From the IMG/VR virus record IMGVR_UViG_3300035183_000469, positions 3,578 through 67,577 of that record: a DNA stretch of 64,000 bases; one strand, written 5' to 3'. Source of the DNA: a virus. Positions 1 to 64,000 of this stretch are shown one piece after another. The notes under the pieces are model-generated. The model searched no databases. It worked only from the letters and a program-made list of their open reading frames with translations, and had not been told where the DNA came from. Positions within the stretch are counted from its first letter, which is position 1. Every line of letters starts with the position of its first letter. Both the position numbers and the translations under genes were made by a program.

Positions 1-530
1 TCTTGAAGGTCACGATAGTCATATGACATGAACGTCTTAATGTCATCGGGCAACACCTCCATACGCTCGTCCAGCGTCAACTCCATCCCGGTCGCTTCCT
101 GAAACTTATCCCAATAGGGCTTTATCATTTTAAGAAACAACAACTCAGCCTCAAGATCAAGCCGCTCACTCACGGCATTGGAATTTACCTTATACGCAGA
201 AAAAGCCAATGGCTGACTCTGAAACTGACCTACGATATAGTTGATGATGGGATTCAGTAGCGGATAATTGGTGAACGTCATCGGCTTCACATCGCCAAAC
301 GTCGCCCAAACATATTTATACTCGTCTAAATCAAAAATATCATTGAACAGGTCGTAGTACCTCTGATAAAGTCTTCTGTGTGGACGCGTTAGCGCAATGG
401 CATCATCGCTGCTGATATGGTCAAGCATCTGCCGAATCCACCGCTTACGATACTTTCGTTCAGGAACATAGTACATTGGAAGCGATGCCCCGCCTATGCC
501 AATAGATGCCGTCTTATTTTCTGATGCCAC
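1..530 (-). CDS. Portal protein, crAss-like (N-terminal part; runs off the window edge)
   Basis: Manually translated from GTG at 530, with no stop to position 1: MASENKTAS...LPMYYVPERKYRKRWIRQMLD...YYDLFNDIFDLDEYKYVWATFG...FTNYPLLNPIINYIVGQFQSQPLAFSAYKVNSNAVSERL. This matches the crAss-like portal N-terminal pattern (LP..P..K...W; NYP.I.P.IN...G....P). Absent from the ORF track because it is truncated. Confidence 0.85.
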   Translation of the reverse strand, partial: MASENKTASIGIGGASLPMYYVPERKYRKRWIRQMLDHISSDDAIALTRPHRRLYQRYYDLFNDIFDLDEYKYVWATFGDVKPMTFTNYPLLNPIINYIVGQFQSQPLAFSAYKVNSNAVSERLDLEAELLFLKMIKPYWDKFQEATGMELTLDERMEVLPDDIKTFMSYDYRDLQ

Positions 531-580
531 GGTTCACAAAAATAGATACACAACAAATGTACTGAAATATCTTTGTCCAC

Positions 581-1174
581 ATGGTTCATTGCATCCACTT
601 CGCCGCCAGAACAGATCGTGAACGTCTGTTCAAACAAGAGGCACAGGCACAAGGATTTGATTACCGCTTCTGGGAGCCGATACCGGCACACAAAACATGG
701 ATATCCGTCCGCCTGTCACATCAGCAGATTGTCCGACATGCGAAAGAAACAAAGATGCCGTATGTCATCATCATGGAAGATGACGTGCGGTTTACATGTA
801 AAGGCGCCTATCAATATTACTTGTCAAAAAAACCGGATACATTTGATATTTATACCGCAGGAATCTACTTTGGAAAAATCAAAAATGGACGACTTGTATC
901 CAGCTTCTCTGGGCTACAATGCTACATGGTCAATGCGTGTTTCTATGATGCCTTTCTCAATATCAATACCGACCGGCACCATCTTGACCGCGTGCTTGGC
1001 ACAGGAGGAACACGTGTCGAGGTCTGTTATCCTATGGCAGCGATACAATACACCACCTATTCAGACGTCGGAGGAAAATACCGCGACTACTCACGATACC
1101 TGAAAGACAAGCTGCTTCTCACCGAATCATTCATTGCAGCTTCCGATGCGACACAACATGAATTATACACCTGA
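581..1174 (+). CDS. Glycosyltransferase, GT25-like
   Basis: R.DR N-terminus, 'LSHQQIVRHA...VIIMEDD' motif, 'GLQCYMVN' and 'HLDR', typical of family 25 glycosyltransferases. Confidence 0.7.
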   Translation: MVHCIHFAARTDRERLFKQEAQAQGFDYRFWEPIPAHKTWISVRLSHQQIVRHAKETKMPYVIIMEDDVRFTCKGAYQYYLSKKPDTFDIYTAGIYFGKIKNGRLVSSFSGLQCYMVNACFYDAFLNINTDRHHLDRVLGTGGTRVEVCYPMAAIQYTTYSDVGGKYRDYSRYLKDKLLLTESFIAASDATQHELYT

Positions 1175-1272
1175 ATCTTAAAATACTTCGCCAGCAGATG
1201 CGAGCGTCCCTTTATCGGTTCAAACGGAAACGGAATGGTTTCGTCCGTATAAATCCATTGTTAAAAACCACA

Positions 1273-1809
1273 TCATTTGCCGTTATTGCTACCCACCAGA
1301 ATAACGTACACGCCAACAATGCCATTTCTTTCCCCCTTCATCACCTTTACCATTACGTGTTTATCGTATCTCTTTGCAATATTTTTCGCTGCTAAAAGCA
1401 CGCCGGCACGCACGCTTGCCACCTGGCTTATTTTTGCAACTGATACAAAAACACATTCACCGTCTTTCATCCCCATCAACAAGGACACCCACCGTCCATA
1501 AAGACGATGGCTAAACCGGTCTTCCGGATACGGCACCCCATACTCCACCTGATACTCTTTGTTCGGGTTGTATACCCATACCCGATACCCGCGCTGTCCG
1601 TTTTTGGTCTCCGGCCGAGACACCACAGATATTCCAATGCGTGACGCTACAACACGAATATATTGCCGGCTTCGGTCTTTGATAAAAACGGACGCTCCAT
1701 CCCCACCGCGTAATAATGACTCAAGAATACGCCTAACGGTGTTCCACTTAGGGTCACTCGCAGGATATGGAACATCATAATCAACTTGACCGGAAGCCTG
1801 CATGATCAT
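1273..1809 (-). CDS. Putative DNA-binding protein with two tandem small domains
   Basis: Two internal repeats: (VDYDVPYP...GDGASVFI...GYRVWV) and (VEYGVPYP...KDGECVFV...GVYVIL). Confidence 0.5.
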   Translation of the reverse strand: MIMQASGQVDYDVPYPASDPKWNTVRRILESLLRGGDGASVFIKDRSRQYIRVVASRIGISVVSRPETKNGQRGYRVWVYNPNKEYQVEYGVPYPEDRFSHRLYGRWVSLLMGMKDGECVFVSVAKISQVASVRAGVLLAAKNIAKRYDKHVMVKVMKGERNGIVGVYVILVGSNNGK

Positions 1810-1910
1810 CTGTATTATGAAAGCAAAAATAGAGACTATGTTTTGGCAAAATACATATTACAAAAATAAATATGTGTCTGCTACTATTGGAAATAAGAAA
1901 GAAAGGCACT

Positions 1911-1918
1911 TACCTTTG
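1911..1918 (+). promoter_or_regulatory. Bacteroidota-type -7 promoter element (TAnnTTTG)
   Basis: TACCTTTG with an upstream TTG near 1888, ahead of the plus-strand block 2034-3877. Confidence 0.5.
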
Positions 1919-2033
1919 TTTACCATACAGCGAGATTATTCGGGCGCCGTAAGGGAAAAGAGCCTACAAGTTGCTCTTTTAATTGTGATTTGCTCGGAAA
2001 TGAAAGGGGGCGCCCGGATTTTCTTATTTCAGA

Positions 2034-2255
2034 TTGCTTGTCAAAACATGCCGTTCAGCCATGAACAAGACAATCAACTACGACCGAATAATAAAATCAA
2101 CGCAGTATCAAGATAAAAGGGAAAGCATTATGCGGGAAATAAATTCCCACAAAATATCCATCAATCCATTGGCTTTCAAAAAAAGTGTCTCTGAAAAATC
2201 AAAGCTTGCCAATCTAAAAGCCGCATGGAAAATGAAACAGCGAATTAAGACATAG
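2034..2255 (+). CDS. Hypothetical small basic protein
   Basis: ORF downstream of the promoter; probable start ATG 2061. Confidence 0.45.
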   Translation: MLVKTCRSAMNKTINYDRIIKSTQYQDKRESIMREINSHKISINPLAFKKSVSEKSKLANLKAAWKMKQRIKT

Positions 2256-2443
2256 CAATCGCATTGCCATATGCAATAGCTGTGGACGCTGTATGCAGCT
2301 TGAAAGAACAGTTAAGCCGACTCAAGGCGAGGCGTATCCTGTTAAATGACGGAGATGGGTTTTTCTAAAACTTGTATTCCTTCCGTCAGCCAAACCGACG
2401 GCGAGAAACTCACCGGACGATGTGATGATGAACATGACGACGA

Positions 2444-2520
2444 CAGAGGTCAGAAAAAAGAAGTTAGCATCCTTAAACCGGGGGGTAGGGGGGCTAACTT
2501 GTTTTTTCTGACCACCTCTG
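2444..2520. repeat. Long inverted repeat / hairpin in an intergenic region (origin candidate)
   Basis: CAGAGG-TCAGAAAAAA-G-AAGTTAGC ... GCTAACTT-G-TTTTTTCTGACC-A-CCTCTG enclosing GGGGGGTAGGGGGG; IHF consensus TATCAACAGCTTA at 2565-2577. Confidence 0.6.
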
Positions 2521-2651
2521 GCTCAAAATCTACCGTCCGATATGTAAAAAAAATAATTGCTGACTATCAACAGCTTATAGAATACAATCAGGTCATCATC
2601 ACCCAACACGGATACATCAATAACCATGTTACATATTTTTGTTAAAACAAA

Positions 2652-2846
2652 ATGTATATGGAACACAGAACTCCTTGCTGTAATGCAGAGTATAAAAGAG
2701 TGTCTGACGGGGTATATGTATGTTCTTCCTGCAAAAAGAACGTAACCTCATCACTGTTGTCTGTTCTGAAAAAAAAATGGAACATTAAAACAAAATCCAT
2801 CAACCGTGGGATTAAAAAAGAGCCGTTTTCAAATCAATTTGAATAA
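2652..2846 (+). CDS. Small zinc-ribbon protein
   Basis: PCC...YVCSSC motif. Confidence 0.5.
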   Translation: MYMEHRTPCCNAEYKRVSDGVYVCSSCKKNVTSSLLSVLKKKWNIKTKSINRGIKKEPFSNQFE

Positions 2847-3288
2847 CGTGGATATACCCCGTCTGCGTGCCACGAAAACAGACGTTGAGTTTACCACCGA
2901 GTTGCATCTGATGCTTTTTGGCAAGGATGATACCATGGACTATTGGAAAAGTTATGTGGACACCTGGTTCAAATACTATGCACGGGAGAAAGGCACCGCC
3001 CCAAGTTTCTCCAATGGTGAAACGACTGCGCTCAAACGGCTTATGTGCAAGATACGCAACAAGTGTCGCGAGGCAAACATTGAATGGGGCAAAGACTCAT
3101 CGGTGGATATGCTCACTATTTTTCTGAATCATATCAAAACACTGAATCCGTGGGTATATGACCACCTAACCCTAAAAAACATTGACAGTCAATTCGATAT
3201 TATCTATGCTGCCGCAAAAAGAAAATCTTCATCCGAAAAAAACAGAATCATTAACCAGGAAATTGAGAGTCGCTTTGGAACAATGTGA
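2806..3288 (+). CDS. Hypothetical protein, possibly replication-initiation associated
   Basis: Coherent ORF in an operon with the next gene; function inferred from context only. Confidence 0.4.
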   Translation: MGLKKSRFQINLNNVDIPRLRATKTDVEFTTELHLMLFGKDDTMDYWKSYVDTWFKYYAREKGTAPSFSNGETTALKRLMCKIRNKCREANIEWGKDSSVDMLTIFLNHIKTLNPWVYDHLTLKNIDSQFDIIYAAAKRKSSSEKNRIINQEIESRFGTM

Positions 3289-3877
3289 TGTCCGGTCGCT
3301 GGTAGAAATACGGTCATCGTTGTCTGCACGATACATCTTACAGAGTGACGAGCCGACGCTGTATTCGATCAAAAAGAAGGTGCCTGTCGGCGACGTCGCA
3401 CGTGTTGTCGCATCCGTTGCCAGGACGTGGTTAGAGAACAACGGATTAAAAGGGGATGCCACGCCGGCCGAGTTTGCCTATCAGATTCTCACCGGCGAGC
3501 CGACGTGGACGATGTTGGATGTGGTTCATTTCTTTGACTTCATCAGCAGCCATCAGCACGACGAGCGTCTGAAAGTGTTTGGAGACCGCATCACGCCGTT
3601 GCGTCTGATGGAGATGAAGGTCGTTTATGAAGAATATAAGGCCGAGGAACGGGAGCGGATATATCATGAGCATAAGACAGGCGACGTCATCACCGCCCGT
3701 GAGTCTATGGCGCAAGACCTGAAAAGCATCATGGGCAGAGAGTTTGAGTCGGTCATGATTCGCAATCAAGACAAGGCCATTCCAAAAGGAAACAGCGGCG
3801 AATCTTTTTTCCGTAATATGGAAAAAGAAATCACTTCGTCATTCCGTATCGGCGACGAAGTAAATCCTGCCAAATAA
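3182..3877 (+). CDS. Hypothetical protein, possibly helicase-loader/initiator partner (start uncertain)
   Basis: 231-aa ORF overlapping the previous gene and converging on TerL. Confidence 0.4.
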   Translation: MTVNSILSMLPQKENLHPKKTESLTRKLRVALEQCDVRSLVEIRSSLSARYILQSDEPTLYSIKKKVPVGDVARVVASVARTWLENNGLKGDATPAEFAYQILTGEPTWTMLDVVHFFDFISSHQHDERLKVFGDRITPLRLMEMKVVYEEYKAEERERIYHEHKTGDVITARESMAQDLKSIMGREFESVMIRNQDKAIPKGNSGESFFRNMEKEITSSFRIGDEVNPAK

Positions 3878-5894
3878 ACTTCCCCTTGTGTGGTGATGTA
3901 AAGTTCGGTGCCGGCTTGCCGTTTTTTATCCCGAAAGAAAAACTGGTGATTGGCTTGCGTACATGCCGGTCGTCCGGCAATACGTTGGATTGTATCAGGT
4001 CTTCATTGCTCATCACCTTCGTCGCAGGACGATAGCTCATGTCCTGGTCATACAACAGGCAGATGCGAAACGCCGAGATAATGTCTGTGTTGGTGTTTGG
4101 TCGCCCGCAGATGGCAAGCTGATTCAGAAACTGTATGTCGTACACGTTGTTTATCTCGGGAGACGAGATGAAGTCATTCAGCTTTAGGTCGGTTATGGCA
4201 ATCTCTGAACCCCGAACCTGATAGCCGAAGGCTTCGGCCGGACGTACTATTTTACCCATGACCAATGGATAGCGTTTCAGGTATCCCAGCGCATTTTTAG
4301 ACTTAAAGAACTCGTAGGGTGGCGATAGCTCTGCCTGATTGACGTTCATCTCAAAGGCGACCTCTGCCGAATAGTAACGAGCCGCCTTTAACACATCACT
4401 GTAAAACTCCCGCAGGCTGGGCGGACGGTACCAATACGTCATCACCGGTATCTTACAAGGCTGGTCGGCGCCGATGTAACGGCGATAGACCACGATGGCG
4501 CCCTTTGATGGCGACGAGTTCGTCTTGTCTTTCTGATAGTCATCCACGCCAATGATGTCGGCCTGACGGTACAGATGATTGATCGGATGGAGTGTGATAT
4601 GAAAACGTCCGGACTGGTCTGGGACAAAACGGATGCCGCCGGTGACCTTATATGCCTCCCCGTCATCTTCTTCGAGCCGTCCGTGCTGAACAAAGTTTTT
4701 GGCCATCGGGTCATCGGATATTGCCCGAATCCGTTCATTGACTCTGATGATATCCAATGACCCTTCCGTGGTGACAATGAACATATCACCCGGCGTGCGC
4801 GGATGGTTCTGCATGTACTTATACAAGTCTGTTTTGTCCGGCAACTGGCTCAATAGCTGTATATGGTGGTCTATATCTTCACTGGCCTCCTGTTCGAGCG
4901 ACTCGCCCGTTGTAAAGTCAAATGCATAATGTCCGTCTTTATTTTGTTTAGACACATAATGCCATTTGGTGTCAGGGATAAAGAACGGACGCAGGTTGAA
5001 GGCTTCCGGCTCATACCACATTACCTCATAGTCTGCCGTCGGGTTATTGATTTTATCAGAGGTGCCGGCCAGGATGATGATGCCGTTCTGCCGCCCTGCC
5101 TCCTGAACACAATCCACCGATTCCCAATAGGCCTGACGCAGCGTCGGCTTACGAGAAAACTCACCCACCTCGTCAATGAGCAGCGTCTTGAGCCACGATC
5201 CCTTTAGCACGCCGGCTTTGGTGAAAATCTTCTTAAACAGAATAGACTGACTTCCGCCGACAACCTCATTGCCCATCTCGTCCTTGTGGATAAACCCAAA
5301 CTGCATCTGCTCGGCATTGTCGTAGAGCATATTTTGATATATCTCTTTGGGAAGGTATTGAAGTCCGGTATACAGCTTTGGCATCGTAAGCAGTTGATAT
5401 TTCTCCTCCGGCACGGCAAATGCCGACTGATTCTTTGGATAGAACAACAGGTCATGTGCCAGCCATGACATACATATATCTGTCACTCCGGCGCGCCTGA
5501 ATTTGCCCACGATGCAGTTCACGCCATCCGCAAGACACCCCTCAAGATGCTCGGAAAACTCATGGTCAAAACGACGATACAGAGGCAGCGCGACGATTTT
5601 ATTGGCAGATACGCGTCCGTCAAACACAAACGGCTGACGGCTGATCTTCCAAAAGTTGAGATGGAAAAAATACTTGCCGCTTATTTTACTGTGTCCTGGC
5701 GGCTGGTATCCGTTCAGACACCAGTCCCAAACCTGATTCCAATAGTCATCATACGACTTACTTTCCGGGTCGAGGTTCGGGATGCCATCGGTGAGGATCG
5801 GCTGATAGGCACGATGCGGCGTCGCCGGTAAGGGCGGCGGCAACGGCGGCGGCGACGGACGCTCCCGCTTTCTGCGAGCCATTCGCTTGGTCAT
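3831..5894 (-). CDS. terL: Terminase large subunit (crAss-like)
   Basis: 'YWNQVWDWCLNGY...ISGKYFFHLNFWKI' N-terminus, Walker A-like GKFRRAGVT, Walker B LLIDEVG, GT coupling motif, nuclease 'IIGVDDYQ...SKGAIVVYRR', 'YYSAEVAFEMN', 'NTDIISA'. Confidence 0.93.
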   Translation of the reverse strand: MTKRMARRKRERPSPPPLPPPLPATPHRAYQPILTDGIPNLDPESKSYDDYWNQVWDWCLNGYQPPGHSKISGKYFFHLNFWKISRQPFVFDGRVSANKIVALPLYRRFDHEFSEHLEGCLADGVNCIVGKFRRAGVTDICMSWLAHDLLFYPKNQSAFAVPEEKYQLLTMPKLYTGLQYLPKEIYQNMLYDNAEQMQFGFIHKDEMGNEVVGGSQSILFKKIFTKAGVLKGSWLKTLLIDEVGEFSRKPTLRQAYWESVDCVQEAGRQNGIIILAGTSDKINNPTADYEVMWYEPEAFNLRPFFIPDTKWHYVSKQNKDGHYAFDFTTGESLEQEASEDIDHHIQLLSQLPDKTDLYKYMQNHPRTPGDMFIVTTEGSLDIIRVNERIRAISDDPMAKNFVQHGRLEEDDGEAYKVTGGIRFVPDQSGRFHITLHPINHLYRQADIIGVDDYQKDKTNSSPSKGAIVVYRRYIGADQPCKIPVMTYWYRPPSLREFYSDVLKAARYYSAEVAFEMNVNQAELSPPYEFFKSKNALGYLKRYPLVMGKIVRPAEAFGYQVRGSEIAITDLKLNDFISSPEINNVYDIQFLNQLAICGRPNTNTDIISAFRICLLYDQDMSYRPATKVMSNEDLIQSNVLPDDRHVRKPITSFSFGIKNGKPAPNFTSPHKGKFIWQDLLRRRYGMTK

Positions 5895-6442
5895 TGGGCG
5901 ATAAATTTCTTTTCAGCAAACGACAGTGTCTTGCCGGCACGGACGCCGGTGATGGCATCCTCACGTTCTACCTTGGCAAAGACAATCTCCTTTAAGGTGG
6001 TTTTCATGTCGGTCAGTGTCTTGAGTGTCTTTCCCGCCTTTTCGAGTAATTCAATGGATTCGGCAGACACCTCTGTTTCGTTGAAGAACCGGGCAATTTC
6101 GGCACATTTCTCTTCGAGGGCATAGTAGTTATTGAAGTCGGCATCCCGTTGTAGCTGGTCATAAGCATCCATCGCCTCACGCACGACAGGCGTGTCCAGC
6201 AGCCGGCTGTCAAATGCGGCGCCATATAAAATATCTATGGCTTTTTCGAGGCGGTCTTTCTGCGGATAATGACGCAGGGGGCTTCGGTAGTCGCACACCA
6301 GCGACACGAACCGGAAGGCGGTATCGCCGAGATGCTCGTCTGCAAGCAGCCGTTCAAACGGCGGGTATAGCATCGCCGCCTCCCGATTCAGGCGGATGCC
6401 ATTGCCATTTCGTGAAACAATATCAAAAAACATAGCACGCAA
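5891..6442 (-). CDS. Terminase small subunit (crAss-like, putative)
   Basis: Overlaps the TerL start by 4 bp; DYRSP motif and C-terminal VRAG..LSFAE like crAss-type pre-terminase genes. Confidence 0.6.
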   Translation of the reverse strand: MRAMFFDIVSRNGNGIRLNREAAMLYPPFERLLADEHLGDTAFRFVSLVCDYRSPLRHYPQKDRLEKAIDILYGAAFDSRLLDTPVVREAMDAYDQLQRDADFNNYYALEEKCAEIARFFNETEVSAESIELLEKAGKTLKTLTDMKTTLKEIVFAKVEREDAITGVRAGKTLSFAEKKFIAQ

Positions 6443-6446
6443 ACAT

Positions 6447-7133
6447 TTACATTCTAAGGTGCGCCGGCGCCGGCGTCTCCATCTCCGTCATCTCTTTAAT
6501 CCACTCATCACTATGGTCACATGACGCATAATTAGCAAAACACGGTGCGCCAAGAGTGTAATGCAGGTTTTTAGCCATATCATTATGTTCATATTCACCC
6601 ACCAGCCAATTCCATTCGAGCGGCAATGAGCCGATCTTATCCGCCCATACCATACGATGCAGGTCAGATGCAGATGCCCGGTTGACGTAATCGGGAGTGA
6701 GCATCCGACACCGTTCATTGTTGAACAGCATGAATGACGACCAGTTTTTGCGGGGATAGGAAGTCTGCGCTCCCGTGGCCTTGGTGGTCGTCTTGGGCAG
6801 ATAGTTGTGCTGACAGACATATACATCAGCCTGCGGCTGCGAGGCTACTTCGTCAAAGACAGAATGGATGTCTGCACGCATCAACATATCACAATCCATA
6901 AACAACGACCATCCTTCGTAGTCGGACAGGTACGGCACCATAAACCGCGTCATAGAGAATGCCGTCGTCTCCGATGGGCTGCGCTCACGTGTGAATACGC
7001 CTGACAGGTGTTCACGCACCAGCGGCACCATCGTTACCGGACGGCTGGCACGGGTGATGATCGAGTGGATCAGTACGTGCATCGTCACCGACTCCTTCGC
7101 ATCGTATCCTATGAAAACTTTGAATGAGGACAT
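6447..7133 (-). CDS. Glycosyltransferase (GT-A, GT8-like)
   Basis: VFIGYD; 'FSMTRFMVPYL...LFMDCDML' (DxD); 'YPRKNWSS'; 'EWNWLV'; 'HYTLGAP'. Confidence 0.85.
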   Translation of the reverse strand: MSSFKVFIGYDAKESVTMHVLIHSIITRASRPVTMVPLVREHLSGVFTRERSPSETTAFSMTRFMVPYLSDYEGWSLFMDCDMLMRADIHSVFDEVASQPQADVYVCQHNYLPKTTTKATGAQTSYPRKNWSSFMLFNNERCRMLTPDYVNRASASDLHRMVWADKIGSLPLEWNWLVGEYEHNDMAKNLHYTLGAPCFANYASCDHSDEWIKEMTEMETPAPAHLRM

Positions 7134-7142
7134 GTCAGTTGT

Positions 7143-9806
7143 TCAGCCATTGACTTTCAGGTTATAGAGTAACACATCCCGTGTATGACCGGACGGTTCT
7201 ACTCCATGAAAAGAATTGTCCGTCCTAAGAAAAGCAAATAGACTGTTTCTTTTGAACGGTATCGTTTTGACCTTTTTGAACTCGTCAAAACTATAATGTT
7301 TTCCGGTCTTACAGACAAATCCTTTTTTCTTTGGCTTATAGATGTTTGTTCCTTCCTGCTGAATACTGTTGTCCTTCGGAAGATAGAACAGGGCAGTCAC
7401 CGCCTTTGAGGGGATGTCGGTGTGCGGGCTGATCTGATAACCCTGCCTGTCACGCACAAGCAATACGTCTTGCTCAAACCGTGACGGGTCGCCTGCACCG
7501 AGCTTGCGGCAGAGCGTTTCACGCAACCCCCCTGATGTGAGTGCGTCCTTCACAGACTGCCACAACGGACTGTTAAGCATGGCGGTGCTGCGCAGCGGGT
7601 AGCCATAGGCGCCCCTGGTATTCTCAATGGATTCATAGTTTTCAGGGAAGTGGTTGATCATCCTGTCATACACATCATCGGGGAAGATGCCTTCGACATA
7701 CAGGTGTGGGAACGGCGTCTCCATCACTTTCGCATCCCTTAGCTTGCCGAGAAGATGCTGTTCTATCGGGCTGCGTTTGATGAAAATATATTCAGCGCAT
7801 CCCATGAACGTCCCCTCTTTTCGTGTCGCCCGCCGCACCTGCTCCGGGTCATAGCTGAATCCGATGGACACAAGCAGGTCAATCATCTCCTGATGCTGCT
7901 GGATAGACGGGTTCACCTCTACGAGGATGCTCTGTACGCCGTTGGCAAGCGTCTTTTGCGCCCCCCTGACGACCTTAAACTCAAAGCCATCCACATCAAG
8001 TTTGATATGCTTCGGTGATGGCAGCCCCCGTTCAACGAGCGTGTCGAGCGGTATTCCGAAGCTGCCCTGCGTGAACGGCGACTCCCGAAACTGTAAGTCA
8101 AACCCCACTTCTTCATCAAAGCTATGGCACGCACCGCCGGCACCCTGCTGTCCTGCGAACAGCGTACCAGCCTTTTCCTCATCGGACAATGCCACGCAGT
8201 ACGCATTGGGTCTGATGCCATTGAGTTGCATATTACGCACCAGAAGCGCGTAGTTCTGCGCTTCGGGTTCAAAGGCATATACATTTGCTCCCATCAGTCC
8301 GGCGAGGATGGTGTAGCTTCCCACATTCGCTCCGATGTCATACACCACGTCGCCTGCCTTGATCGTTTGCAGCCAATCTATCGTGCTCGGTTCTTTGGTG
8401 AACAGCGTCTGCGCCCGCCACCTTGTTGTATCATTCGGTGTGTAGAAGCTCGCCTTCACGCCAATGCCTTCCACCGTCATGGTCGCCTCCTGCGGCTCGG
8501 TCTTTGGCGACACAACGATATGTAATTCGCATTCTTTTTCTTTTTCGATGACCGACCCTATGGTGAAAAATTTGGCAAGTTTCGCTTCCCACCACTTTTT
8601 GTCTTTAACAATGAGGTGTGTGTTCTGTCCGTTGGAATACGTCTTTACCGCAGGGCGTGTGCTGATGACCAGATAACCTACTTTCCTGGTCAGCCGTCGC
8701 AGCTCGTCGAGGACAATATTAATCTTGTCGGGTTCGATATGCTCCAACACATCGGTGCATACCACGATGTCTGCCGACTTCGGATAGGCACTCTTTTCTG
8801 GAATGGCCGGATCATACTCCCAAATAGGAAACGGCAACGCCTTGGCGAGCATCCCCTTGCCGCAGCCGAAGTCGAGGATGGACGTGGTTTTAAGCTGTTC
8901 GGACAGCTGCTGAACCACCCCGGCGTGTTTTGCGCCACCCATGCCATAGGTCGGATGGCTCTGATGCAAGAGCCGGTTCAGCCGCCTGTATTCATCTGAA
9001 ATCAGTTCCGGTTTATTAAAGGCGATGTTGGTGTTCCTTCGTTTTTTGGGTACATAGTTGCGTGCCATGTGTTGAATCAGCCCATCACCATAGAAGGTCG
9101 CCTTCACGTCGGCCATCTGGTCGAGTTCGCTAAACGTCTCTTTAGCCACGTGAAGCATGGATGGGGTGGTGAGATATTTCACGCCGTCATATTCCGTCTC
9201 AAACGCTTTCTTCGGTCGGTTAGGGTGTTCGGCAGTGTGCGAATCCTTTTCCGTCATCGAGCCGTCCATACCGAAGATGTGCAGGTTGGTGTATCCCAGG
9301 AACCGAGCCATCGTCATGCAGCGTGATCCTACGCTGCTGCCGCCCGCCAGCATCCACTCACCGCGTGGCAACACCCGCGCTGCCTCCTCCTCATTGGCGA
9401 AGATATGCCACAGCTTTACGTTATATCCATAAAGTGCATCGAGGTAGCTTGGGTGAACGGTCGAAGCGATAAGGTATTCCGTTTCTTTCTGTGGCACGCC
9501 CAGCATGGTCACCTTATGCCGGCGGGGGTCTAAATCAAGGTGGTAGGTGGGTATGATGCCGCGCTCAACGAGGAATTTGTGTGCGCCGGAACAGGTCATC
9601 ACCACCTTAAAGTTTCTGATCTGTTCCCATGTCTGTTGCAGCGAGGGTGCAAATCCAACAATGGCTATCGGCTCATCGGTGACGCGTGTCGCTTCTTTCA
9701 CCCTGCCGCTGACCTTAGCGCAGTTAATTTTTATCTGTTCATCCCGCAGCTCATCGGGGATGCAATACGCCACATTCTGTTTCGCATCGAAGTCCAGCTT
9801 TTCCAT
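7143..9806 (-). CDS. Multidomain enzyme: DUF115/Maf-like + class I SAM methyltransferase + FkbM methyltransferase + 2OG-Fe(II) oxygenase
   Basis: N-term IVGFAPSL...GGSSVG...LHIFGMD (DUF115/MptE-like); ILDFGCGKG...DVLEHI; YDIGANVG...AFEPE...IKLDVDGFE (FkbM); C-term PFPH...PHTD...SFHGV...R (2OG-Fe oxygenase HxD...H..R). Confidence 0.8.
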   Translation of the reverse strand: MEKLDFDAKQNVAYCIPDELRDEQIKINCAKVSGRVKEATRVTDEPIAIVGFAPSLQQTWEQIRNFKVVMTCSGAHKFLVERGIIPTYHLDLDPRRHKVTMLGVPQKETEYLIASTVHPSYLDALYGYNVKLWHIFANEEEAARVLPRGEWMLAGGSSVGSRCMTMARFLGYTNLHIFGMDGSMTEKDSHTAEHPNRPKKAFETEYDGVKYLTTPSMLHVAKETFSELDQMADVKATFYGDGLIQHMARNYVPKKRRNTNIAFNKPELISDEYRRLNRLLHQSHPTYGMGGAKHAGVVQQLSEQLKTTSILDFGCGKGMLAKALPFPIWEYDPAIPEKSAYPKSADIVVCTDVLEHIEPDKINIVLDELRRLTRKVGYLVISTRPAVKTYSNGQNTHLIVKDKKWWEAKLAKFFTIGSVIEKEKECELHIVVSPKTEPQEATMTVEGIGVKASFYTPNDTTRWRAQTLFTKEPSTIDWLQTIKAGDVVYDIGANVGSYTILAGLMGANVYAFEPEAQNYALLVRNMQLNGIRPNAYCVALSDEEKAGTLFAGQQGAGGACHSFDEEVGFDLQFRESPFTQGSFGIPLDTLVERGLPSPKHIKLDVDGFEFKVVRGAQKTLANGVQSILVEVNPSIQQHQEMIDLLVSIGFSYDPEQVRRATRKEGTFMGCAEYIFIKRSPIEQHLLGKLRDAKVMETPFPHLYVEGIFPDDVYDRMINHFPENYESIENTRGAYGYPLRSTAMLNSPLWQSVKDALTSGGLRETLCRKLGAGDPSRFEQDVLLVRDRQGYQISPHTDIPSKAVTALFYLPKDNSIQQEGTNIYKPKKKGFVCKTGKHYSFDEFKKVKTIPFKRNSLFAFLRTDNSFHGVEPSGHTRDVLLYNLKVNG

Positions 9807-9810
9807 ATCA

Positions 9811-11580
9811 CTATATCGAACCTATTTTGTATGCTCTGATGTACGACCCCGCCTTTATCAGAAGCGGTGAGGTGTTTACCGACGCGGCTGCCTGCACCTG
9901 AAATGTCCCCGTCGCCGAAGTGTGAAACACCGCATCCAGTTTTATGGGCATCACGTTGGCTGCGGCGGCAATGGAGAAAGTGACCGAGCCACTGCCCGTT
10001 TCGTTGAATACGCCGAGCCGCACCGACGCATTATTGCCGATGGATAGTGCACCCTGCCAGAAGCCGCCGCCCTCACCAGACACCATCGCAGGCCATGTCG
10101 CACCAAGCCGGTAGGTATTAGTCACGGACATACGGTTTAGCAGCATGCCTTCTATCTTATAGATTCCTCCTGCCGACAGGGTCAGACTCAGTCCGCTCAC
10201 ATTGGTCAGTGTGGTAGCCGATATACCCTGCTCGTTCTGTACCACGACCCAAAGACCGCCACCCGCATCTACGACGCTTTTCACCGAAGTCACATCGGTT
10301 GAAACAGCGGACACCCTGTTTACCAAAGACAGGTATTCTGCACTCGTCACGCTGGCGCCTCCGGCCGTGACGGATATATCCACCTTCACTGTTGATCCGC
10401 TCAGGTAGGCACTCACGGCATTGCCTGTGAAATCTATCCTTTCCGGATTGGTGTTAATGACGCTGCTGTGATTGGCGACGCTCACGATACGGTTTTTGAC
10501 GGCGTTCAGCGACGTCACTTGTGAAGAAAGGGATGATAGCCGCGTGCTGATGGCCGATACCGTAACAGACAGTTGCGACACATTGTTGACAACAGCATTG
10601 ATACGGCTCGACAGCACCGCCTCCGTGCTGGTGTTCTGCGCTGAGTTGGCGCCCACCTGTGCCGACACGACGGAGATGGCATTGGACAAGGCATTATCGG
10701 CACTCGTCATCTGCGTCGAGTTGCCGGATACCCTGTCCACCAGCGACAGGTATTCGGCAGAAGTGACGCTGGCGGTGCCTGCTACCGTTGAAATCTGAAT
10801 CTTTACCGTAGAACCTGACAGATAGGTGCTTACCGCATTGCCGGTGAAATCTAATTTTTCAGGATTTGTAACAAGCACACTCCCATGATTAGCAACGCTG
10901 ATGATCCTGTTTTTTGATGCTGCCGCCGCACTGACGGCATTATCCGCAGAAGTCATTTGAGCGGAGTTGGCACCGATGGCGGACAAGGCATCAGACAGCA
11001 ATGCGCTGTTGGCACCTACCCTGTTTTTCAGGGAGGTCATGTCGGCGGAGTTGGCAATGATTGCAGACCCCTGATCGGATAGCACCGCAGAAATTACGGA
11101 GATGGCGTTTGACAAGGCATTATCTACACTCGTCATCTGCGTTGAGTTGGCTGCCACCTGCGCCGATACGATGCCGATGGCAACGGACAGGGCGTTGTCG
11201 GACGAGATACGCCCGGCTGTCTCTGCACTCAGGGCGGCCGACACGACGTTGATAGCCGCCGACAGGGCGTTGTCGGCAGAGATGCGGTTGATGACCTCTG
11301 CACTTAATGACCCGCTCAGTGCGCTTACCCTGTTTTGCAGCGAAACAAACTCGGACGAAGTGGGAGTGGCGCTTGTGGAGGTAGCCGATGTGACCGACGT
11401 GACCGACGTGACGGCCGACGCCACGTCAAATGCCACGCGCCACTTCGCCGGCTTGGCCTTCGGACTCTCATAAAAAAGAGTCGGTTGCAGACACTCATAC
11501 ACATGCCCCTGAAACGAAACAAACTGCCCGGTACGATAGCTGCGCGTGTACACATATGGTTCGTAAAGCGGTGCGCCCAT
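9811..11580 (-). CDS. Ser/Ala-rich fibre or decoration protein with N-terminal CBM5/12-like module
   Basis: N-term YRTGQFVSFQGHVYECLQ...P...PAKW; coiled-coil repeats SADNALSxAI; duplicated ~60-aa domain; beta-rich C-terminal head. Confidence 0.65.
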   Translation of the reverse strand: MGAPLYEPYVYTRSYRTGQFVSFQGHVYECLQPTLFYESPKAKPAKWRVAFDVASAVTSVTSVTSATSTSATPTSSEFVSLQNRVSALSGSLSAEVINRISADNALSAAINVVSAALSAETAGRISSDNALSVAIGIVSAQVAANSTQMTSVDNALSNAISVISAVLSDQGSAIIANSADMTSLKNRVGANSALLSDALSAIGANSAQMTSADNAVSAAAASKNRIISVANHGSVLVTNPEKLDFTGNAVSTYLSGSTVKIQISTVAGTASVTSAEYLSLVDRVSGNSTQMTSADNALSNAISVVSAQVGANSAQNTSTEAVLSSRINAVVNNVSQLSVTVSAISTRLSSLSSQVTSLNAVKNRIVSVANHSSVINTNPERIDFTGNAVSAYLSGSTVKVDISVTAGGASVTSAEYLSLVNRVSAVSTDVTSVKSVVDAGGGLWVVVQNEQGISATTLTNVSGLSLTLSAGGIYKIEGMLLNRMSVTNTYRLGATWPAMVSGEGGGFWQGALSIGNNASVRLGVFNETGSGSVTFSIAAAANVMPIKLDAVFHTSATGTFQVQAAASVNTSPLLIKAGSYIRAYKIGSI

Positions 11581-11613
11581 GACATGGCTAAAGTAACAGG
11601 AAATCAGGTCTTG

Positions 11614-11982
11614 TTACAATTCTTTTATCCATATACCCGTGAGCGCGTGAAGAAGCTTGCGTTTGAGGATATACACGGCCGTCCGCTTCCCCTTCGCATC
11701 GGCAATGACCGTCTGCCCATCCATGGTGTACTGAAAGTCCGCAATGTATGTGCATACCTTGTGTCCGTTTACCACCAGCGGGATTATCACCTGACGGCGC
11801 AGGTCGCTGATGACCCCCTTATCACGCAACAGCTTGAGGCGACACCACTCCCCATATTCTTTCTTGGAATCAAAACGCCCCTCGCCGGTGGTCAAGATGG
11901 TGTTGTTGTACTTAGACCTCTTGCGCACGGGCAACGCCTTCCGGCTACGACGGGTAAGATGACGAAATGTTCTGATAGACAT
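11614..11982 (-). CDS. DUF1064-family endonuclease-like protein
   Basis: SKYNN...FDSKKE...YIADFQY...DAKG..T..Y.LKRKL. Confidence 0.8.
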   Translation of the reverse strand: MSIRTFRHLTRRSRKALPVRKRSKYNNTILTTGEGRFDSKKEYGEWCRLKLLRDKGVISDLRRQVIIPLVVNGHKVCTYIADFQYTMDGQTVIADAKGKRTAVYILKRKLLHALTGIWIKEL

Positions 11983-12000
11983 AAAACAAAAATAAAAAAA

Positions 12001-12030
12001 TTTGTAGTTAATAAAATGTTGCTATATTTG
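12001..12030 (+). promoter_or_regulatory. Bacteroidota housekeeping promoter (-33 TTTG / -7 TATATTTG)
   Basis: TTTG 12001-12004 and TATATTTG 12023-12030, 4 nt before ATG 12035 (likely leaderless mRNA). Confidence 0.6.
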
Positions 12031-12034
12031 CCCT

Positions 12035-12322
12035 ATGGAATTTGCTGTCAAACTGATTAAAGCCACCGGCGGACGCAGACGAAAGGAAATCCTTGCCCTG
12101 CTGTCCAGGCATCCCAAAGGTATGTCGGTATCTGAACTGTCCAGGCAATGCAAGATTAGCAACCAAAGCTGCACGTTTCATGTGCGTATCCTGCGACAAG
12201 CCGGACTGATTCAGGACATAGGCGACATCAGTGACGCACGACGGGTGCGATATGTCATTGTACGGGAAGCCTTCGACCGGATAAAACAAATAAATGAAAT
12301 CGCTAAACAATACTACGCATGA
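12035..12322 (+). CDS. ArsR-family winged-helix transcriptional regulator
   Basis: R.EILALL...MSVSELS....ISNQSCTFHVRILRQAGLI. Confidence 0.75.
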   Translation: MEFAVKLIKATGGRRRKEILALLSRHPKGMSVSELSRQCKISNQSCTFHVRILRQAGLIQDIGDISDARRVRYVIVREAFDRIKQINEIAKQYYA

Positions 12323-12543
12323 TTGTCATTAAAGCCTTTAAGAATAAAAAGGGGGAAATCAACTACCGACGCATCGGCCAAAACGGAGAAACCCTGTCCT
12401 ACACCGGACAAGGATTCCGTTCACGAGCCGGACTGATTAAAAACCTTAGAGCCCACTACGGAGGAAATGTCAGCGTCAGAATCCAATGGCTCAAATCAGC
12501 CAAAACAAAAACCATCGTAAAAGAAGAAACCATCGTCACTTAA
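12319..12543 (+). CDS. DUF1508/YegP-like small protein
   Basis: KNKKGEINYR.IGQNGETL...QGF.SRAG. Confidence 0.55.
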   Translation: MIVIKAFKNKKGEINYRRIGQNGETLSYTGQGFRSRAGLIKNLRAHYGGNVSVRIQWLKSAKTKTIVKEETIVT

Positions 12544-12561
12544 AACAAAAAACCAAACACA

Positions 12562-12816
12562 ATGAACAAAGAACAGGAAGTATATGACCGGCTTATTGAC
12601 CGCGTCCATCAAGTCCAACCCATCATCGCAGAAGCCAAAAACAGTCAGGGAACCACCACCTTTGAGGTCATAGAAAAAGTCTATGAAGAACTGAAAGACA
12701 CCACCAGCCCATTAGACATGATGATCATCGCATCATTCGTTACAACGGAAATCTTCCCCATCGAAGAAATTAAAATGGTATATGAAGATATAGACAACCA
12801 TATGAACCCTAACTAA
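12562..12816 (+). CDS. Hypothetical acidic protein
   Basis: A-rich leader, operon position. Confidence 0.5.
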   Translation: MNKEQEVYDRLIDRVHQVQPIIAEAKNSQGTTTFEVIEKVYEELKDTTSPLDMMIIASFVTTEIFPIEEIKMVYEDIDNHMNPN

Positions 12817-13337
12817 TCAGATGTGCCGGCAACCGATACGCAGCCGGGAAAACTGCGTACCCGGTTGCCGTTGTACACTATCGCCGGATTCACCCAATAA
12901 ATAGCAGAAGAACGACGCGCAATCACATTGTACCGGATAAGATCACCGATCCCACGATAAAACGTCTTACGGGAAATACCCATCGCCTTGCAGCAAACAG
13001 ACGGAGATAGCCGTATCCGATCCCGATTCCGCCCCAAATGCATTACCACATAGCCGAATAACACCATGCCACTGCAAGATAACCCGTCAATACAAGCACG
13101 GGCTAAATCACCACGATAAACCTTGCACGATTCACCGGAATCCATCAAATACTGACTGTCTATCACACCGGAAGACCCAGCACCAACCGATAAATAACCA
13201 TCATCAGAGGAAATACCATCACGACGAATAAAAGACTCCCTGCGACTGCTTACAACAGCAGGAATAACCAATGATGATAGAAAGGGATTTGTGTCAGACA
13301 TAAAACGTACACCTCCAAAGAGGGTAAATTTAGACAC
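12813..13337 (-). CDS. RepL-like winged-helix replication/maintenance protein
   Basis: HTH 'MGISRKTFYRGIGDLI..NVI' followed by 'YWVNPAIVYNGNR', the C-terminal signature of RepL-family proteins. Confidence 0.65.
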   Translation of the reverse strand: MSKFTLFGGVRFMSDTNPFLSSLVIPAVVSSRRESFIRRDGISSDDGYLSVGAGSSGVIDSQYLMDSGESCKVYRGDLARACIDGLSCSGMVLFGYVVMHLGRNRDRIRLSPSVCCKAMGISRKTFYRGIGDLIRYNVIARRSSAIYWVNPAIVYNGNRVRSFPGCVSVAGTSD

Positions 13338-13675
13338 TCGTAGTCAAAATGTACACCATTTAGACCATAAAGTGGTAAAAAATGACACTTTCAAAAATCA
13401 CAGGAGGGTAAATTCTGACACAAGTTTCATAGAGGAAAGTGTCGTATTAAATATGAATACGACACTTCTAAGGGAATATAGTGTCAAAAATGACTACAAA
13501 CCATAAATCATAACAAATAACCATCACCGCAAAAAAAAAGAAGATACCATGAGAACATATAAACGCCACAGGAAGCCATTAGAACACGCAAAAGATATTA
13601 GACGACTAAAGACACCATTAGACTAATAAGAACGCATCAGAGGGCATAAAAAGACCTAAAGAAAGCAATACCACG

Positions 13676-13691
13676 TGTTCCACATGAAACA
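13676..13691. promoter_or_regulatory. parS-like centromere site
   Basis: TGTTCCACATGAAACA, 15/16 match to the parS consensus TGTTNCACGTGAAACA; intergenic. Confidence 0.6.
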
Positions 13692-13789
13692 TTAGGATAA
13701 TACACACCCACACATGGTAAAATATACCCCCCATATTTCCGGAATACCCCCCCACACACACCATACACCATCCTAAGTGTTTTGTGTAA

Positions 13790-13828
13790 ACAATACGTTT
13801 TCGGGGTAATACAATACGTTTTCGGGGT
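13790..13828. repeat. Direct repeat ACAATACGTTTTCGGGGT x2
   Basis: Exact 18-bp copies at 13790 and 13811, within a region of C-tracts. Confidence 0.85.
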
Positions 13829-14183
13829 TATCCCGCCGCCGCCGATGTTCGCACCCCCTCTTTTTGTTGCACCCCCCCTCTATATCAATGTTGCATTGTA
13901 TAGAACCATGCGAAACACATTACAAGACATTAGAAAGTATATTTTTGAAAAAGGTACTTTTGTATATTAAAGTACTATGTAAGGCATACTACTACTCATA
14001 GAGCTTACCTGCGTCCCGGTGATCCGGTGATCTGGTGATCCTGTGTGTTCCATTATGTTCCTGTGCTTCCATTCGTGCAACCTTAACATTACATTAACAC
14101 AATATGGCACGAAATATTATTGTCCTTAAAATAGGACACTTTTTATGGCAACTGTCCTAAATTCTTACTTTAGTTTGGCTTCA

Positions 14184-14345
14184 TAACTCCCTGATTTTCA
14201 AGCACTTACAAATATGTGACATTCTGTCTGTATAGTATTTTGGACAATAGCACACAACAAACTGATTTTCAGCTACTTGTTAACACCCTGATAATCAACT
14301 ACTTACAACTGCCAAAATAGAAACACTTGATTTTCAAGCAGTTAC
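14184..14345. promoter_or_regulatory. Four imperfect palindromic IHF-like sites
   Basis: TAACTCCCTGATTTTCAAGCACTTAC, CAACAAACTGATTTTCAGCTACTTGT, TAACACCCTGATAATCAACTACTTAC, AAACACTTGATTTTCAAGCAGTTAC; the halves resemble WATCAANNNNTTR. Confidence 0.65.
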
Positions 14346-14349
14346 ATAT

Positions 14350-14365
14350 TGGCACGGCGTTTGTA
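14350..14365 (+). promoter_or_regulatory. sigma54-type (-24/-12) promoter of the early operon
   Basis: TGGCACGGCGTTTGTA versus consensus TGGCACG-N4-TTGCW; predicted TSS near 14375 coincides with the start of a folded leader. Confidence 0.55.
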
Positions 14366-14374
14366 ATAGATAAT

Positions 14375-14451
14375 GCACGCAGGGTAACAGACCGGAACGG
14401 ATGGAACCTCCGGCTGATGCAGATTAGACAATGTGCAGCCCTGTGTTGTGC
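14375..14451 (+). ncRNA. Structured 5' leader (three-way junction)
   Basis: GCACGCAGGGT/GCCCTGTGT(T)GTGC closing stem, with inner hairpins CCGGA...TCCGG and TGCA...TGCA. Confidence 0.45.
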
Positions 14452-14469
14452 GACTTGTGTGCTGTGAGA

Positions 14470-15087
14470 TGTGCGTTCATTGACATCGCGGTGGGTTTTT
14501 CATTTTTTCAAACCAAAAAACTATGAAAAACCAAACACAATCCACTGCACTGGCTCAAGGAGCCGGCAGCGTGGCGGAAATGGTAGAGGAGATCAACCCT
14601 TTTTTCATTCCTTCTACCATTGACGAAACAACATCGCCTATAAAGGTGATTGTGTACCAGGATGATACGAGGATCGAGTTCAACAACCTGCCAGCCGGGA
14701 TCGAATCTCAGAATGCTGGAAAATTCTTCGGGACGTTGTTGAACGTAGTTCACCAGCAGGCGAAATTCATGCACGAAATGGGCGGGCGAATGTTTAATTG
14801 TAAACTCCCGGTTCACATAAGAGTTGAACTCGGAGAAAACGTCTACGACTCATATCGGGCGATTCGACCTGAATTTCACAAGCGTTTAAGATTCGGTTAT
14901 TCGCCAAAAGTGTTCAAGCGCTTTGCGTCAAGACACTTCCGGGTCTTCACGAACGCTTGCACTAATTCAAGAGTGCAGGTGATTACTTTGAGTGAGTTTC
15001 TTAAAAGATTAACAGACAACCAACTAACAATCAACTAACAATCAACCAACCAATAACCAAACCCACCGCGATTTCAGATAACGCACA
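14470..15087. repeat. ~29-bp long-range inverted repeat enclosing ORF 14523-15038; left arm contains boxA-like GTTCATTGACAT
   Basis: Left arm TGTGCGTTCATTGACATCGCGGTGGGTTT (14470-14498) versus right arm AAACCCACCGCGATTTCAGATAACGCACA (15059-15087). Confidence 0.8.
14523..15038 (+). CDS. First early gene, unknown function
   Basis: A-rich leader (AAACCAAAAAACT-ATG), 171 aa. Confidence 0.7.
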   Translation: MKNQTQSTALAQGAGSVAEMVEEINPFFIPSTIDETTSPIKVIVYQDDTRIEFNNLPAGIESQNAGKFFGTLLNVVHQQAKFMHEMGGRMFNCKLPVHIRVELGENVYDSYRAIRPEFHKRLRFGYSPKVFKRFASRHFRVFTNACTNSRVQVITLSEFLKRLTDNQLTIN

Positions 15088-15149
15088 CATTTTATTTTTT
15101 TTGGCTACTTGTTTCTTCGATGAATAAATAGCCACAATTTTTTTACTCA

Positions 15150-15833
15150 ATGTGCGGTTAATGGCCGCATGGAAACGCTGCCGGGAGCAGCGAATATGCC
15201 CGCATCTGCTGACGGGAATCAGCAGCTCTGCTAACAATCGGCTAATGGCATAGCCGGGCACGGCCATCTTGTCGCATATTGCGTGGGTTGCTGACCAACC
15301 CTTCGCCGGTGCGTAAATTCCGGAGACAACGGTAACCAGCCGGCGGCGAAGCAGGGGAACGGATACTAACTCTGCGCGCGGTGAGAATAAATGGTCGGCG
15401 CGCCAATATCCAACCTTTTAGGTACATAGAAGGCGCAAAATAGATCGGGTGGACACGATCCCGATCCCGTGAGATGATTGTATAGTCCGCGGGGAGCGGT
15501 CTGTGGACGGCGGGGGGTACGCAAGCCCTCTTAATTCATTTGCCATATGACTGTAAACCGATAGGGAGGGGTCATTTCGTGTGCAGGAAGGTTGCAAAAG
15601 GATTGCAACGAGTTTACTTCCTGACATTGCCTGGACGTGAGACGAGGCACAAACGCAGTCTCCGACCCCAAACGAAACCAAGACAGCTCCGGGGGACAGT
15701 GACATCCCGTAGGGGCTGTAATCAATATGGGCACCGCGCAGCCCGGATGATGCGCGTATGATGGGAACGGACACCCCGGAAAAACCGAACCTACCGGGGC
15801 AAGAAGTATTTGCTTGTCCCGGTATTTTTTTTT
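15150..15833 (+). ncRNA. Large structured non-coding RNA candidate (~680 nt)
   Basis: At least 14 helices visible, including nested multibranch domains, G-U pairs and GNRA-type loops; no credible ORF; ends in an intrinsic terminator. Confidence 0.7.
15792..15833 (+). terminator. Intrinsic terminator
   Basis: TACCGGGGCAAG-loop-CTTGTCCCGGTA followed by T9. Confidence 0.85.
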
Positions 15834-15891
15834 GCCGGCAGGTTAACTGACGAGCGCCGGCCGAAACACAACAGGATGTTGTGTCTTAACC
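15834..15891 (+). ncRNA. Hammerhead ribozyme, type I
   Basis: Stem I GGTTAA/TTAACC; core CTGACGA; 1-bp stem II whose loop CGCCGGC can pair with 5' GCCGGC; GAAA; stem III CACAACA/TGTTGTG; GUC cleavage triplet 15883-15885. Confidence 0.9.
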
Positions 15892-15898
15892 AAAAACT

Positions 15899-17161
15899 AT
15901 GAGTGAATTAAAAATTGCCTCCTCATTCAGGAGGTATCTTGAACAAAAATCAAAGGTATCAAAAGTAGCCGAAAGACTCCTAAACCCCGAATTTGTTAAC
16001 ACGAAATTCGGGAACTTTCTCTCACTTAAAGCCGGGATGATCGGCTACATGCCGGCCGGAAAAACACAAGAGATAAACGAGGACGGCACGTGGGCGCGTT
16101 CCGGTCGCCAACATGCACGGGCGGCACGTGTGGCACGTAAACTCCTGAATGAAAAAGGACTTGCCGGACTAACAGACAAAGATTTTGAGATATTCAGCAA
16201 TATTGTTTTTGCCACAGAAGAAAAAGGAAAAATAAGTATTGTCTGTGGCGAAGATATTAGGTGCTGGTACCATTATCGGAAATATTCCGGCAAAAACACC
16301 GGAAGCTTGTCGGAATCATGTATGAGGTACGATCGGTGCCAGCCGTACTTAGACATCTATACATCTAATAAAAATGTCGTCTCCATGGTCATCATGACCG
16401 ATGAAGACGACCTCCTAATAGGAAGAGCCCTCCTTTGGGAGAGCAAAGGAAAGAAATTCATGGATCGAATCTATGGTGATGACACAACCATAGAGACCTT
16501 CCGTAACTACGCATCCGATAACGGATGGTATTATCGGAAGTACAACACATACCATGACGAAACATGGTGGGTAGACTTCAAGGGGAGGGAGGTGGAAAAA
16601 AATGTTGAGGTCAAACTCGAAAAATGGGAGTTTGACCAATACCCGTATATGGATACATTCAAGTATCTGTATCCCGGTTGTGTTAAAAATTATGATAATG
16701 ACGCTATCAGCGTCCTCACCTCAACCGACGGCGGTGGCGGTGAAGATCGCGTGTGGTCGGATTACCACGACCGATACATTTTAAGAGAGGATTCGGTAGA
16801 CGTTCCCGGTTACGGCATTGTGCATATAGACGTAACGAGAACGTGCGAATACTGCGGTGACCTCTTCCATGAGGACGACCTTCGCGTAGGAGAAAACGGA
16901 AATATGTATTGTTATGACCATTCAATCAGACTCCACGACGGAAGCGTGTATAGTCAATCAGAAATAGATAACGATAACATTGTATATGTTCAAAGTATGA
17001 ATGAGTATGCACTCATTGATGACTGTATGATATGCGAGCATTGCAACGAGTACTTCTTCGCCGGACAAGAAACAGAGGTCACCGATAGCAACGGGGTGTC
17101 GCATCTGTTCTGTTGCGATAATCACGCGGATATGTTCTTAAACTCAGATGAAGACAAATGA
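15899..17161 (+). CDS. Phage early protein (SCM...GRALLW...DRIY family) with C-terminal Cys/His zinc-binding repeats
   Basis: GSLSESCMRY; YLDIY; IGRALLW; FMDRIY; YPYMDTF; several CxxC/CxxH motifs. Confidence 0.65.
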   Translation: MSELKIASSFRRYLEQKSKVSKVAERLLNPEFVNTKFGNFLSLKAGMIGYMPAGKTQEINEDGTWARSGRQHARAARVARKLLNEKGLAGLTDKDFEIFSNIVFATEEKGKISIVCGEDIRCWYHYRKYSGKNTGSLSESCMRYDRCQPYLDIYTSNKNVVSMVIMTDEDDLLIGRALLWESKGKKFMDRIYGDDTTIETFRNYASDNGWYYRKYNTYHDETWWVDFKGREVEKNVEVKLEKWEFDQYPYMDTFKYLYPGCVKNYDNDAISVLTSTDGGGGEDRVWSDYHDRYILREDSVDVPGYGIVHIDVTRTCEYCGDLFHEDDLRVGENGNMYCYDHSIRLHDGSVYSQSEIDNDNIVYVQSMNEYALIDDCMICEHCNEYFFAGQETEVTDSNGVSHLFCCDNHADMFLNSDEDK

Positions 17162-18351
17162 AGACAAATAATGAAATGAGAAAAACAGAGAAAGGGGGAA
17201 ACAAAGTCGTTGTCCCTCCGCACATTCACAACAAGGATAAAATTGAGTTGCCCAGAATGTTTCGCGACATTCTTTTAACTCAATCGGTCACCTATCGCAC
17301 CGAAGAAATGGTGAATGTGATAGAAAAGTACGCCGAGTCCTTCGGGTGTGTCACCATGAAGGACGAGGGTAACCTGTACTGCGTAAAGGGGGTATCCGAA
17401 ATCTACCCGTGTATCGTGGCGCATACGGATACCGTGCATAAAATAATTCCACAGCATCATTACCGGCTGATGCAGGCCGACGAAATTGTCTTCGCTTACG
17501 ATACGGAGCGGAAAGACTACACAGGCATTGGCGGCGATGATAAGGTTGGCATCTATATCGCCTTGTGTTCGCTGCGCGACTTGCCGGCATGCAAAGCCGT
17601 ATTCTTCCGTGACGAAGAGTCGGGATGCATCGGGTCGTCGAAGGCAAAAGAGAACTTCTTCGATGACTGCGGGTTCGTCCTGCAATGCGACCGGCGCGGA
17701 TCGTCAGACTTCGTAAAGTCAATCTACGGAGAACTATACTCTAAAGAGTTCGGAGATACGATTGCTCCGACACTACTCAAGTATGGGTATAGAGAGACAT
17801 CCGGCATGACTACGGATGTGGACGCCCTAAAAGATGTCATTGACATCTGCATGGCGAACATGTCGTGCGGATACTACAACCCGCACTTAAAAGACGAGTT
17901 CATCAACCTCCACGAGGTTGAGAATTGTCGAAGGATGGTCATGGAGCTGTGTGAAGTGCTGCAAGGGCAGCGATGGGAACATGAACGCCGGATGCCGTCC
18001 GGTTTCAGGTACGATGGCCATGAATATGGAGGACATGGAGGATATGGAAGATATTACGGCTATGGCACCGACTATGACGCCGGCTACGGCGACGACGGCA
18101 AGAACAAACCTACCAAAAAGAAATGGTGGGAACACTACCGGAATAAGAAGTATGATGCCGGATTTTACGACGCATCCTCGTGGGAGGATAAAGCCATTGT
18201 CGCCGGTAAAAAACCTTCTTCCGATCCGGAAGAAAGGTATGAGTCTATGTACCCGACAAATGAAAAGTGTCATCACTGCGGCGAAGAAAGTGTGTGGTAC
18301 GATAGCGATACGAACCTCGACTACTGTACCACATGTAATATGTATTTGTGA
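17158..18351 (+). CDS. M28/M20-like zinc peptidase
   Basis: AHTDTVH, GGDDKVG, DEESGCIGS, QCDRRG, TDV, N.SCGYYNPH...E; Gly/Tyr-rich tail and zinc ribbon. Confidence 0.85.
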   Translation: MKTNNEMRKTEKGGNKVVVPPHIHNKDKIELPRMFRDILLTQSVTYRTEEMVNVIEKYAESFGCVTMKDEGNLYCVKGVSEIYPCIVAHTDTVHKIIPQHHYRLMQADEIVFAYDTERKDYTGIGGDDKVGIYIALCSLRDLPACKAVFFRDEESGCIGSSKAKENFFDDCGFVLQCDRRGSSDFVKSIYGELYSKEFGDTIAPTLLKYGYRETSGMTTDVDALKDVIDICMANMSCGYYNPHLKDEFINLHEVENCRRMVMELCEVLQGQRWEHERRMPSGFRYDGHEYGGHGGYGRYYGYGTDYDAGYGDDGKNKPTKKKWWEHYRNKKYDAGFYDASSWEDKAIVAGKKPSSDPEERYESMYPTNEKCHHCGEESVWYDSDTNLDYCTTCNMYL

Positions 18352-18406
18352 AAAAAATCACGACCTTTTCACATAATATTCGTATAATAATTAAAACAAC
18401 AATCAA

Positions 18407-19180
18407 ATGAAAACAAAAAAACTTCCGGTATCCCTTTTAACTAAAAAGGGTGCCCCCAAAAAAGACCGGGTCAGTGCCTCATGTATTGAAGCCATCCTGA
18501 CCGGTACATCAAGAACCGGACGCTCGAACTATTCAAAGGGTTGGCGGCATAAATCAGTATGGACAGAAGCTACAGTCCGTCAGCTTCGGTTACTTGGATA
18601 TGACGCCATCGGACTAAACGACAAGAAAGGAGGAGCTAACGGTGAGTATGTTGTCATCACCCGTTCCGGTGAAAAGACATCACAGAGACAAGCATTTATC
18701 CGCGCATGGAGAAAAGAACACCGGATGAAATGCTATAAAGAAAGAGTCAATGAACCGGAAGCAATCATGGCTGCAGCCCGTGCGGCTGTAATACTGGTTA
18801 ATCCTTCGGATGCCGCTGATCCGGAGTATTGGAGGAGTTTATATCGTGGCTGCGGGGTATATCGGGTGGGATGGCGCAATGGTCGTATGACCTGCGCCAT
18901 ACATGGCGGATTCCATAACTCATGTCCACACATGGTTGATCCTGACTTATGGCATGATGCAGTAGTCCATGTCATGAAAGAACACAGTGATCATATCGTA
19001 AAGATGGATGGAAGCGGTACAACATTCTACTTCCGGAACATGGAAGATGCAGATAAGGTATGCAACGCAACTTCGATATGGTATGTACCCAACCTAAACA
19101 CTGGTGGGAAACACCTTAATATCACGCCTGCTGATGCAATAATCGAAACCAATAAGATACAGGCAAAATCTACTTGCTGA
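18407..19180 (+). CDS. Hypothetical early protein
   Basis: 257-aa ORF with A-rich leader. Confidence 0.6.
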   Translation: MKTKKLPVSLLTKKGAPKKDRVSASCIEAILTGTSRTGRSNYSKGWRHKSVWTEATVRQLRLLGYDAIGLNDKKGGANGEYVVITRSGEKTSQRQAFIRAWRKEHRMKCYKERVNEPEAIMAAARAAVILVNPSDAADPEYWRSLYRGCGVYRVGWRNGRMTCAIHGGFHNSCPHMVDPDLWHDAVVHVMKEHSDHIVKMDGSGTTFYFRNMEDADKVCNATSIWYVPNLNTGGKHLNITPADAIIETNKIQAKSTC

Positions 19181-19223
19181 ATGAATTGATCAAGATGTTC
19201 CTAAACGTTTTAAACTTTAAGCA

Positions 19224-19628
19224 GTGAAATACAAACAGAATCTCCGTATTGAAGGAAACAGGGTATTTTCATATGATACCCACGTAGCCACTATTGTTGG
19301 TAAACAGTTAGTCCGTCACGGCTGGTGGTCGGTGACCACATCCAAGCACATCAATTATGTTGCGTCTGTCTATGGTCTAACGGTCGTGGATGGCAATTTT
19401 GATGAGACGCATGAATCAAATGACAACCCACTCAGAATAGCAGCTGTAGCGGCTAAAATGGCCGACGTGTTCTGCGATAATGAGGCCGACAAAAACTCTT
19501 GGAAACTACGGATGTTAAAAGCCGGTGCAGGGGACGGTTTTAATGTCCCGGAAGATTGGGATGCTCTCACCGAGAATGAGAAAAAGAAAAGATTAAATAA
19601 TGTAATAAATGTATTATTAGAAAAATGA
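19224..19628 (+). CDS. Conserved-type phage early protein (SY.T.VA...S.TTSKHIN)
   Basis: VFSYDTHVATI...WWSVTTSKHINY motif. Confidence 0.6.
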   Translation: MKYKQNLRIEGNRVFSYDTHVATIVGKQLVRHGWWSVTTSKHINYVASVYGLTVVDGNFDETHESNDNPLRIAAVAAKMADVFCDNEADKNSWKLRMLKAGAGDGFNVPEDWDALTENEKKKRLNNVINVLLEK

Positions 19629-19740
19629 TTTTGTGAACCAAAAAACAAAAAATGGAAAAGAAGCAAATCACAATGATTCTTTACTATTGAAAGCTCCGAT
19701 ACAGTTAAAGTTGAGTTTGAACTTTAAAAACCAATTCATA

Positions 19741-19911
19741 ATGAAAAAATTTATTCAGGAAAACAGGCCGCTGATTGACCAAATCATTGCCAAAAGGTTA
19801 GGACAACCTAAAAACCCATACCCAAACGACGCAGAACGACGCCTATGGGTGCTGAATGACGAATATCTTTACAACATGTACCAGTATGAAACACGAAGAA
19901 AAGGTAAATGA
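19741..19911 (+). CDS. Small hypothetical protein
   Basis: Likely start ATG 19741 within track ORF 19633-19911 (MKKFIQENR...ERRLWVLNDEYLY). Confidence 0.5.
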   Translation: MKKFIQENRPLIDQIIAKRLGQPKNPYPNDAERRLWVLNDEYLYNMYQYETRRKGK

Positions 19912-20266
19912 ATTTGCCAAAAGACATGGCATAAAACTCCGAGTAATCGGAACTCCTGAGTACAAAAAATACTTCCCGGAAGATTTGTCTCCGAGATACG
20001 TGTTCAAAATGTGCCTTTCAAGACATGGAAGGAGATATACATTCACCTTCGTAAAAAGTTATGCCAACGGAAAGGTGCCAACAATGTACGAAGTGTTGCA
20101 TTCTCTTACTAAAAGCGACCCGGGCTCCTTTCAGGAGTTCTGCTACAGCCTTGGATATGATGCCGACAGCATCACGGCTAATAGAATATATAAAAAGTGT
20201 TGCAGGGAATACGCAGCCGTCAAACGACTGTTCGGCGACCTGCTTTATATGAAATTTGAGTTTTAG
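19886..20266 (+). CDS. Hypothetical early protein
   Basis: P..YEVL.SL...D..SFQEFC...GYD.DS..A..IY motif; start adjusted to ATG 19886. Confidence 0.6.
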   Translation: MKHEEKVNEFAKRHGIKLRVIGTPEYKKYFPEDLSPRYVFKMCLSRHGRRYTFTFVKSYANGKVPTMYEVLHSLTKSDPGSFQEFCYSLGYDADSITANRIYKKCCREYAAVKRLFGDLLYMKFEF

Positions 20267-20304
20267 CTTGATCATAATTTCTCTTAACCAAATAAATTTA
20301 TCCA

Positions 20305-20622
20305 ATGAAACAAAAAAGAAAGCGTGGCAGTACTAAGCTGCCTAAAAACGAACTGTTCACAATATCGTATGATTTTGTGCCAAGTAAAATTCGTTCCCCA
20401 AAAGACGGCAAGGTGATTGACAGAATCATTCTCACTCTGAACCATTGTGAGAAGAATGGTCACTTTACTGTACCTATCAATTACTTTAAGTTGTCTCCTA
20501 CGTCTATCTCGACTATCGTCCGCCGGGAATTGGCGCGCAGGAAGATGGAAATTGTCTTCGTTTCCGGCTTCCTAAAAAATGAGGGGAAAATAATTTCCAT
20601 AAGGTTTAAAAGAGTGAACTAA
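20305..20622 (+). CDS. Small basic, putative DNA-binding protein
   Basis: Basic; C-terminal beta strand resembling those of 1273-1809 and 22931-23245. Confidence 0.5.
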   Translation: MKQKRKRGSTKLPKNELFTISYDFVPSKIRSPKDGKVIDRIILTLNHCEKNGHFTVPINYFKLSPTSISTIVRRELARRKMEIVFVSGFLKNEGKIISIRFKRVN

Positions 20623-20906
20623 TGGTAAAACTTTCTTACAAAAAGTCATCGGACGGAAACATTGTCCCGGCCGTCGTCTCAAGGGAAACAAATGAAACGG
20701 TTTTATTCGGAAGATACCGTGGCAAACCGTTTGTCCTTGAACTTGTTGCGCCCAATTTGGTTCAAGTCCGAATAAAAGGGACGCAACAAAAGGAGAGCAT
20801 TCAGGCAGGCGACCTGTGGCGAATGCTAATGATAGCCAGCGCGCCACGTCGCAGAATGGAACGCCGGAAAGCGGCAACACGGAAGAAAAAAGGAGGTGTG
20901 CGATGA
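20622..20906 (+). CDS. Hypothetical basic protein
   Basis: Coupled (TAATG) to the previous gene. Confidence 0.55.
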   Translation: MVKLSYKKSSDGNIVPAVVSRETNETVLFGRYRGKPFVLELVAPNLVQVRIKGTQQKESIQAGDLWRMLMIASAPRRRMERRKAATRKKKGGVR

Positions 20907-21133
20907 AGCATATGCGACATCAATACACCACCGTGGTCATCAGAGGATGGGACGACAATTCCGAGGCAACGGAATACGCCGTGCAGTTCATCCCGATGCG
21001 TCCTACTCCGCCGTATCAGTTCAAAAATGTGGCCATCGTGTTTGCCAACGGACAAAAAATTGGAGCGTCCAATACCAGACGCATGGCTTCAAAGAGGGAG
21101 GCCATCAGGCAAATTAAAATGCTCACAAAATAA
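20903..21133 (+). CDS. Hypothetical protein
   Basis: ATGA coupling with the previous stop. Confidence 0.5.
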   Translation: MKHMRHQYTTVVIRGWDDNSEATEYAVQFIPMRPTPPYQFKNVAIVFANGQKIGASNTRRMASKREAIRQIKMLTK

Positions 21134-21136
21134 CAT

Positions 21137-21352
21137 ATGAAAAACATATTCATCTGTGCATGGTGCGAAACACCGTCTCAGATAGACGAAGACTCAGTAG
21201 ATGAACGCCGGTATTCCGGTCATATCTTCTGCTCAATGGAATGCCGCAACCGGTATTATCTATACCGGCTCCGGCGTAATCAACCGATTAAAAAAAATAT
21301 GTGTTGTGAGAGTGTTATCAAGAACGGGTGGGATAGTACACGCTTCCTTTGA
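21137..21352 (+). CDS. Small zinc-finger protein
   Basis: CAWC...FCSMEC motif. Confidence 0.5.
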   Translation: MKNIFICAWCETPSQIDEDSVDERRYSGHIFCSMECRNRYYLYRLRRNQPIKKNMCCESVIKNGWDSTRFL

Positions 21353-22904
21353 TTATCAGTCCGACATTTTAGCGCTGGTAAAAAATATCCGTGGGCGGAA
21401 GTGGGTGCCAACCAAACGACGATGGGACATCCCGTTGGCATCGGATACAGCCGACAAAATACGGCTCCTGATAACCAGGTCTGGATTTCAGGACAACGGA
21501 GGAATCATGGCAGAAATTGACCGTCTGTCAAAAGACGAGTTAATATATCTGCGACTGTCGTCCGCCGCAGACGGCGACTACCATGTTCACGGGTTGCGTC
21601 GAGACCTGCGTGGCTATCAGAAGTCCGGTGTGGAATACGGAATTAAAAGCCGCCGTCTTATCATCGGCGACCCGCCCGGAGTCGGTAAGACGTGGCAAGC
21701 CATCGGCATTGTCAATGAATTACAGGCATATCCTTGTCTTGTGGTATGCCCGTCCATAGTAAAAATGAAGTGGGCGAAGGAGTTTTCCGAGCTCCTCGAA
21801 CAGCCACGTACTATTCACGTGGTTAGCGGAAAAGACTTCCGCAGGGCAGACATCGTAATCATCAACTATGATGTTCTGAGGCAAAACCAGGATGCGATTA
21901 TGGCTTCCGGGTTTGCGTCCGTGATAGGCGACGAATTTCATAGGATAAAAAACCCAAAGTCACAAAGGGGGAAGGCGTTGGTGGCTATTGCTAATGGCAT
22001 TGAACTGAAAATAGGACTTTCAGGCACGCCGATTGTCAATGCGCCAAAAGATTTGGTTAACCAACTCAAAGCCATCGGGCGACTGAGTGAATTTGGTGGT
22101 GAATGGGGATTCTATAAAGACTTCTGCGATCTTCGCAAGGAGTTTTATGGATACACCTATGACGGCGCCACCAACCTTGGCGAGTTAGACCGAAGAATGC
22201 GTGGCGGTGGCATGTATGTACGTAGGGAGAAATCCGCGGTTCAAAAAGACCTGCCGGATAAAACTATCGAACGGGTGGACGTGCAGGTACATACTATGCC
22301 GGAATACATGGTCGCCCTGTCAGAGTCAAGGAAGATCATGACATCAAACCTGTCTGCGATAGACAGGGAGCGACAGATGATGACCATGCGGCTGCGGTTG
22401 CAGCGCATCACGGCCATGGGCAAACTTCCCTTTGTTAAGGAGGCGTTGGACGACCTTGTTTACAATGGAGAAAAGGTCGTAGTATTTGCCTTCTTCCGGC
22501 AAGTAATAGCGGAGATCGCATCGTGGTATCCGTCTATGACGGCAACCCTTACTGGTTCTGATTCGATGGAAGAGAAGTGGCGCAAGAACCAATCCTTCCT
22601 GACCGACCCGTCATGCCGCATCATTGTATGCAGCACGGAGATAACGGAAGGAATTGATTTGGTAAGCGCCGCCACCAGCATACACTCCGAGCTTGTGTGG
22701 ACGTATGCAAAACTTGAACAAAATATGGATCGGCTTCACCGAATAGGACAACGACAGCCGGTAACAGCTATCATCCCGGTTGCCAATACGTCGTCCGACC
22801 GGGCAATGTGGAAAGCAATCCAGCGGAAGGCAACATATTCACTGTCAGAAAGTGATATGATGCGGCAAATTTTGATGGAAGAAAATTTGGAAATAATAAA
22901 ATAA
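21201..22904 (+). CDS. SNF2-family helicase (HARP/SMARCAL1-like annealing helicase)
   Basis: N-term HARP-like 'VKNIRGRKWVPTKRRWDIP'; LRGYQ; GDPPGVGKT; DEFH; LSGTPIVN; QNMDRLHRIGQ. Confidence 0.9.
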   Translation: MNAGIPVISSAQWNAATGIIYTGSGVINRLKKICVVRVLSRTGGIVHASFDYQSDILALVKNIRGRKWVPTKRRWDIPLASDTADKIRLLITRSGFQDNGGIMAEIDRLSKDELIYLRLSSAADGDYHVHGLRRDLRGYQKSGVEYGIKSRRLIIGDPPGVGKTWQAIGIVNELQAYPCLVVCPSIVKMKWAKEFSELLEQPRTIHVVSGKDFRRADIVIINYDVLRQNQDAIMASGFASVIGDEFHRIKNPKSQRGKALVAIANGIELKIGLSGTPIVNAPKDLVNQLKAIGRLSEFGGEWGFYKDFCDLRKEFYGYTYDGATNLGELDRRMRGGGMYVRREKSAVQKDLPDKTIERVDVQVHTMPEYMVALSESRKIMTSNLSAIDRERQMMTMRLRLQRITAMGKLPFVKEALDDLVYNGEKVVVFAFFRQVIAEIASWYPSMTATLTGSDSMEEKWRKNQSFLTDPSCRIIVCSTEITEGIDLVSAATSIHSELVWTYAKLEQNMDRLHRIGQRQPVTAIIPVANTSSDRAMWKAIQRKATYSLSESDMMRQILMEENLEIIK

Positions 22905-22930
22905 AACTTTACTTTTATATCGTCAAAACT

Positions 22931-23245
22931 ATGACAGAAATCATTCGCAACGGGTTAACCGCTTCATTCAGAAGAAGATACCCTGAGCTGTTTGAGGATT
23001 TGGCGGCATTACAACCGCCAAGACCTCTAAAAAAAAGAGTGCCAAAGCCGGAGAAAATTTTGCCGGAGGATATGCACAAGTATTATGAGGTGGATAGCAC
23101 CTTCCATGCTGTTGCTCAAGAGGTGGCGCGATCGGCGGCGGCACACATAAGTCGCAGGACGAAGGGGAAATATACCCTCCGCTTTGTAACAGAGATACAA
23201 AACGGAATTGCTGTGCGCGGGGTGCGTATTTGGAGAATTAAATAA
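22931..23245 (+). CDS. Putative small DNA-binding protein
   Basis: Ends in GVRIWRIK, the same family motif as 1273-1809. Confidence 0.55.
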   Translation: MTEIIRNGLTASFRRRYPELFEDLAALQPPRPLKKRVPKPEKILPEDMHKYYEVDSTFHAVAQEVARSAAAHISRRTKGKYTLRFVTEIQNGIAVRGVRIWRIK

Positions 23246-23252
23246 AACGACA

Positions 23253-23480
23253 ATGATATTCAAAAACGAGACCGGAAGCTACCTCTCAAAGGACGAGGTG
23301 CTTAGGCATCACATTCGGGACGCGTTTGATAACACAAACAATGATTTCATGGGCGACATAAATGCCGAAGAAATTATTGCCTATGCAAGATACGTAGGAT
23401 ACGATGATCTTGCCGACGAGATGGATTTTGATTTGGAGATGAGCAGATTAAATCCTTTCAGAATATCTTTCAATCAATGA
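23253..23480 (+). CDS. Hypothetical acidic protein
   Basis: Likely start ATG 23253 within track ORF 23208-23480. Confidence 0.5.
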   Translation: MIFKNETGSYLSKDEVLRHHIRDAFDNTNNDFMGDINAEEIIAYARYVGYDDLADEMDFDLEMSRLNPFRISFNQ

Positions 23481-23595
23481 ATGATTCGCAAAAAAAATAC
23501 AGTAGTCACTATGACTTGCATGCTCTCTTATTTCCATATCTTTGTTTTTTATAGGATCGGCGGAGTTCTGATGTTCTCGCTCTGCCTATATCCTA

Positions 23596-23637
23596 AAACC
23601 CCGCAGTGGTGAGAGGCTGCGGGGTTTATTTTTTTTT
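23596..23637 (+). terminator. Intrinsic terminator
   Basis: AAACCCCGCAGT-loop-GCTGCGGGGTTT followed by a T tract. Confidence 0.85.
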
Positions 23638-23677
23638 ATTGCGGAAATTGGATGCCATTACATGAACCACCAACAAA

Positions 23678-24013
23678 ATGTCAAATAGAAAACTAAACGA
23701 CCCTTTTGCCTATGTGCTGTTAGCGGTAATGATTTCAGATGTAGTGATTTCAGCGGTAGTGCTTTTAACTTGTGGAACTCGATTGAAAAATGGCGTTGTT
23801 GTTGATAAATGGCACGAGGAAGCAAGAATTGAATCATACACGTATTACAACTTTATACTAAAAATGCGAATGTCTGGAACTCGTTTGGATGATGAGGATT
23901 TTGTATTAATAGTAAAAGGTTTTAATGGTAAAGACACGGTTAAACAACGTTTTGAAGTGTCTAAAACGGATTATGAAAATATAAATATTGGCGATTATGT
24001 CTCCTTTCCATAG
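23678..24013 (+). CDS. Cassette gene: membrane-anchored OB-fold-like protein
   Basis: Hydrophobic N-terminus, GVVVDKW...FEVSKTDYENINIGDYV; bracketed by GTTAGCGGTAATG / CATTACCTCTAAC. Confidence 0.6.
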   Translation: MSNRKLNDPFAYVLLAVMISDVVISAVVLLTCGTRLKNGVVVDKWHEEARIESYTYYNFILKMRMSGTRLDDEDFVLIVKGFNGKDTVKQRFEVSKTDYENINIGDYVSFP

Positions 24014-24019
24014 CATTAC

Positions 24020-24152
24020 CTCTAACGGTTCTGGTATTGCCGAATGTGGGAGATACTTGCACAACAGCCCATCAGAAGGATAAAAGTTTAATGTAGTATA
24101 ATTGCTTATTAGTGGAACGTCAGCCCCCACTTTTAGCAATACATTGTTAGTG
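24020..24152 (+). repeat. attC-like site 1
   Basis: CTCTAAC-GGTTCTG-GTATTGCCGAATGTGGG...CCCACTTTTAGCAATAC-ATT-GTTAGTG. Confidence 0.75.
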
Positions 24153-24177
24153 GCTGGCATCTTTAAACAACAAACCT

Positions 24178-24480
24178 ATGTACAAAGAACAAATTAAAGA
24201 AAAAGGCTCCGATATGCCTACTGCAATTCATCAACCCGAATTGAATGTAATTATCGAAAGGCTGGCAAATGCCGTTAATCGTTATGATGATATTTTATCT
24301 GAAACAAAGCATAAACTGCAAACGATTAAAAAGTATGATGAGCCTGCAACATCAAATGAAGTTTCAAAAGAAACAGAGCCTGATAGTTTAATCGAAGAAA
24401 TTCATTTTTTGCTATTTAAGTTAAATGATTTGAATGAAAGGGCAGAAGCCAATTTAAGACATTTGAGAGAAATTGTTTAG
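24178..24480 (+). CDS. Cassette gene: coiled-coil hypothetical protein
   Basis: 100-aa ORF following attC-like site 1. Confidence 0.6.
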   Translation: MYKEQIKEKGSDMPTAIHQPELNVIIERLANAVNRYDDILSETKHKLQTIKKYDEPATSNEVSKETEPDSLIEEIHFLLFKLNDLNERAEANLRHLREIV

Positions 24481-24553
24481 CATTTTCGGGTTATGTGGGA
24501 TGCTACTCATTCGGAGCAGTGTCCCACGTTTGCCGATAACAGAAATTAATGAG

Positions 24554-24913
24554 ATGAAAATCAATGCTCCTGACGCATATACTTTGTTGCCTACTGTGCT
24601 TTTGGATGATAATGGTTATCCAACTGATGAATGGCTGCAATATCTTAAAACCTATAAGCCAGATGAAAGTTTGCCTTTACTTACATTTGTTAAAACGGTT
24701 CTGGTTGACGGATGGTATATGTCTGATTGGGGGTTTAAGCTAAGTAAGAAGTATAAAGGCAAATACAAACTTGAACTTTATACAGGTGGATGGAGTGGCA
24801 ATGAAGAAATTATTGAAGCAATTATGTCAAATATGTGGCTCACTAACTTCAAGATGAAATTTTTGATGTGGCGAACCGGAGGTCATTATTACTTTGAGTT
24901 GTCTGTCGGTTAG
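24554..24913 (+). CDS. Cassette gene: hypothetical protein (GYPT...TGGWSGNE...GGHY)
   Basis: Start probably ATG 24554, reading through the GTTGCCT core at 24586. Confidence 0.6.
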   Translation: MKINAPDAYTLLPTVLLDDNGYPTDEWLQYLKTYKPDESLPLLTFVKTVLVDGWYMSDWGFKLSKKYKGKYKLELYTGGWSGNEEIIEAIMSNMWLTNFKMKFLMWRTGGHYYFELSVG

Positions 24914-24919
24914 CATTGC

Positions 24920-25121
24920 TGCCAATGGTTTCGGGATTTGCGCATGTATTTTTTGCGGATTTAAAAACTTATTAAATAACACAATATGACAAGAGAAGAA
25001 CTGATTGATTTTGCAAAATGGCTTGATGATGGCACAGACTATTTTGGCGAGAGTTACATTCAGGTGAAAACTGATGAATATATTAAAGCCAAAAATATTG
25101 TCGTTAAAGCCGATGTTAGCG
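24920..25121 (+). repeat. attC-like site (degenerate) whose loop holds the start of ORF 24986
   Basis: TGCCAAT-GGTTTCGGGATTTGCGCATGTATTTTTTGC...GCCAAAAATATTGTCGTTAAAGCCG-AT-GTTAGCG. Confidence 0.55.
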
Positions 25122-25219
25122 GTTCGGTTTGCAATTACTGTAAAGGTAAAGGAAGAATATTTCATTGGGAGTTTGGTCAATTTGTTGAATGTGTGTGCTG
25201 TCGGGAAACCGACCGCTAA
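24986..25219 (+). CDS. Chimeric small protein: attC-loop N-terminus plus zinc-finger mini-cassette
   Basis: CNYCKGKG...ECVCC after KADVSGS; stop lies in the TAAC inverse core. Confidence 0.55.
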   Translation: MTREELIDFAKWLDDGTDYFGESYIQVKTDEYIKAKNIVVKADVSGSVCNYCKGKGRIFHWEFGQFVECVCCRETDR

Positions 25220-25347
25220 CGGGTCGGGTATTGCTGTCAGTAGCGGCAATAGGATTACAAATGTTCATAAAAGCACTAAAGTTAAATTGGAAAACGTAAG
25301 CTCAAATATTATTCGTCAGCCGCCATTGCAACAATCTGCTGTTATAC
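25214..25347 (+). repeat. attC-like site
   Basis: CGCTAAC-GGGTCGGG-TATTGCTGTCAGTAGCGGC...GCCGCCATTGCAACAATC-TGCT-GTTATAC. Confidence 0.75.
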
Positions 25348-26234
25348 ACTCGCGCCTTTCACACGGCTCACTTTTTTCGGGAATAGGTGGTTTTGATTTG
25401 GCTGCACAATGGATGGGATGGAACAATATTTTTCAGGTAGAGATTGACAAATTTTGTCAAAAGGTTTTAGAAAAAAATTTCCCGGACACAAAACGATATT
25501 CAGACATTAAAAAATTTAACGGAACAGAATATGAAAACAAAATTGACATCCTCACCGGAGGGCTTCCTTGTCAACCATTTAGCACAGCCGGGAAGCGAAG
25601 AGGCAAAGATGATGACCGTTACCTCTGGGAAGAAATGCTTAGAGTTATTACAGAGGTTAAACCGACCTATGTTGTTGGCGAAAATGTTCCTGGCATCATC
25701 GGTCTGGCACTCGACACGGTGCTATCTGACATGGAGAATCAGAACTACACCACAGAAACGTTTATTATTCCAGCTTGCGCCGTCAATGCTCCGCACCGAA
25801 GGGATAGAGTGTGGTTTATTGCTTACACCAACAGCATCAGATGGAAAGATGGAGAAAAAGAAATCGGAAAACCTTTACATAACGGAAACAGGAACGATGC
25901 GATTAAGGAACAAAGCTGGGAGCAGCAGCAATGCGGGACTGGTAAATCAAATTCATTTTTTGCCGACACCAACTGTGAACACAGGGAAGAATCTCTCGGA
26001 GGGGATAAATTGGGATATGAGGGAAAAGAAACACTACTTGGACGGGGTTTTTATGAACCGGATTGGAATAGAGAATGGACTGCGGTTGCATCCGAACTTT
26101 GTCGAGTGGATGATGGGCTACCCAAAGAATTGGACAAAGCTAAAAGAATAAAAGCGCTTGGAAACGCTATTGTCCCGCAGGTCGCCTATGAACTGTTTAA
26201 AGCAATAGATAGTGTCCACCGTCGTGTGGTATAA
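25287..26234 (+). CDS. dcm: DNA (cytosine-5)-methyltransferase, alpha polypeptide
   Basis: Motif I LFSGIGG, IV GGLPCQPFS, VI ENV, VIII HRRDRVW, X LGNAIVP; probable TTG start 25287. Confidence 0.9.
   Translation: MENVSSNIIRQPPLQQSAVIHSRLSHGSLFSGIGGFDLAAQWMGWNNIFQVEIDKFCQKVLEKNFPDTKRYSDIKKFNGTEYENKIDILTGGLPCQPFSTAGKRRGKDDDRYLWEEMLRVITEVKPTYVVGENVPGIIGLALDTVLSDMENQNYTTETFIIPACAVNAPHRRDRVWFIAYTNSIRWKDGEKEIGKPLHNGNRNDAIKEQSWEQQQCGTGKSNSFFADTNCEHREESLGGDKLGYEGKETLLGRGFYEPDWNREWTAVASELCRVDDGLPKELDKAKRIKALGNAIVPQVAYELFKAIDSVHRRVV
25531..26151 (+). CDS. Alternate-frame beta polypeptide of the C5 methyltransferase (motif IX)
   Basis: Fully nested in the +1 frame; LLTPTASD, LPTPT and LHPNFVEWMMGYPKNWT (motif IX-like). 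Confidence 0.65.
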   Translation: MKTKLTSSPEGFLVNHLAQPGSEEAKMMTVTSGKKCLELLQRLNRPMLLAKMFLASSVWHSTRCYLTWRIRTTPQKRLLFQLAPSMLRTEGIECGLLLTPTASDGKMEKKKSENLYITETGTMRLRNKAGSSSNAGLVNQIHFLPTPTVNTGKNLSEGINWDMREKKHYLDGVFMNRIGIENGLRLHPNFVEWMMGYPKNWTKLKE

Positions 26235-26285
26235 CAGCATCTGCTTTGCGAAGGCGTGGATTTTAACAACTAAATTTGATATAGT

Positions 26286-26654
26286 ATGCCGATAGATTAC
26301 AAAAAATATCCTAAAAAATGGAAAACAGAAATCCGAGATGCAATTTTACAACGTGCTAAAAATTGCTGTGAGTTCTGTGGAGTGGAAAATTATGCAATTG
26401 GTTATCGTGATAAAAACGGTTTTTGGAATGATATAGAAATGTCTTTTGCTGGTGATGTGATTGCCGAAGATGCAAGAGATATGGGCTATAAAGTGATAAA
26501 AATTGTTTTGACGATAGCACATTTAGACCACAATGTGAATAACAATGATTTTTCAAACCTTAAAGCACTTTGTCAGCGGTGTCATAATCGCTACGATGTT
26601 GGTTTTAGGAAAGCAAACCGTAAAAAGAATAATGGTGTCTTGTTGCTTTTTTAG
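26286..26654 (+). CDS. HNH endonuclease-like protein
   Basis: CEFCG...LTIAHLDH...NLKALCQRCHNRYD. Confidence 0.8.
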   Translation: MPIDYKKYPKKWKTEIRDAILQRAKNCCEFCGVENYAIGYRDKNGFWNDIEMSFAGDVIAEDARDMGYKVIKIVLTIAHLDHNVNNNDFSNLKALCQRCHNRYDVGFRKANRKKNNGVLLLF

Positions 26655-26696
26655 CATGGTTATTTGCGATGGGTAACATTTCTTAAACGTTAAGCA

Positions 26697-27332
26697 ATGG
26701 TAAAAAATAATAAAACTTCTAACGAAATGACAAAAGATTGGGCAGGAAACAGCAACGGAATATATAAGACTTTAGGTGCAAGTAATCATACTGCCAAGGA
26801 AAGGCAGAATGAAGATTATTATGCAACAGACCCTAAAGCAGCCGATTTGCTTTTAAGACTTGAAACATTTGCACCTGATATTTGGGAGTGTGCTTGCGGT
26901 GAGGGGCATTTAAGTAAGGTATTTGAAAAGGCAGGGCATAGGGTAAAAAGCACCGACTTAATAGATAGGGGATTTGGTGAAACAGGAATAGATTTTTTGA
27001 GCATTGATAACTTGGAATGGAACGGAGATATAATTACAAACCCACCGTATAAGTATGCACAGGAATTTATTGAGAAGGCATTACAAATTATACCCGAAGG
27101 AAACAAGGTTGCAATGTTTTTGAAGATACAATTTTTGGAAGGTAAGGCTCGAAAAAAGCTATTCATATCAAATCCACCAAAGACAGTTTATGTTTCAAGT
27201 TCTCGGCTGCTTTGTGCAAAAAACGCTGAATTTGAAAAAATGATTGCTGGTGGTGGAGGTGCTCTTGCTTATGCTTGGTATGTATGGCAAAAAGGATTCA
27301 ATGGAACGACAGAGCTCAAATGGTTTAATTAA
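26697..27332 (+). CDS. DNA amino-methyltransferase (NPPY)
   Basis: DYYATDP, WECACGEG, IITNPPY, FLEG..R, YAWYVW. Confidence 0.8.
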   Translation: MVKNNKTSNEMTKDWAGNSNGIYKTLGASNHTAKERQNEDYYATDPKAADLLLRLETFAPDIWECACGEGHLSKVFEKAGHRVKSTDLIDRGFGETGIDFLSIDNLEWNGDIITNPPYKYAQEFIEKALQIIPEGNKVAMFLKIQFLEGKARKKLFISNPPKTVYVSSSRLLCAKNAEFEKMIAGGGGALAYAWYVWQKGFNGTTELKWFN

Positions 27333-27343
27333 ATAGTAAAAAA

Positions 27344-27853
27344 ATGAAAATCGTAGAAGTAGCAGAAAAGCAAATTGGCTACACAGAAGTTCCACCTGAT
27401 TCCAACAAAACAAAATACGGCAAATGGTTCGGGTTGGATGGTGTTCCTTGGTGCGGGATATTTGTAAGTTGGTGTTACAGTATTGCGGGATTCCCGTTGG
27501 GGAATATCGGATTTACAAAGGGGTTTGCCGGATGTCAAACTGCCGTGGCATTTTTTACAAAGAGAAAAAGAATTGTAACCCTTCCAAAAGAAGGAGACAT
27601 TGTCTTCTTCGACTGGAACTTAGACGGTCGGTATGACCATACCGGAATTTTCGTAAGGAGAATTGATAAGAATTTCTTTGAAACAATAGAAGGAAATACC
27701 TCACTAACAAATCAAAGTAACGGTGGTCAAGTTATGAGGAGGAAAAGAATGTTTGGAAAGGGTGTTGTTTTCGTACATCCCAAATGCTTAGATGAAGCTA
27801 AGCATAACCTGACCGCTAACGTATTACGATTAAAGAATCCACCAATAAATTGA
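27344..27853 (+). CDS. CHAP-domain amidase (endolysin-like)
   Basis: NKTKYGKWFG..GVPWCGIFVSW; GDIVFFDW; DHTGI; TIEGNT. Confidence 0.85.
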   Translation: MKIVEVAEKQIGYTEVPPDSNKTKYGKWFGLDGVPWCGIFVSWCYSIAGFPLGNIGFTKGFAGCQTAVAFFTKRKRIVTLPKEGDIVFFDWNLDGRYDHTGIFVRRIDKNFFETIEGNTSLTNQSNGGQVMRRKRMFGKGVVFVHPKCLDEAKHNLTANVLRLKNPPIN

Positions 27854-28980
27854 ATTTGAAACCAAATACAATATATCACGGCAGTTGCTTGGAAGTTCTA
27901 AAGACATTCACAGACAACTCTATAAACTGCTGCATCACATCCCCCCCTTATTGGGGATTGAGAGATTACGGAAAAGAGGAACAAATAGGATTAGAGAAAA
28001 CACCGGAAGATTATGTTGCAAAAATGGTTTTGGTATTTGAAGAAGTAAGAAGGGTTTTAAAACCTGACGGAACTTTGTGGCTGAACTTGGGCGATAGTTA
28101 CATAAGCGGCAAAAGCAGATACAGCACCAAAGCACAAACACTTGAAGGCGGTGGAGAGAAAGAAGAAAAGTATGGCTCAATGCACAATGGGAATAAACCG
28201 GACTTATACTATCATCCATTTTTTAAAGACAAAGATTTGGCTGGCATCCCTTGGCGTGTTGCATTTGAGTTACAAAAACTTGGTTGGTATTTGAGGCAAG
28301 ATATTATTTGGCACAAACCAAACCCGATGCCGGAAAGCGTTACCGATAGATGCACAAAGGCACACGAATACATTTTCCTGTTGAGCAAGTCAAGTCAATA
28401 CTATTTTGATTATGAAAGCATACAGGAAATTGCAACAGGTTTTGACATGAGAAAGGATACGATGATGAAAGGAAGTAATAAATACAAAAACTCGGTTATT
28501 CCAGGACTAAAGGAACACACGATGGCATCGAAAGGACATGAGCGTTGGAAGTTCAAGGGAACAGGAACTTTCGGAAATCTGGATGGTGAATTGAATGGCT
28601 TGCACTCCGGCAAAAAATACAATCCGAAATTTAAGAACTTGCAACCGGATGGGCAGCAATCGAACACAATGCACCTTATACGAGCAGAAGGGGAAGCGGA
28701 TGAAGTTTACCCTATCAGAAACAAAAGAAGCGTTTGGACTGTACCCACAAAACCATATTTAGAGGCACATTTCGCAACTTTTCCAGAAGATTTGATAGTT
28801 GATTGTATAAAAGCCGGATGCCCGAAAGATGGATTGATTTTAGACCCGTTCATGGGTGCCGGAACGACTGCTTTGGTATGTCGCAAACTCGGGAGAAATT
28901 ATGTAGGAATCGAATTGAATGAAAAATATATCAAGATAGCAAATGACAGATTATACAATGGACTTGGAATGTTTCTTTAA
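27850..28980 (+). CDS. DNA N4-cytosine/N6-adenine methyltransferase (beta class)
   Basis: TSPPYWGLRDY; LRQDIIWHKPNPMPES; HFATFP; LDPFMGAGTT. Confidence 0.92.
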   Translation: MNLKPNTIYHGSCLEVLKTFTDNSINCCITSPPYWGLRDYGKEEQIGLEKTPEDYVAKMVLVFEEVRRVLKPDGTLWLNLGDSYISGKSRYSTKAQTLEGGGEKEEKYGSMHNGNKPDLYYHPFFKDKDLAGIPWRVAFELQKLGWYLRQDIIWHKPNPMPESVTDRCTKAHEYIFLLSKSSQYYFDYESIQEIATGFDMRKDTMMKGSNKYKNSVIPGLKEHTMASKGHERWKFKGTGTFGNLDGELNGLHSGKKYNPKFKNLQPDGQQSNTMHLIRAEGEADEVYPIRNKRSVWTVPTKPYLEAHFATFPEDLIVDCIKAGCPKDGLILDPFMGAGTTALVCRKLGRNYVGIELNEKYIKIANDRLYNGLGMFL

Positions 28981-28986
28981 TAAACA

Positions 28987-28994
28987 TAACTTTG
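28987..28994 (+). promoter_or_regulatory. Bacteroidota -7 promoter element
   Basis: TAACTTTG upstream of the SSB/exonuclease genes. Confidence 0.5.
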
Positions 28995-29167
28995 TAAAAT
29001 AAATCAAAAAAATTTCATATAAATGAAAAAGATTAGGACAAAAATAATCTGGCTACTGACCACCAGCGAAGGCTTCTGCGAGTTAATTTCATGGCTGATT
29101 GTTGTGCTGTTGATACTCGGGATGTGGTCACTAATTCATTGATTTCTTTAACAAAAACAAGTATACC

Positions 29168-29794
29168 ATGATTGTAGCAACAAACTCAGGATCGGATTAC
29201 ACTCCGGTCGAATCCGGCAACCACATTGCCCGGTGCTATGGAATGATTCATATTGGCACCATTGTGGAAAATTTTAAAGGAGAACCCAAACGCGTAAATA
29301 AAGTGCGCATCACGTGGGAGCTTCCTGAACTTACCAAAGAGTTTCGCCAGGGCGAAGGCGAAAAGCCTTATTCCATCAGCAAGGACTTTACGCTCTCCAT
29401 GAACGAGAAATCAAACCTTCGCAAGTTTCTCGAAGGATGGCGTGGAAAGTCATTTACCGAAGACGAGGCGAAGGCTTTTGATGTGGCTACGCTAATAGGC
29501 GTGCCATGCATGCTCAACATCATTCACAAGGTGTCTGCAAAAGGAAAGACCTACGCCGACATCAGTTCGGCGTCTAAACTGCCGAAAAGTATTACGGCGC
29601 CTCCGCCGTTCTATGAACACTTTGAGCTTAATTATACGGAGGCATGGGATGAGACGCTATTCAACTCCCTGCCAGACTTCATTCGTGACAAGATGAAGGA
29701 GTCTGAGGAATACAAACGACTAATGTCTAAAGGGGAAGTCATTGACGACCCGGAATTATTAGAAGACGAATCGGAAGATGATCTCCCATTCTAA
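29168..29794 (+). CDS. Putative single-stranded DNA-binding / recombination protein
   Basis: H.ARC...IHIGT; SKDFTLSMNEKSNLRKFLEGWRG; acidic tail ending EDDLPF. Confidence 0.7.
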   Translation: MIVATNSGSDYTPVESGNHIARCYGMIHIGTIVENFKGEPKRVNKVRITWELPELTKEFRQGEGEKPYSISKDFTLSMNEKSNLRKFLEGWRGKSFTEDEAKAFDVATLIGVPCMLNIIHKVSAKGKTYADISSASKLPKSITAPPPFYEHFELNYTEAWDETLFNSLPDFIRDKMKESEEYKRLMSKGEVIDDPELLEDESEDDLPF

Positions 29795-29805
29795 AACCAT
29801 GAGCA

Positions 29806-30645
29806 ATGAATGAATCACAAAAAGCCAGGATGGTCGAATGGTTTGACGACCATTGGTACATCATTACGATGGACAACGGGCAACGAGTGCCGATTGCATC
29901 GGTCACAACAAAACTCAGTGCATCTCCCAAGCCATTTTTGGCGCGGTGGCGGGGAGATGTTGGCAACCGTGAAGCAGACAGGAGAATGAACGATGCCGCC
30001 GAACGTGGTAGCCGCATCCACTATGCGTGGTATGTGCTGACCGGCGGCGGTATTATTCTGTATAATCCTCCGCTCCATCCGATCTATTCTATGGAAGATA
30101 TTGCAATCATTGAGCGACAAAACAATGGGAATATCTTTGTTCTGCAACATCAGGAGGAGATGTATGCGGTCTATAAGCTCAAGCAATGGCTTGATGTTGT
30201 AAAACCAAAGATCATAGAGAGAGAAAAAATTGTGTACTCGCTTTCGTTGAATGCTGCCGGAACGATGGATAACCTGATTGAGATTGAAGGCGGCGACTAT
30301 ACTGTAAACGGAAAGACACCGTTATCCCTCCCGGGCGGCCTCTATGTTCTCGACCTTAAAACAGGGAATACGATTGATGAAGACGATGCACCTGCACAGG
30401 CGGCAGCATACGCACGGATGGAGACAGAAATGTCAGGGCGCCAAATAACAGGGACGCTGATTGTACACACGTCTGCAAAGACTAAGACCGGCATCCCGGG
30501 TCTTGCCACTCTATACAGGAACGAAACGGAAATGGCCGAAGACTTTGATTATTACACGGCAGTTGCCGCCGTTTGGGAACGAAAGCTAAAGAAAGAAAAA
30601 CCGGTAATGTTTGAGTTCCCGTCACTGATACAACTTGATCAGTGA
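29806..30645 (+). CDS. PD-(D/E)XK exonuclease (Cas4/lambda-exo-like)
   Basis: SVTT..., AAERGSRIH, AGTMD, LDLKTG, Q.AAY. Confidence 0.8.
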   Translation: MNESQKARMVEWFDDHWYIITMDNGQRVPIASVTTKLSASPKPFLARWRGDVGNREADRRMNDAAERGSRIHYAWYVLTGGGIILYNPPLHPIYSMEDIAIIERQNNGNIFVLQHQEEMYAVYKLKQWLDVVKPKIIEREKIVYSLSLNAAGTMDNLIEIEGGDYTVNGKTPLSLPGGLYVLDLKTGNTIDEDDAPAQAAAYARMETEMSGRQITGTLIVHTSAKTKTGIPGLATLYRNETEMAEDFDYYTAVAAVWERKLKKEKPVMFEFPSLIQLDQ

Positions 30646-30809
30646 ATACAACGGTTCGTGGCTTTGTGTCTGTTTGCCTATTGAACATAGCACAAAATTG
30701 TTATTATACGCTGGCTGCGGTTAATTAAAAAATAAACTCAATACGAAGTACCAAACAAAAGAATTAAATAAAAAGAAGAAGTGTAACTTAGAAATAAAAT
30801 TGGCGAGCG

Positions 30810-31478
30810 ATGAATATAGATTATGGGCAAGAGACATTGTTTGGGAAAAAAATAATCTCAACCATAGGATATAATGAACAGGAAATAATTCGTGACATCC
30901 TGTTTTTACATGCCTATGGAAAGCCGATTGACTGTGACCCTACTTTTTCAATCGGCAATTTTTACAAGAAAGGAATCCCAGAACCAAAGTGGAAATTTGA
31001 TAAATACCCTCAAAGGGAAGATGTGGTGTCTGCTTCCTCTGATAACCTTCCGCTCGAAGATGGCAGTTGCAACGTAATCATGTTTGACCCGCCGTTTGTC
31101 ATGAGTGGCGAAAACTATAATGAAACCAAAAGCGGGAGTGGCATCATTAGCAAGCGGTTCACAGCGTTCAAAACATTTGAAGAGTTGAAGCAGATGTATT
31201 CATCCAGCCTGAAAGAATTTCATCGAATACTGAAAGACGGAGGCATTGTAATTTTTAAGTGCCAGGATGCTGTCGTATGCCAGAAAAATCATTTTACACA
31301 TTGCTGGGTAATATATCAAGCAATCCATCAAGGATTCTATCCAAAAGACATGTTCATCCTGTTTGCAAAAAACAGATTGAATGACGGGAGGAAGCAACAG
31401 CATGGACGAAAGTACCATAGCTATTTTTTGGTATTTGAAAAGCGGATGTGTCCTGTTAATTATCTCGTTAAACCATAA
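30810..31478 (+). CDS. DNA amino-methyltransferase (DPPF)
   Basis: DCDPTFSIGNFY; LPLEDGS; MFDPPF; EFHRILKDGG. Confidence 0.8.
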   Translation: MNIDYGQETLFGKKIISTIGYNEQEIIRDILFLHAYGKPIDCDPTFSIGNFYKKGIPEPKWKFDKYPQREDVVSASSDNLPLEDGSCNVIMFDPPFVMSGENYNETKSGSGIISKRFTAFKTFEELKQMYSSSLKEFHRILKDGGIVIFKCQDAVVCQKNHFTHCWVIYQAIHQGFYPKDMFILFAKNRLNDGRKQQHGRKYHSYFLVFEKRMCPVNYLVKP

Positions 31479-31490
31479 GAAATAACTATT

Positions 31491-31712
31491 ATGAATTACC
31501 ATGAAAAACTTCGTCTTTTCGCCATTGAAGTACAGAAGATGATGATGTTACAAAAAGAATACTTTAAGATAAGTAAACTTGCCAGAGATAACATGGCGGC
31601 TCCTGACGAAGTTCGCTCCTCGCTTAACGAGTCTATGTCGCAAGAACGGAGGGTGTCTAAATTGGTGTCTAAAATTTTAGACTGTCAAGCCTCTCTTTTT
31701 AATGACGACTAA
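31491..31712 (+). CDS. Hypothetical protein
   Basis: Operon ORF (M...QKEYFK...E..V). Confidence 0.55.
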   Translation: MNYHEKLRLFAIEVQKMMMLQKEYFKISKLARDNMAAPDEVRSSLNESMSQERRVSKLVSKILDCQASLFNDD

Positions 31713-31714
31713 TC

Positions 31715-32113
31715 ATGATAACAGGACTTGAAATTGCTGTTGATTCCAAAATCCGGTTTGTTGGCAAGGTGGGCAAATGTCCTCCATGTGACATCCCACA
31801 CCTTGAAGGTCGTATTATTCTATACAAGAAAGACAAATGGACAAATGTTATATCCTATGCGCTCAATGCTTTTGGCATAGACCGTGCTGCATACGAGTAC
31901 GCCAGAGATAATCTTGGCGCAGAAGGAGTCGTTTGTTTCTGCCCTGACAGACGATGTACCATTTTAGTCAGCAATGAAAAGATGAAATCCGCATACACGG
32001 TGAATCTCGGAGAACGCGGGCAGCTTCGGGTGCCGGTAAGGGATATAAAAATTGTGGAAAACACAAACGGGATTAACTTTAAATACACAAACCACACTAT
32101 TTTAATACAATGA
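31715..32113 (+). CDS. Hypothetical protein
   Basis: Operon ORF. Confidence 0.55.
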   Translation: MITGLEIAVDSKIRFVGKVGKCPPCDIPHLEGRIILYKKDKWTNVISYALNAFGIDRAAYEYARDNLGAEGVVCFCPDRRCTILVSNEKMKSAYTVNLGERGQLRVPVRDIKIVENTNGINFKYTNHTILIQ

Positions 32114-32562
32114 TACTGGCATCACCAACCAAAGAACCGCCATCGGTGGAACGGGTAACAAAAACCGCCGAAATGGTGAGAGAATTGACACGGATAGAAT
32201 CAGAACTCCAGTCTGACACCATTGAATCCATATCCGATACGGTGTCGTGGATGGATTTTGCTAAGCGGCTTGTGCAATACAACGCCTATGCAGGGGAATG
32301 TATGGCTATTTTCAAACGAGAGCTTCTCGATAAGAAGGCGACTGCCTATGAAACCTTCGTGTTTAACGTGATGGCACGCGAAAAATACGAATGGCTTCCC
32401 GCCTCCGTTATTAAAGACTACATCAACAGCAAGTGCGCTGAACAAGAATACAATTACCTGTTGGCAGAGCGAGTGTGCAGGGCATGTGTCCATGCCATAG
32501 ACGTAGCGAGAAGCTGCATCAGCACGCTCAAGGAAGAAATGAAAACAATCAATTACCAATGA
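32110..32562 (+). CDS. Helical protein, possibly a recombination mediator
   Basis: All-helical; function by context only. Confidence 0.45.
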   Translation: MILASPTKEPPSVERVTKTAEMVRELTRIESELQSDTIESISDTVSWMDFAKRLVQYNAYAGECMAIFKRELLDKKATAYETFVFNVMAREKYEWLPASVIKDYINSKCAEQEYNYLLAERVCRACVHAIDVARSCISTLKEEMKTINYQ

Positions 32563-33092
32563 CGACTCTACGAAGGGCAAAAAAGTCACGAAATAAAAAA
32601 TGGAGAACGGTCATGAATGGAGTTATGGAGCTTCATGGTATCCTTACGCCAATTGAGCGTAAAGAGATTATTTCTGTTATTGATTCCAGCAAAATTCAAC
32701 AGACCGGGTTGATGGACAATCCGGACATCGCTTTCCGATACGAAAATATGCTGCTTCATCGTTTGCCTGGTGTTGTCGAGCTATCCGACATGGTCGTGAT
32801 TCCGACCGGCATTTCTCCGATTATCAGGATAGGGAAACTGACACATGCCTCTGCACCGTTTGCATTCAACAAAGTGGCATCAGACCATTACCTTACACTT
32901 GAAGTATTTCTCAACAGTATCACCGTAGGCGGAGAACTATGTTTCAGAAATGAGTGTGTGTCATGCACCGGAGGAAATGCGGTTATGTACGACCAGAGGA
33001 AACAGAGATACGACAAAGAGTTCTACCCTCCGGACATAAAGTATTATGTGGCGTTCCATGTGATTGGTTCACGAATCCCCATAAAACAATAA
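32559..33092 (+). CDS. Degenerate 2OG-Fe(II) oxygenase-like fold
   Basis: GILTPIE...LTLEVFLN....GGELCF...GNAVMYDQ; metal ligands not evident. Confidence 0.4.
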   Translation: MTTLRRAKKSRNKKWRTVMNGVMELHGILTPIERKEIISVIDSSKIQQTGLMDNPDIAFRYENMLLHRLPGVVELSDMVVIPTGISPIIRIGKLTHASAPFAFNKVASDHYLTLEVFLNSITVGGELCFRNECVSCTGGNAVMYDQRKQRYDKEFYPPDIKYYVAFHVIGSRIPIKQ

Positions 33093-33098
33093 CCAGCC

Positions 33099-33314
33099 AT
33101 GTTCAGGTTTAACAAAGGATACACCAAGGTGTTTGATGACCGCAGGGTGGTTGTAGCCAAAAAAAGGCGAAACGAATCATCCCCACAGTTCGTTCGACGG
33201 GTGTTATCTACCATGAATATTACGCCACTACGACACAAAGAATGGTTATCTTTGAATAGAAAGAAATTATACGAAACATTTCAATGGAACAGCAGGGTGG
33301 CATTCAGAAAGTAA
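33099..33314 (+). CDS. Small basic hypothetical protein
   Basis: Operon ORF. Confidence 0.45.
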   Translation: MFRFNKGYTKVFDDRRVVVAKKRRNESSPQFVRRVLSTMNITPLRHKEWLSLNRKKLYETFQWNSRVAFRK

Positions 33315-33613
33315 AAAACATCATCACCGGATGGAAGCATTATATGTCCGGCAATGACATCAATGCAGACATCATGGCTATGGCCGAACATCGGGCAAGC
33401 ATATGCACATCATGTCCGCACTTTAAGTCTTCAACCGCTTACACCATCATTGACAAGATTGCCTCTGCGGTCGGCAATACGGCAAAACTCAATAAGAGTG
33501 ATGTGACCGGGCGAACGTGCAGCCTCTGCGGATGTCAGTTTCCGGCAAAGCTGATGGTGCCAAATGAAAAATGTCCGGACAACCCGCCAAGATGGTCGGC
33601 TATTGAATCATAG
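33284..33613 (+). CDS. Cys-rich zinc-binding protein (crAss-like DUF6171-type)
   Basis: R..ICTSCP...CSLCGC....K......CP....W. Confidence 0.6.
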   Translation: MEQQGGIQKVKNIITGWKHYMSGNDINADIMAMAEHRASICTSCPHFKSSTAYTIIDKIASAVGNTAKLNKSDVTGRTCSLCGCQFPAKLMVPNEKCPDNPPRWSAIES

Positions 33614-34049
33614 ATTCCGGATTGTCCTTTACGATGAAAAATACTTCATCGCTAAAGTTTGTGGATGGCATATAGATGATGTACTTCTGAGACTTAGACT
33701 TATCGTCTATAAATTCACGGTACATCCTGATGTTGTCCTGATTGATTAAGACCCGTTCACCGTTAGCCATATAATACGTGGACAGTTCCGGGAAAGCAAG
33801 TGCCACATCTTCAATGGACATAGGCACCTGCATCGGCTTTCGAGTGATACGAAAATACATTGCACTTGACTTAGGGTCAATGTTGTTTTCCGCATCGCGC
33901 CATATCCGTATAAAACTTACATCCGATTTACGGATATTCACATCCAGCGTTTTGTCCCTGTTCACGATACAGGGTAATGATACCCACTCTTTATCCATCT
34001 GATACCATGTATTTTTCAAAGGTTTTGAAATCGGAAAAAGACTTGTCAA
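33600..34049 (-). CDS. Hypothetical protein (two small beta domains)
   Basis: Last gene of the late operon. Confidence 0.5.
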   Translation of the reverse strand: MTSLFPISKPLKNTWYQMDKEWVSLPCIVNRDKTLDVNIRKSDVSFIRIWRDAENNIDPKSSAMYFRITRKPMQVPMSIEDVALAFPELSTYYMANGERVLINQDNIRMYREFIDDKSKSQKYIIYMPSTNFSDEVFFIVKDNPESMIQ

Positions 34050-34401
34050 TGACTACCTGCCCAATGTCGTGCGGGTGTACCCGGTGAACAATCACGTTCA
34101 CCTTCTCAGAAAACAAGGAATCCATCGCCATGTTCCGATCCTTCTCGTTTGCGATCACGTACTTGCGATTTCCTTTGTCATCAACTTCAATCTTGGCCGT
34201 ACCATCCTCATTCTTTTCTGCATAAAGGTCGTTGATCTCATTGCTCTTGTTAAGCAAATCAACACTCTTGCTTTTATTTGCCTGCAACGTCCTCTGGCAT
34301 GCAGTATCAAGACGAAGAGGGATCATTTTGTTTGCCGAAAGAATGTAGCTGATCTCGTTTAACAGGCGGAAAAACTCGCCTTTAGTCATCATCTCAGTCA
34401 T
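33991..34401 (-). CDS. Hypothetical protein, possible tail-fibre chaperone
   Basis: Follows the fibre genes; 'YAEKNEDG' pattern. Confidence 0.45.
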   Translation of the reverse strand: MTEMMTKGEFFRLLNEISYILSANKMIPLRLDTACQRTLQANKSKSVDLLNKSNEINDLYAEKNEDGTAKIEVDDKGNRKYVIANEKDRNMAMDSLFSEKVNVIVHRVHPHDIGQVVIDKSFSDFKTFEKYMVSDG

Positions 34402-34419
34402 AATCTGTATTTATCCGTC

Positions 34420-34764
34420 CTACGGCGTATCAAAGGCGTAGGTGTAGGTAGCTCTGTTATTCCAAATCTTATTGGCAACCAAATAGTCCGTTGCCCCGGC
34501 GGAAGATTCTGCCCACGACCGGACAGTCTGTTCGTTGGCTCCGCCAACATTATCTACAATTACCTTTTGGATAATCCATCCGGTGGCAGCCGGGTCAGTC
34601 CCGGCAGGCGCATACCCAATGTAGCTTTCTTTTACCTGTGGCGACCCTGATGTAACCGAATCAATGCGAAGAGCAGCACTATCGTTGTAGCATTGCTCTT
34701 TAAGGCAATTTAGGATATTAAGGAGAATCTTCTCCATGTCCGTCATTCCTTGTCCTAATGGCAT
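34420..34764 (-). CDS. Virion-associated small protein
   Basis: YIGYAPAG...W.IQK...W.NRATYTY motif. Confidence 0.55.
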   Translation of the reverse strand: MPLGQGMTDMEKILLNILNCLKEQCYNDSAALRIDSVTSGSPQVKESYIGYAPAGTDPAATGWIIQKVIVDNVGGANEQTVRSWAESSAGATDYLVANKIWNNRATYTYAFDTP

Positions 34765-34774
34765 AGTCGTATGT

Positions 34775-35713
34775 TTACAATGTTCCTAATGCGACGATTC
34801 TCCAATTACCGGAATCGCCTATAAAAGTAATCCAATCTGCAAATTTACCAAAATCATATTCAGAAGAACCCTGTATCGTCTCGCCGCTATACGGATAAAT
34901 TTTACAGTTAAGCACAACCAACCCAAGGGACGATGCCGTGAACGTCACCACCGGGTTTGATACATTCATCCCGGATAGCCGAGGAAGATTAACGCTGTTT
35001 ACCTTTGATTTATCAATAATGTAATTACCCAAAAGGGCGTCTTCTGTAAGGGTATTGCTCGCTGAGGTAAGCACACTAAACACATTACGTGTTGCGTTGT
35101 ACATCTTCACGGGGCTCTGCAATGCAATAGGGTTAAGATGCCCTGATGGGTTTAATCCGCCTGCCATCAGCAGTCCAAAAGAGGTGTCGCTGCCAAATCC
35201 GGCAATGGTAGCGCCGCTGCTGTCTTTCCAGAATATAGCCTTCGACGCCCCCATGTAATATGACTGCTGAGGATTAGATGTGCCATTTCCGGCAATGGGC
35301 AGGAAAAGCTCAAAACCGGCTGTATACAAGTCTTCGCATAACATAGACGTCATCTGGCTCACCTTCTCACCAATGGTCGTCGCAGCCCCGAAACAGTCTG
35401 AAAATTCCTGGTTAAGGATATTCCCAAACCGGGTGTCAATAGCTGTAATCAGATCACACAGCGTCGTATCCGATGTGCCGACAAATTCTATGTTTGAATA
35501 AGACCCGGTGATACTCACTTCCGTGCATTCAACAGACGAATCATCATTAACTAATCCACATACGGCTGCCGCAATCTTTGTCACAACGGTAGCCAACGGT
35601 TCTCCTTCTACCGCCCCCAAAGACGACAGGCATGACGATACAGCAGAATCCCACTCAATGCCGGAAACGCCGGAACATTCTTTGTTATCAGAACAATCGC
35701 TGCAATTAGCCAT
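34775..35713 (-). CDS. Tail fibre/spike protein 2
   Basis: Cys-rich N-terminal adaptor shared with 35948-37393; C-term 'VNLP...P.SGETIQG.......D..NW' fibre module. Confidence 0.65.
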   Translation of the reverse strand: MANCSDCSDNKECSGVSGIEWDSAVSSCLSSLGAVEGEPLATVVTKIAAAVCGLVNDDSSVECTEVSITGSYSNIEFVGTSDTTLCDLITAIDTRFGNILNQEFSDCFGAATTIGEKVSQMTSMLCEDLYTAGFELFLPIAGNGTSNPQQSYYMGASKAIFWKDSSGATIAGFGSDTSFGLLMAGGLNPSGHLNPIALQSPVKMYNATRNVFSVLTSASNTLTEDALLGNYIIDKSKVNSVNLPRLSGMNVSNPVVTFTASSLGLVVLNCKIYPYSGETIQGSSEYDFGKFADWITFIGDSGNWRIVALGTL

Positions 35714-35951
35714 CTGTTAAAATTACTTTTGACTTTGTACCAAAATGCTTTTCGTAATAGCAATCCAGAATCATCAACTGGGCGTCAGTCAGACACACAT
35801 CAAACAGTCGCCACATGTTCAGCAATGTGACCCTCATCTCCGTTAAATGATGCGACGGCTTTCCGATGCAGTTATACTGCGTCTCCTTGCATGCGATGGA
35901 GCAAATTTTGTCCTCGATCGAACACTTCAATGAAGCACGCAGGTCTATCAT
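35706..35951 (-). CDS. Small Cys-rich structural protein
   Basis: Coupled between the two fibre genes. Confidence 0.5.
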   Translation of the reverse strand: MIDLRASLKCSIEDKICSIACKETQYNCIGKPSHHLTEMRVTLLNMWRLFDVCLTDAQLMILDCYYEKHFGTKSKVILTDG

Positions 35952-37393
35952 AGTTCAACAAACGCAATTAAGTCGGAATCTACCGTTAATGATTCTATCG
36001 GATATGTGAACGAGCCGCTTGCCGGCACATTGGAATATGACCCCGTGATGCGAGCCGTGCTTGCGCCGGAGGTGTATAGCGCAATACCGGACGAAGAACC
36101 GGACACCAGATATGCGTTTTTCAATATCAGGGACTGGCTCGAATTTGCCATCTCAATAACCCTGTTGCCGGACACCGTGCTGTCGTTTCGTACAACGGCA
36201 TTATTCAGTTGAATCCATCCAGCCGTTGCATTACTAAATGATACCGTGGCTGCAACAGATGAATTGTTTGCCACATTCGCATTACAGATGATAATGCCGT
36301 CTCCCGGCGGATTATCACATCGTATGGCACTATAATCACCTGTCGTCCGCACGCGACCATTCAATACTAAGAACCCACCAACATTTACAGCCCCATGGCA
36401 ACCGGACGATGTCACCTCACCATTGACGGTAAGCTGCCCGCGATTGCACCCAACGGCGCTACAATACGATCCAGGACTATCCGATGATGTGACACTAACA
36501 TCCCCGTTCCATTCAACAATAGCGCTACCACCGCTTATGACAAAAACACCTGCATTAACACTGTTTGGGTTTGACGTGGTTTTCTTTACGTTACATATCC
36601 ACCGATGCGTTCCCGTCCCAAACCGAGCTGCCGGCGAACGCGATACCGAAGCCGTATTGTCCATTACGTCTCCTGTGATATACCCTGTTGTAGTATAATT
36701 ACGGACATCAAGACAGCTTGCGCCGGTTGTAGTGCATTCACGGAACGTAATTTTGAAAGTTCCATTCTGAAAAGCCATTGCATGACTTAATGTGTCCAAC
36801 CCCGTTGATTTGATAACCTGAGCGGTGATGTCATAATTTGCCGCATTCACAGAACTCATGGCGGCAAGAGTACGGTATTGTGACGTAAGAACGCCATAGC
36901 CACCGATGACAATGTTCAATGAATTGGACGTGTTGTCAATGATGGACTGACCGGCGCCGGCATCAATAGTTGCGCCTAAAGAAAGCCATATTTTTATGTT
37001 GTTTTTAACTACACTGTCAGACCCTATATGAATAGCGTACTCATTATATGTGCCGGGAAACACATAAATGGCTTTCGTACCGCTTGAATCCACGGCAGCT
37101 ACTGCCCCTTTAATGGTCTTAAACATCTTCGTCAGACTGCCCACCTCGGCCGTAGCATCATCACCACATGGCGTAACAAAAGCGGTATTCTGTACACAAA
37201 TGCCAAAGACGGCGGTGTCCTTAACATCACACACCTTAGCCGCAACCTTTGTCACCACGGTAGCCAATGGCTCCCCTTCTACCACCCCTAAAGACGACAG
37301 ACAGGATGATACAGCGGCATCCCACTCAATGCCTGAAACCTCGTCGCACCCCTTGTTTTCGTGGCAATCAGAACAGTTACCCATTATGGACAT
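35948..37393 (-). CDS. Tail spike with pectin-lyase-like beta-helix
   Basis: 'GDDATA..GS..K.FKTI.GAV.A......IYVFPGTYNE' beta-helix cap followed by Gly/Ser/Asn-rich beta repeats. Confidence 0.75.
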   Translation of the reverse strand: MSIMGNCSDCHENKGCDEVSGIEWDAAVSSCLSSLGVVEGEPLATVVTKVAAKVCDVKDTAVFGICVQNTAFVTPCGDDATAEVGSLTKMFKTIKGAVAAVDSSGTKAIYVFPGTYNEYAIHIGSDSVVKNNIKIWLSLGATIDAGAGQSIIDNTSNSLNIVIGGYGVLTSQYRTLAAMSSVNAANYDITAQVIKSTGLDTLSHAMAFQNGTFKITFRECTTTGASCLDVRNYTTTGYITGDVMDNTASVSRSPAARFGTGTHRWICNVKKTTSNPNSVNAGVFVISGGSAIVEWNGDVSVTSSDSPGSYCSAVGCNRGQLTVNGEVTSSGCHGAVNVGGFLVLNGRVRTTGDYSAIRCDNPPGDGIIICNANVANNSSVAATVSFSNATAGWIQLNNAVVRNDSTVSGNRVIEMANSSQSLILKNAYLVSGSSSGIALYTSGASTARITGSYSNVPASGSFTYPIESLTVDSDLIAFVEL

Positions 37394-38598
37394 ATTTTTT
37401 GGAGCGCCGCCAAATTATTACGAACCTTGTTCAGATAATTGGTGGCACAAACACAATCACAAGATGTCTTATTCTGCGATGCAATGACCATCGTGTCGAA
37501 ATCTGAATCGAGCATGCATATTTTACCCTGAATATCAGGTGTGCAATCGCAGTCAGAAGCATACTGACTTAGCTTGAAACTGTTAATCTCATTGCGGATA
37601 TTACAGTAAAGAAAAACAGATTCGGTCACTGACCCAACAAGCGTCTCGGTATTTGCCGAACTGATGGTCGGCACCACGGATGTTGCCGATGGACTTATCT
37701 TGGTAACATCGGGTAAGCAGCCTGTAAACTCCAATGCTGTGATGTCCGCCGTACCGCAACTATCCACCAATAAAATACCGGTTGACGGCACAGGAACAAA
37801 CCCACCGGACGAATATACGCCCACCCCTACATTGTTTATGGCGGACACTACATCCGTCCAACTCGACACGGAAACATTTATGGTATAAACCGTTACGCCA
37901 ATGGTCACCGATACCAATGTCGCCGGAAACGAGAAAGAACTACATGCCGTGAAATCAAATTGATAGGCAACCTGTTCGTCACTGAAACCAATATTGCCAT
38001 AGGTATGCGTGTAAGACGAAACGGTGACAATATTGGTTGCGGTGTCCATCGTAAAATACCCCAAACTAAGTGTGTTAAGCCAATCTAACACCTCCGAAGG
38101 CGACGAAAGGGGCGTTGTGCTATAATGCGTATCGCCGTCTATGACAATAGATGTACAATACGACGGAGTAACCATCCCTGAAATGTTCCACGAATACGTT
38201 CCAACGCTTTCGGTGGCATAAACATCGTACTTAAAAACCCAGCATCCATCCGAAAAACATGACGTATTAAAAGCGGTTGCTGAATCGGAAGAGACAGCCC
38301 CACACCCACAATCATTATCGGTGGTATTGGCCGGCGAACCGGCACCGGAAATGGTAAGGTCGGCACACGTTATCGTAAGCGGCGACGGATTCTTTGGCAG
38401 GTAGTCTTTTCCCAATACAATCTGCTCCCCGGCAGGAGTGGTAATAGTAATTTCTGTCCTTGTAACATCCTGCCTGGACACATTCGGCGAATTGTACCCA
38501 CACGTACACGTTTCCGAATCGTAAAAACATGTCGTATCCTTTAGATACAATTCGCTGCAATCCTCAGATTGCTGCACGGTTATGGTTGGAACTAACAC
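37384..38598 (-). CDS. Tail hub / fibre-attachment protein (Cys-rich)
   Basis: L.DTT..Y......GY N-terminus, FSDG.W...Y, C-terminal CDC helical region. Confidence 0.6.
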   Translation of the reverse strand: MLVPTITVQQSEDCSELYLKDTTCFYDSETCTCGYNSPNVSRQDVTRTEITITTPAGEQIVLGKDYLPKNPSPLTITCADLTISGAGSPANTTDNDCGCGAVSSDSATAFNTSCFSDGCWVFKYDVYATESVGTYSWNISGMVTPSYCTSIVIDGDTHYSTTPLSSPSEVLDWLNTLSLGYFTMDTATNIVTVSSYTHTYGNIGFSDEQVAYQFDFTACSSFSFPATLVSVTIGVTVYTINVSVSSWTDVVSAINNVGVGVYSSGGFVPVPSTGILLVDSCGTADITALEFTGCLPDVTKISPSATSVVPTISSANTETLVGSVTESVFLYCNIRNEINSFKLSQYASDCDCTPDIQGKICMLDSDFDTMVIASQNKTSCDCVCATNYLNKVRNNLAALQKICP

Positions 38599-38602
38599 AA
38601 TT

Positions 38603-38610
38603 CAAAGTTA
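38603..38610 (-). promoter_or_regulatory. Bacteroidota -7 promoter element for the tail-fibre block
   Basis: TAACTTTG on the minus strand just before the 38598 start. Confidence 0.45.
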
Positions 38611-38647
38611 TTTAGTATTCCACTAATCAACGCATTTTTTATTCACA

Positions 38648-41600
38648 TCACTTGGCCGTGCCAAGTGTGGTTGTCATCGTATAGATTTTGTATGGCAGCC
38701 CCATACCCTGTACGGCCACCTTCATCGTTTTATCCGCCCCTCTAATGAACCGCTCCCTTGCTTCTGCGCTGTCCTCAAGGCTCGTGGCGCTATAAAAGTC
38801 CGCCACCGCATCCATGGACTGATTAACCAAATCAAGAGCCGGATTATCAATGTCGTTTCTCCATTTATATTCATCTACCCTTGACCATATCCCGGAGCCA
38901 ATGGCTCCCATGATAGGAAAGTTGCCCATAAACTCTCGTCCGGCACCAATGAACAGGCTTTTGACGTCGTCATCATCGTCCTTTTTACGGTATCCGGATA
39001 TCTGCATATTCAATAAATTGACTGCCGCAACCCAGAAAGAATTGTAAATGCCAACATTGATAAGATAATTTCTGAACGTTGAGAAATTCTTGGACGTAGG
39101 GTTGTTTAGATACCTAAACCACGATTCGCTCATTAGGTTGTATTGCTTTTGCAACTGACCGGTAAACAGAAACACGCCACGCATCAAAGGATTATTGCTT
39201 CGTTGCAACGGCGTTTTCGTCACCGGGTCATAACCATGTTGCGTCCGCAACACCACCTCCTCTGCATAGTACGCCACCTTTTTATTGAACGCCTCCGACC
39301 CCGGCTGTAAATCAGGAAACCGCTTGGCCACATCCAGCTTCACTGACTCCACAATACCAATAATAGTGGCATTGTCTGAAAACCGTATCGGCTTCATCCC
39401 CTCGTCTCCTATTCTGCGAACCACCCTCTTGGTGTTGCCCCATGTGTCCTTGCTGTATGGTGACGCATCGCCAAATGGATTCATAGACGATGTCGCATTC
39501 ACTTCATACACAATGCTGTCCGACATCCCAAGCATCCTATTGTATAATGCGGGCGAATACTTTTTTATGAACGCAATCGTATTGGCTGCGCCGGCGGCAT
39601 TCTGCCATTTGGCCACTGATAACACATTCGTCCTAAGTACCAATGGAAGATTATACCATAGGCTGCCTGACGAAACCATCTGATTCGCCATCGAATAGCT
39701 GATGCCCTGTTTTAAGAACGCAGAAAAGTTGAACGCAAGACGAGAAACGCCATAGTTGCGCATGATGGTGCTGAACGTCTTGTTCTGGTCTACCCGCAAA
39801 AACTTAAACGACGTGTCTACGGCATCACTAATATACCGGTCTATCCAGTCCACCTCCTGACCAAATCCCTTATTGCGCAACTCACGTCCATTGTCGTTGC
39901 GGAATTTTATCAGGTTGTCAAGCGGAACTTTATATGCCACATAATTTGACATGCCGTCAATATACCGTCTGACCAGCGTCAAGGCGTCCACCAACGCCAA
40001 CGCGTCTTTCGACCGCGTCCTTGGTTTCAGGAAACTCATGTCACCAACCATCCTCTGCGAAGCCAGATGAAAATTCTCGTGTTCGCCACCAATAATAATC
40101 GGGAAATACTCATCCACCAGCCGTAACGCCATGCCTGTGTCTATCTCGTACTGCCGGCTGATACGGTCAGCAAAGGTATCTCTGAGAGACGCCCACGCTT
40201 TGGCAAAAGCACTGTATTCAGGTGTATTGTCCACGATCTCAGACATGCGCATAAAATCGTCCTCATTAAACCGCATCCGTCTCACCTTGTCACGGTCTAT
40301 ATGATAATCGGCACCACTTCCATGAATGGTCACACCGTCATCATCCACCACATCCATCCGCCCATCACGCTGCCCTCTCTGACGAAGAGATAATACCAAC
40401 GAAAGAAACTCGCCCTTCGTTATCTCGTGTTCAACCCCGTCATACGTTGTAAATTTCTGTTTTTCTATATTGGCAAAACTGTCCGGGTTTCCCTCGGTGC
40501 TCCCCTTCATAATTGCCTTAAACACCGGCGCCATAATCTCACGCCCAACCATCTGCATCTCATTGGCCACACGCCATCCGTTCATTAAAGGGCGCACCAG
40601 CAACTTATACCCAACGGAATCCTCAGACCCAAACAGACGCACCCCAATGGTGTTTATGTTGCTTCCAAGAAGTGACATTTTCTTTACAGCACGGCGCGCC
40701 GCAGAAGAAAGACCAGACAGCCTTCCATTCATAATGGGCAACAATGCCCTGGCGATAACATTTTTTTTCAGCGTGTTCTGTTGCCTGGCGTGGGTGTCAT
40801 CTATCTCACCTACCATCGCTGCATTTGCTCTCGTGGCATCAACCGCAGTACCGCTTGCTGTAATGTAGTTATTCTGCCGAACTCGCTGCTGCTCAATAAA
40901 TGCCTGCATCGCCATCAGACGATGACGAAGCAACGCGGTCTTTGAATCAAGAGCAACGTCTCTGGGGTTGTTCAAATAATCCATCAGGTTGTTCATGACA
41001 ACCTTGTCCGCAAGCGCCTCATTCACTTCCGCACGAAATGTCTTACTGAACTGCTCCGATTCGCCAATAGCATCCATCATACTGGGTACCTCAACAAATG
41101 TCCCATCATCCAACCCGACCCTCCTCCGTGTTCCGTTGACCATGTTGCGTATACCGCGCTCAGGGTCGCCCTTGAACCTGCCCATCTCCTTGCGTAATGC
41201 ACCGTCCAAATGACTCGACACCTCTAAAGTTCCGGGTGACATAATAGGCGATTCCATATTACCAAAACTGATCGGGTCGCCATATGCATCCTTTACAAAC
41301 GAAACCGCCGTAGTGTCCACAAGGCCAAGACGAGAAGTAATCTCCGGCGACGTCATCGCATTCTTGAAATAAGTAAAAACAGAATAGATGTCACGCTGTA
41401 TCCCTGTAAACGAAGACGGGTCATTACCCCATGTGCCATGCCTCAATTCATCCCACATCGCCTCCGCAAACCTTTCCTTCCCGCCATTCCGGTTAATAAT
41501 ACTTTGTATCTCAGGCTTGACATACAATGCTTCGACTACCTGTGCTGATGCCTCTCTGGTCATAACTCCCATCAAAGCATCTAAGTCATCGGTTTTCATG

Positions 41601-44600
41601 TTTGCCCATTGCATGATAGATGACAGTTTTTTATCAGGCATCTCGTCAAGGTCAACCCCCTGTGTCGTCTTTAGTATGCTCTTCACATCAGCCGCATCGG
41701 ATTCCCTTGACATCACCTTTGCAATCCTCGATACGTTCTGATTGATACGGAACGGATCGTGAAATACCCCATCCTTGTCCCGCGTCCGCATCTCCTCCGG
41801 CTTAATTTCTCCATCTTGTTCTCTGTGTTTTGCCTGTTCAATTCTAATATCATATCCACTCATCTTCGTGATCTCCTTGCCGGAAAGCATCTTCTTTGAA
41901 GCCTTATGTGCAAAATCCTCTATTCGCATATAAGCCACATCCTCGCTCCCTTCATATCCAAACGCCTGTTTGATACTGTCCCAAAACTTACGATACCACC
42001 GAACAAGACGCTCCATTATGGGACGGTTGCCATACAATACGTTCATATAAGACTTGTCTATCACATGCTGCAACGCCTCCTCATAAAGGCGATCCCCATC
42101 CAACTCAGGATACATTTTTTTGATCTTGGACAAAAATCCCTTAGCCTTTGAAACCAACATCATTCCTTCGCGCCATAGCTTAGGATCGTGTACTTGTATG
42201 TACTCCGTCCATATGTGCCCAAATTCATGCATGAGCTGCCCCGGATGCATGCGCTCTTTATTCAAATAAATCGCTCCATCCCTTCCAACAAATCCGATAA
42301 CACTTTCTTCTGTTGCGCCATGACGTCTTTGGGCAGCACTAAAATCTTCGGATTCCAATATGTGTGTCCGAACATTCGGAAATGCTTTTCTTAGCAAGAA
42401 AAGAACTCTGCCTATTTGCTCGGTAATCCCACCGGATTGTCTGTCTGTATCCCGACCGGATTGTCTTTCTCTTTTCTCCTCTGGGGGTAAGTCCCTGTCT
42501 GGACGTTCCCCTGTATAGTCTTCTTCCGATGTTTTATCAGGAGACTCTTGTATGGCAGGTGCTTTATCTGCCCCTTCTGTGTTCGTACTATCATTTTCTT
42601 TAGGTTTACTTGATGACATTTTATTGCTATCGGCAGCTGGCTCGACATGCTTCGCCTTAATAGATTCCGCTTCTGCCATCATCCCACCAATCACTTCCTT
42701 CTCCGCAAAAAACATTCTTGAATATATTTCAATAACGTCTTGGTTAAGTTCATTGATGTCTCCAAAGTATTCTATTGCGCTTTCAATCTGCTGCTTGAAC
42801 CACTTGGCAAATTTTTCAAAAACCCTTCCTATGCTTGTTTTAGTGTCAGAAAAATGTCCTTCATATATTACCCTTTCCGCTCCCTTTGCAAAAGCCTCCG
42901 AAAATTCAGTTGTGCCTTTCTTATGACCGCTCCACTTCTCGACTACTTCAATTTCTTCATGAGTAAGAACGTCTTCAAACTCATGTGCCTTCTCGTGAAA
43001 AATCGTGGTTATATCTGATTTTTTTCCAAATACAGTCAGCGACTTCCCATTCTTCTTGACGATAGCACCTTTACCCTTTTGCTCTAAAAATTGATTACCA
43101 TGCTTCAATAGCGGCATATAAACATTACCACCAACTGAGTCGAACGCCTTTGTTTCTAATTTAGTCAGGCTATTCATCAAAACATCCCCCCCCGCCTTAT
43201 CGAACGCCTTTGTTTTTATGGTGGTCAGATTATTCATCCAAACACTCCCACTGGTTGAGTCGAACGCCTTTGTATTTAGGGTGGTCAGGCTATCCATCGA
43301 AACACTCCACCCAGCCGTATCGAACGCCTTTGTATTTAGGGTGGTCAGGCTATCCATCGAAACACCACCCACAACCGCTGAGTCGAAAGCCTTTGTATTT
43401 AGGGTGGTCAAGCCATTCATAGAAACATTCCCACCCGCCGTATCAAACGCCTTTGTATTTAATTCAGTCAGGCCATTCATCGAAACATCCAACCCGGCCG
43501 TATCGAACGCCTTTGCATTCAGGGTGGTCAGTTTATTCATCAAAACATCCCCTCCAGCCGTATCGAAAGCCTTTGTTTCTAATTTAGTCAGTTTATCCAT
43601 ATAAACATTCATCCCCGCTGTATCGAACGCCTTTGTATTTAATTCAGTCAGGCTACTCATATAAACATTCCTCCCCGCTGTATCGAACGCCTTTGTTTTT
43701 AATTTAGTCAGGCTATTCATATAAACATCCCACCGCACCTTATCGAATGCCTTTGTATTTAGGGTGGTCAGGTTTACCATATAAACACTCCCTCCAGCCG
43801 TATCGAACGCCTTTGTATTTAGGATGGTCAGGTTTTCCATATAAACATTCTCCCCAGCCGTATCAAACGCCTTTGTATTTAATTCAGTAAGGCTATTCAT
43901 CGAAACATCCAACTCCACTGTATCGAACGCCTTTGTTTTTAATTCAGTCAGACCATTCATAAAAACATTCAACGCTGAGTCGAACGCCTTTGTATTTAGG
44001 GTTGTCAGGTTATTCATCCAAACACTCCCTCCAGCCGTATCGAATGCCTTTGTATTTAGGGTGGTCAGGTTTTCCATATAAACAGTCCTCTCAGCCGTAT
44101 CGAAAGCCTTTGTATTTAATTCAGTCAGGGCATTCATCGAAACACTCCCTAAAATATGTGATGCGATCTTTCTTGTCAGCACACTTTCTTCTATTTTCAC
44201 ATCCCCTATCACAACAGCATTATCGTCCCAATTTTTTTCTGTGAACTCAGAAGAATAAAATACATTTTCTTCTGTCGTATCAAAGGCTTCTGCATAATCT
44301 TTTTTTGTTAAACTTTTCTTTGCATTTTCTAAATTATCAGTTCTATCCTTGTAATATTTTTTCCCGTAAATAATTGCAAGTTTTTCATCCTTGCTTAATT
44401 TAGAAGTATCTCCGTTTGCCTTTTTCAAACTTAATAAAGCATCTGAGTAGTTCATGTAATTCTCTAATGGAGCAAATGATATTTCTTTATGCGTATTCTT
44501 AAACGCAATAAAATCAGGCAAATCAATATCCCTTATGCCTTGCCCTTCCAGCAATCCGCCTATCTCTATGGCACTATTGCCGCTAACATGAAGCTGTAAT

Positions 44601-47600
44601 GTCGGATTGTTCTCTTTATTGGAATAGAAAATATAAATGTCCCCTGCATCCAAGTAGCTTTTCGCAGTTTCTTTACTACCTCCGGTACACCAACCACCCT
44701 TATACATACCAGATAATGCAGACATTTGATAAAACCTATCCACATCACCAGGAACATCCCGATTGAATTTGTACCATGTTCCTGTTGTCGTTTGATGATC
44801 TATATTACCTTCATATTGGCTTGTGTCTATCTTGGCTCCATTATAGTTGGCCTGTTCGTAGTAGTAATCGTGTATGACATTATTCGATGATTGTGCATAT
44901 GCAGTGGTTTTGTCAAGAAAAAGTGAAACAGGTGATTCGTGCATCGAAGCTGTTTCTTTCGTTCGCGGCTTTTTTGAAAACTTATCAGTAGCCTTATCGT
45001 AAGAAAAATCAAACTTCGTAATATTCTCCAGCACCAAAAGTTTCATCCCAAGCGGATATTCAGATGCTGAACGCAAATAACTTATTGTGCCAACTAAATT
45101 ATTCTTTTGTAGTTCCCTGTGTTTTGTGATATATGCATCCTTATCATTTTTAATCCCCTTCCACATTTCAGCCACCATAGAATTACCTGCCGATTCAGAC
45201 ATATCTATCTGTTTATCAATGTATGTGTCGGATAGGCTCTGAATGTAAAAATCATCTGTATTCTTTGCCCTATCTTCAAATAGAGCAAGTTCGGATTTCA
45301 TGGCTTTTATTACACCATCAATGTCTCTTGCATTTGCTAATATACGCTTGCCAGTTTCAGAACTGACTAAATACTTTATTATCCACTGATGTTCCAGATT
45401 CTCCGTATTAAATCCAAAATTCTTTAGTTTGGGATTATTTTGTGCTGCATTTTTCAAATTATCATTTGGCTGCATAAGAATCTCTGCCTCACCTTCTGTC
45501 TTGAGGTCACCGTAAATAGCATTGAATTGCTGCAATGCTTCTTTCGTGTCTATTGGAGTTTTGACCCTAACGGCACGATTTGATTTGAGATAATCTTCAA
45601 ACGATACCCCCAACCGCTTTGCGATATTCCTGCCTACGTTCATTATCACGGGAATAACTTTACCCCTCTGTTCTTTGTTTGGCAGAACGGATTCTAATAC
45701 TTTACGTATCCGGGATTCTGCTGCATTGTCATAAGTTTCTCCAATTTTTCTTCTCGTGTTTGTACTTACATCTATGATACCATCCTTTCTTGATGTGTTG
45801 CTACCCAATAGTGTATCGTAAAAATTATCATTAACTCTAATGTCAAATTCACCACTCAATCTTGCTTTCAAAAATTCCCTAAAAGCAGATGGTGTATTAT
45901 TCTCAGAATAAACAAAGCCATTTTCCCGGAGTAAACTCTGAGTCCTATCTACATCATATCCCTTTTCTTTAGCTTTATTTATTAAGTGTTCAACTTCTTC
46001 AATTTCAGATTCTGTTAATTCTCTATATTCCCCGTCTGGATTATACTTAACAACAGAATTAGCCCTTCTTCCTTCAAATCTTTTTAATATATCCGCTTTT
46101 TTATCTTCTATATCTTTATTCGTATTCTCCTTAGCCACCCTCGCCCGGTCAATATGATCTTTGGTCATCTCAGACAATGTCTGCAACGGCAATATTTTCC
46201 CTTCGCTCGGTCGCGCAACATACTTATTAAACGCATTCATGGCATGCTTGGCATCGCCGAATCCGGCATCCCGCGCATAGCCGGACATCGCATCATAATC
46301 CTCTTTGCTTAATCCATCGTAAAGGTTCTTCTTCACCTCTTTGGCCACATTCGGTCTTTCTTTTTCCAATACACTAAACAATGCCGAACTGATCTCTCCC
46401 TCAGGCAACACCCCCTCCTTCAACACCCTTTCCATTAACCCATTGATGGTATCTATCTGTTTCCCGTAATACGCTGTATCAGACGCCAAATCTCCTTCCA
46501 CGAGATTCTTTACCACCGGATCAAGCGTCTTTGTCCGTTCACCGACAACACTTGTCGTATCATCTAAAAGACCATCATAGACCTTTCGGTTGTAAAACAA
46601 ATCAAACAACTGCTTGCGTGCCTGTTCATTTGCCGTAGTGTATTGCTTCGGGAAACGCTCATTAAACTCCGTCACTGCACTAATCATTCGGTCTATATTA
46701 TCGAAAATATTATTTCGCTCAGACGCATTCATTTTTCCGGCTTCCACGCGCTCGTTTACCTTCCGTTTGATATACGACACCTGACTATAATCACCCGTCT
46801 CAACTGCTTTCTTTATCACCTGATGCGCCGAATCGTAAACGATGGGGTGAAGCATCCCAAGGCTGCCGGAAAAAGCCATGCCGGTAAGCGCAGAGAAAAG
46901 AACGTCGGAAAACAATTCCTTCATCTGCTCCTTACTACCAAACTCAGGGTATCCGAATTTCCCCCGCCCCGGCTCAGACGATACATCAGAAAAATATGAG
47001 TCGTATATGTCTGTCGCCGCATCATGGACGGCGGCAGATAAACCGGTAAACGTGGCAAACTGTAAACCACCCTCCGCCCCATGCAATATAAACTGCTTCG
47101 CATAATCAACGCTACGATCAGCCATACCATCTATCACCGGCCTTACATAATCCCTGAAAGCAATATCAGACAGCTTTTTGCCGCCAAACTGCTTCTGCAC
47201 ATCATCAATGGTCGCCCTTGTAACACCACGCGCAAAATTTCTCATGGCGGTCTTGTCCAGCAGATTGGATACGCCCCGAAAAGAAACTGCTGCTGCCGCC
47301 AACCCAGTCATGGCCATCATCGGCGCCATATAATCAAAATCTTTTCCGGTAATGCCAGCATTTTTAAGCTCGTCCACCGAAGCCGTAAGAAGCTGTGCAC
47401 CAAATGTAGCTGTAGATGCTGCCTTCTGTATAGCAGACGCCCCCTTTGATACACCCAACAATGACGGGATAATACCAGACTCGGAAAAAGTTGAAGAAAG
47501 TAATGACAATGCGCCAATCCCTTCGGTCGCAAACGCAATCGTTACGATAGGCAACACCATTCCGATCAGGCTCCCCATCCCCCGCATAAAATTTCCTGCG

Positions 47601-47917
47601 GATGGATGCTTCATAAAGTCAAACTCATCCATCCCCCCCATGGTGTATATCGGGAACTGTTTGCTTACCGAATCTGTCCACTTTTGCATTAACGCATGCG
47701 CATCGGTATCTTCCGGAAGAAAAAAATTTGCCGTAACAGGAATAGCCATCTCAAACCCCTTTGCCGTATCAGCAAAGCCCTTTAACACACGATTCCGCAC
47801 ATCCTGCATCACCGTGAGGTCGCTCGGCTCAATAGGATTGTAATTCAACGGCGGCGTGCCAAATACGTCGTCATATAAGACAGCTCCCCTTTTAGTATTT
47901 ACTGTTGTTTCAGGCAT
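38648..47917 (-). CDS. Giant virion/ejection polyvalent protein (3089 aa)
   Basis: Hydrophobic N-terminal helices; WCTGG domain; 17 x 20-aa repeats; two HExxH motifs (HEKAH, HEFGH); helical C-terminus; lies after the tail genes. Confidence 0.8.
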   Translation of the reverse strand: MPETTVNTKRGAVLYDDVFGTPPLNYNPIEPSDLTVMQDVRNRVLKGFADTAKGFEMAIPVTANFFLPEDTDAHALMQKWTDSVSKQFPIYTMGGMDEFDFMKHPSAGNFMRGMGSLIGMVLPIVTIAFATEGIGALSLLSSTFSESGIIPSLLGVSKGASAIQKAASTATFGAQLLTASVDELKNAGITGKDFDYMAPMMAMTGLAAAAVSFRGVSNLLDKTAMRNFARGVTRATIDDVQKQFGGKKLSDIAFRDYVRPVIDGMADRSVDYAKQFILHGAEGGLQFATFTGLSAAVHDAATDIYDSYFSDVSSEPGRGKFGYPEFGSKEQMKELFSDVLFSALTGMAFSGSLGMLHPIVYDSAHQVIKKAVETGDYSQVSYIKRKVNERVEAGKMNASERNNIFDNIDRMISAVTEFNERFPKQYTTANEQARKQLFDLFYNRKVYDGLLDDTTSVVGERTKTLDPVVKNLVEGDLASDTAYYGKQIDTINGLMERVLKEGVLPEGEISSALFSVLEKERPNVAKEVKKNLYDGLSKEDYDAMSGYARDAGFGDAKHAMNAFNKYVARPSEGKILPLQTLSEMTKDHIDRARVAKENTNKDIEDKKADILKRFEGRRANSVVKYNPDGEYRELTESEIEEVEHLINKAKEKGYDVDRTQSLLRENGFVYSENNTPSAFREFLKARLSGEFDIRVNDNFYDTLLGSNTSRKDGIIDVSTNTRRKIGETYDNAAESRIRKVLESVLPNKEQRGKVIPVIMNVGRNIAKRLGVSFEDYLKSNRAVRVKTPIDTKEALQQFNAIYGDLKTEGEAEILMQPNDNLKNAAQNNPKLKNFGFNTENLEHQWIIKYLVSSETGKRILANARDIDGVIKAMKSELALFEDRAKNTDDFYIQSLSDTYIDKQIDMSESAGNSMVAEMWKGIKNDKDAYITKHRELQKNNLVGTISYLRSASEYPLGMKLLVLENITKFDFSYDKATDKFSKKPRTKETASMHESPVSLFLDKTTAYAQSSNNVIHDYYYEQANYNGAKIDTSQYEGNIDHQTTTGTWYKFNRDVPGDVDRFYQMSALSGMYKGGWCTGGSKETAKSYLDAGDIYIFYSNKENNPTLQLHVSGNSAIEIGGLLEGQGIRDIDLPDFIAFKNTHKEISFAPLENYMNYSDALLSLKKANGDTSKLSKDEKLAIIYGKKYYKDRTDNLENAKKSLTKKDYAEAFDTTEENVFYSSEFTEKNWDDNAVVIGDVKIEESVLTRKIASHILGSVSMNALTELNTKAFDTAERTVYMENLTTLNTKAFDTAGGSVWMNNLTTLNTKAFDSALNVFMNGLTELKTKAFDTVELDVSMNSLTELNTKAFDTAGENVYMENLTILNTKAFDTAGGSVYMVNLTTLNTKAFDKVRWDVYMNSLTKLKTKAFDTAGRNVYMSSLTELNTKAFDTAGMNVYMDKLTKLETKAFDTAGGDVLMNKLTTLNAKAFDTAGLDVSMNGLTELNTKAFDTAGGNVSMNGLTTLNTKAFDSAVVGGVSMDSLTTLNTKAFDTAGWSVSMDSLTTLNTKAFDSTSGSVWMNNLTTIKTKAFDKAGGDVLMNSLTKLETKAFDSVGGNVYMPLLKHGNQFLEQKGKGAIVKKNGKSLTVFGKKSDITTIFHEKAHEFEDVLTHEEIEVVEKWSGHKKGTTEFSEAFAKGAERVIYEGHFSDTKTSIGRVFEKFAKWFKQQIESAIEYFGDINELNQDVIEIYSRMFFAEKEVIGGMMAEAESIKAKHVEPAADSNKMSSSKPKENDSTNTEGADKAPAIQESPDKTSEEDYTGERPDRDLPPEEKRERQSGRDTDRQSGGITEQIGRVLFLLRKAFPNVRTHILESEDFSAAQRRHGATEESVIGFVGRDGAIYLNKERMHPGQLMHEFGHIWTEYIQVHDPKLWREGMMLVSKAKGFLSKIKKMYPELDGDRLYEEALQHVIDKSYMNVLYGNRPIMERLVRWYRKFWDSIKQAFGYEGSEDVAYMRIEDFAHKASKKMLSGKEITKMSGYDIRIEQAKHREQDGEIKPEEMRTRDKDGVFHDPFRINQNVSRIAKVMSRESDAADVKSILKTTQGVDLDEMPDKKLSSIMQWANMKTDDLDALMGVMTREASAQVVEALYVKPEIQSIINRNGGKERFAEAMWDELRHGTWGNDPSSFTGIQRDIYSVFTYFKNAMTSPEITSRLGLVDTTAVSFVKDAYGDPISFGNMESPIMSPGTLEVSSHLDGALRKEMGRFKGDPERGIRNMVNGTRRRVGLDDGTFVEVPSMMDAIGESEQFSKTFRAEVNEALADKVVMNNLMDYLNNPRDVALDSKTALLRHRLMAMQAFIEQQRVRQNNYITASGTAVDATRANAAMVGEIDDTHARQQNTLKKNVIARALLPIMNGRLSGLSSAARRAVKKMSLLGSNINTIGVRLFGSEDSVGYKLLVRPLMNGWRVANEMQMVGREIMAPVFKAIMKGSTEGNPDSFANIEKQKFTTYDGVEHEITKGEFLSLVLSLRQRGQRDGRMDVVDDDGVTIHGSGADYHIDRDKVRRMRFNEDDFMRMSEIVDNTPEYSAFAKAWASLRDTFADRISRQYEIDTGMALRLVDEYFPIIIGGEHENFHLASQRMVGDMSFLKPRTRSKDALALVDALTLVRRYIDGMSNYVAYKVPLDNLIKFRNDNGRELRNKGFGQEVDWIDRYISDAVDTSFKFLRVDQNKTFSTIMRNYGVSRLAFNFSAFLKQGISYSMANQMVSSGSLWYNLPLVLRTNVLSVAKWQNAAGAANTIAFIKKYSPALYNRMLGMSDSIVYEVNATSSMNPFGDASPYSKDTWGNTKRVVRRIGDEGMKPIRFSDNATIIGIVESVKLDVAKRFPDLQPGSEAFNKKVAYYAEEVVLRTQHGYDPVTKTPLQRSNNPLMRGVFLFTGQLQKQYNLMSESWFRYLNNPTSKNFSTFRNYLINVGIYNSFWVAAVNLLNMQISGYRKKDDDDDVKSLFIGAGREFMGNFPIMGAIGSGIWSRVDEYKWRNDIDNPALDLVNQSMDAVADFYSATSLEDSAEARERFIRGADKTMKVAVQGMGLPYKIYTMTTTLGTAK
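43118..44137 (-). repeat. 17 coding tandem repeats of ~60 bp (MxxLTxLxTKAFDxAGxxVx), LRR/L-domain-like solenoid
   Basis: CGAACGCCTTTGT recurs with a ~60-bp period; one 19-aa and one 21-aa unit. Confidence 0.95.
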
Positions 47918-49443
47918 TATTGTCCGTATTGAATAACATCGGCAGCATCCTGATCGGCACCGGAGTATGGATACGACTCATTGAGCATATCCTGCTCCAT
48001 GTAATCCTGAGACACCCCCAACTTTTGTCCATAATACTTATTGAATACATATTGCTCAGGGAACGTGGATTCAACCGGGATATACAACGGCACCTCCACG
48101 CCTCCATGTAAGCCAAGGAAACCGTATCCAGACCGCTCGCCACCGTACTTGTGTACCCTATACTGCGACAGTCCGAGACGCTCGGCCGCATCCGACGTGA
48201 GTTCAAAGGTGCCACGCATCAACTGCTGCCCCTGTCCGGGACGTCCGCCACTCACATCACGAGCAACAAACATAAGGTTATAGTCAACATCACTTACACG
48301 CCGTATGTCATCAGGATTGATAACCACCGGAGTGCCATCGCTTAGGTAAACACGGCGTGGGGCATTGAACGACTGCTGCCATTCAAGTTCTTTTGTTTCA
48401 TTGTTCTTAACCGGATACAATCCCAGCCCACTCAAATACCTGCGGCCACGCTCCGGCGATATATCGTAGGTCTCAATACGAACCGGAATCTGACTCGTCG
48501 AACCATCGCTGCCATAAACCGTCCATGGCTGTTCATCGCTAACCGCAGAATACCCGATGTATGATCCCTGCCGTGCATCCCCGCCAAACCGGGCATACGA
48601 ATCCCACATGTTTAGCATCCTTTTATCCTCAGCATCTAACCTGTTGCGCAACAATTCGTTCCGCATCCGTTTGTATTCGTCATCAACAGGGTCTGTCCCT
48701 CCGTAACGGAAAATAGTCTTGTTTGGATCAGAAGGATCAAGAAACCCACTACCATAAGATGATAGCCAGTCAGACGCATCCGACGCATTCATCCCATTAG
48801 TGAGCATTACATGCTGAATAAACTCAGGGGTGCTTACCTGCTGAAATCCCCGCTTAACCTTCGCAAAATCAAGGTCGTTAATTTTTGGCGACTTATATGC
48901 CCCATCATATGACACCTGATCGGTATACCCCTTGCTGAAATCATCCAGGTTATCCATTATTGTTCCTCTCATATTAGTGCCATCCGTCCGCGTCCACGAT
49001 ACACTCCTTGGACGAAGTTCCGGATCGGTAATCGCTTTCATCGCAAGCGCAAGATTTTCTTTGTTTTTTAACGCCTGCTGGTACTGCGGAAGTTGCTGAT
49101 ACTTGTTGATATACTGCTGTAATTTCATCTGCCCACCCATCAGCAGGAAGCGATTCGGGTCATTGCCAAAACGCTTAATATCGTTGATGATTCCCCTGCG
49201 CAACTCATTCTCCGCATATTTAAGACGTTCCACATCCTGCGGCAACAACTGCGATGTCGCAGCATCTACGGCGCCAAAGTATTGCGATATACCCTGAATG
49301 GCGGCAAGACGCTTCTGCTGATCCTCCTCTATCTGACGTCGTTGCTGCTCAATAACAGACGCCCTGAATGCCGCATCCTGACGACGCTGTTGAAGATTTG
49401 GAGACGCATTAAGCGCATTGTATATTCCGAAGTCAATAGGCAT
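47917..49443 (-). CDS. Internal virion / ejection protein
   Basis: Gln/Arg-rich helical N-terminus, between two other large virion genes. Confidence 0.6.
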   Translation of the reverse strand: MPIDFGIYNALNASPNLQQRRQDAAFRASVIEQQRRQIEEDQQKRLAAIQGISQYFGAVDAATSQLLPQDVERLKYAENELRRGIINDIKRFGNDPNRFLLMGGQMKLQQYINKYQQLPQYQQALKNKENLALAMKAITDPELRPRSVSWTRTDGTNMRGTIMDNLDDFSKGYTDQVSYDGAYKSPKINDLDFAKVKRGFQQVSTPEFIQHVMLTNGMNASDASDWLSSYGSGFLDPSDPNKTIFRYGGTDPVDDEYKRMRNELLRNRLDAEDKRMLNMWDSYARFGGDARQGSYIGYSAVSDEQPWTVYGSDGSTSQIPVRIETYDISPERGRRYLSGLGLYPVKNNETKELEWQQSFNAPRRVYLSDGTPVVINPDDIRRVSDVDYNLMFVARDVSGGRPGQGQQLMRGTFELTSDAAERLGLSQYRVHKYGGERSGYGFLGLHGGVEVPLYIPVESTFPEQYVFNKYYGQKLGVSQDYMEQDMLNESYPYSGADQDAADVIQYGQ

Positions 49444-49489
49444 TACCCTGTCTATTTAATTTACGCCAGGCACAACAGCCCGGTAACTA

Positions 49490-52288
49490 CTATCTTGACG
49501 AATATCCGGTGCCAGCCGTTTTTCCGCCAACCCACCAATTGCGAAACCAATCATCAGAATTGCCTAAATCCAATGTTGTCTTAATGTTCGCCGGCTCAAA
49601 TCCAAAAGTCACATCCTTACCTGACTTCGGAGGATATACTTTCTCCGGCGGCATAACCGACTCAACACCAAAATCAATCGGCTGCGACAAATACTTCGTA
49701 TCCTCCTTATTCTTTTCTATCTGAGACCGCATCCAATCATCATAGGTGCTTCCCCGCCCATATATCTTGTCAAAATAGTATTGGTCAAACAATCCCTGTA
49801 AACCGGAACGAGACAATTCTGAGGCAGCAATCTTGTCCCTCATCGCTTCTGAATACCTGTCCCCAAACTTCATCCGACCATATTCCACATCCTGCGGTAG
49901 CATGCTACCATACATTCCCATGTTTCTTCGCCGCATGCCGGCATCCAAGGCTTCCATCTCGCCGGCTCCCCTTCTAAACCGGTTGATAGCCGCCCCCTGA
50001 TTGCCCAGCGCAAACGAAGACTGCCCGCCGGACACATCACGTATATTGCTCGTATCGTAGGCATATGCCCTGTCGAGGTCATTTTCATATAACGCCCGCT
50101 CCTGTGGATACAACCCAATATACGACGCATCCCGCAGCCGACCCATGTAATCACGCCATTGTAGCGGTATGTTCCACTCAGGCAGATTCTTACCTGCGCC
50201 AGCCATACCGGTCACAGCTTTAGCAAGATTAAAAAACTGAACAGGATCAAAATACCATCGCTCCTTTGGCTCAGGATGTGGGTCAACACCAACCGTATTG
50301 GTTGTGCGCATGGGCGCATCATAGGATATCCCTTTGGTAATCTTTGTATCAGGGATATGCTGCATGTCAGGCTCAAATGGGGTGATACGAGGCACAGGCA
50401 ATCGCAACTGCTGATCTATCATGAACGCGCTGGGGTTATATTCACGACTGCTTTGTAACTTATTATCCACCCAGCTGCCACCAGCCCCGCCACCGCCCAT
50501 TTCTCCACCGCCCCACAGTCCGAGAAACTCTTTTTTAGTATCCTTCAAATCAAGAGGATTCTTGATGCGCCGCAACACGTCATCATACTGCGGACGTTTG
50601 TCCATCGTCAACAGACTGTTCTCAAGTGATAACTGCGACTTTGGAGTATCCTTCAAATCAAGAGGATTCTTGATGCGCCGCAACACGTCATCATACTGCG
50701 GACGTTTGTCCATCGTCAACAGACTGTTCTCAAGTGATAACTGCGACTTTGGAGTATCCTTAGAATAGGTTGACAATTTCTGCAACCCTGTATCGTGATT
50801 TTTATTTGGGTCATTGTTTTTCACATAGGCCGCCGCCTTTGGAGCAACCTTAGAATAGGTTGACCATTGCTGCCACCCTGTCTCGTGATTTTTATTTGGG
50901 TCATTGTTTTTCACATAGGCCGCCGCCTTAATGTTCGTCTCAGGGTCATAAAGGTCTTTAAGTGAATTTATGATACCAGCCTTTTTAAGAGAATCCTCGT
51001 GCGACGAATTGATCTGAAACAACCCATAATCAACGGTTTTATTACTGTTTTTATCATTATACGCGTTTGGGTCACCGCCACTTTCCGCTTTAAGAATATC
51101 CAAGGCAAACTGCCAATCATCCGGGAAATACTTTTTGACAAGAGATACATACTCTTCTTTTATATCATGCCCGCCGGCTGAACCGCCAGCCGACATCTCG
51201 TATGCATTCTTCGGCTGTGTCTTTATCTCATTGGCCACAAACCTACCAAGTCCGGCATAGTCCTTCTTCGATGCCAACGACAAAATATTTTTGGTGGCCA
51301 CCTTATCAAACACATTTTCACCATACGATATTTCCCCCTGCGGGATACCAGTCTTTTTGTCAATCATCACCATGTCTTCTTCGACATTACCACCCTTGTC
51401 CATCGCCCGTATAACGGCAGGATACACAGTAGGAATATAGCCATCATCGCCACCCACCATACCGCCGGCAGCATACCGATGTGTTCTGTGATTCGGCATC
51501 TGCTCACGCACAAGACGCGACTGGTCATCGTAAGATTCGGCATCAGCCACCATCATGTCTTCATCACCCAAATACAACTTTCCGGCACCTAAGTAGCTCA
51601 TGATGTCCCTCTTCATTGCAGAAGGATGAGCCAATGCCACCTTCTCCCACGGCTCAACCCCTTTCGGCTGTTTGGTAGGTTTCACATTACCCCCATTGCC
51701 GTATTTACGGAGCGACTTACCGGAAGCGATAGCACCAAACAGCTTGCGCTGCTTGTCGGTAAGCGGCTTACCATGAACTGTCCCGTCATGTAATATCTCC
51801 CTCGCCTTCGCCCTGCTGACAATACCACCCTTCTTATACGACGTGTAGTCATTCATCACATACGACCCCCATTTGTTATAGGATGGCTTCGAGGATGCCA
51901 CCCCGGTAACACCACTAAGAAACGAACCGCCTAAAGTCAAGGCACCCGGGATATTCCCTGTCACCGCGCTGGCAACAGAACCAGCAAGATTCAATGTCGT
52001 GCCAAGTTTTTGCATGTCACGCTTAACCGATTCAGACAGATTCTCCAACGACTGCGTAGCCCCCTGCTGCATAAATTTTCTCTTAGCGGCACCGGAAGTA
52101 GTCTGAAACACCGGAACCCACGAAGCAATCCTGCCAAAAGCATTCCGCTCGCCGGATGGTTTGTATCCCAACATGGCAAGCTCAAACTTGTCGTACATCG
52201 TCTTTGGACGATAAAAATTCGGAGGAACGTATGCCGCCATTCGCGGATTGTCTACTGAGAACAACATAGATAATGTTTTATCCTGCAA
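49490..52288 (-). CDS. Internal virion protein with lytic transglycosylase (SLT) domain
   Basis: AESGGDPNAYN...DYGLFQIN...LYDPETNIKAA...W..WSTY; repeated Y..GG.V motifs. Confidence 0.8.
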   Translation of the reverse strand: MQDKTLSMLFSVDNPRMAAYVPPNFYRPKTMYDKFELAMLGYKPSGERNAFGRIASWVPVFQTTSGAAKRKFMQQGATQSLENLSESVKRDMQKLGTTLNLAGSVASAVTGNIPGALTLGGSFLSGVTGVASSKPSYNKWGSYVMNDYTSYKKGGIVSRAKAREILHDGTVHGKPLTDKQRKLFGAIASGKSLRKYGNGGNVKPTKQPKGVEPWEKVALAHPSAMKRDIMSYLGAGKLYLGDEDMMVADAESYDDQSRLVREQMPNHRTHRYAAGGMVGGDDGYIPTVYPAVIRAMDKGGNVEEDMVMIDKKTGIPQGEISYGENVFDKVATKNILSLASKKDYAGLGRFVANEIKTQPKNAYEMSAGGSAGGHDIKEEYVSLVKKYFPDDWQFALDILKAESGGDPNAYNDKNSNKTVDYGLFQINSSHEDSLKKAGIINSLKDLYDPETNIKAAAYVKNNDPNKNHETGWQQWSTYSKVAPKAAAYVKNNDPNKNHDTGLQKLSTYSKDTPKSQLSLENSLLTMDKRPQYDDVLRRIKNPLDLKDTPKSQLSLENSLLTMDKRPQYDDVLRRIKNPLDLKDTKKEFLGLWGGGEMGGGGAGGSWVDNKLQSSREYNPSAFMIDQQLRLPVPRITPFEPDMQHIPDTKITKGISYDAPMRTTNTVGVDPHPEPKERWYFDPVQFFNLAKAVTGMAGAGKNLPEWNIPLQWRDYMGRLRDASYIGLYPQERALYENDLDRAYAYDTSNIRDVSGGQSSFALGNQGAAINRFRRGAGEMEALDAGMRRRNMGMYGSMLPQDVEYGRMKFGDRYSEAMRDKIAASELSRSGLQGLFDQYYFDKIYGRGSTYDDWMRSQIEKNKEDTKYLSQPIDFGVESVMPPEKVYPPKSGKDVTFGFEPANIKTTLDLGNSDDWFRNWWVGGKTAGTGYSSR
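50537..50929. repeat. Two adjacent in-frame tandem duplications (108 bp exact; 90 bp near-exact)
   Basis: 108-bp unit at 50537 and 50645; 90-bp unit at 50758 and 50848. Confidence 0.9.
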
Positions 52289-55200
52289 ACCTATTTAATC
52301 TCCAAAAAGTCTTCATATTCATCAACTTAGCAAACTTGCCGTCCAAATTAGAAAAAAACATCTTCATCTTCATAAACTTACCGGTCAATCTTTTCCCATC
52401 AGTAGTAATAGGTAATGCAATCTTTAGCTGGCCAAACCGATATTCTTTCCGTGCATAACTCTGAAACGCCGGCTGTGTGAACCCCTGAGTGTCTGTTTCA
52501 AACTGTATGGAAACAAGTGAATCGGCACCGTCTTCGGTTATGTTCAAAATGACGTTGTCAAAATGTTTTGACAAATTGTTCACCGGGTTAATAACCGGCT
52601 CTATGTATGAATCGTACACATTTCCATAATACGAACCCGGATCGCCGGCATTATGCATCCACACAGAAGCCATGTCATTATTGTCCGCACTAAACACAAA
52701 ATGGCGATAGCTTGAGATAAAGACCGGATAAAAACTGTTTTTCGTCGTAAATGCATCAATGTTTTCGTTGAAAACAAGACTGATCGTCGCAGGCTCTTCC
52801 GTAGGATTGTCTATGTTGTTTGCAAACGAATAAATAATCTCTCCGTTATGTTTGTCATAAACCACCGAAATAAATCGGTATTGAAACGGAACAACACTAC
52901 GCACTTTCACATCATAGAAATTAAGAATGTAATTACTAAAATCATGCATCTCCTTTGTGTCTGACAGCACCTCCTGACCAGCACCGCCATACCGCATCAA
53001 TGACCGGTTGATAACATCCACCCAATAAATGGCACGCTCAGTAGAAACAAGCGAGAAAATATCCTGTGTCCCGTAGTTGTGGGAAAAGTAATCAATGCCA
53101 TCAAACGTCTCTCCCGCACCAGTTGTGACCGCCTCCTCATTCTGCGTGGTAATAATGGAACGGTCGTTGATACGAAGCCGCCCCCACCCACTCTGCTGAA
53201 ACGAATACAGCTGATTATTCCACAATATTCCCCCCTGTATATCCCCATACAACCCAATAACATCCCCATAGTTATTTGCAAGCACCCGCCGATAGTTGTC
53301 TGTCAACTCGCCGTAAAACTTCACCGGGGTGTACACCCACCTGTTCGGGAACTCATTCACTACCACATCCGTCTCGCTGGGCAGTCCAGGGAAAAACTGT
53401 ACATTTTCCTGATACAGCAATACCGAATTTACATTAAACTCCTCCGGCTGATTGACATTGATCCCGGTCAAAGTATTATTTGAAACACCACAGGCATCCT
53501 GCTCCGTCTCCACAGCAACCGACGCAAAACTCCTACCCTTGCGCATCGCATGATTCAGATTGGATTCAATGGGCGTTACCATGCCCACTGAATAACTCAC
53601 GTAATAATCACCACCGCATTGCGTAGCACAATTCCCGTCGTATCTCGGATAGATACGCAGGAAATCAAAAAATTCTACATAACAATCGCCGCCCCACACC
53701 TCAATGCCATTGAACAAGTAGGTGCCGTCCGAACGCTTCACCGACGCCAACACCGATTCGTCAATCCTTTGAAAATGACCGGTGCCGATATATTTACGAG
53801 TCCCAATAGACTCTGAATTAAACTCATTGTAATATCTGGTAGACGCTGCCACGTAGTTGACCAAATAGTACGTGGACACATTGTTCTGCGCAAACGTCGC
53901 CGGCTGCAACCAGTCTTTCGTCTTAAACAAATACGAATCACGTCCGGCCAACGCATGAAACTCACCGCTACAGATGCAATCATCCATATACAATAGCGTA
54001 GAGCCATGAAACTCCAATGTCAAATTCTGCGGGTCATACCCAGGTAGGATGAACTGGTCTGGGCTGGATTCACTGTTTGAGAAATCTATCCGATTGATCG
54101 TTTCTATGGTTGTCATAGCACCCATCGGGTATGTGCCACCCACATCAGAAGAAGTAATATATTGCTTTGAATAAAGCTGGTTGTGTATCGTACCGCCATA
54201 CAACTCAATGATTCTCCCACTACAATCATCGCTCTTCTCATACGCACTCTGTGTTACCGACACAATCTTTAACACATCTGATGAAACAAGACCATCTTGA
54301 CCCGTCTGCCCGTATACATTGAAGTTGAAATACAGTTCCGGAGAATGAACGGTGTATGTATTGCCACGACTACCATACCCGACGCCAGCACTGCGAAGAA
54401 ACCGGTCGTCATACTCAATGGAATCGGTGGCAAAAAAACCGCTAAATTTATTGGATGCAATAACCAATGGGAACGTCTTCTTCTCATCGCCGCCGTCCTT
54501 GGCATAAACCGTATTAGCCAGCACCGCCTGATACAACGTCTTTGGCTTTCGTATGCACCGCACAATAGCAAATCCAGACACTCGCAAATTGCCAAATGAA
54601 TCGTACAAGAATCCGTCATCTACTCGTATGCCGGATACCATGGCGCCCATAATCTTTAGTTTGTAATTATCATCTGTAAGCGTGTACGTCGTCGGCGGAA
54701 ACCCTCCATCATCATCGTACTGCTCCGGGAAAGTCACGTCCTTTAGATTCTGTACATAAAACGGAATCCCCTTCCGGTTAAACCATACAATCCCAAACGG
54801 ATACGTCTCTCCGCGCCAGTACCCCTTGAACAGATGCTCAAACTGCATCCCCTTGTAGTTCACATAATCGCCGTCAATAACATAGGTGTCCACGACATCT
54901 GTGTTGTTTTTATCAATATACTGCCTAACCGATACCGTCGTCTGCTCGATACTAACCTGCGTCAAGGGCGGCGTAGTCTGCGCCTCCAGATTATCACCGA
55001 CATACGTTCTGATATACGGCTCAATCTTCACCTCTGACACATCAATAAGGTATTCACCGTCCGTTTTCACGTTGGGAAACCACAGCCTCTGGTCTTTCTC
55101 TATAATATCCTTAGTACGCTCGATAAACACCGGATAAACATTGTACCCGTCTATGTTAACCGGAATCCCACTATGGTCACGATGCGTCACCGTCACATTG

Positions 55201-56165
55201 TCCCCAATGATCGTAAGGTCAGAAATCTTGGATTCAAAAAAGATATTTGACTCCACCGTGGCATTGTAATCAACAGAATAGATATAAGCGACCTGTAAAT
55301 AATAATACCGATCGTCAATCCCGTCGAGGTCGAGTTCAATGGCATAAGGCGTGGTCACATTGCTGTTAACCATGTAATAGTCATGACTGTTGGTTGGGGC
55401 AAGGTCTATATTCGTAAGCATAATCCCCCTTGTCAGCGGAGCGAATGGCGTCCAATATCCCTCTCTTGTCCCATACCGGTAGGCATATTGAAACACCCCG
55501 GTCTTCAATGACCCCTCAGGGGCGGATACCGTTCCAATACGTCTATTGAATTTTATCCGACCCATCCTAACATCGGTGTACCATTGAAACTGCTGCACTG
55601 AATAAAACCATGGATAGACGTTTCCAGGGGCATAGCCGCCAATCGGAAGGTAATTTCCGGACGTAAACTCCGGATTGTTCTGCTGCAACCCGGCCACGAC
55701 ATTGATGGTGTACATCTCCCGATTTCCATCAGTCCAATATACCCGCTGTGACTTTTGAGAATCAATTACCGCCCATGCACGTATAGGATAAGTAAAAGAA
55801 AAATGAAGACGATCTCCATTGGGGTCATATAAGTCATTGAAAATCGTTGTGTACGACGCATTATCATTGGCATCTATGACTACAATGGCAATCTCTGAAT
55901 ACGTCTCATTGGTGCTAAATACCACCCACTTGTCCGGCATCTCGCAGCCACCAATGATGCGATATCCGGGTTTAATGAAAAACGAACTCTTGTTACCACG
56001 GGCAATAACCCATGCATAGTTACCAGACTGATTAAACAAAAGGCGACCATTCAATGAATCGCGGTACGAACGAGGGTCTTGAATCAGAGGGTCTCTATCC
56101 TGACGAAGCCCAAGCTGAAACGAATTAACGATCTCTGGTCTTTGATAATATTTACCCACATTCAC
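52278..56165 (-). CDS. Tail stabilisation / muzzle protein (crAss-like)
   Basis: NSF..GL..D.DP......Y..SLNGR; VYWTDG; G.YQYAYRY; GETYPFGIVW; WGGDCY; YG.I; YGTQ...S; C-term RLTGKFM. Confidence 0.85.
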   Translation of the reverse strand: MNVGKYYQRPEIVNSFQLGLRQDRDPLIQDPRSYRDSLNGRLLFNQSGNYAWVIARGNKSSFFIKPGYRIIGGCEMPDKWVVFSTNETYSEIAIVVIDANDNASYTTIFNDLYDPNGDRLHFSFTYPIRAWAVIDSQKSQRVYWTDGNREMYTINVVAGLQQNNPEFTSGNYLPIGGYAPGNVYPWFYSVQQFQWYTDVRMGRIKFNRRIGTVSAPEGSLKTGVFQYAYRYGTREGYWTPFAPLTRGIMLTNIDLAPTNSHDYYMVNSNVTTPYAIELDLDGIDDRYYYLQVAYIYSVDYNATVESNIFFESKISDLTIIGDNVTVTHRDHSGIPVNIDGYNVYPVFIERTKDIIEKDQRLWFPNVKTDGEYLIDVSEVKIEPYIRTYVGDNLEAQTTPPLTQVSIEQTTVSVRQYIDKNNTDVVDTYVIDGDYVNYKGMQFEHLFKGYWRGETYPFGIVWFNRKGIPFYVQNLKDVTFPEQYDDDGGFPPTTYTLTDDNYKLKIMGAMVSGIRVDDGFLYDSFGNLRVSGFAIVRCIRKPKTLYQAVLANTVYAKDGGDEKKTFPLVIASNKFSGFFATDSIEYDDRFLRSAGVGYGSRGNTYTVHSPELYFNFNVYGQTGQDGLVSSDVLKIVSVTQSAYEKSDDCSGRIIELYGGTIHNQLYSKQYITSSDVGGTYPMGAMTTIETINRIDFSNSESSPDQFILPGYDPQNLTLEFHGSTLLYMDDCICSGEFHALAGRDSYLFKTKDWLQPATFAQNNVSTYYLVNYVAASTRYYNEFNSESIGTRKYIGTGHFQRIDESVLASVKRSDGTYLFNGIEVWGGDCYVEFFDFLRIYPRYDGNCATQCGGDYYVSYSVGMVTPIESNLNHAMRKGRSFASVAVETEQDACGVSNNTLTGINVNQPEEFNVNSVLLYQENVQFFPGLPSETDVVVNEFPNRWVYTPVKFYGELTDNYRRVLANNYGDVIGLYGDIQGGILWNNQLYSFQQSGWGRLRINDRSIITTQNEEAVTTGAGETFDGIDYFSHNYGTQDIFSLVSTERAIYWVDVINRSLMRYGGAGQEVLSDTKEMHDFSNYILNFYDVKVRSVVPFQYRFISVVYDKHNGEIIYSFANNIDNPTEEPATISLVFNENIDAFTTKNSFYPVFISSYRHFVFSADNNDMASVWMHNAGDPGSYYGNVYDSYIEPVINPVNNLSKHFDNVILNITEDGADSLVSIQFETDTQGFTQPAFQSYARKEYRFGQLKIALPITTDGKRLTGKFMKMKMFFSNLDGKFAKLMNMKTFWRLNRFAG

Positions 56166-56171
56166 CTGTGT

Positions 56172-56927
56172 TTATACCCACCATGACGCCCATCCGCCAT
56201 AGTACCTACCTGGTACTTTTTTGAACTTCCACGGATCGTTGGATACCGCCGCCGCCGTCGCCATCTCCCGCCGCGTTGGCATATTATCCATACCGCGCGC
56301 CTGCACACACAAATCCTTCCACCTGTCTTCCAATATCTTGTATTTCACATCACTAATCTTGCCCGTCAGCCAGTTCGACCGATTTAACTCCCAAAGACAA
56401 TATGCACGAATGGCATCGCGATGACTCTCCATAATCTCCGGATACCCCGCCTCATCTAATGGTATTGCAAAATAGTTGATCTGAACGGCTCCTGTCCTGA
56501 ATGGCGCCATGATATAGCACCCTTCAATACGGAAATCAGGACGTCTGCCCATGTAATAGCCCCATGCGCCATATGACCACGCACCGCATCCACACGACGA
56601 GCCAATGGCATTCGCCGATGATATGCCGCAATCACAAGAACAGGTACACGGAGATGCACCGCACGAACAGACACCCTGCATGGCACAATACTCAATCTCA
56701 TCACAATCATAATAATCCTTCGGCAAAACCGCCCGGTAATTAGATACCGTCAATGTAATCGGCACCGGAGGCTTTATTTCGTCCAACCACCGCCGCGTCT
56801 GAATCTTGCGCTCCGCCTCAAGCGCCATCTCGGCAATTAAATCAGTCATGCCTTCAATGTCCGTCCTGCCCGTGTCAAGCGACAAAAGCGGAACAAGGGT
56901 CTGAATGGATACTCTATTACCACCCAT
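56172..56927 (-). CDS. Tail ring / tubular protein
   Basis: V.NYRAVLP.D; F..G.VQINY.AIPLDEAGYP.I; W...C.QAR. Confidence 0.7.
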   Translation of the reverse strand: MGGNRVSIQTLVPLLSLDTGRTDIEGMTDLIAEMALEAERKIQTRRWLDEIKPPVPITLTVSNYRAVLPKDYYDCDEIEYCAMQGVCSCGASPCTCSCDCGISSANAIGSSCGCGAWSYGAWGYYMGRRPDFRIEGCYIMAPFRTGAVQINYFAIPLDEAGYPEIMESHRDAIRAYCLWELNRSNWLTGKISDVKYKILEDRWKDLCVQARGMDNMPTRREMATAAAVSNDPWKFKKVPGRYYGGWASWWV

Positions 56928-57044
56928 GATTTGTAACAGCCTGCTTTTGATTCTTATTATCTGTAACCCGGCTCCCCCACCTCACCACACTTCTTACATA
57001 AACACGAGGGAACTTAATAAGTGAATCTTTCTTCTTATTCTTCT

Positions 57045-57761
57045 TCATATAGATTGAGAATCATTTACTTCATCAGAAACTGTCTGCAAAAACACGCCGA
57101 TCTCATTATGCAAAATCGCCTGCTGAATATCTTCTGCCATCCTGCGCGAAACAGGATAATCGTCATCCGTATAACTAAACCCGCAACTTGACCCATCATC
57201 TGAAAAAGAACGTACCGCCGTCGGGTCTTCAAAAACGCCGGCAATGTTCACCCAACACAATTCCTTGTTTTGAGTGATGACATAAATGGTTTGGCCTACC
57301 ATCGTCCAAAAAGTAACGGCGCCGGCAAACCGAAGCGAAAGCCGCCCGCGCAATGTTTCACGAGAAACATAATGAAAATTCTCCGAGTCCAAACTTAACC
57401 CCTTGCCTATCGTGCCAACATACGTTACCGCAGCCATCCCGGGCAAATCAATAAACTTCGGCACGTTAGATACCTTCTTCACCAAACACCCCCATGGCAC
57501 ATTGGCACATTCCGACTGGTCGGCTTCTTCCAGCTTCACACACCCCAAGTCCTGAACAGTCTGCGGGTCAATCTCCGGATTAATCGGGTTGTGCATAAAC
57601 GCATTGGCATAAATAAACTCAGCACGATAGTGATGAATAAGATAGGCAATATGCATTGGATTCCATCGCTCGTCATCAGAAGGGACGCCGCCGGCTCTTG
57701 CCGTCCGGATAATGGAATCCACCATAGACTGTAATGTAAGTTTTGATTTCGAGACCGCCAT
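57045..57761 (-). CDS. Tail ring protein (crAss-like)
   Basis: SDDE....I.Y.I..YRA; QDLGCV.LE..D..EC; GVFEDP; YP.S. Confidence 0.75.
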   Translation of the reverse strand: MAVSKSKLTLQSMVDSIIRTARAGGVPSDDERWNPMHIAYLIHHYRAEFIYANAFMHNPINPEIDPQTVQDLGCVKLEEADQSECANVPWGCLVKKVSNVPKFIDLPGMAAVTYVGTIGKGLSLDSENFHYVSRETLRGRLSLRFAGAVTFWTMVGQTIYVITQNKELCWVNIAGVFEDPTAVRSFSDDGSSCGFSYTDDDYPVSRRMAEDIQQAILHNEIGVFLQTVSDEVNDSQSI

Positions 57762-57772
57762 CTTGCCAACTC

Positions 57773-57808
57773 AAAAAAGGGGCGGGAGAACTCCCAAAAC
57801 TCCCGCCC
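57773..57808 (-). terminator. Intrinsic terminator after the capsid block
   Basis: GGGCGGGAG-loop-CTCCCGCCC(C) followed by T6 on the minus strand. Confidence 0.8.
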
Positions 57809-57854
57809 AACCAAAGAAACAAACACAACGAAACAACAAATATCATAACGGAAA

Positions 57855-58703
57855 TCAGGAACAGAACGTGCTCTGCTTTCCGATGTAATCACCAAGAGTC
57901 AGGGCGCCGCTTGTCGAACCGGCAAGAATAGCCTGGAGCGCATTGGCACCGGTAAGAATATCCGACTCTGCGGCGCCACCATCCTCAACAAAAACCCAAC
58001 ACTCCTTCAACACATAACACTTACATTTGGGCTGCTGGGTCGTCGAGTCGGCAGTACCCCAATACGATATACGCACCGCATTGTATGTCGCCGACTGGTC
58101 AATAAGGTCTGACGGAACGCCCATCGCCTCAAGGTCTTCCGGACGACCAAACGGATTCACGTTAGCCACGGTAACCGCCGTGGTAATGGCGCCGCTGACC
58201 GATGCCGATACCGACGTATGGAAATCAATTCCTGCCTCGTCTGCAACCAGCGTAATAACCCCGGCCACATTACTTGCTGTAACCGGAATCAACGGGTTGG
58301 CATTTATTGCATTTTTCAACCGTGTGGCAATCGTCGTCACGGTGTCCGGAGCATCCCCCTGACCAATCACCTCAAAGGTTTCCTCTTGCCATTGACCACA
58401 GGCGATGTTCCACCGGATCGTAATGCCATAGGAAATCGTATTGCCACAGCAAGATGAAGACGGGGCGGTCACAACCGTTACCGTTGACTGCTTGGCAGTA
58501 CCGGCTGTATAACAAATCTTTGCCGCACCATCGCCACCGCAAAGAATGTTGGTGTAGCAAATTTTTAACTGATTTGTTCCATCATCCAGCGTAAGCTGCC
58601 CGTTTTTGAGAACGGGGGTTTGGTACTCCGCAGGAGAGGAATCGTTGAATACTAAATAACAGCTTACAGGATTGCAGCTGTTTGGATTAACAAAGGTTGC
58701 CAT
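57855..58703 (-). CDS. Auxiliary capsid / structural protein
   Basis: IATRLKNAINA..PVTAS...VITL motif; Thr/Ala/Cys-rich; in the capsid block. Confidence 0.6.
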   Translation of the reverse strand: MATFVNPNSCNPVSCYLVFNDSSPAEYQTPVLKNGQLTLDDGTNQLKICYTNILCGGDGAAKICYTAGTAKQSTVTVVTAPSSSCCGNTISYGITIRWNIACGQWQEETFEVIGQGDAPDTVTTIATRLKNAINANPLIPVTASNVAGVITLVADEAGIDFHTSVSASVSGAITTAVTVANVNPFGRPEDLEAMGVPSDLIDQSATYNAVRISYWGTADSTTQQPKCKCYVLKECWVFVEDGGAAESDILTGANALQAILAGSTSGALTLGDYIGKQSTFCS

Positions 58704-58728
58704 TTGAAAAAATTTTGTGAATTAGAAA

Positions 58729-59370
58729 TTATCGCTGCAACGCAATCTCATTCTGCTCTATCGAATACCTGTTGAAATCATCGGCCGCCTCCATGATTTT
58801 ACGCTTGAAAATTTTACCCACCTCAAGACATATCGGACGCTTGCTTCCAAATTCAGGCTCCAACCCAAGTTCAGTGGACGACGGAGCATATGGCTGCTTA
58901 ATGTAATACATCCGATACCCAACAGGCACCGTATCACTTATCACCTCTATGGTTCTGACATCCCCGTTTCGATACTCGATATACTGCGGATAATAGTCAT
59001 CCGGACGCTCAAAGGTATCAATCAAAGAACGAAAATGCTTGTCCATCTTCTGAGGTTTAATCGGCCTCGTCATCGTCTTCGCCGCATCACATGGATCGGT
59101 AAAAACGCCGGCAAGCTCAAACACATACAAAAACCCGTCTATGGACGTAAGATTAATAATGTTCGTCCCACCGGACGGCTCGTATGGACGAACAAAATCA
59201 ATCAAGTCCTGACGTCGCCGCTCATTACGCTCCCCCTCCATGTATGCCTGTGACACAAACTCAATGATGGCATCATAAAGGATAACCGCCTCGCGATCCG
59301 GGTCAAAAAACGGCATCCGATACTGGTCAATCTCAATGTTGGCATAGTCAATGATCTGTTGATACGTCAC
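58729..59370 (-). CDS. Head-tail ring/adaptor protein
   Basis: E..ERRRQDL..., D.F.RP, Y...YIKQP pattern of crAss ring proteins. Confidence 0.65.
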   Translation of the reverse strand: MTYQQIIDYANIEIDQYRMPFFDPDREAVILYDAIIEFVSQAYMEGERNERRRQDLIDFVRPYEPSGGTNIINLTSIDGFLYVFELAGVFTDPCDAAKTMTRPIKPQKMDKHFRSLIDTFERPDDYYPQYIEYRNGDVRTIEVISDTVPVGYRMYYIKQPYAPSSTELGLEPEFGSKRPICLEVGKIFKRKIMEAADDFNRYSIEQNEIALQR

Positions 59371-59371
59371 G

Positions 59372-60118
59372 CTACTTCATTGAATTGAGTTCTGTCACAA
59401 TCCCAACATACTCATTCGGGTTGTCTCTGCACCACTTGACGGCCTGAGCAAGATTCCCACCGAGATAAACCTGTCCATAATAAAAGACACCGGGGCTCTT
59501 CTCTGTGATAACCTTCTTTGCAGCGCCAACCAAAATGGTTGTCTTATACTCAAAATCTTCATCATCAATAACCTTGAGCACATCTTGCGGACTGGAACGG
59601 ACACGATCATAAATAGCCGCCTTTACGTCGTTGCTTCTGGCACCATTGACTTCAATGCCACCAAGATTCAACGCCAGCGCCTGCAACTTGATCGGGTCTG
59701 ACAGGTACGGGGTAATCTTTGCCCGAACCATATACTCCTTCTCTTCGGCAGTAACCCGCTCATCTACCTGCTTGGCTCCATCCGTAATCTTCACCTTGCT
59801 TCCAAGACGCTTGCGAATGTCAAAGGCACGGATATAATCCGCTTTTGCCTTGCCCTCTTCTGTTCGCAAATCAAGACGAAATGTAGGCGCCGTAATCACA
59901 ATGTCCTCCGGCTCATTCGTAAACGGAGACCGATACTGAACCAACCTGCCATTGGCATCACGAAACCCGCTTTTGTCAAGATAAATTGGGTTTGACAATC
60001 TTGGATTCTCAAATTCAATAATGTAATACCCGGCATTGCTGTCGTTAATCAACTTAACAGCAGGAATGGGGAGACCGCTTACAACCCCCCCACCCGTAGT
60101 CTGTTGTTTACCTGTCAT
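59372..60118 (-). CDS. Conserved crAss-like protein downstream of the major capsid gene
   Basis: LDL..., P..VL...DD...K..I..., G...LG....AV.W...N. Confidence 0.6.
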   Translation of the reverse strand: MTGKQQTTGGGVVSGLPIPAVKLINDSNAGYYIIEFENPRLSNPIYLDKSGFRDANGRLVQYRSPFTNEPEDIVITAPTFRLDLRTEEGKAKADYIRAFDIRKRLGSKVKITDGAKQVDERVTAEEKEYMVRAKITPYLSDPIKLQALALNLGGIEVNGARSNDVKAAIYDRVRSSPQDVLKVIDDEDFEYKTTILVGAAKKVITEKSPGVFYYGQVYLGGNLAQAVKWCRDNPNEYVGIVTELNSMK

Positions 60119-60143
60119 CAGCTTTTATTTATCTGTTAAAAAA

Positions 60144-61541
60144 TCAAACTGAACGAATCCACCGGAACACCCGATTCGGCTTGCGAAGAACAATCATATC
60201 CTCGCTAAGGAAATGAAAGGTCTTACCGTCATACCCGTTTGACGAAATTCCGTTTTTAGTCATAATCCCCGGCTCTTCGGAAATCACCATCGAGCGATTC
60301 ACTCCGTTGAAGTTGCGAACCACACGCTGCACAGTAGGAATACCATCATCGGTGTCACGAACAATTCCATAGAAATTGAACGACCTCGTCGGGAACCCTG
60401 TCTGACCATCGAGTTTTGTATTGTAATTCGGGTCAGAAAGAACCGGATTCTTGTACACTTTAATGCTGCAATCGTTGATGAAATATTCGGTAATATCAGC
60501 CCCTACCATCACAATACGGGCGCTGTTTGCATCCGTATTCAGACGAAGCTGAGACTGAATATAGTTCTTCATCGCCTTCTGAAACAATGAATAACCACCC
60601 GAACCGGTATGCACATCAACGCTGCAACTGGCAAGACCGGCATTATAGACAAACTTGGCCAACTGATCCTGAATCCATGATTCCACAAAATCGGAAATGG
60701 AATACGTCGCAGTGGTTGTATTGCTTATCTGCTGCTCAAAACCATTGCCGGTGTACATGGGATTGCCCGTCTGAGGGTCTGTCGAAACAGCCTTTCCGCT
60801 CAGGATATTGGAGACACCGTCCCAAAACAGCTTCTCCTTTTCATACAAAAATCCAGAATCGGAACGCATGAAGTTGTTATAGAACCATTGGCTGTCTGTT
60901 CCAACATAGAACTTCGCATCGCCAATCCCAAGCCATGTACCGCTGGCAGCTGCCGAGCCGGTGACCGTTCTGTCGTAACGGGTAATCGTAGTGTAATTGG
61001 TGATGAGATCAGGATACTGAATTGTTCCATACGCACGTACAGAACCCTCCCCATAAATCTGAGCTCCTACACCAAACTTGTCTCCGGAAGCATAATCACC
61101 AGAGTTCCATGTAAGACCCGGCGCAACAAATTTGACCGTATAGTCATACCCACCGGATGAAGGTGTTGGACTCGACTGAATTTGAAGAATCAAACCATCG
61201 GTTGTACGAAGCGTTTGATTCGGCTGACCATATCCTTCCGCACAACGAATAACAAACGGCGTATTGTTTGCCCCTGAGCCACTCACCGTTGATAAATATG
61301 TCAACGGATTGTCCCCACGACCCAAAACAAAATAACTCTTATGGTTGTCATAAGTATACTCAGGCGACATCATCTGAAACGCCGATGTCGTTGAAAGCAA
61401 AGAAAAATATGGGAACGCAACATAAAGGTCTTCCGCAAAATCGGGACGCATCATGAGCGCTGTGATAAGATTCTGCTCTGTTGAAACCTGATTGGGAGAC
61501 TCTGTCCCGCGGCTCAACACGATTGCATTACCGTAATCCAA
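60144..61541 (-). CDS. Major capsid protein (HK97 fold, crAss-like)
   Basis: 465 aa after the scaffold; G.NNTPF; GEGS; NY.TI.R....TGSA; G.GF..QI; HTG.GG...F..A; DG...H.LSE. Confidence 0.85.
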   Translation of the reverse strand: MDYGNAIVLSRGTESPNQVSTEQNLITALMMRPDFAEDLYVAFPYFSLLSTTSAFQMMSPEYTYDNHKSYFVLGRGDNPLTYLSTVSGSGANNTPFVIRCAEGYGQPNQTLRTTDGLILQIQSSPTPSSGGYDYTVKFVAPGLTWNSGDYASGDKFGVGAQIYGEGSVRAYGTIQYPDLITNYTTITRYDRTVTGSAAASGTWLGIGDAKFYVGTDSQWFYNNFMRSDSGFLYEKEKLFWDGVSNILSGKAVSTDPQTGNPMYTGNGFEQQISNTTTATYSISDFVESWIQDQLAKFVYNAGLASCSVDVHTGSGGYSLFQKAMKNYIQSQLRLNTDANSARIVMVGADITEYFINDCSIKVYKNPVLSDPNYNTKLDGQTGFPTRSFNFYGIVRDTDDGIPTVQRVVRNFNGVNRSMVISEEPGIMTKNGISSNGYDGKTFHFLSEDMIVLRKPNRVFRWIRSV

Positions 61542-61572
61542 TGTAGTAAAATTTTGTTGTTACAAAAAATAA

Positions 61573-62676
61573 TCACCGCCTCGGTATCATACCACCGGCT
61601 TTTGCACGGATGGCCGCCTTAGCCTTATCTACATTGCTGTCAAGGGTATCCTTTTTTTCTTCCCTTGGTGCTGAACCAGCACGACCGCCGATAGCAGGGT
61701 CGGCGTTATTTAGCTTTGACTTATACTTCTGGACGATTTTGTTCGCCCCGGCACGAGCGCCTTGCTCAAACCAATAATTGCGCACTTTCGCAAAATCTCG
61801 TTTGAGCCGCATTAGCTGCAAGTATTCATCCGGATTCTCAAGCACCTTGTCAAACTCACGAGACAGTATCTCGTCGGCAAACTTCCCGTTTTCCTGTTTG
61901 TCTATCGGTACGCCATAAACCTTATCCATCTTCATCACCCGTGAACGAATATCGTTCTCAAACTGAGACCTGATGGAATCGGCCTGCGCCCTGCGCTGCT
62001 CGATAACCGATTCAATTTTCTTGCGCTCATTACGCAAAGACACTCGTATGTGAAGGGCTTCATTTTTGATCTGCTCCTTGTTCTGCGACTTTTCCAAATT
62101 GTCGAGATACTGAGCAGCTTCCTCATCTGAATACCCTTCGTATTTACGCACCGCAGCAATCAATTCGCGGTCATCAAGCGCAAGCGCCTGATCTATCTCC
62201 CGGAGCGGCTCCGTTTCCTCTGTGTAGGATGAGGCGGACTTAATCTTCGCTGCGACACCTCGCTCAAGGTCATCCAGCGTTTCGGCTTTAATCCCAAGCC
62301 GTCCGGCAATTTCTTTTATCGCAACAAGAGAAGGCTCTTCCCTGCTGCCAGACGATGTGTCGCCGGCATCGCCATCCGATACATCGTCTATTTTTAACTC
62401 ATCAATAAGTCGGCGCAGATCGTCGTCTATCTCCACGTCCGAAGCAACGGGATCAGCTTCCACGGGCTTAGACGAATCCGTTTGAATATCCGTTCCTCCA
62501 TCCGGAAAGTCATCACCCGTTTTCTGCACAGGCTTGTCATCAATCTCTTTTTTGACCGACACACCACGCATCTTTTCCTGTGCCTTATTTACCATATCAT
62601 CAATAGTAGGCACAGCCGCCGGAGAACTTTCATTAGTCTCCGAAACCACAGATGTGTCAACAGGATTTTCTGCCAT
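61573..62676 (-). CDS. Capsid scaffolding protein (putative)
   Basis: Acidic disordered N-terminus, coiled coil, immediately upstream of the MCP. Confidence 0.7.
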   Translation of the reverse strand: MAENPVDTSVVSETNESSPAAVPTIDDMVNKAQEKMRGVSVKKEIDDKPVQKTGDDFPDGGTDIQTDSSKPVEADPVASDVEIDDDLRRLIDELKIDDVSDGDAGDTSSGSREEPSLVAIKEIAGRLGIKAETLDDLERGVAAKIKSASSYTEETEPLREIDQALALDDRELIAAVRKYEGYSDEEAAQYLDNLEKSQNKEQIKNEALHIRVSLRNERKKIESVIEQRRAQADSIRSQFENDIRSRVMKMDKVYGVPIDKQENGKFADEILSREFDKVLENPDEYLQLMRLKRDFAKVRNYWFEQGARAGANKIVQKYKSKLNNADPAIGGRAGSAPREEKKDTLDSNVDKAKAAIRAKAGGMIPRR

Positions 62677-62740
62677 AATCTATCTTATCGGACGTAAATA
62701 TAATACATTTCAAACAAAACAACATAACATATTATCAACA

Positions 62741-63016
62741 CTACTTAAAAACACCAGACAAAAACCGAACCACAGAAGCATTAAAATAACCGGCGATTGC
62801 AGCCGCAGCTAAACTGTTCTTTACATCCATAATGGATGGTAAGACAAAATACGCCACACCACCCATCGCCACGGACGCTAAAATAGCCAATGCATTTGAC
62901 TGAACATACTTCAAAAAAATGAAGTGACGCTTATACTTCACCTTCGTATTGTAGATTTTAGTAATCCAATAAGCTATTAGTCCGAGAAAAAAAACCGAAA
63001 TGGATTCAATTGTCAT
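62741..63016 (-). CDS. Holin-like membrane protein
   Basis: Three hydrophobic segments in 91 aa. Confidence 0.5.
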   Translation of the reverse strand: MTIESISVFFLGLIAYWITKIYNTKVKYKRHFIFLKYVQSNALAILASVAMGGVAYFVLPSIMDVKNSLAAAAIAGYFNASVVRFLSGVFK

Positions 63017-63420
63017 GTTCGCCTTTTTTTAAGGTTTGTTACATCTTCTTTTACGCCTTTGAGCTCGCCCCGTATCTCATGTAAGTCTTCGGCAATACCG
63101 GAAACCTGACTGCTTACATTGTCTATCCGGCGATTGATACTTCCAATCTCCGACTTATTGGCATTCATCGCCACTTTCAGTTCAACCGTTTCTATGCGAA
63201 GCGAATCAACACTTCTCCGTAAGTTTATGATCTCTTTCACGCCAAGACCACATATAAAGGTTAAAAGAGTAATCAGCAGATATTTTACGATTTCATACAG
63301 ATGCATGTCCACAGTAACCGTAGGCACCTGCAACACATAAAGAGTAACCAGAATAATTATAGGCGCAATCATTAACAACAAGTTTGAGTTTGCATATTTA
63401 ACTGTCCCCAGAGCCATCAT
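63013..63420 (-). CDS. Membrane protein with C-terminal coiled coil (holin/spanin-like)
   Basis: Two TM segments followed by heptad repeats. Confidence 0.5.
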   Translation of the reverse strand: MMALGTVKYANSNLLLMIAPIIILVTLYVLQVPTVTVDMHLYEIVKYLLITLLTFICGLGVKEIINLRRSVDSLRIETVELKVAMNANKSEIGSINRRIDNVSSQVSGIAEDLHEIRGELKGVKEDVTNLKKRRT

Positions 63421-63549
63421 AATGCATCAATTTAATCAGAGGCGCTCTGGGGTTCGACCTCCAACCAAAACACAGCACCATGTCAACAGTCCTATGTATG
63501 GTGCACCAATTCCTGTATGTGCAAGCGCCTTATTCCTTAAAATAAAAAA

Positions 63550-63792
63550 TCACGTCACTATTTTGACAATCCTGTCAATAAATGCATCCCCCTTTTCATT
63601 TGTGTACTTCTTCCACACAACTAAATTCTTGGCTATCTCCGGCATAATATCGCCCACAACATCCTCAAAGGTAATCTCCTTACCTTCATACTTCTCAGCC
63701 ATCGTATTAAATAGCTGAGCCCCTACATTGATGTCCTGCGTCACCTGACTGATCCTGGTCAGGACTTCCAGAATGTTTATTTTGTTTCCCAT
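63550..63792 (-). CDS. Hypothetical protein
   Basis: Operon ORF. Confidence 0.5.
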   Translation of the reverse strand: MGNKINILEVLTRISQVTQDINVGAQLFNTMAEKYEGKEITFEDVVGDIMPEIAKNLVVWKKYTNEKGDAFIDRIVKIVT

Positions 63793-63793
63793 A

Positions 63794-63991
63794 TCACTTA
63801 TGTTTTACAAATGAAATCGAACGCGGCGACACCGCTCCATCTGCCTCATAAAACATCGAAGAATCGGTGCTGTTTAGTAGATTACTCACCGACCACCCCT
63901 CTACACTGCCATCCACAATAAAAATTTCATCGCTAAAGTTTAATACCTCAGTAATCGAAGCGCCGTCGGCATACGTGAACCGCCATGCCAC
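63794..63991 (-). CDS. Hypothetical protein
   Basis: Operon ORF. Confidence 0.45.
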   Translation of the reverse strand: MAWRFTYADGASITEVLNFSDEIFIVDGSVEGWSVSNLLNSTDSSMFYEADGAVSPRSISFVKHK

Positions 63992-64000
63992 AATCTTCGG

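What the first reader, a model, noticed from the sequence alone, without database searches (positions are those of the whole stretch)
15150..15833. ~680-nt densely structured non-coding RNA at the head of the early operon
Seen in the sequence: a GC-rich stretch with no credible ORF that folds into consecutive and nested helices. Examples: TGCGGT/GCCGCA (15153-15169); CGCTGC/GCAGCG; AATATGC(15193)/GCATATT(15274) enclosing CTGCTGA/TCAGCAG and CGGCTA/TAGCCG; GGGTTG/CAACCC; CTTCGCCG/CGGCGAAG; GGATA/TATCC enclosing GCGCGC/GCGCGC; CCTTTTA/TAGAAGG; GATCGGG/CCCGATC; GTCCGCGG/CTGTGGAC; a GCAA-capped stem. A large domain closed by TGCCATAT(15541)/ATATGGGCA(15726) holds ATGAC/GTCAT, CAGGAAG/CTTCCTG with GTTGCAA/TTGCAAC, TGCCT/AGGCA and ACAGCTCC/GGGGCTGT. 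CGCGCA/TGCGCG and a terminator follow. Several stems need G-U pairs on the + strand, which favours a + strand RNA. Established: large ornate phage ncRNAs (GOLLD, ROOL) exist and their functions are unknown. Inference: this is a large ncRNA that I cannot assign to a known class. It might be an RNA scaffold, a decoy against host defence, or an RNA antiterminator (put/EAR-like), possibly partnered with the orphan ORF 14523-15038.
Basis: partly seen in the sequence, partly recalled or inferred. Interest (0 to 1): 0.9.

Follow-up and report, generated by a model that had tools for sequence, protein, structure and literature searches.

The report
Conserved non-coding leader RNA in phage
A 700-base stretch at the front of a phage's early genes really is non-coding, GC-rich and conserved in one other metagenome sequence, and probably makes an RNA that ends in a terminator, but its elaborate fold is not proven.

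Summary
The window is most of a 67.6-kb phage genome with terminal repeats, from microbial-mat metagenomes. The stretch 15039-15898 has no credible ORF. It is 55% GC against 46% for the window. It ends in a strong + strand intrinsic terminator at 15792-15833. No Rfam 15 family matches it. Perfect local stems are in excess: 16 against 6.3 in shuffles. The + strand folds better than shuffles, z about -3.3. The same or a larger excess is found in the neighbouring early coding sequence (z -5.6 to -8.6), so dense helices do not single out this stretch.

The best new evidence is one homologue, seen only as a called "protein", P0121. It aligns to the antisense of 15396-15825 with 8 frame switches and 106 of 143 residues identical. 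This shows conservation at the nucleotide level with no conserved reading frame.

Back-translation gives 2 compensatory pairs, 3 compatible pairs and 5 broken pairs in 12 helices, which is equivocal. Only the 3' ~400 nt has support. I read it as a transcribed structured leader or ncRNA of an unclassified family, most likely gating read-through into the early operon. Homologue DNA could not be fetched, so covariation remains untested.

The parts
14470..14498 (+). Left arm of a 29-nt long-range inverted repeat that encloses ORF 14523-15038 (context; a possible processing stem that would set the 5' end of the downstream RNA)
   Evidence: the repeat finder pair I1: 29 nt, 86% complementary to 15059-15087, 560 nt between the arms
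15059..15087 (+). Right arm of the same inverted repeat. It lies in a G-poor, C/A-rich linker (15039-15149: G 9%, C 25%) that carries 11-nt direct repeats
   Evidence: (I1, D1, D2)
15150..15435 (+). It is real as sequence, but a role as structured RNA is not supported
   Evidence: GC 0.570. Helices located. MFE z + -1.5 and - -2.1, ensemble diversity ordinary. No homologue known: the antisense ORF query returned only the window's own 78-aa ORF
15436..15792 (+). Conserved 3' module, the credible core of the RNA. It has three hairpins, a multi-branch domain closed by 15541-15546/15727-15733, a further hairpin and a conserved single-stranded stretch
   Evidence: P0121 aligns to the antisense of 15396-15825 with 8 frame switches and 106 of 143 residues identical. 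+ strand z -2.9 (0 of 40 shuffles) and low ensemble diversity (2 of 40 lower); - strand z -1.0 (measured on 15436-15833)
15487..15543 (+). Block of 57 nt with no visible change in the homologue. It holds the hairpin 15485-15492/15501-15508, a 5-bp hairpin with an 8-nt loop, and a single-stranded junction
   Evidence: 19 consecutive identical residues in the antisense frame. No forced change between 15486 and 15546
15584..15623 (+). Long hairpin (7 bp + 7 bp) carrying one compensatory double change in the homologue
   Evidence: G15586->T together with C15621->A/G keeps the pair
15774..15799 (+). Possible anti-terminator. CCCCGG 15774-15779 can pair with CCGGGG 15794-15799, which is the 5' arm of the terminator
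   Evidence: Read from the sequence. A 5-bp version remains possible in the homologue (1-nt deletion in the C run, G15799->A). I estimate a chance expectation of about 0.1, so this is inference only
15792..15833 (+). Intrinsic terminator T1: 11-12 bp stem, 9-nt loop, nine T
   Evidence: I14. In the homologue A15793->G with T15823->C is compensatory and G15799->A turns a G.U pair into A-U
15841..15891 (+). Hammerhead-like motif between T1 and the start codon. It would cleave after C15885, 13 nt before the ATG at 15899. It is an adjacent feature and may belong to the same RNA module
   Evidence: RF03152 RAGATH-1-hammerhead 25.5 bits (gathering 56.3), E 0.0072 in an 80-nt search and 0.096 in 151 nt, covering model positions 26-77 only. 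RF00163 15.7 bits (gathering 34). No hit in the 1.1-kb or whole-window searches
15899..17161 (+). First large gene downstream (420 aa), a member of a widespread phage protein family of unknown function. It is the gene whose expression requires passing T1
   Evidence: 374 homologues at E<=0.001, best 42-47% identity. No Pfam or PHROG family. AlphaFold model pLDDT 85.6; only weak GNAT-like fold matches, E 0.017-0.1

Best explanation
The stretch is a transcribed, non-coding + strand RNA element of an unclassified family. Its functional core is the conserved 3' ~400 nt (about 15436-15833), which fold into several hairpins plus one multi-branch domain and end in the intrinsic terminator T1.

Most likely mode of action is in cis, as a long structured leader. 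It lies inside the early transcription unit, between a small first ORF and the first large early gene. No recognisable promoter lies between T1 and that gene. Transcription of the rest of the early operon, up to the next strong + strand terminator at 23596-23637, therefore has to pass T1. The fold of the upstream RNA would decide how often this happens, for example through the alternative pairing 15774-15779/15794-15799 or by acting on the polymerase.

A hammerhead-like motif just after T1 could then trim the read-through mRNA 13 nt before its start codon.

Shown: the stretch is non-coding, GC-rich, conserved without a conserved frame, and has a terminator and a strand-specific folding excess in the 3' part. 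Inferred: transcription itself, the cis-regulatory role, the anti-terminator and ribozyme activity.
For: Non-coding. Stops occur in all six frames. No Pfam family matches the antisense or sense ORFs. The one homologue switches frame 8 times over about 430 nt yet keeps 106 of 143 residues identical, with two independent tblastn alignments in different frames at E 3e-27 and 5e-27. These 1-2-nt indels also fall inside the 73-aa + strand ORF 15540-15761.

Conservation is uneven. A 57-nt block shows no visible change, beside patches such as 7 forced changes in 15469-15486.

GC is 0.551, against 0.388 and 0.342 in the other non-coding DNA nearby.

The terminator stem keeps pairing through a double change and a G.U to A-U change. 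The hairpin 15584-15623 has a compensatory double change. None of 6 slid controls shows a double change that keeps a pair.

The 3' module folds at + z -2.9 (0 of 40 shuffles) with low ensemble diversity, against - z -1.0.

The only two strong + strand terminators between 13.5 and 34.5 kb are T1 and 23596-23637. The Bacteroidota-type -7 motif (recalled consensus TAnnTTTG) is absent on the + strand between 13962 and 23537.

No Rfam family matches.
Against: The structure is not demonstrated. In the 12 local helices that the homologue covers, 68 of 79 pairs show no visible change. Of the 10 informative pairs, 5 keep pairing and 5 break. Forced changes are as frequent in stems (14 of 157) as outside them (19 of 228).

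The homologue is known only through a back-translated protein, so a third of the positions are unseen and the alignment near frame switches is uncertain.

The folding excess is smaller than in neighbouring coding sequence and in 150-nt and 300-nt windows it is unremarkable.

The 5' 286 nt have no support.

Only two instances exist: 8 scans of viral contigs, 2 of genome contigs and 1 of metagenome contigs gave no further copy. About 88% nucleotide identity could simply reflect recent common ancestry.

No promoter for the RNA was found. There are no expression data.
Confidence: 0.4

Rival explanations
1. A stand-alone, trans-acting large structured ncRNA of a new class, in the manner of GOLLD or ROOL. 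It would be released from the early transcript, with its 5' end set by cleavage at the long-range stem 14470-14498/15059-15087 and its 3' end by T1. It would act as a scaffold, decoy or RNA-only assembly.
For: The evidence is the same as for the best explanation: non-coding, GC-rich, conserved without a frame, strand-specific folding of the 3' module, and its own strong terminator. The 29-nt inverted repeat, 86% complementary, that encloses the upstream ORF could serve as a processing stem. Large phage-borne ncRNAs of unknown function exist, and GOLLD and ROOL form RNA-only multimers (abstract of 10.1101/2024.12.08.627333, seen in the listing).
Against: No match to any Rfam model. Only two instances are known. 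Covariation is equivocal. It is not next to tRNA genes (0 tRNAs in the window), which from recall is the usual setting of GOLLD and ROOL. Its position directly in front of a gene that has no promoter of its own fits a leader better.
Confidence: 0.22
2. There is no dedicated structured RNA. The stretch would be a non-coding spacer, possibly the remnant of a lost gene, that shares the hairpin richness of the whole early region. That richness would be caused by something acting on the region as a whole, at DNA or mRNA level. Only the terminator, and perhaps a few local hairpins, would be functional. The conservation in P0121's contig would reflect recent common ancestry.
For: Coding windows in the same operon fold even better than the flagged stretch: z -5.6 to -8.6 against -3.3. 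The excess of perfect stems is the same in coding 16200-16883, at 18 against 6.3. The z-scores in 13.2-23.4 kb are negative on both strands. Substitutions are not depleted in stems, and half of the informative pairs break. There are eight 1-2-nt indels in about 430 nt, as expected for weakly constrained DNA. No further homologues were found.
Against: Phage genomes are compact, and an 860-nt gap with GC 10 points above the genome and 16 above other non-coding DNA is unusual for a neutral spacer. Conservation is uneven, with a 57-nt block that shows no visible change. The 3' module folds better on the + strand only, unlike the symmetric signal in the coding neighbours.
Confidence: 0.3
3. The stretch is protein-coding. 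Either P0121 is a real antisense protein and the window carries a frameshifted pseudogene of it, or small + strand ORFs are translated (33, 73 and 30 aa).
For: Gene callers called P0121 (158 aa) in another contig and the 78-aa antisense ORF 15031-15267 in this genome. One antisense frame has only 2 stops in 860 nt.
Against: P0121 has no relative among 1.84 billion representatives except itself and no Pfam family. Its start lies inside the terminator hairpin. Eight frame switches separate the two copies, and the same indels break the + strand ORFs. The T-poor + strand (20% T) by itself gives few antisense stop codons.
Confidence: 0.04
4. A diverged member of a known RNA family: group I or II intron, GOLLD, ROOL, OLE, HEARO, RNase P, tmRNA, or a known antitermination RNA.
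For: None, beyond size and phage context.
Against: There were 0 matches at gathering thresholds in the whole window. At E<=10 only two noise matches appeared in 14900-16000. The flanking genes are complete, and the homologues of the 420-aa protein align from residue 1-3, so no split host gene exists for an intron.
Confidence: 0.02

Closest known systems
GOLLD and ROOL (large ornate RNAs, many carried by phages)
   Same: Hundreds of nucleotides long, non-coding, GC-rich relative to the surroundings, phage-borne, function unknown.
   Different: No match to their Rfam models. No tRNA genes nearby. Only two instances are known and covariation is unproven. It lies as a leader inside an operon and ends in a terminator directly before a gene.
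Cis-acting antitermination or attenuation leaders (phage HK022 put RNAs, lambda nut sites, EAR and LoaP-type leaders, riboswitch expression platforms). Names and properties are from recall.
   Same: It lies at the head of a phage early operon, upstream of a strong intrinsic terminator that downstream genes must pass. An alternative pairing that competes with the terminator stem can be drawn (15774-15779/15794-15799).
   Different: It is several-fold larger than put (about 70 nt) or EAR (about 120 nt). No Rfam leader or riboswitch model matches. The anti-terminator is a 6-bp GC pairing that could arise by chance. No ligand or protein partner is identified.
RAGATH-1 hammerhead ribozyme (Rfam RF03152), for the adjacent motif at 15841-15891
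   Same: The catalytic core CUGANGA ... GAAA ... stem III ... GUC, with a one-base-pair stem II closing a 7-nt loop, aligns to model positions 26-77.
   Different: The score of 21.7-25.5 bits is far below the gathering score of 56.3. The first 25 model positions are not matched. It is not detected in larger search spaces. It is absent from 50 of 50 viral records that carry homologues of the downstream gene.
RNase III-type processing stems around phage early genes and rRNA (recalled)
   Same: A 29-nt, 86% complementary long-range inverted repeat encloses the first early ORF, directly upstream of the RNA.
   Different: No cleavage data. It could equally be a DNA-level inverted repeat.

Membership tests
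Any Rfam 15 family (including GOLLD, ROOL, OLE, HEARO, group I and II introns, RNase P, tmRNA, riboswitches) | Covariance-model score at or above the family's gathering threshold | tested here: not met
   0 matches in the 64-kb window. At E<=10 in 14900-16000 only mir-4742 (E 2.3) and STnc410 (E 4.5) appeared, and both are noise.
Structured non-coding RNA (generic) | No conserved reading frame on either strand | tested here: met
   Stops in all six frames. The homologue differs by 8 frame switches over about 430 nt.
Structured non-coding RNA (generic) | Base pairs maintained by compensatory changes among homologues (covariation) | tested here: inconclusive
   One homologue, known only by back-translation. 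It gives 2 double compensatory, 3 one-sided compatible, 4 one-sided broken and 1 double broken pair, with 68 pairs showing no visible change. Changes fall in stems at 14 of 157 positions and outside at 19 of 228.
Structured non-coding RNA (generic) | Folding energy below dinucleotide shuffles, and more so than the genomic background | tested here: inconclusive
   The whole stretch gives + z -3.26 to -3.48 and the 3' module z -2.9. Neighbouring coding windows give z -5.6 to -8.6.
Intrinsic (Rho-independent) terminator | GC-rich hairpin followed directly by a run of U on the transcribed strand | tested here: met
   15792-15803/15813-15824 followed by nine T. The stem is conserved through a compensatory change.
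Terminator/anti-terminator leader (attenuator or riboswitch-like) | A mutually exclusive alternative helix that sequesters the 5' arm of the terminator, conserved among homologues | tested here: inconclusive
   The 6-bp alternative 15774-15779/15794-15799 is seen in the sequence. A 5-bp version is possible in the homologue. My rough chance estimate is about 0.1. No sensor domain is identified.
Hammerhead ribozyme (type I / RAGATH-1 variant), adjacent motif | Conserved core nucleotides and three-helix junction with a cleavage triplet | tested here: met
   The alignments show CUGACGA, G...C, GAAAC, an 8-bp stem III, GUC and a 5-6-bp stem I.
Hammerhead ribozyme (type I / RAGATH-1 variant), adjacent motif | Covariance-model score at or above gathering | tested here: not met
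   RF03152 21.7-25.5 bits against 56.3. RF00163 15.7 bits against 34.
Hammerhead ribozyme, adjacent motif | Self-cleavage | not testable with these tools
   Needs in vitro transcription and a cleavage assay.

The most novel reading that the evidence does not exclude
The early operon of this phage begins with an RNA-only control module of a new kind. Its parts would be a conserved structured RNA of at least 400 nt in an unknown class, a terminator that this fold opens or closes, and a minimal-stem-II hammerhead that cuts read-through transcripts 13 nt before the first large gene. The module would be embedded in a 10-kb early transcript whose coding sequence is itself selected for hairpins.
Probability: 0.15. 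Interest if true: 0.75.

Novelty: new member of a known kind. Interest (0 to 1): 0.42.

Why it matters
If it is real, this adds an unclassified large RNA to the short list of big phage-borne non-coding RNAs. Unlike GOLLD or ROOL, it sits where a function can be guessed and tested: directly before a terminator that gates an early operon.

The check also corrects the basis of the call. Dense helices and good folding energy are properties of the whole early region of this phage, coding sequence included. They cannot by themselves identify an RNA gene here.

The operon-wide excess of hairpins (z down to -8.6 inside genes), which ends at the operon's terminator, is an unexplained observation that may deserve its own study.

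Tried and rejected
Searches for homologues that led nowhere:
- blastn (distant mode) of 15100-15860 against 50,697 phage records gave no match.
- The own genome holds one copy only.
- The search for related loci in viral contigs found none with the 420-aa protein alone, the 397-aa neighbour, TerL, or the alignment of the antisense ORF with P0121. The same alignment found none in genome contigs.
- With alignment A2 of the 420-aa family I obtained 79 viral loci and 80 metagenome loci, at best 37% identity. nhmmer of 15040-15898 against all 159 found nothing. blastn gave only two 23-nt matches at E 0.81.
- BLAST of the stretch against the whole records behind 50 of the 79 viral loci matched 0 of 50. 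The other 29 loci were not searched as whole records.
- A degenerate 26-mer of the invariant block gave 0 viral stretches and 8 genome-contig stretches, none confirmed by nhmmer.
- Two exact 17-mers gave 25 and 4 viral loci, with 0 of 29 confirmed by nhmmer.
- The search of protein representatives with P0121 returned only P0121 itself.
- The antisense reading of the 5' half returned only the window's own 78-aa ORF.
- The search of earlier findings by sequence, by P0121 and by relatives gave nothing outside this window.

Sequencing runs. Two DNA runs from microbial-mat metagenomes hold the stretch, and one may be the source. No RNA holder is listed. The second run's contigs are identical where they cover the stretch, so they give no variants to use.

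RNAalifold on the window plus the partly known back-translated homologue was uninformative, because unknown positions are penalised.

A 2-kb apparently ORF-free, GC-raised region upstream of the 420-aa homologue in L113 and six other loci looked like a second RNA. It is a collagen-like repeat gene on the minus strand, with 1 stop in that frame and 9/18/27-nt repeats. Rfam on six such loci gave one tRNA only.

The ESM Atlas gave no usable look-alike for ORF 14523-15038. Foldseek against the PDB for the 420-aa model gave no match at E<=0.001.

Rejected ideas:
- Intron: the flanking genes are complete.
- Leader peptide 15758-15850: its frame is broken in the homologue.
- Replication origin or packaging site: the stretch is GC-rich, its folding is strand-specific, it has a terminator, and the genome ends in direct terminal repeats.

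Literature:
- 10.1101/2024.12.08.627333: abstract only, from the listings.
- PMC5737381: passages found for 'hammerhead'. 'RAGATH' does not occur in its main text.
- PMC10690425: six passages. Its candidates average 67 nt and needed three or more IMG/VR regions.
- A search for 'RAGATH' listed 15 of 48 papers, and I read none of them.
- Supplements are closed. The candidate lists in the supplements of PMC10690425 and PMC5737381 could contain this element, and I could not check.
- I ran no literature search dedicated to this exact element, so I make no claim that it is absent from print beyond.
Full report
Setting. The window is bases 3578-67577 of a 67,577-bp IMG/VR virus record with direct terminal repeats, and it carries one copy of the flagged stretch. 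Near-identical DNA occurs in two DNA runs from microbial-mat metagenomes, one of which may be the source. No RNA run is listed. Genes on the minus strand end at 13337. Plus-strand genes run from 14523 to about 33.6 kb. It is an inference, not a test.

The flagged stretch lies between ORF 14523-15038 and ORF 15899-17161. The first is 171 aa, with no Pfam or PHROG family and alone in its 90% cluster. The second is 420 aa, with no family but 374 homologues, the best at 42-47% identity.

Checking the observation. Of 117 pairs in the 18 ungapped helices, 112 are Watson-Crick and 5 are G.U, in 4 helices. All six frames contain stops. The longest ORFs, antisense 118 and 78 aa and sense 73 aa, have no Pfam family. 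GC is 0.551, against 0.457 for the window, 0.388 for the intergenic region 13338-14522 and 0.342 for the linker 15039-15149. The stretch ends in a canonical terminator, T1: arms 15792-15803/15813-15824, then nine T.

The helices exceed chance. There are 16 perfect local stems of >=6 bp against 6.3 +/- 2.6 in dinucleotide shuffles, reached by 0 of 200. The + strand MFE is 3.3-3.5 sd below shuffles (0 of 20; 1 of 100). The - strand is at -1.3 to -2.0 sd.

A control that changes the picture. Of 14 sense-strand coding windows of the same length, 11 gave z between -0.7 and +1.5. The three that lie in the same early region gave z -7.8, -5.6 and -5.8. The tool confirms z -8.57 for 16200-16883. That coding window has 18 perfect stems against 6.3 expected, whereas a late-gene window has 6 against 4.6.

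A 300-nt scan shows z mostly -2 to -7 on both strands from 13200 to 23400, and about 0 from 23700 on. Perfect stems of >=7 bp are about twice as dense at 12-24 kb: 41 of 118 lie in 19% of the window. The zone ends at the only other strong + strand terminator, 23596-23637.

Within this zone the flagged stretch is unremarkable in 150-nt and 300-nt windows. "Densely structured" is therefore true, but it does not distinguish this stretch from its coding neighbours. What does distinguish it is strand asymmetry, and only in the 3' part. For 15436-15833 the + strand gives z -2.9 (0 of 40 shuffles) with low ensemble diversity (2 of 40 lower), and the - strand gives z -1.0. For 15150-15435 the values are + z -1.5 and - z -2.1.

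Known families. Rfam 15 gives no match at gathering thresholds in the whole window, and only two noise matches at E<=10 in 14900-16000. There are no tRNA genes.

Homologues. The phage has no close relative in the collections I could scan. Loci carrying distant homologues of the 420-aa gene (79 viral, 80 metagenomic) contain nothing like the stretch.

The useful result came from treating the antisense ORF 15418-15774 as a protein query. It has one hit among 5.8 billion proteins, P0121. This is 158 aa, E 2.8e-14, from a 2,036-nt contig held by JGI/IMG and Logan, and it is alone in its cluster.

tblastn of P0121 on the window gives two alignments in different frames, E 3e-27 and 5e-27, whose identical blocks alternate. 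A frameshift-aware alignment places residues 1-144 on the antisense of about 15396-15825 with 8 frame switches and 106 of 143 residues identical. P0121 has no other relative among 1.84 billion representatives and no Pfam family.

The simplest reading is that P0121 is a spurious ORF called on a homologous non-coding region. The two copies differ by 1-2-nt indels that no reading frame on either strand survives.

Conservation is uneven. 15487-15543 shows no visible change, while 15469-15486 has 7 forced changes. Homology fades near 15400-15420, where the last 14 residues of P0121 do not align. Nothing is known about conservation of the 5' part.

I back-translated P0121 within scripts. For 425 covered positions this gave 43 changes that the amino-acid difference forces.

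On the 12 local helices between 15443 and 15823 (79 pairs), the counts were:
- 68 pairs show no visible change.
- 2 pairs show double changes that keep the pair: G15586/C15621 in the long hairpin, and A15793/T15823 at the base of the terminator.
- 3 pairs show one-sided changes that keep the pair, among them G.U to G-C at 15688 and G.U to A-U at 15799.
- 4 pairs show one-sided changes that break the pair.
- 1 pair shows a double change that breaks the pair.

None of six slid controls has a double change that keeps a pair. However, forced changes are as common in stems (14 of 157) as outside them (19 of 228). Some breaks are at helix ends. The loop-closing pair of 15443-15466 is lost, while A15442->G would add a G-C pair at its base. 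One break falls inside the 5-bp helix 15628-15632/15645-15649. This result is equivocal: it is compatible with a structured RNA and does not show one.

Architecture and likely mechanism. No sigma-70-like or Bacteroidota-type promoter motif was found directly upstream of the stretch or between T1 and the ATG at 15899. The stretch is therefore probably co-transcribed with ORF 14523-15038.

A 29-nt, 86% complementary inverted repeat (14470-14498/15059-15087) encloses that ORF. It may be a processing stem. It is followed by a G-poor, C/A-rich repeat linker.

Expression of the 420-aa gene and the operon behind it requires read-through of T1. The next strong + strand terminator is at 23596-23637. 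The 5' arm of T1 (15794-15799) can alternatively pair with 15774-15779. This is a possible anti-terminator and would remain possible as 5 bp in the homologue, but a 6-bp GC pairing of this kind is not rare by chance.

Directly after T1, 15841-15891 aligns to the catalytic half of Rfam's RAGATH-1 hammerhead, including its one-base-pair stem II with a 7-nt loop. The score is well below threshold: 21.7-25.5 bits against 56.3, with E 0.007-0.1 only in 80-151-nt search spaces. Cleavage would fall 13 nt before the start codon. The motif is not a general companion of the 420-aa gene family, being found in 0 of 50 records.

Taking these points together, I favour a cis-acting structured leader that sets the rate of read-through at T1. 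The second choice is a stand-alone ncRNA. A largely unconstrained spacer within a hairpin-rich operon is a serious rival.

The downstream protein gives no hint of RNA binding. Its model has pLDDT 85.6 and only weak GNAT-like matches, E 0.017-0.1. The upstream ORF has no usable model or look-alike.

Comparison and novelty. The element resembles GOLLD and ROOL only in being a large non-coding RNA candidate on a phage. It fails the membership test for every Rfam family. It resembles antitermination or attenuation leaders in position and in ending with a terminator, but it is several times larger and has no defined sensor. If real, it is a new family within a known kind. With two instances and no covariation, it cannot yet be called a class.

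Verdict. The size and ornateness are overstated: the supported core is about 400 nt. Interest is moderate at 0.42.

Noticed in passing
window 13200-23640: The whole early region is hairpin-rich, inside genes as well. 684-nt coding windows at 16200, 17300 and 21500 fold at z -7.8, -5.6 and -5.8 (tool check z -8.57), against -0.7 to +1.5 for 11 other coding windows. 300-nt z-scores are negative on both strands. The zone stops at the terminator 23596-23637. The hairpins have unrelated sequences, so they are not a repeat family. The cause is unknown.
   Followed up: partly
The full catalytic core and a 1-bp stem II with a 7-nt loop align to the 3' two-thirds of Rfam RF03152, RAGATH-1-hammerhead. 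The score is sub-threshold at 21.7-25.5 bits against 56.3. The loop is complementary to GCCGGC at 15834-15839.
   Followed up: partly
The repeat is confirmed. Its role, as a processing stem or a DNA-level repeat, is not tested.
   Followed up: partly
window 15010-15149: The end of the 171-aa ORF and the linker behind it carry three to four 11-nt-spaced A/C-rich direct repeats (CTAACAATCAA-like) in a stretch with 9% G and 25% C. This is an unstructured, C-over-G segment of the kind Rho prefers (recalled), and it sits just before the G-rich structured stretch.
   Followed up: no
window 14503-14526 and 15879-15902: The two genes flanking the stretch share the same start context (AACCAAAAACTATGA; 24-nt repeat at 75% identity). 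Only 2 of 47 ORFs in the window have a Shine-Dalgarno-like motif.
   Followed up: partly
window 15031-15267, minus strand: A 78-aa antisense ORF that overlaps the linker and the first helices is present as a called protein in the public protein collection (P0122, from the 67,577-nt contig). It has no homologue and is probably a spurious call, as is P0121 in the related contig.
   Followed up: partly
window 15899-17161: The 420-aa protein belongs to a large phage family with 374 hits, including jumbo-phage contigs of 300-500 kb. Invariant motifs include SCMRY, GRA..W and PY.DTF. The confident AlphaFold model (pLDDT 85.6) has a weak GNAT-like central fold (Foldseek E 0.017-0.1) and a Cys-rich C-terminal run of beta-hairpins. 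Its function is unknown.
   Followed up: partly
window 15346-15366 and 15754-15774: The 12-mer GGGAACGGAYAC occurs twice in the stretch, each time a few bases after the 3' strand of a helix. The second copy lies in a block conserved in P0121. My rough estimate of the chance expectation for such a repeat is about 0.5.
   Followed up: no
L113:633-2649 and the same place in L029, L087, L104, L092, L160, L083: About 1.3 kb upstream of the 420-aa homologue in a group of large freshwater phage contigs lies a conserved 2-kb collagen-like (9/18/27-nt periodic) gene on the opposite strand. My ORF script missed it, so at first it looked like a GC-rich ORF-free region.
   Followed up: yes

Follow-up and report, generated by a model that had tools for sequence, protein, structure and literature searches.

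Hammerhead ribozymes are reported to be common in phage and prophage DNA, where their biological role is still described as a hypothesis (PMC3088659; 2019 review PMC6765202). According to Perreault et al. (2011) they cluster in prophages, and the proposal made there is that phage hammerheads process long transcripts to give gene-length mRNAs (PMC3088659). According to this paper, pseudoknots are found in each of the three hammerhead types, and about 40% of hammerheads use one that joins stem I to stem II; it also describes a type II hammerhead of metagenome origin that is active with a one-pair stem II and a pseudoknot. In that ribozyme, loop I pairs with the 3' tail that follows an open stem II, and the resulting 6-bp pseudoknot takes the place of the loop-loop contact; at 0.5 mM Mg2+ fast cleavage depends on it (PMC3088659). 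A search for papers on hammerheads with a single-base-pair stem II and a pseudoknot found none from 2012 onward, supplements being outside its scope.

Two curated Rfam families are relevant. The type I hammerhead RF00163 (Hammerhead_1, clan CL00010) has the hammerhead core in a three-way junction with an open stem I and a GUC cleavage site, and its stem II usually has two or more pairs. In the consensus of the RAGATH-1 hammerhead, RF03152, a single pair forms stem II and closes a 7-nt loop, stem I has 5-6 bp, and GAAAC and a GUC site are present; an extra hairpin (model positions 1-25) lies upstream, a linker of about 7 nt setting it apart from stem I. The name RAGATH was not found in the main text of PMC5737381, the supplements of which may describe RAGATH-1 and similar variants, and the papers traced for RAGATH-1 deal with RAGATH-18. 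Finally, type I hammerheads are found in the 5' UTRs of fungal and plant RNA viruses, where self-cleavage is reported to be essential for the initiation of translation (PMC13725137).

The sequence analysed here, referred to as the window, is a stretch of 64,000 nucleotides from a complete virus record of 67,577 bp with direct terminal repeats. It contains, on the + strand, a site that we take, with a probability of about 0.8, to be a genuine compact type I hammerhead which, on read-through RNA, would free the mRNA of the gene for a 420-aa protein by its predicted cut.

The hammerhead at 15834-15891

Reading of the region 15600-16100 showed that all the elements of a type I hammerhead are present at 15834-15891 (+). 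Stem I consists of GGTTAA (15841-15846) and TTAACC (15886-15891), which form 6 bp. The 5' strand is followed by the catalytic core C3-A9, CTGACGA (CUGACGA in the RNA, 15847-15853), and the second part of the core, G12 A13 A14 (GAA), lies at 15863-15865. Between them, stem II is reduced to the single pair G10.1-C11.1 (G15854 and C15862), which closes the 7-nt loop II, CGCCGGC (15855-15861). Stem III is a hairpin of 8 bp (15866-15884) in which ACACAACA (15866-15873) pairs with TGTTGTGT (15877-15884) around a GGA loop, the A15.1-U16.1 pair (A15866 and U15884) being counted within it. The next base, C17 in hammerhead numbering (15885), completes the GUC site, and the predicted scissile bond lies between 15885 and 15886, so that the 3' strand of stem I would provide the first six bases of the 5'-OH product. 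The site has, therefore, the full class core (C3 U4 G5 A6 N7 G8 A9, G12 A13 A14, A15.1-U16.1 and a non-G at position 17) with three helices around it. The earlier note had assigned the type I class, the stems, the core, the GUC site and a cut after 15885, and each of these elements was found where the note had placed it.

Immediately 5' of stem I, and separated from it by a single A (15840), is the sequence GCCGGC (15834-15839), which can pair with the last six bases of loop II (15856-15861). The resulting 6-bp pseudoknot connects stems I and II, and would stand in for the tertiary contact between these stems that fast natural hammerheads need. As a duplex it was calculated to contribute -11.7 kcal/mol, compared with only -4.1 kcal/mol for stem I. 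The geometry is plausible: with the 6-bp helix stacked on C11.1, its deep groove would be spanned by the single base C15855, and the single base A15840 would join the far end of the pseudoknot helix to that of stem I, likewise of 6 bp. Both arms read GCCGGC and are palindromic, so in this one sequence pairing cannot be distinguished from a repeat and the case for pairing rests on the related ribozymes described below. A dimer of two molecules held together through the palindromic loop II was considered and set aside, because relatives with non-palindromic arms keep the intramolecular complement.

A descriptor for type I hammerheads was written which called for at least 4 bp in each of stems I and III, together with the core, G..C, GAAA, A15.1-U16.1 and any base but G at position 17. 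It matched exactly one site on both strands of the 64-kb window, and no site in 400 simulated 64-kb sequences (first-order Markov, with the dinucleotide make-up of the window). No match to type II or type III descriptors was found among the 30 CTGANGA sites of the window. Chance does not, therefore, explain the site.

The Rfam models, which the earlier note had put forward as a check, did not recognise it. With Rfam 15 no family reached its gathering score in the whole window, and for 15700-16000 no hammerhead family was returned at E values up to 10. Neither RF00163 nor RF03152, the latter with a gathering score of 56.3 bits, listed the site at this cut-off. Two matches were returned for 15700-16000, both at chance level and neither to a ribozyme (mir-4742, E 0.63; ST7-OT4_3, E 3.4).

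Sibling hammerheads and the conserved pseudoknot

Close relatives of the locus were not found at the DNA or protein level. Searches of phage records with megablast and blastn gave no match, and the 420-aa and 397-aa proteins identified no related loci in viral contigs. The ribozyme itself was, therefore, used as the search target.

A first pattern combined the core with the stem II region of the window. It returned one further full hammerhead in viral contigs (L002) and four in metagenome contigs (L014, L018, L029 and L036). The sequences of stems I and III in these siblings are wholly different from those in the window and are nevertheless still paired. The rest of the first-pattern loci were rejected: L003-L009 were chance matches inside coding sequence, as were 26 of the 31 metagenome loci and all 11 loci from genome contigs. 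Among these 26 was L023, which has stems of only 3 bp.

A second pattern allowed any loop II of 6-9 nt but fixed the start of stem III as it occurs in the siblings, a start that is absent from the window. This gave 76 viral loci, and 19 of the 75 new ones passed the descriptor. These 19 comprise seven with a tail pseudoknot (five of them distinct), two that are RAGATH-1-like, five with an ordinary stem II and five that are doubtful, having 4-bp stems and a long stem III. The five distinct tail-pseudoknot siblings, L054, L072, L076, L091 and L107, have a one-pair stem II and loop sequences other than that of the window. Duplicates were counted once, L032 being the contig of L002, L117 the same as L091 and L119 the same as L072. 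Both L014 and L029 contain a second copy of the hammerhead. A third, looser pattern gave at least 106 new loci, with at least 28 distinct descriptor matches among the matches listed; at least seven of these have a one-pair stem II and a pseudoknot of 5 bp or more within 4 nt of stem I. These third-pattern forms lie outside the set used for comparison, which consists of 13 sequences, the window and 12 siblings.

Five members of this set (L002, L014a, L018, L029a and L036) were found with a pattern that contained loop II of the window, and L029b, which was found with the model described next, has the same loop II as the window. These six are, therefore, not independent evidence for the loop.

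A covariance model, R1, was derived from no sequences other than the five siblings of the second pattern. These come from other viral contigs, the window was left out, and the pattern by which they were found has only the universal core in common with the window. When R1 was run against the window with filters off, it matched 15828-15895 with 38.9 bits (E about 3e-9) and the runner-up had 9.7 bits (E 1.1), these E values being rough as the calibration was short. In the whole 67,577-bp virus record the match was the only one. The site also has the spacing of the tail-pseudoknot family, its pseudoknot arm ending 7 nt before C3 and the distance from the start of the arm to the end of GAAA being 33 nt.

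These results bear on the possibility that the site resembles a hammerhead by chance, or is a decayed copy which has lost the ability to cut. Such a reading would account for the absence of an Rfam match, and a one-pair stem II is marginal when it has no tertiary support. Decayed copies do occur, as the sibling at L029:292-356 has an altered core, TTGATAA, and the first-stage scan covered so many windows that rare chance matches are to be expected somewhere. Against this, the descriptor found nothing in the simulated windows and an independently built model separated the site clearly from its runner-up. The core is intact, stems I and III have 6 and 8 Watson-Crick pairs, the arm is at the exact 7-nt spacing of the family, and the site is intergenic and, like its siblings, close upstream of a start codon. 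A look-alike or a dead copy is thus very improbable.

The 13 sequences were aligned by fitting them to R1. On this alignment 94.4% of cells are paired and 10 of the 14 pairs vary on both sides, namely all six pairs of stem I and four of the seven modelled pairs of stem III; the G-C pair of stem II is invariant (13/13). None of 500 shuffles reached the observed value for any of five measures. As an alignment fitted to the model structure favours pairing, the fairer control is one in which the partners are slid by 1-3 columns, and this gave only 31-49% paired.

The pseudoknot is conserved as well. Each of the 13 sequences has in its 5' tail a stretch that is complementary to the final six bases of loop II, and the helix so formed has 6 bp in 11 cases and 5 bp in two. 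Six helix sequences occur (GCCGGC/GCCGGC, GCCCAG/CTGGGC, CCCGG/CCGGG, GCCCGC/GCGGGC, TCCCAG/CTGGGA and TCCGGC/GCCGGA), and L036 has a G-U variant. The arm ends 7 nt (10/13) or 8 nt (3/13) before the core, and in nine of the 13 the stretch that begins with the arm and finishes with GAAA is 33 nt long. The mean helix length is 5.85 bp, whereas 2000 shuffles of the flanks gave a mean of 3.80 bp (sd 0.22) and a maximum of 4.69 bp. On the MAFFT alignment used for the pseudoknot counts, in which four of the 13 rows are one column out of register, 84.4% of cells are paired, four of the six pairs show changes on both sides and the covariation score is 0.262 versus 0.091. The pairing between loop II and the 5' flank that the earlier note had read from the single sequence is thus kept by the siblings as a helix of 5-6 bp, in the same two places and with differing sequences. 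Contigs from two DNA sequencing runs are identical to the window over 15000-16500, and so they offer no variants with which to examine the pairing.

Compared with RF00163, the window has the same core, three-way junction, open stem I and GUC site, but its stem II has one pair and its stems I and II make contact through the 6-bp pseudoknot with the 5' tail. The sibling L054 scored 20.3 bits with RF00163, against a gathering score of 34. RAGATH-1 is the closest curated family: the one-pair stem II with its 7-nt loop, GAAAC, the GUC site and the length of stem I are all shared with the form in the window, and RF03152 was the best Rfam family for the siblings (36.2, 29.6 and 21.8 bits), although these matches cover model positions 26-77 only. 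One locus out of twelve, L060, reached a hammerhead threshold, with 59.7 bits for RF03152. The sequence of L060 and its loop II suggest that the upstream hairpin of RAGATH-1 contains the bases with which loop II pairs. For the window and the 12 siblings, by contrast, these bases belong to a simple single-stranded tail, which is 0-3 nt away from stem I. The only hairpin upstream of the ribozyme in the window is a terminator (see below), and nothing in the loop of this hairpin, AAGUAUUUG, is complementary to loop II.

The 2011 type II form (PMC3088659) resembles that of the window in having a one-pair stem II and a 6-bp pseudoknot. The arrangement in the window, with loop II paired to the 5' tail ahead of an open stem I, is a circular permutation of the type II design as it is described there. 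A single-pair stem II is referred to as 'one case' in that paper, whereas it is the rule in the present family of at least 13.

Position between cistrons and possible function

The ribozyme lies in an intergenic gap, 7 nt before the start codon of a 420-aa ORF at 15899 (ATG)-17161 (+). Seven leader bases, beginning at 15892, separate stem I from this codon. An AUG at 15899 preceded by a 13-nt A-rich leader had been predicted in the earlier note, and the sequence, UUAACCAAAAACU, agrees with this. The earlier note was also right in placing a terminator directly upstream: a hairpin resembling an intrinsic terminator is present at 15792-15824 (+), with 12 bp, a 9-nt loop and a calculated energy of -20.1 kcal/mol, and is followed by a run of nine T (15825-15833, +) that ends one base before the ribozyme. 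A consensus scan had missed this terminator because its loop exceeds the limit of 8 nt set in that scan. The presence of a terminator at this position implies that the ribozyme can be part only of RNA that results from read-through, or of RNA from a polymerase that does not respond to the terminator.

The protein encoded downstream matches no Pfam or PHROG family, and its relatives in the Atlas are exclusively viral clusters annotated as 'hypothetical'. By tblastn, homologs with 27-31% identity were found in Cellulophaga phages and uncultured phages only, those with 29-30% identity belonging to Cellulophaga phages of the Pervagoviridae. By this protein the Cellulophaga phages are the closest relatives in culture. 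No hammerhead was found at the matching loci of the Cellulophaga phages Calle_1 and phi40:1, where the best R1 match was 7.4 bits and Rfam reported only a tmRNA. The genes of the window have no Shine-Dalgarno sequences and have A-rich leaders. Taken together with the homologs in Cellulophaga phages, these leaders suggest a Bacteroidota-type host. A motif of the Bacteroides promoter type has four matches in the window, which is no excess over shuffled sequences, and none is near the ribozyme.

Elsewhere the phage encodes a large terminase subunit (3831-5894, -), a helicase (21201-22904, +) and several DNA methyltransferases. No tRNA or tmRNA was found in the window. An RtcB ligase, an enzyme that would suit the ends left by hammerhead cleavage, is absent from the phage genome.

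The gene context of the siblings is similar in position. In 12 of the 13 ribozymes an ORF of at least 40 codons begins 6-36 nt after stem I, and for nine of the 12 siblings the end of an open frame of at least 89 codons falls within -1 to +20 nt of the arm of the pseudoknot. The downstream proteins, on the other hand, differ. A VWA domain was found in one of the ten examined and a PHROG match in none of them, and blastp at 1e-3 gave no similar pair among the sibling proteins. As the position is shared and the downstream families are not, the conserved feature is the site between cistrons and not a particular gene.

A role in transcript processing would fit these sibling contexts. In the proposed mechanism, read-through of the terminator would give an RNA that contains the ribozyme, which would fold and cut itself between C15885 and U15886. 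The 5' product, ending in a 2',3'-cyclic phosphate, would consist of the upstream RNA followed at its 3' end by the terminator and the body of the ribozyme. The 3' product would be the mRNA of the 420-aa gene, with a 5'-OH and the 13-nt A-rich leader, which contains no Shine-Dalgarno sequence. This leader should be easily released, because stem I is weak. Through cleavage in vivo, we infer, the downstream cistron would become independent of the upstream RNA in both its stability and its translation.

The weakness of stem I is also compatible with a real ribozyme whose main job is translational. Here stem I would hold the first six bases of the leader, and cleavage followed by release of the stem would switch on translation of the internal cistron by freeing an A-rich leader of the kind found in front of a first cistron. 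The leaders of the window, A-rich and lacking Shine-Dalgarno sequences, are in keeping with this, and over 24 nt the leader predicted to result from cleavage (TTAACCAAAAACT-ATGA) shares 75% identity (family D5) with that of gene 14523, which is the first gene to follow a repeat-rich control region (14182-14349). This likeness would fit cleavage that gives an internal gene a 5' end like that of a first gene. Moreover, in L054, L072 and L091 (3/13) the 3' strand of stem I is GGGAGG, 6-7 nt before ATG, and so is itself the Shine-Dalgarno sequence. In the other ten, however, the Shine-Dalgarno sequence or the leader lies outside stem I, and a stem of 6 bp and -4.1 kcal/mol may not impede ribosomes.

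The hammerheads of fungal and plant RNA viruses offer a precedent for translational control, being placed, like that of the window, just before an ORF and leaving a short 5'-OH leader on cleavage, as reported in PMC13725137. These viruses are eukaryotic and their initiation is cap-independent, with different machinery, and no homology to the ribozyme of the window is implied. Overall, a mainly translational role for the ribozyme of the window seems unlikely.

The sequence upstream suggests another possibility, that the ribozyme is real but serves the upstream RNA. The region 15150-15833 has a GC content of 0.52-0.58, compared with 0.457 for the window, and contains no + strand ORF above 73 aa. 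None of the five ORFs tested in this stretch (four on the - strand of up to 118 aa, and one of 73 aa on the + strand) has a PHROG match. The stretch folds with z = -2.49, and its final element is the terminator directly next to the ribozyme. Cleavage of read-through molecules could then serve to trim a GC-rich non-coding RNA of about 680 nt (about 15150-15833), giving it a defined 3' end with a compact structured tail and a cyclic phosphate, and any effect on the downstream mRNA would be secondary. The terminator alone, however, already defines a 3' end, and the non-coding RNA is only putative: Rfam gave nothing for 15039-15840 at E values up to 5, and blastn against phage records found no relatives of it. 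Furthermore, a non-coding RNA is found in front of no sibling among the 12, nine of which come after an ORF; in being preceded by a strong terminator and a GC-rich non-coding stretch instead of the stop codon of an ORF, the site in the window is unlike most of its siblings. Trimming of an upstream RNA as the main function is, on this evidence, quite improbable, and processing of read-through RNA to release the mRNA of the 420-aa gene is the preferred reading.

A more speculative proposal, which we regard as doubtful, goes further. The family would be a distinct, uncatalogued sub-family of type I hammerheads, marked by a one-pair stem II and a tail pseudoknot at a fixed 7-8 nt from the core, and would serve phages as a maker of start sites activated by cleavage. 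Stem I would hold the leader to which the ribosome binds, and the cut would leave the internal cistron with a short leader, free, with a 5'-OH and resembling that of a first gene. If this were true, expression of gene 15899 would be tied to read-through of the terminator that ends the large non-coding RNA.

Meaning for phage hammerheads

Judged by its sequence, the site is a new example of a known ribozyme class, in a compact form with a tail pseudoknot that falls below the thresholds of the curated models. Knowledge of the hammerhead class itself is unchanged by the finding. At least 13 siblings lie below current Rfam thresholds, and a dedicated model would recover them in viral metagenomes. 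The window provides a clean case for experiment: a complete phage genome of 67.6 kb with a single ribozyme between a strong terminator and a gene that has no Shine-Dalgarno sequence. The layout that is conserved, a stop codon or terminator, then the ribozyme, then a start codon 6-36 nt further on, makes the idea of a 'cistron separator' or 'leader maker' directly testable with reporters. The significance of the finding would grow if this arrangement of a ribozyme followed by a start codon controlled translation.

The GC-rich stretch upstream of the ribozyme

Upstream of the window ribozyme lies a GC-rich, ORF-poor stretch of about 680 nt (15150-15833, +), with a GC content of 0.52-0.58 vs 0.457 for the window. 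On its 5' side is a weak terminator-like hairpin (15102-15134) followed by T7, and on its 3' side a strong terminator (15792-15833, +). The sequences TATTTTTTTTGGC (15093) and TATTTTTTTTTGC (15823) flank it. Folding of the stretch gave a z-score of -2.49. Rfam returned no match to it at E values up to 5, no tRNA or tmRNA was found within it, its small ORFs had no PHROG match and blastn against phage records gave no match. In distantly related Cellulophaga phages a tmRNA (87 bits) was found near the homologous gene. Elsewhere in the window, a 3,089-aa ORF (38648-47917, -) had no PHROG match at 1e-5.

Repeats, leaders and a ligase gene

A motif of about 26 nt, with the core TGATTTTCAAGCA.TTAC, occurs four times at 14182-14349 (+), spaced by 26-71 nt, in the divergent region 5' of gene 14523. 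The four copies resemble a repeated array of promoter or operator sites. The leader and first codons of gene 14523 (14503-14526) are similar to those of gene 15899 (15879-15902), the gene directly downstream of the ribozyme, with 75% identity over 24 nt and the common pattern AACCAAAAA(A)CT-ATGA.

RtcB joins 2',3'-cyclic phosphate to 5'-OH ends. This RNA ligase was not found in the window's genome; it is encoded by cultured relatives, as in Cellulophaga phage Calle_1 (L128, locus 6581 onward), and in the Cellulophaga relatives a few kb separate it from the 420-aa gene's homolog.

Hammerheads and other ribozymes in other contigs

A type I hammerhead at L081:1280-1339 (-), with an identical copy in L098, shares with the window ribozyme both the stem I GGTTAA/TTAACC and an A-rich leader lacking a Shine-Dalgarno sequence, but differs from it in having an ordinary stem II (3 bp, tetraloop) and no pseudoknot. 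In L063 a 69-aa ORF lies between a pair of type I hammerheads, both of which have an ordinary stem II. Type II-like hammerheads were seen in viral contigs that also carry type I forms, namely at L018:8442-8471 (-) and near positions 3725, 4053 and 5320 of L083 (+).

The 2,048-base contig L014 is rich in ribozymes: two tail-pseudoknot hammerheads each precede a 119-aa ORF, and two twister-like matches fell under threshold (40.4 bits vs 67.2 and 32.3 vs 37.6). A Twister-P5 match above threshold (40.6 bits) lies about 1 kb upstream of the hammerhead in L036.

In the sibling at L029:292-356 (-) the stems and pseudoknot are unchanged and the core reads TTGATAA, so that C3 has become U and G8 has become A; in the active hammerhead fold, positions 3 and 8 are paired with each other. 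This sibling is either a decayed copy or a compensated core variant.
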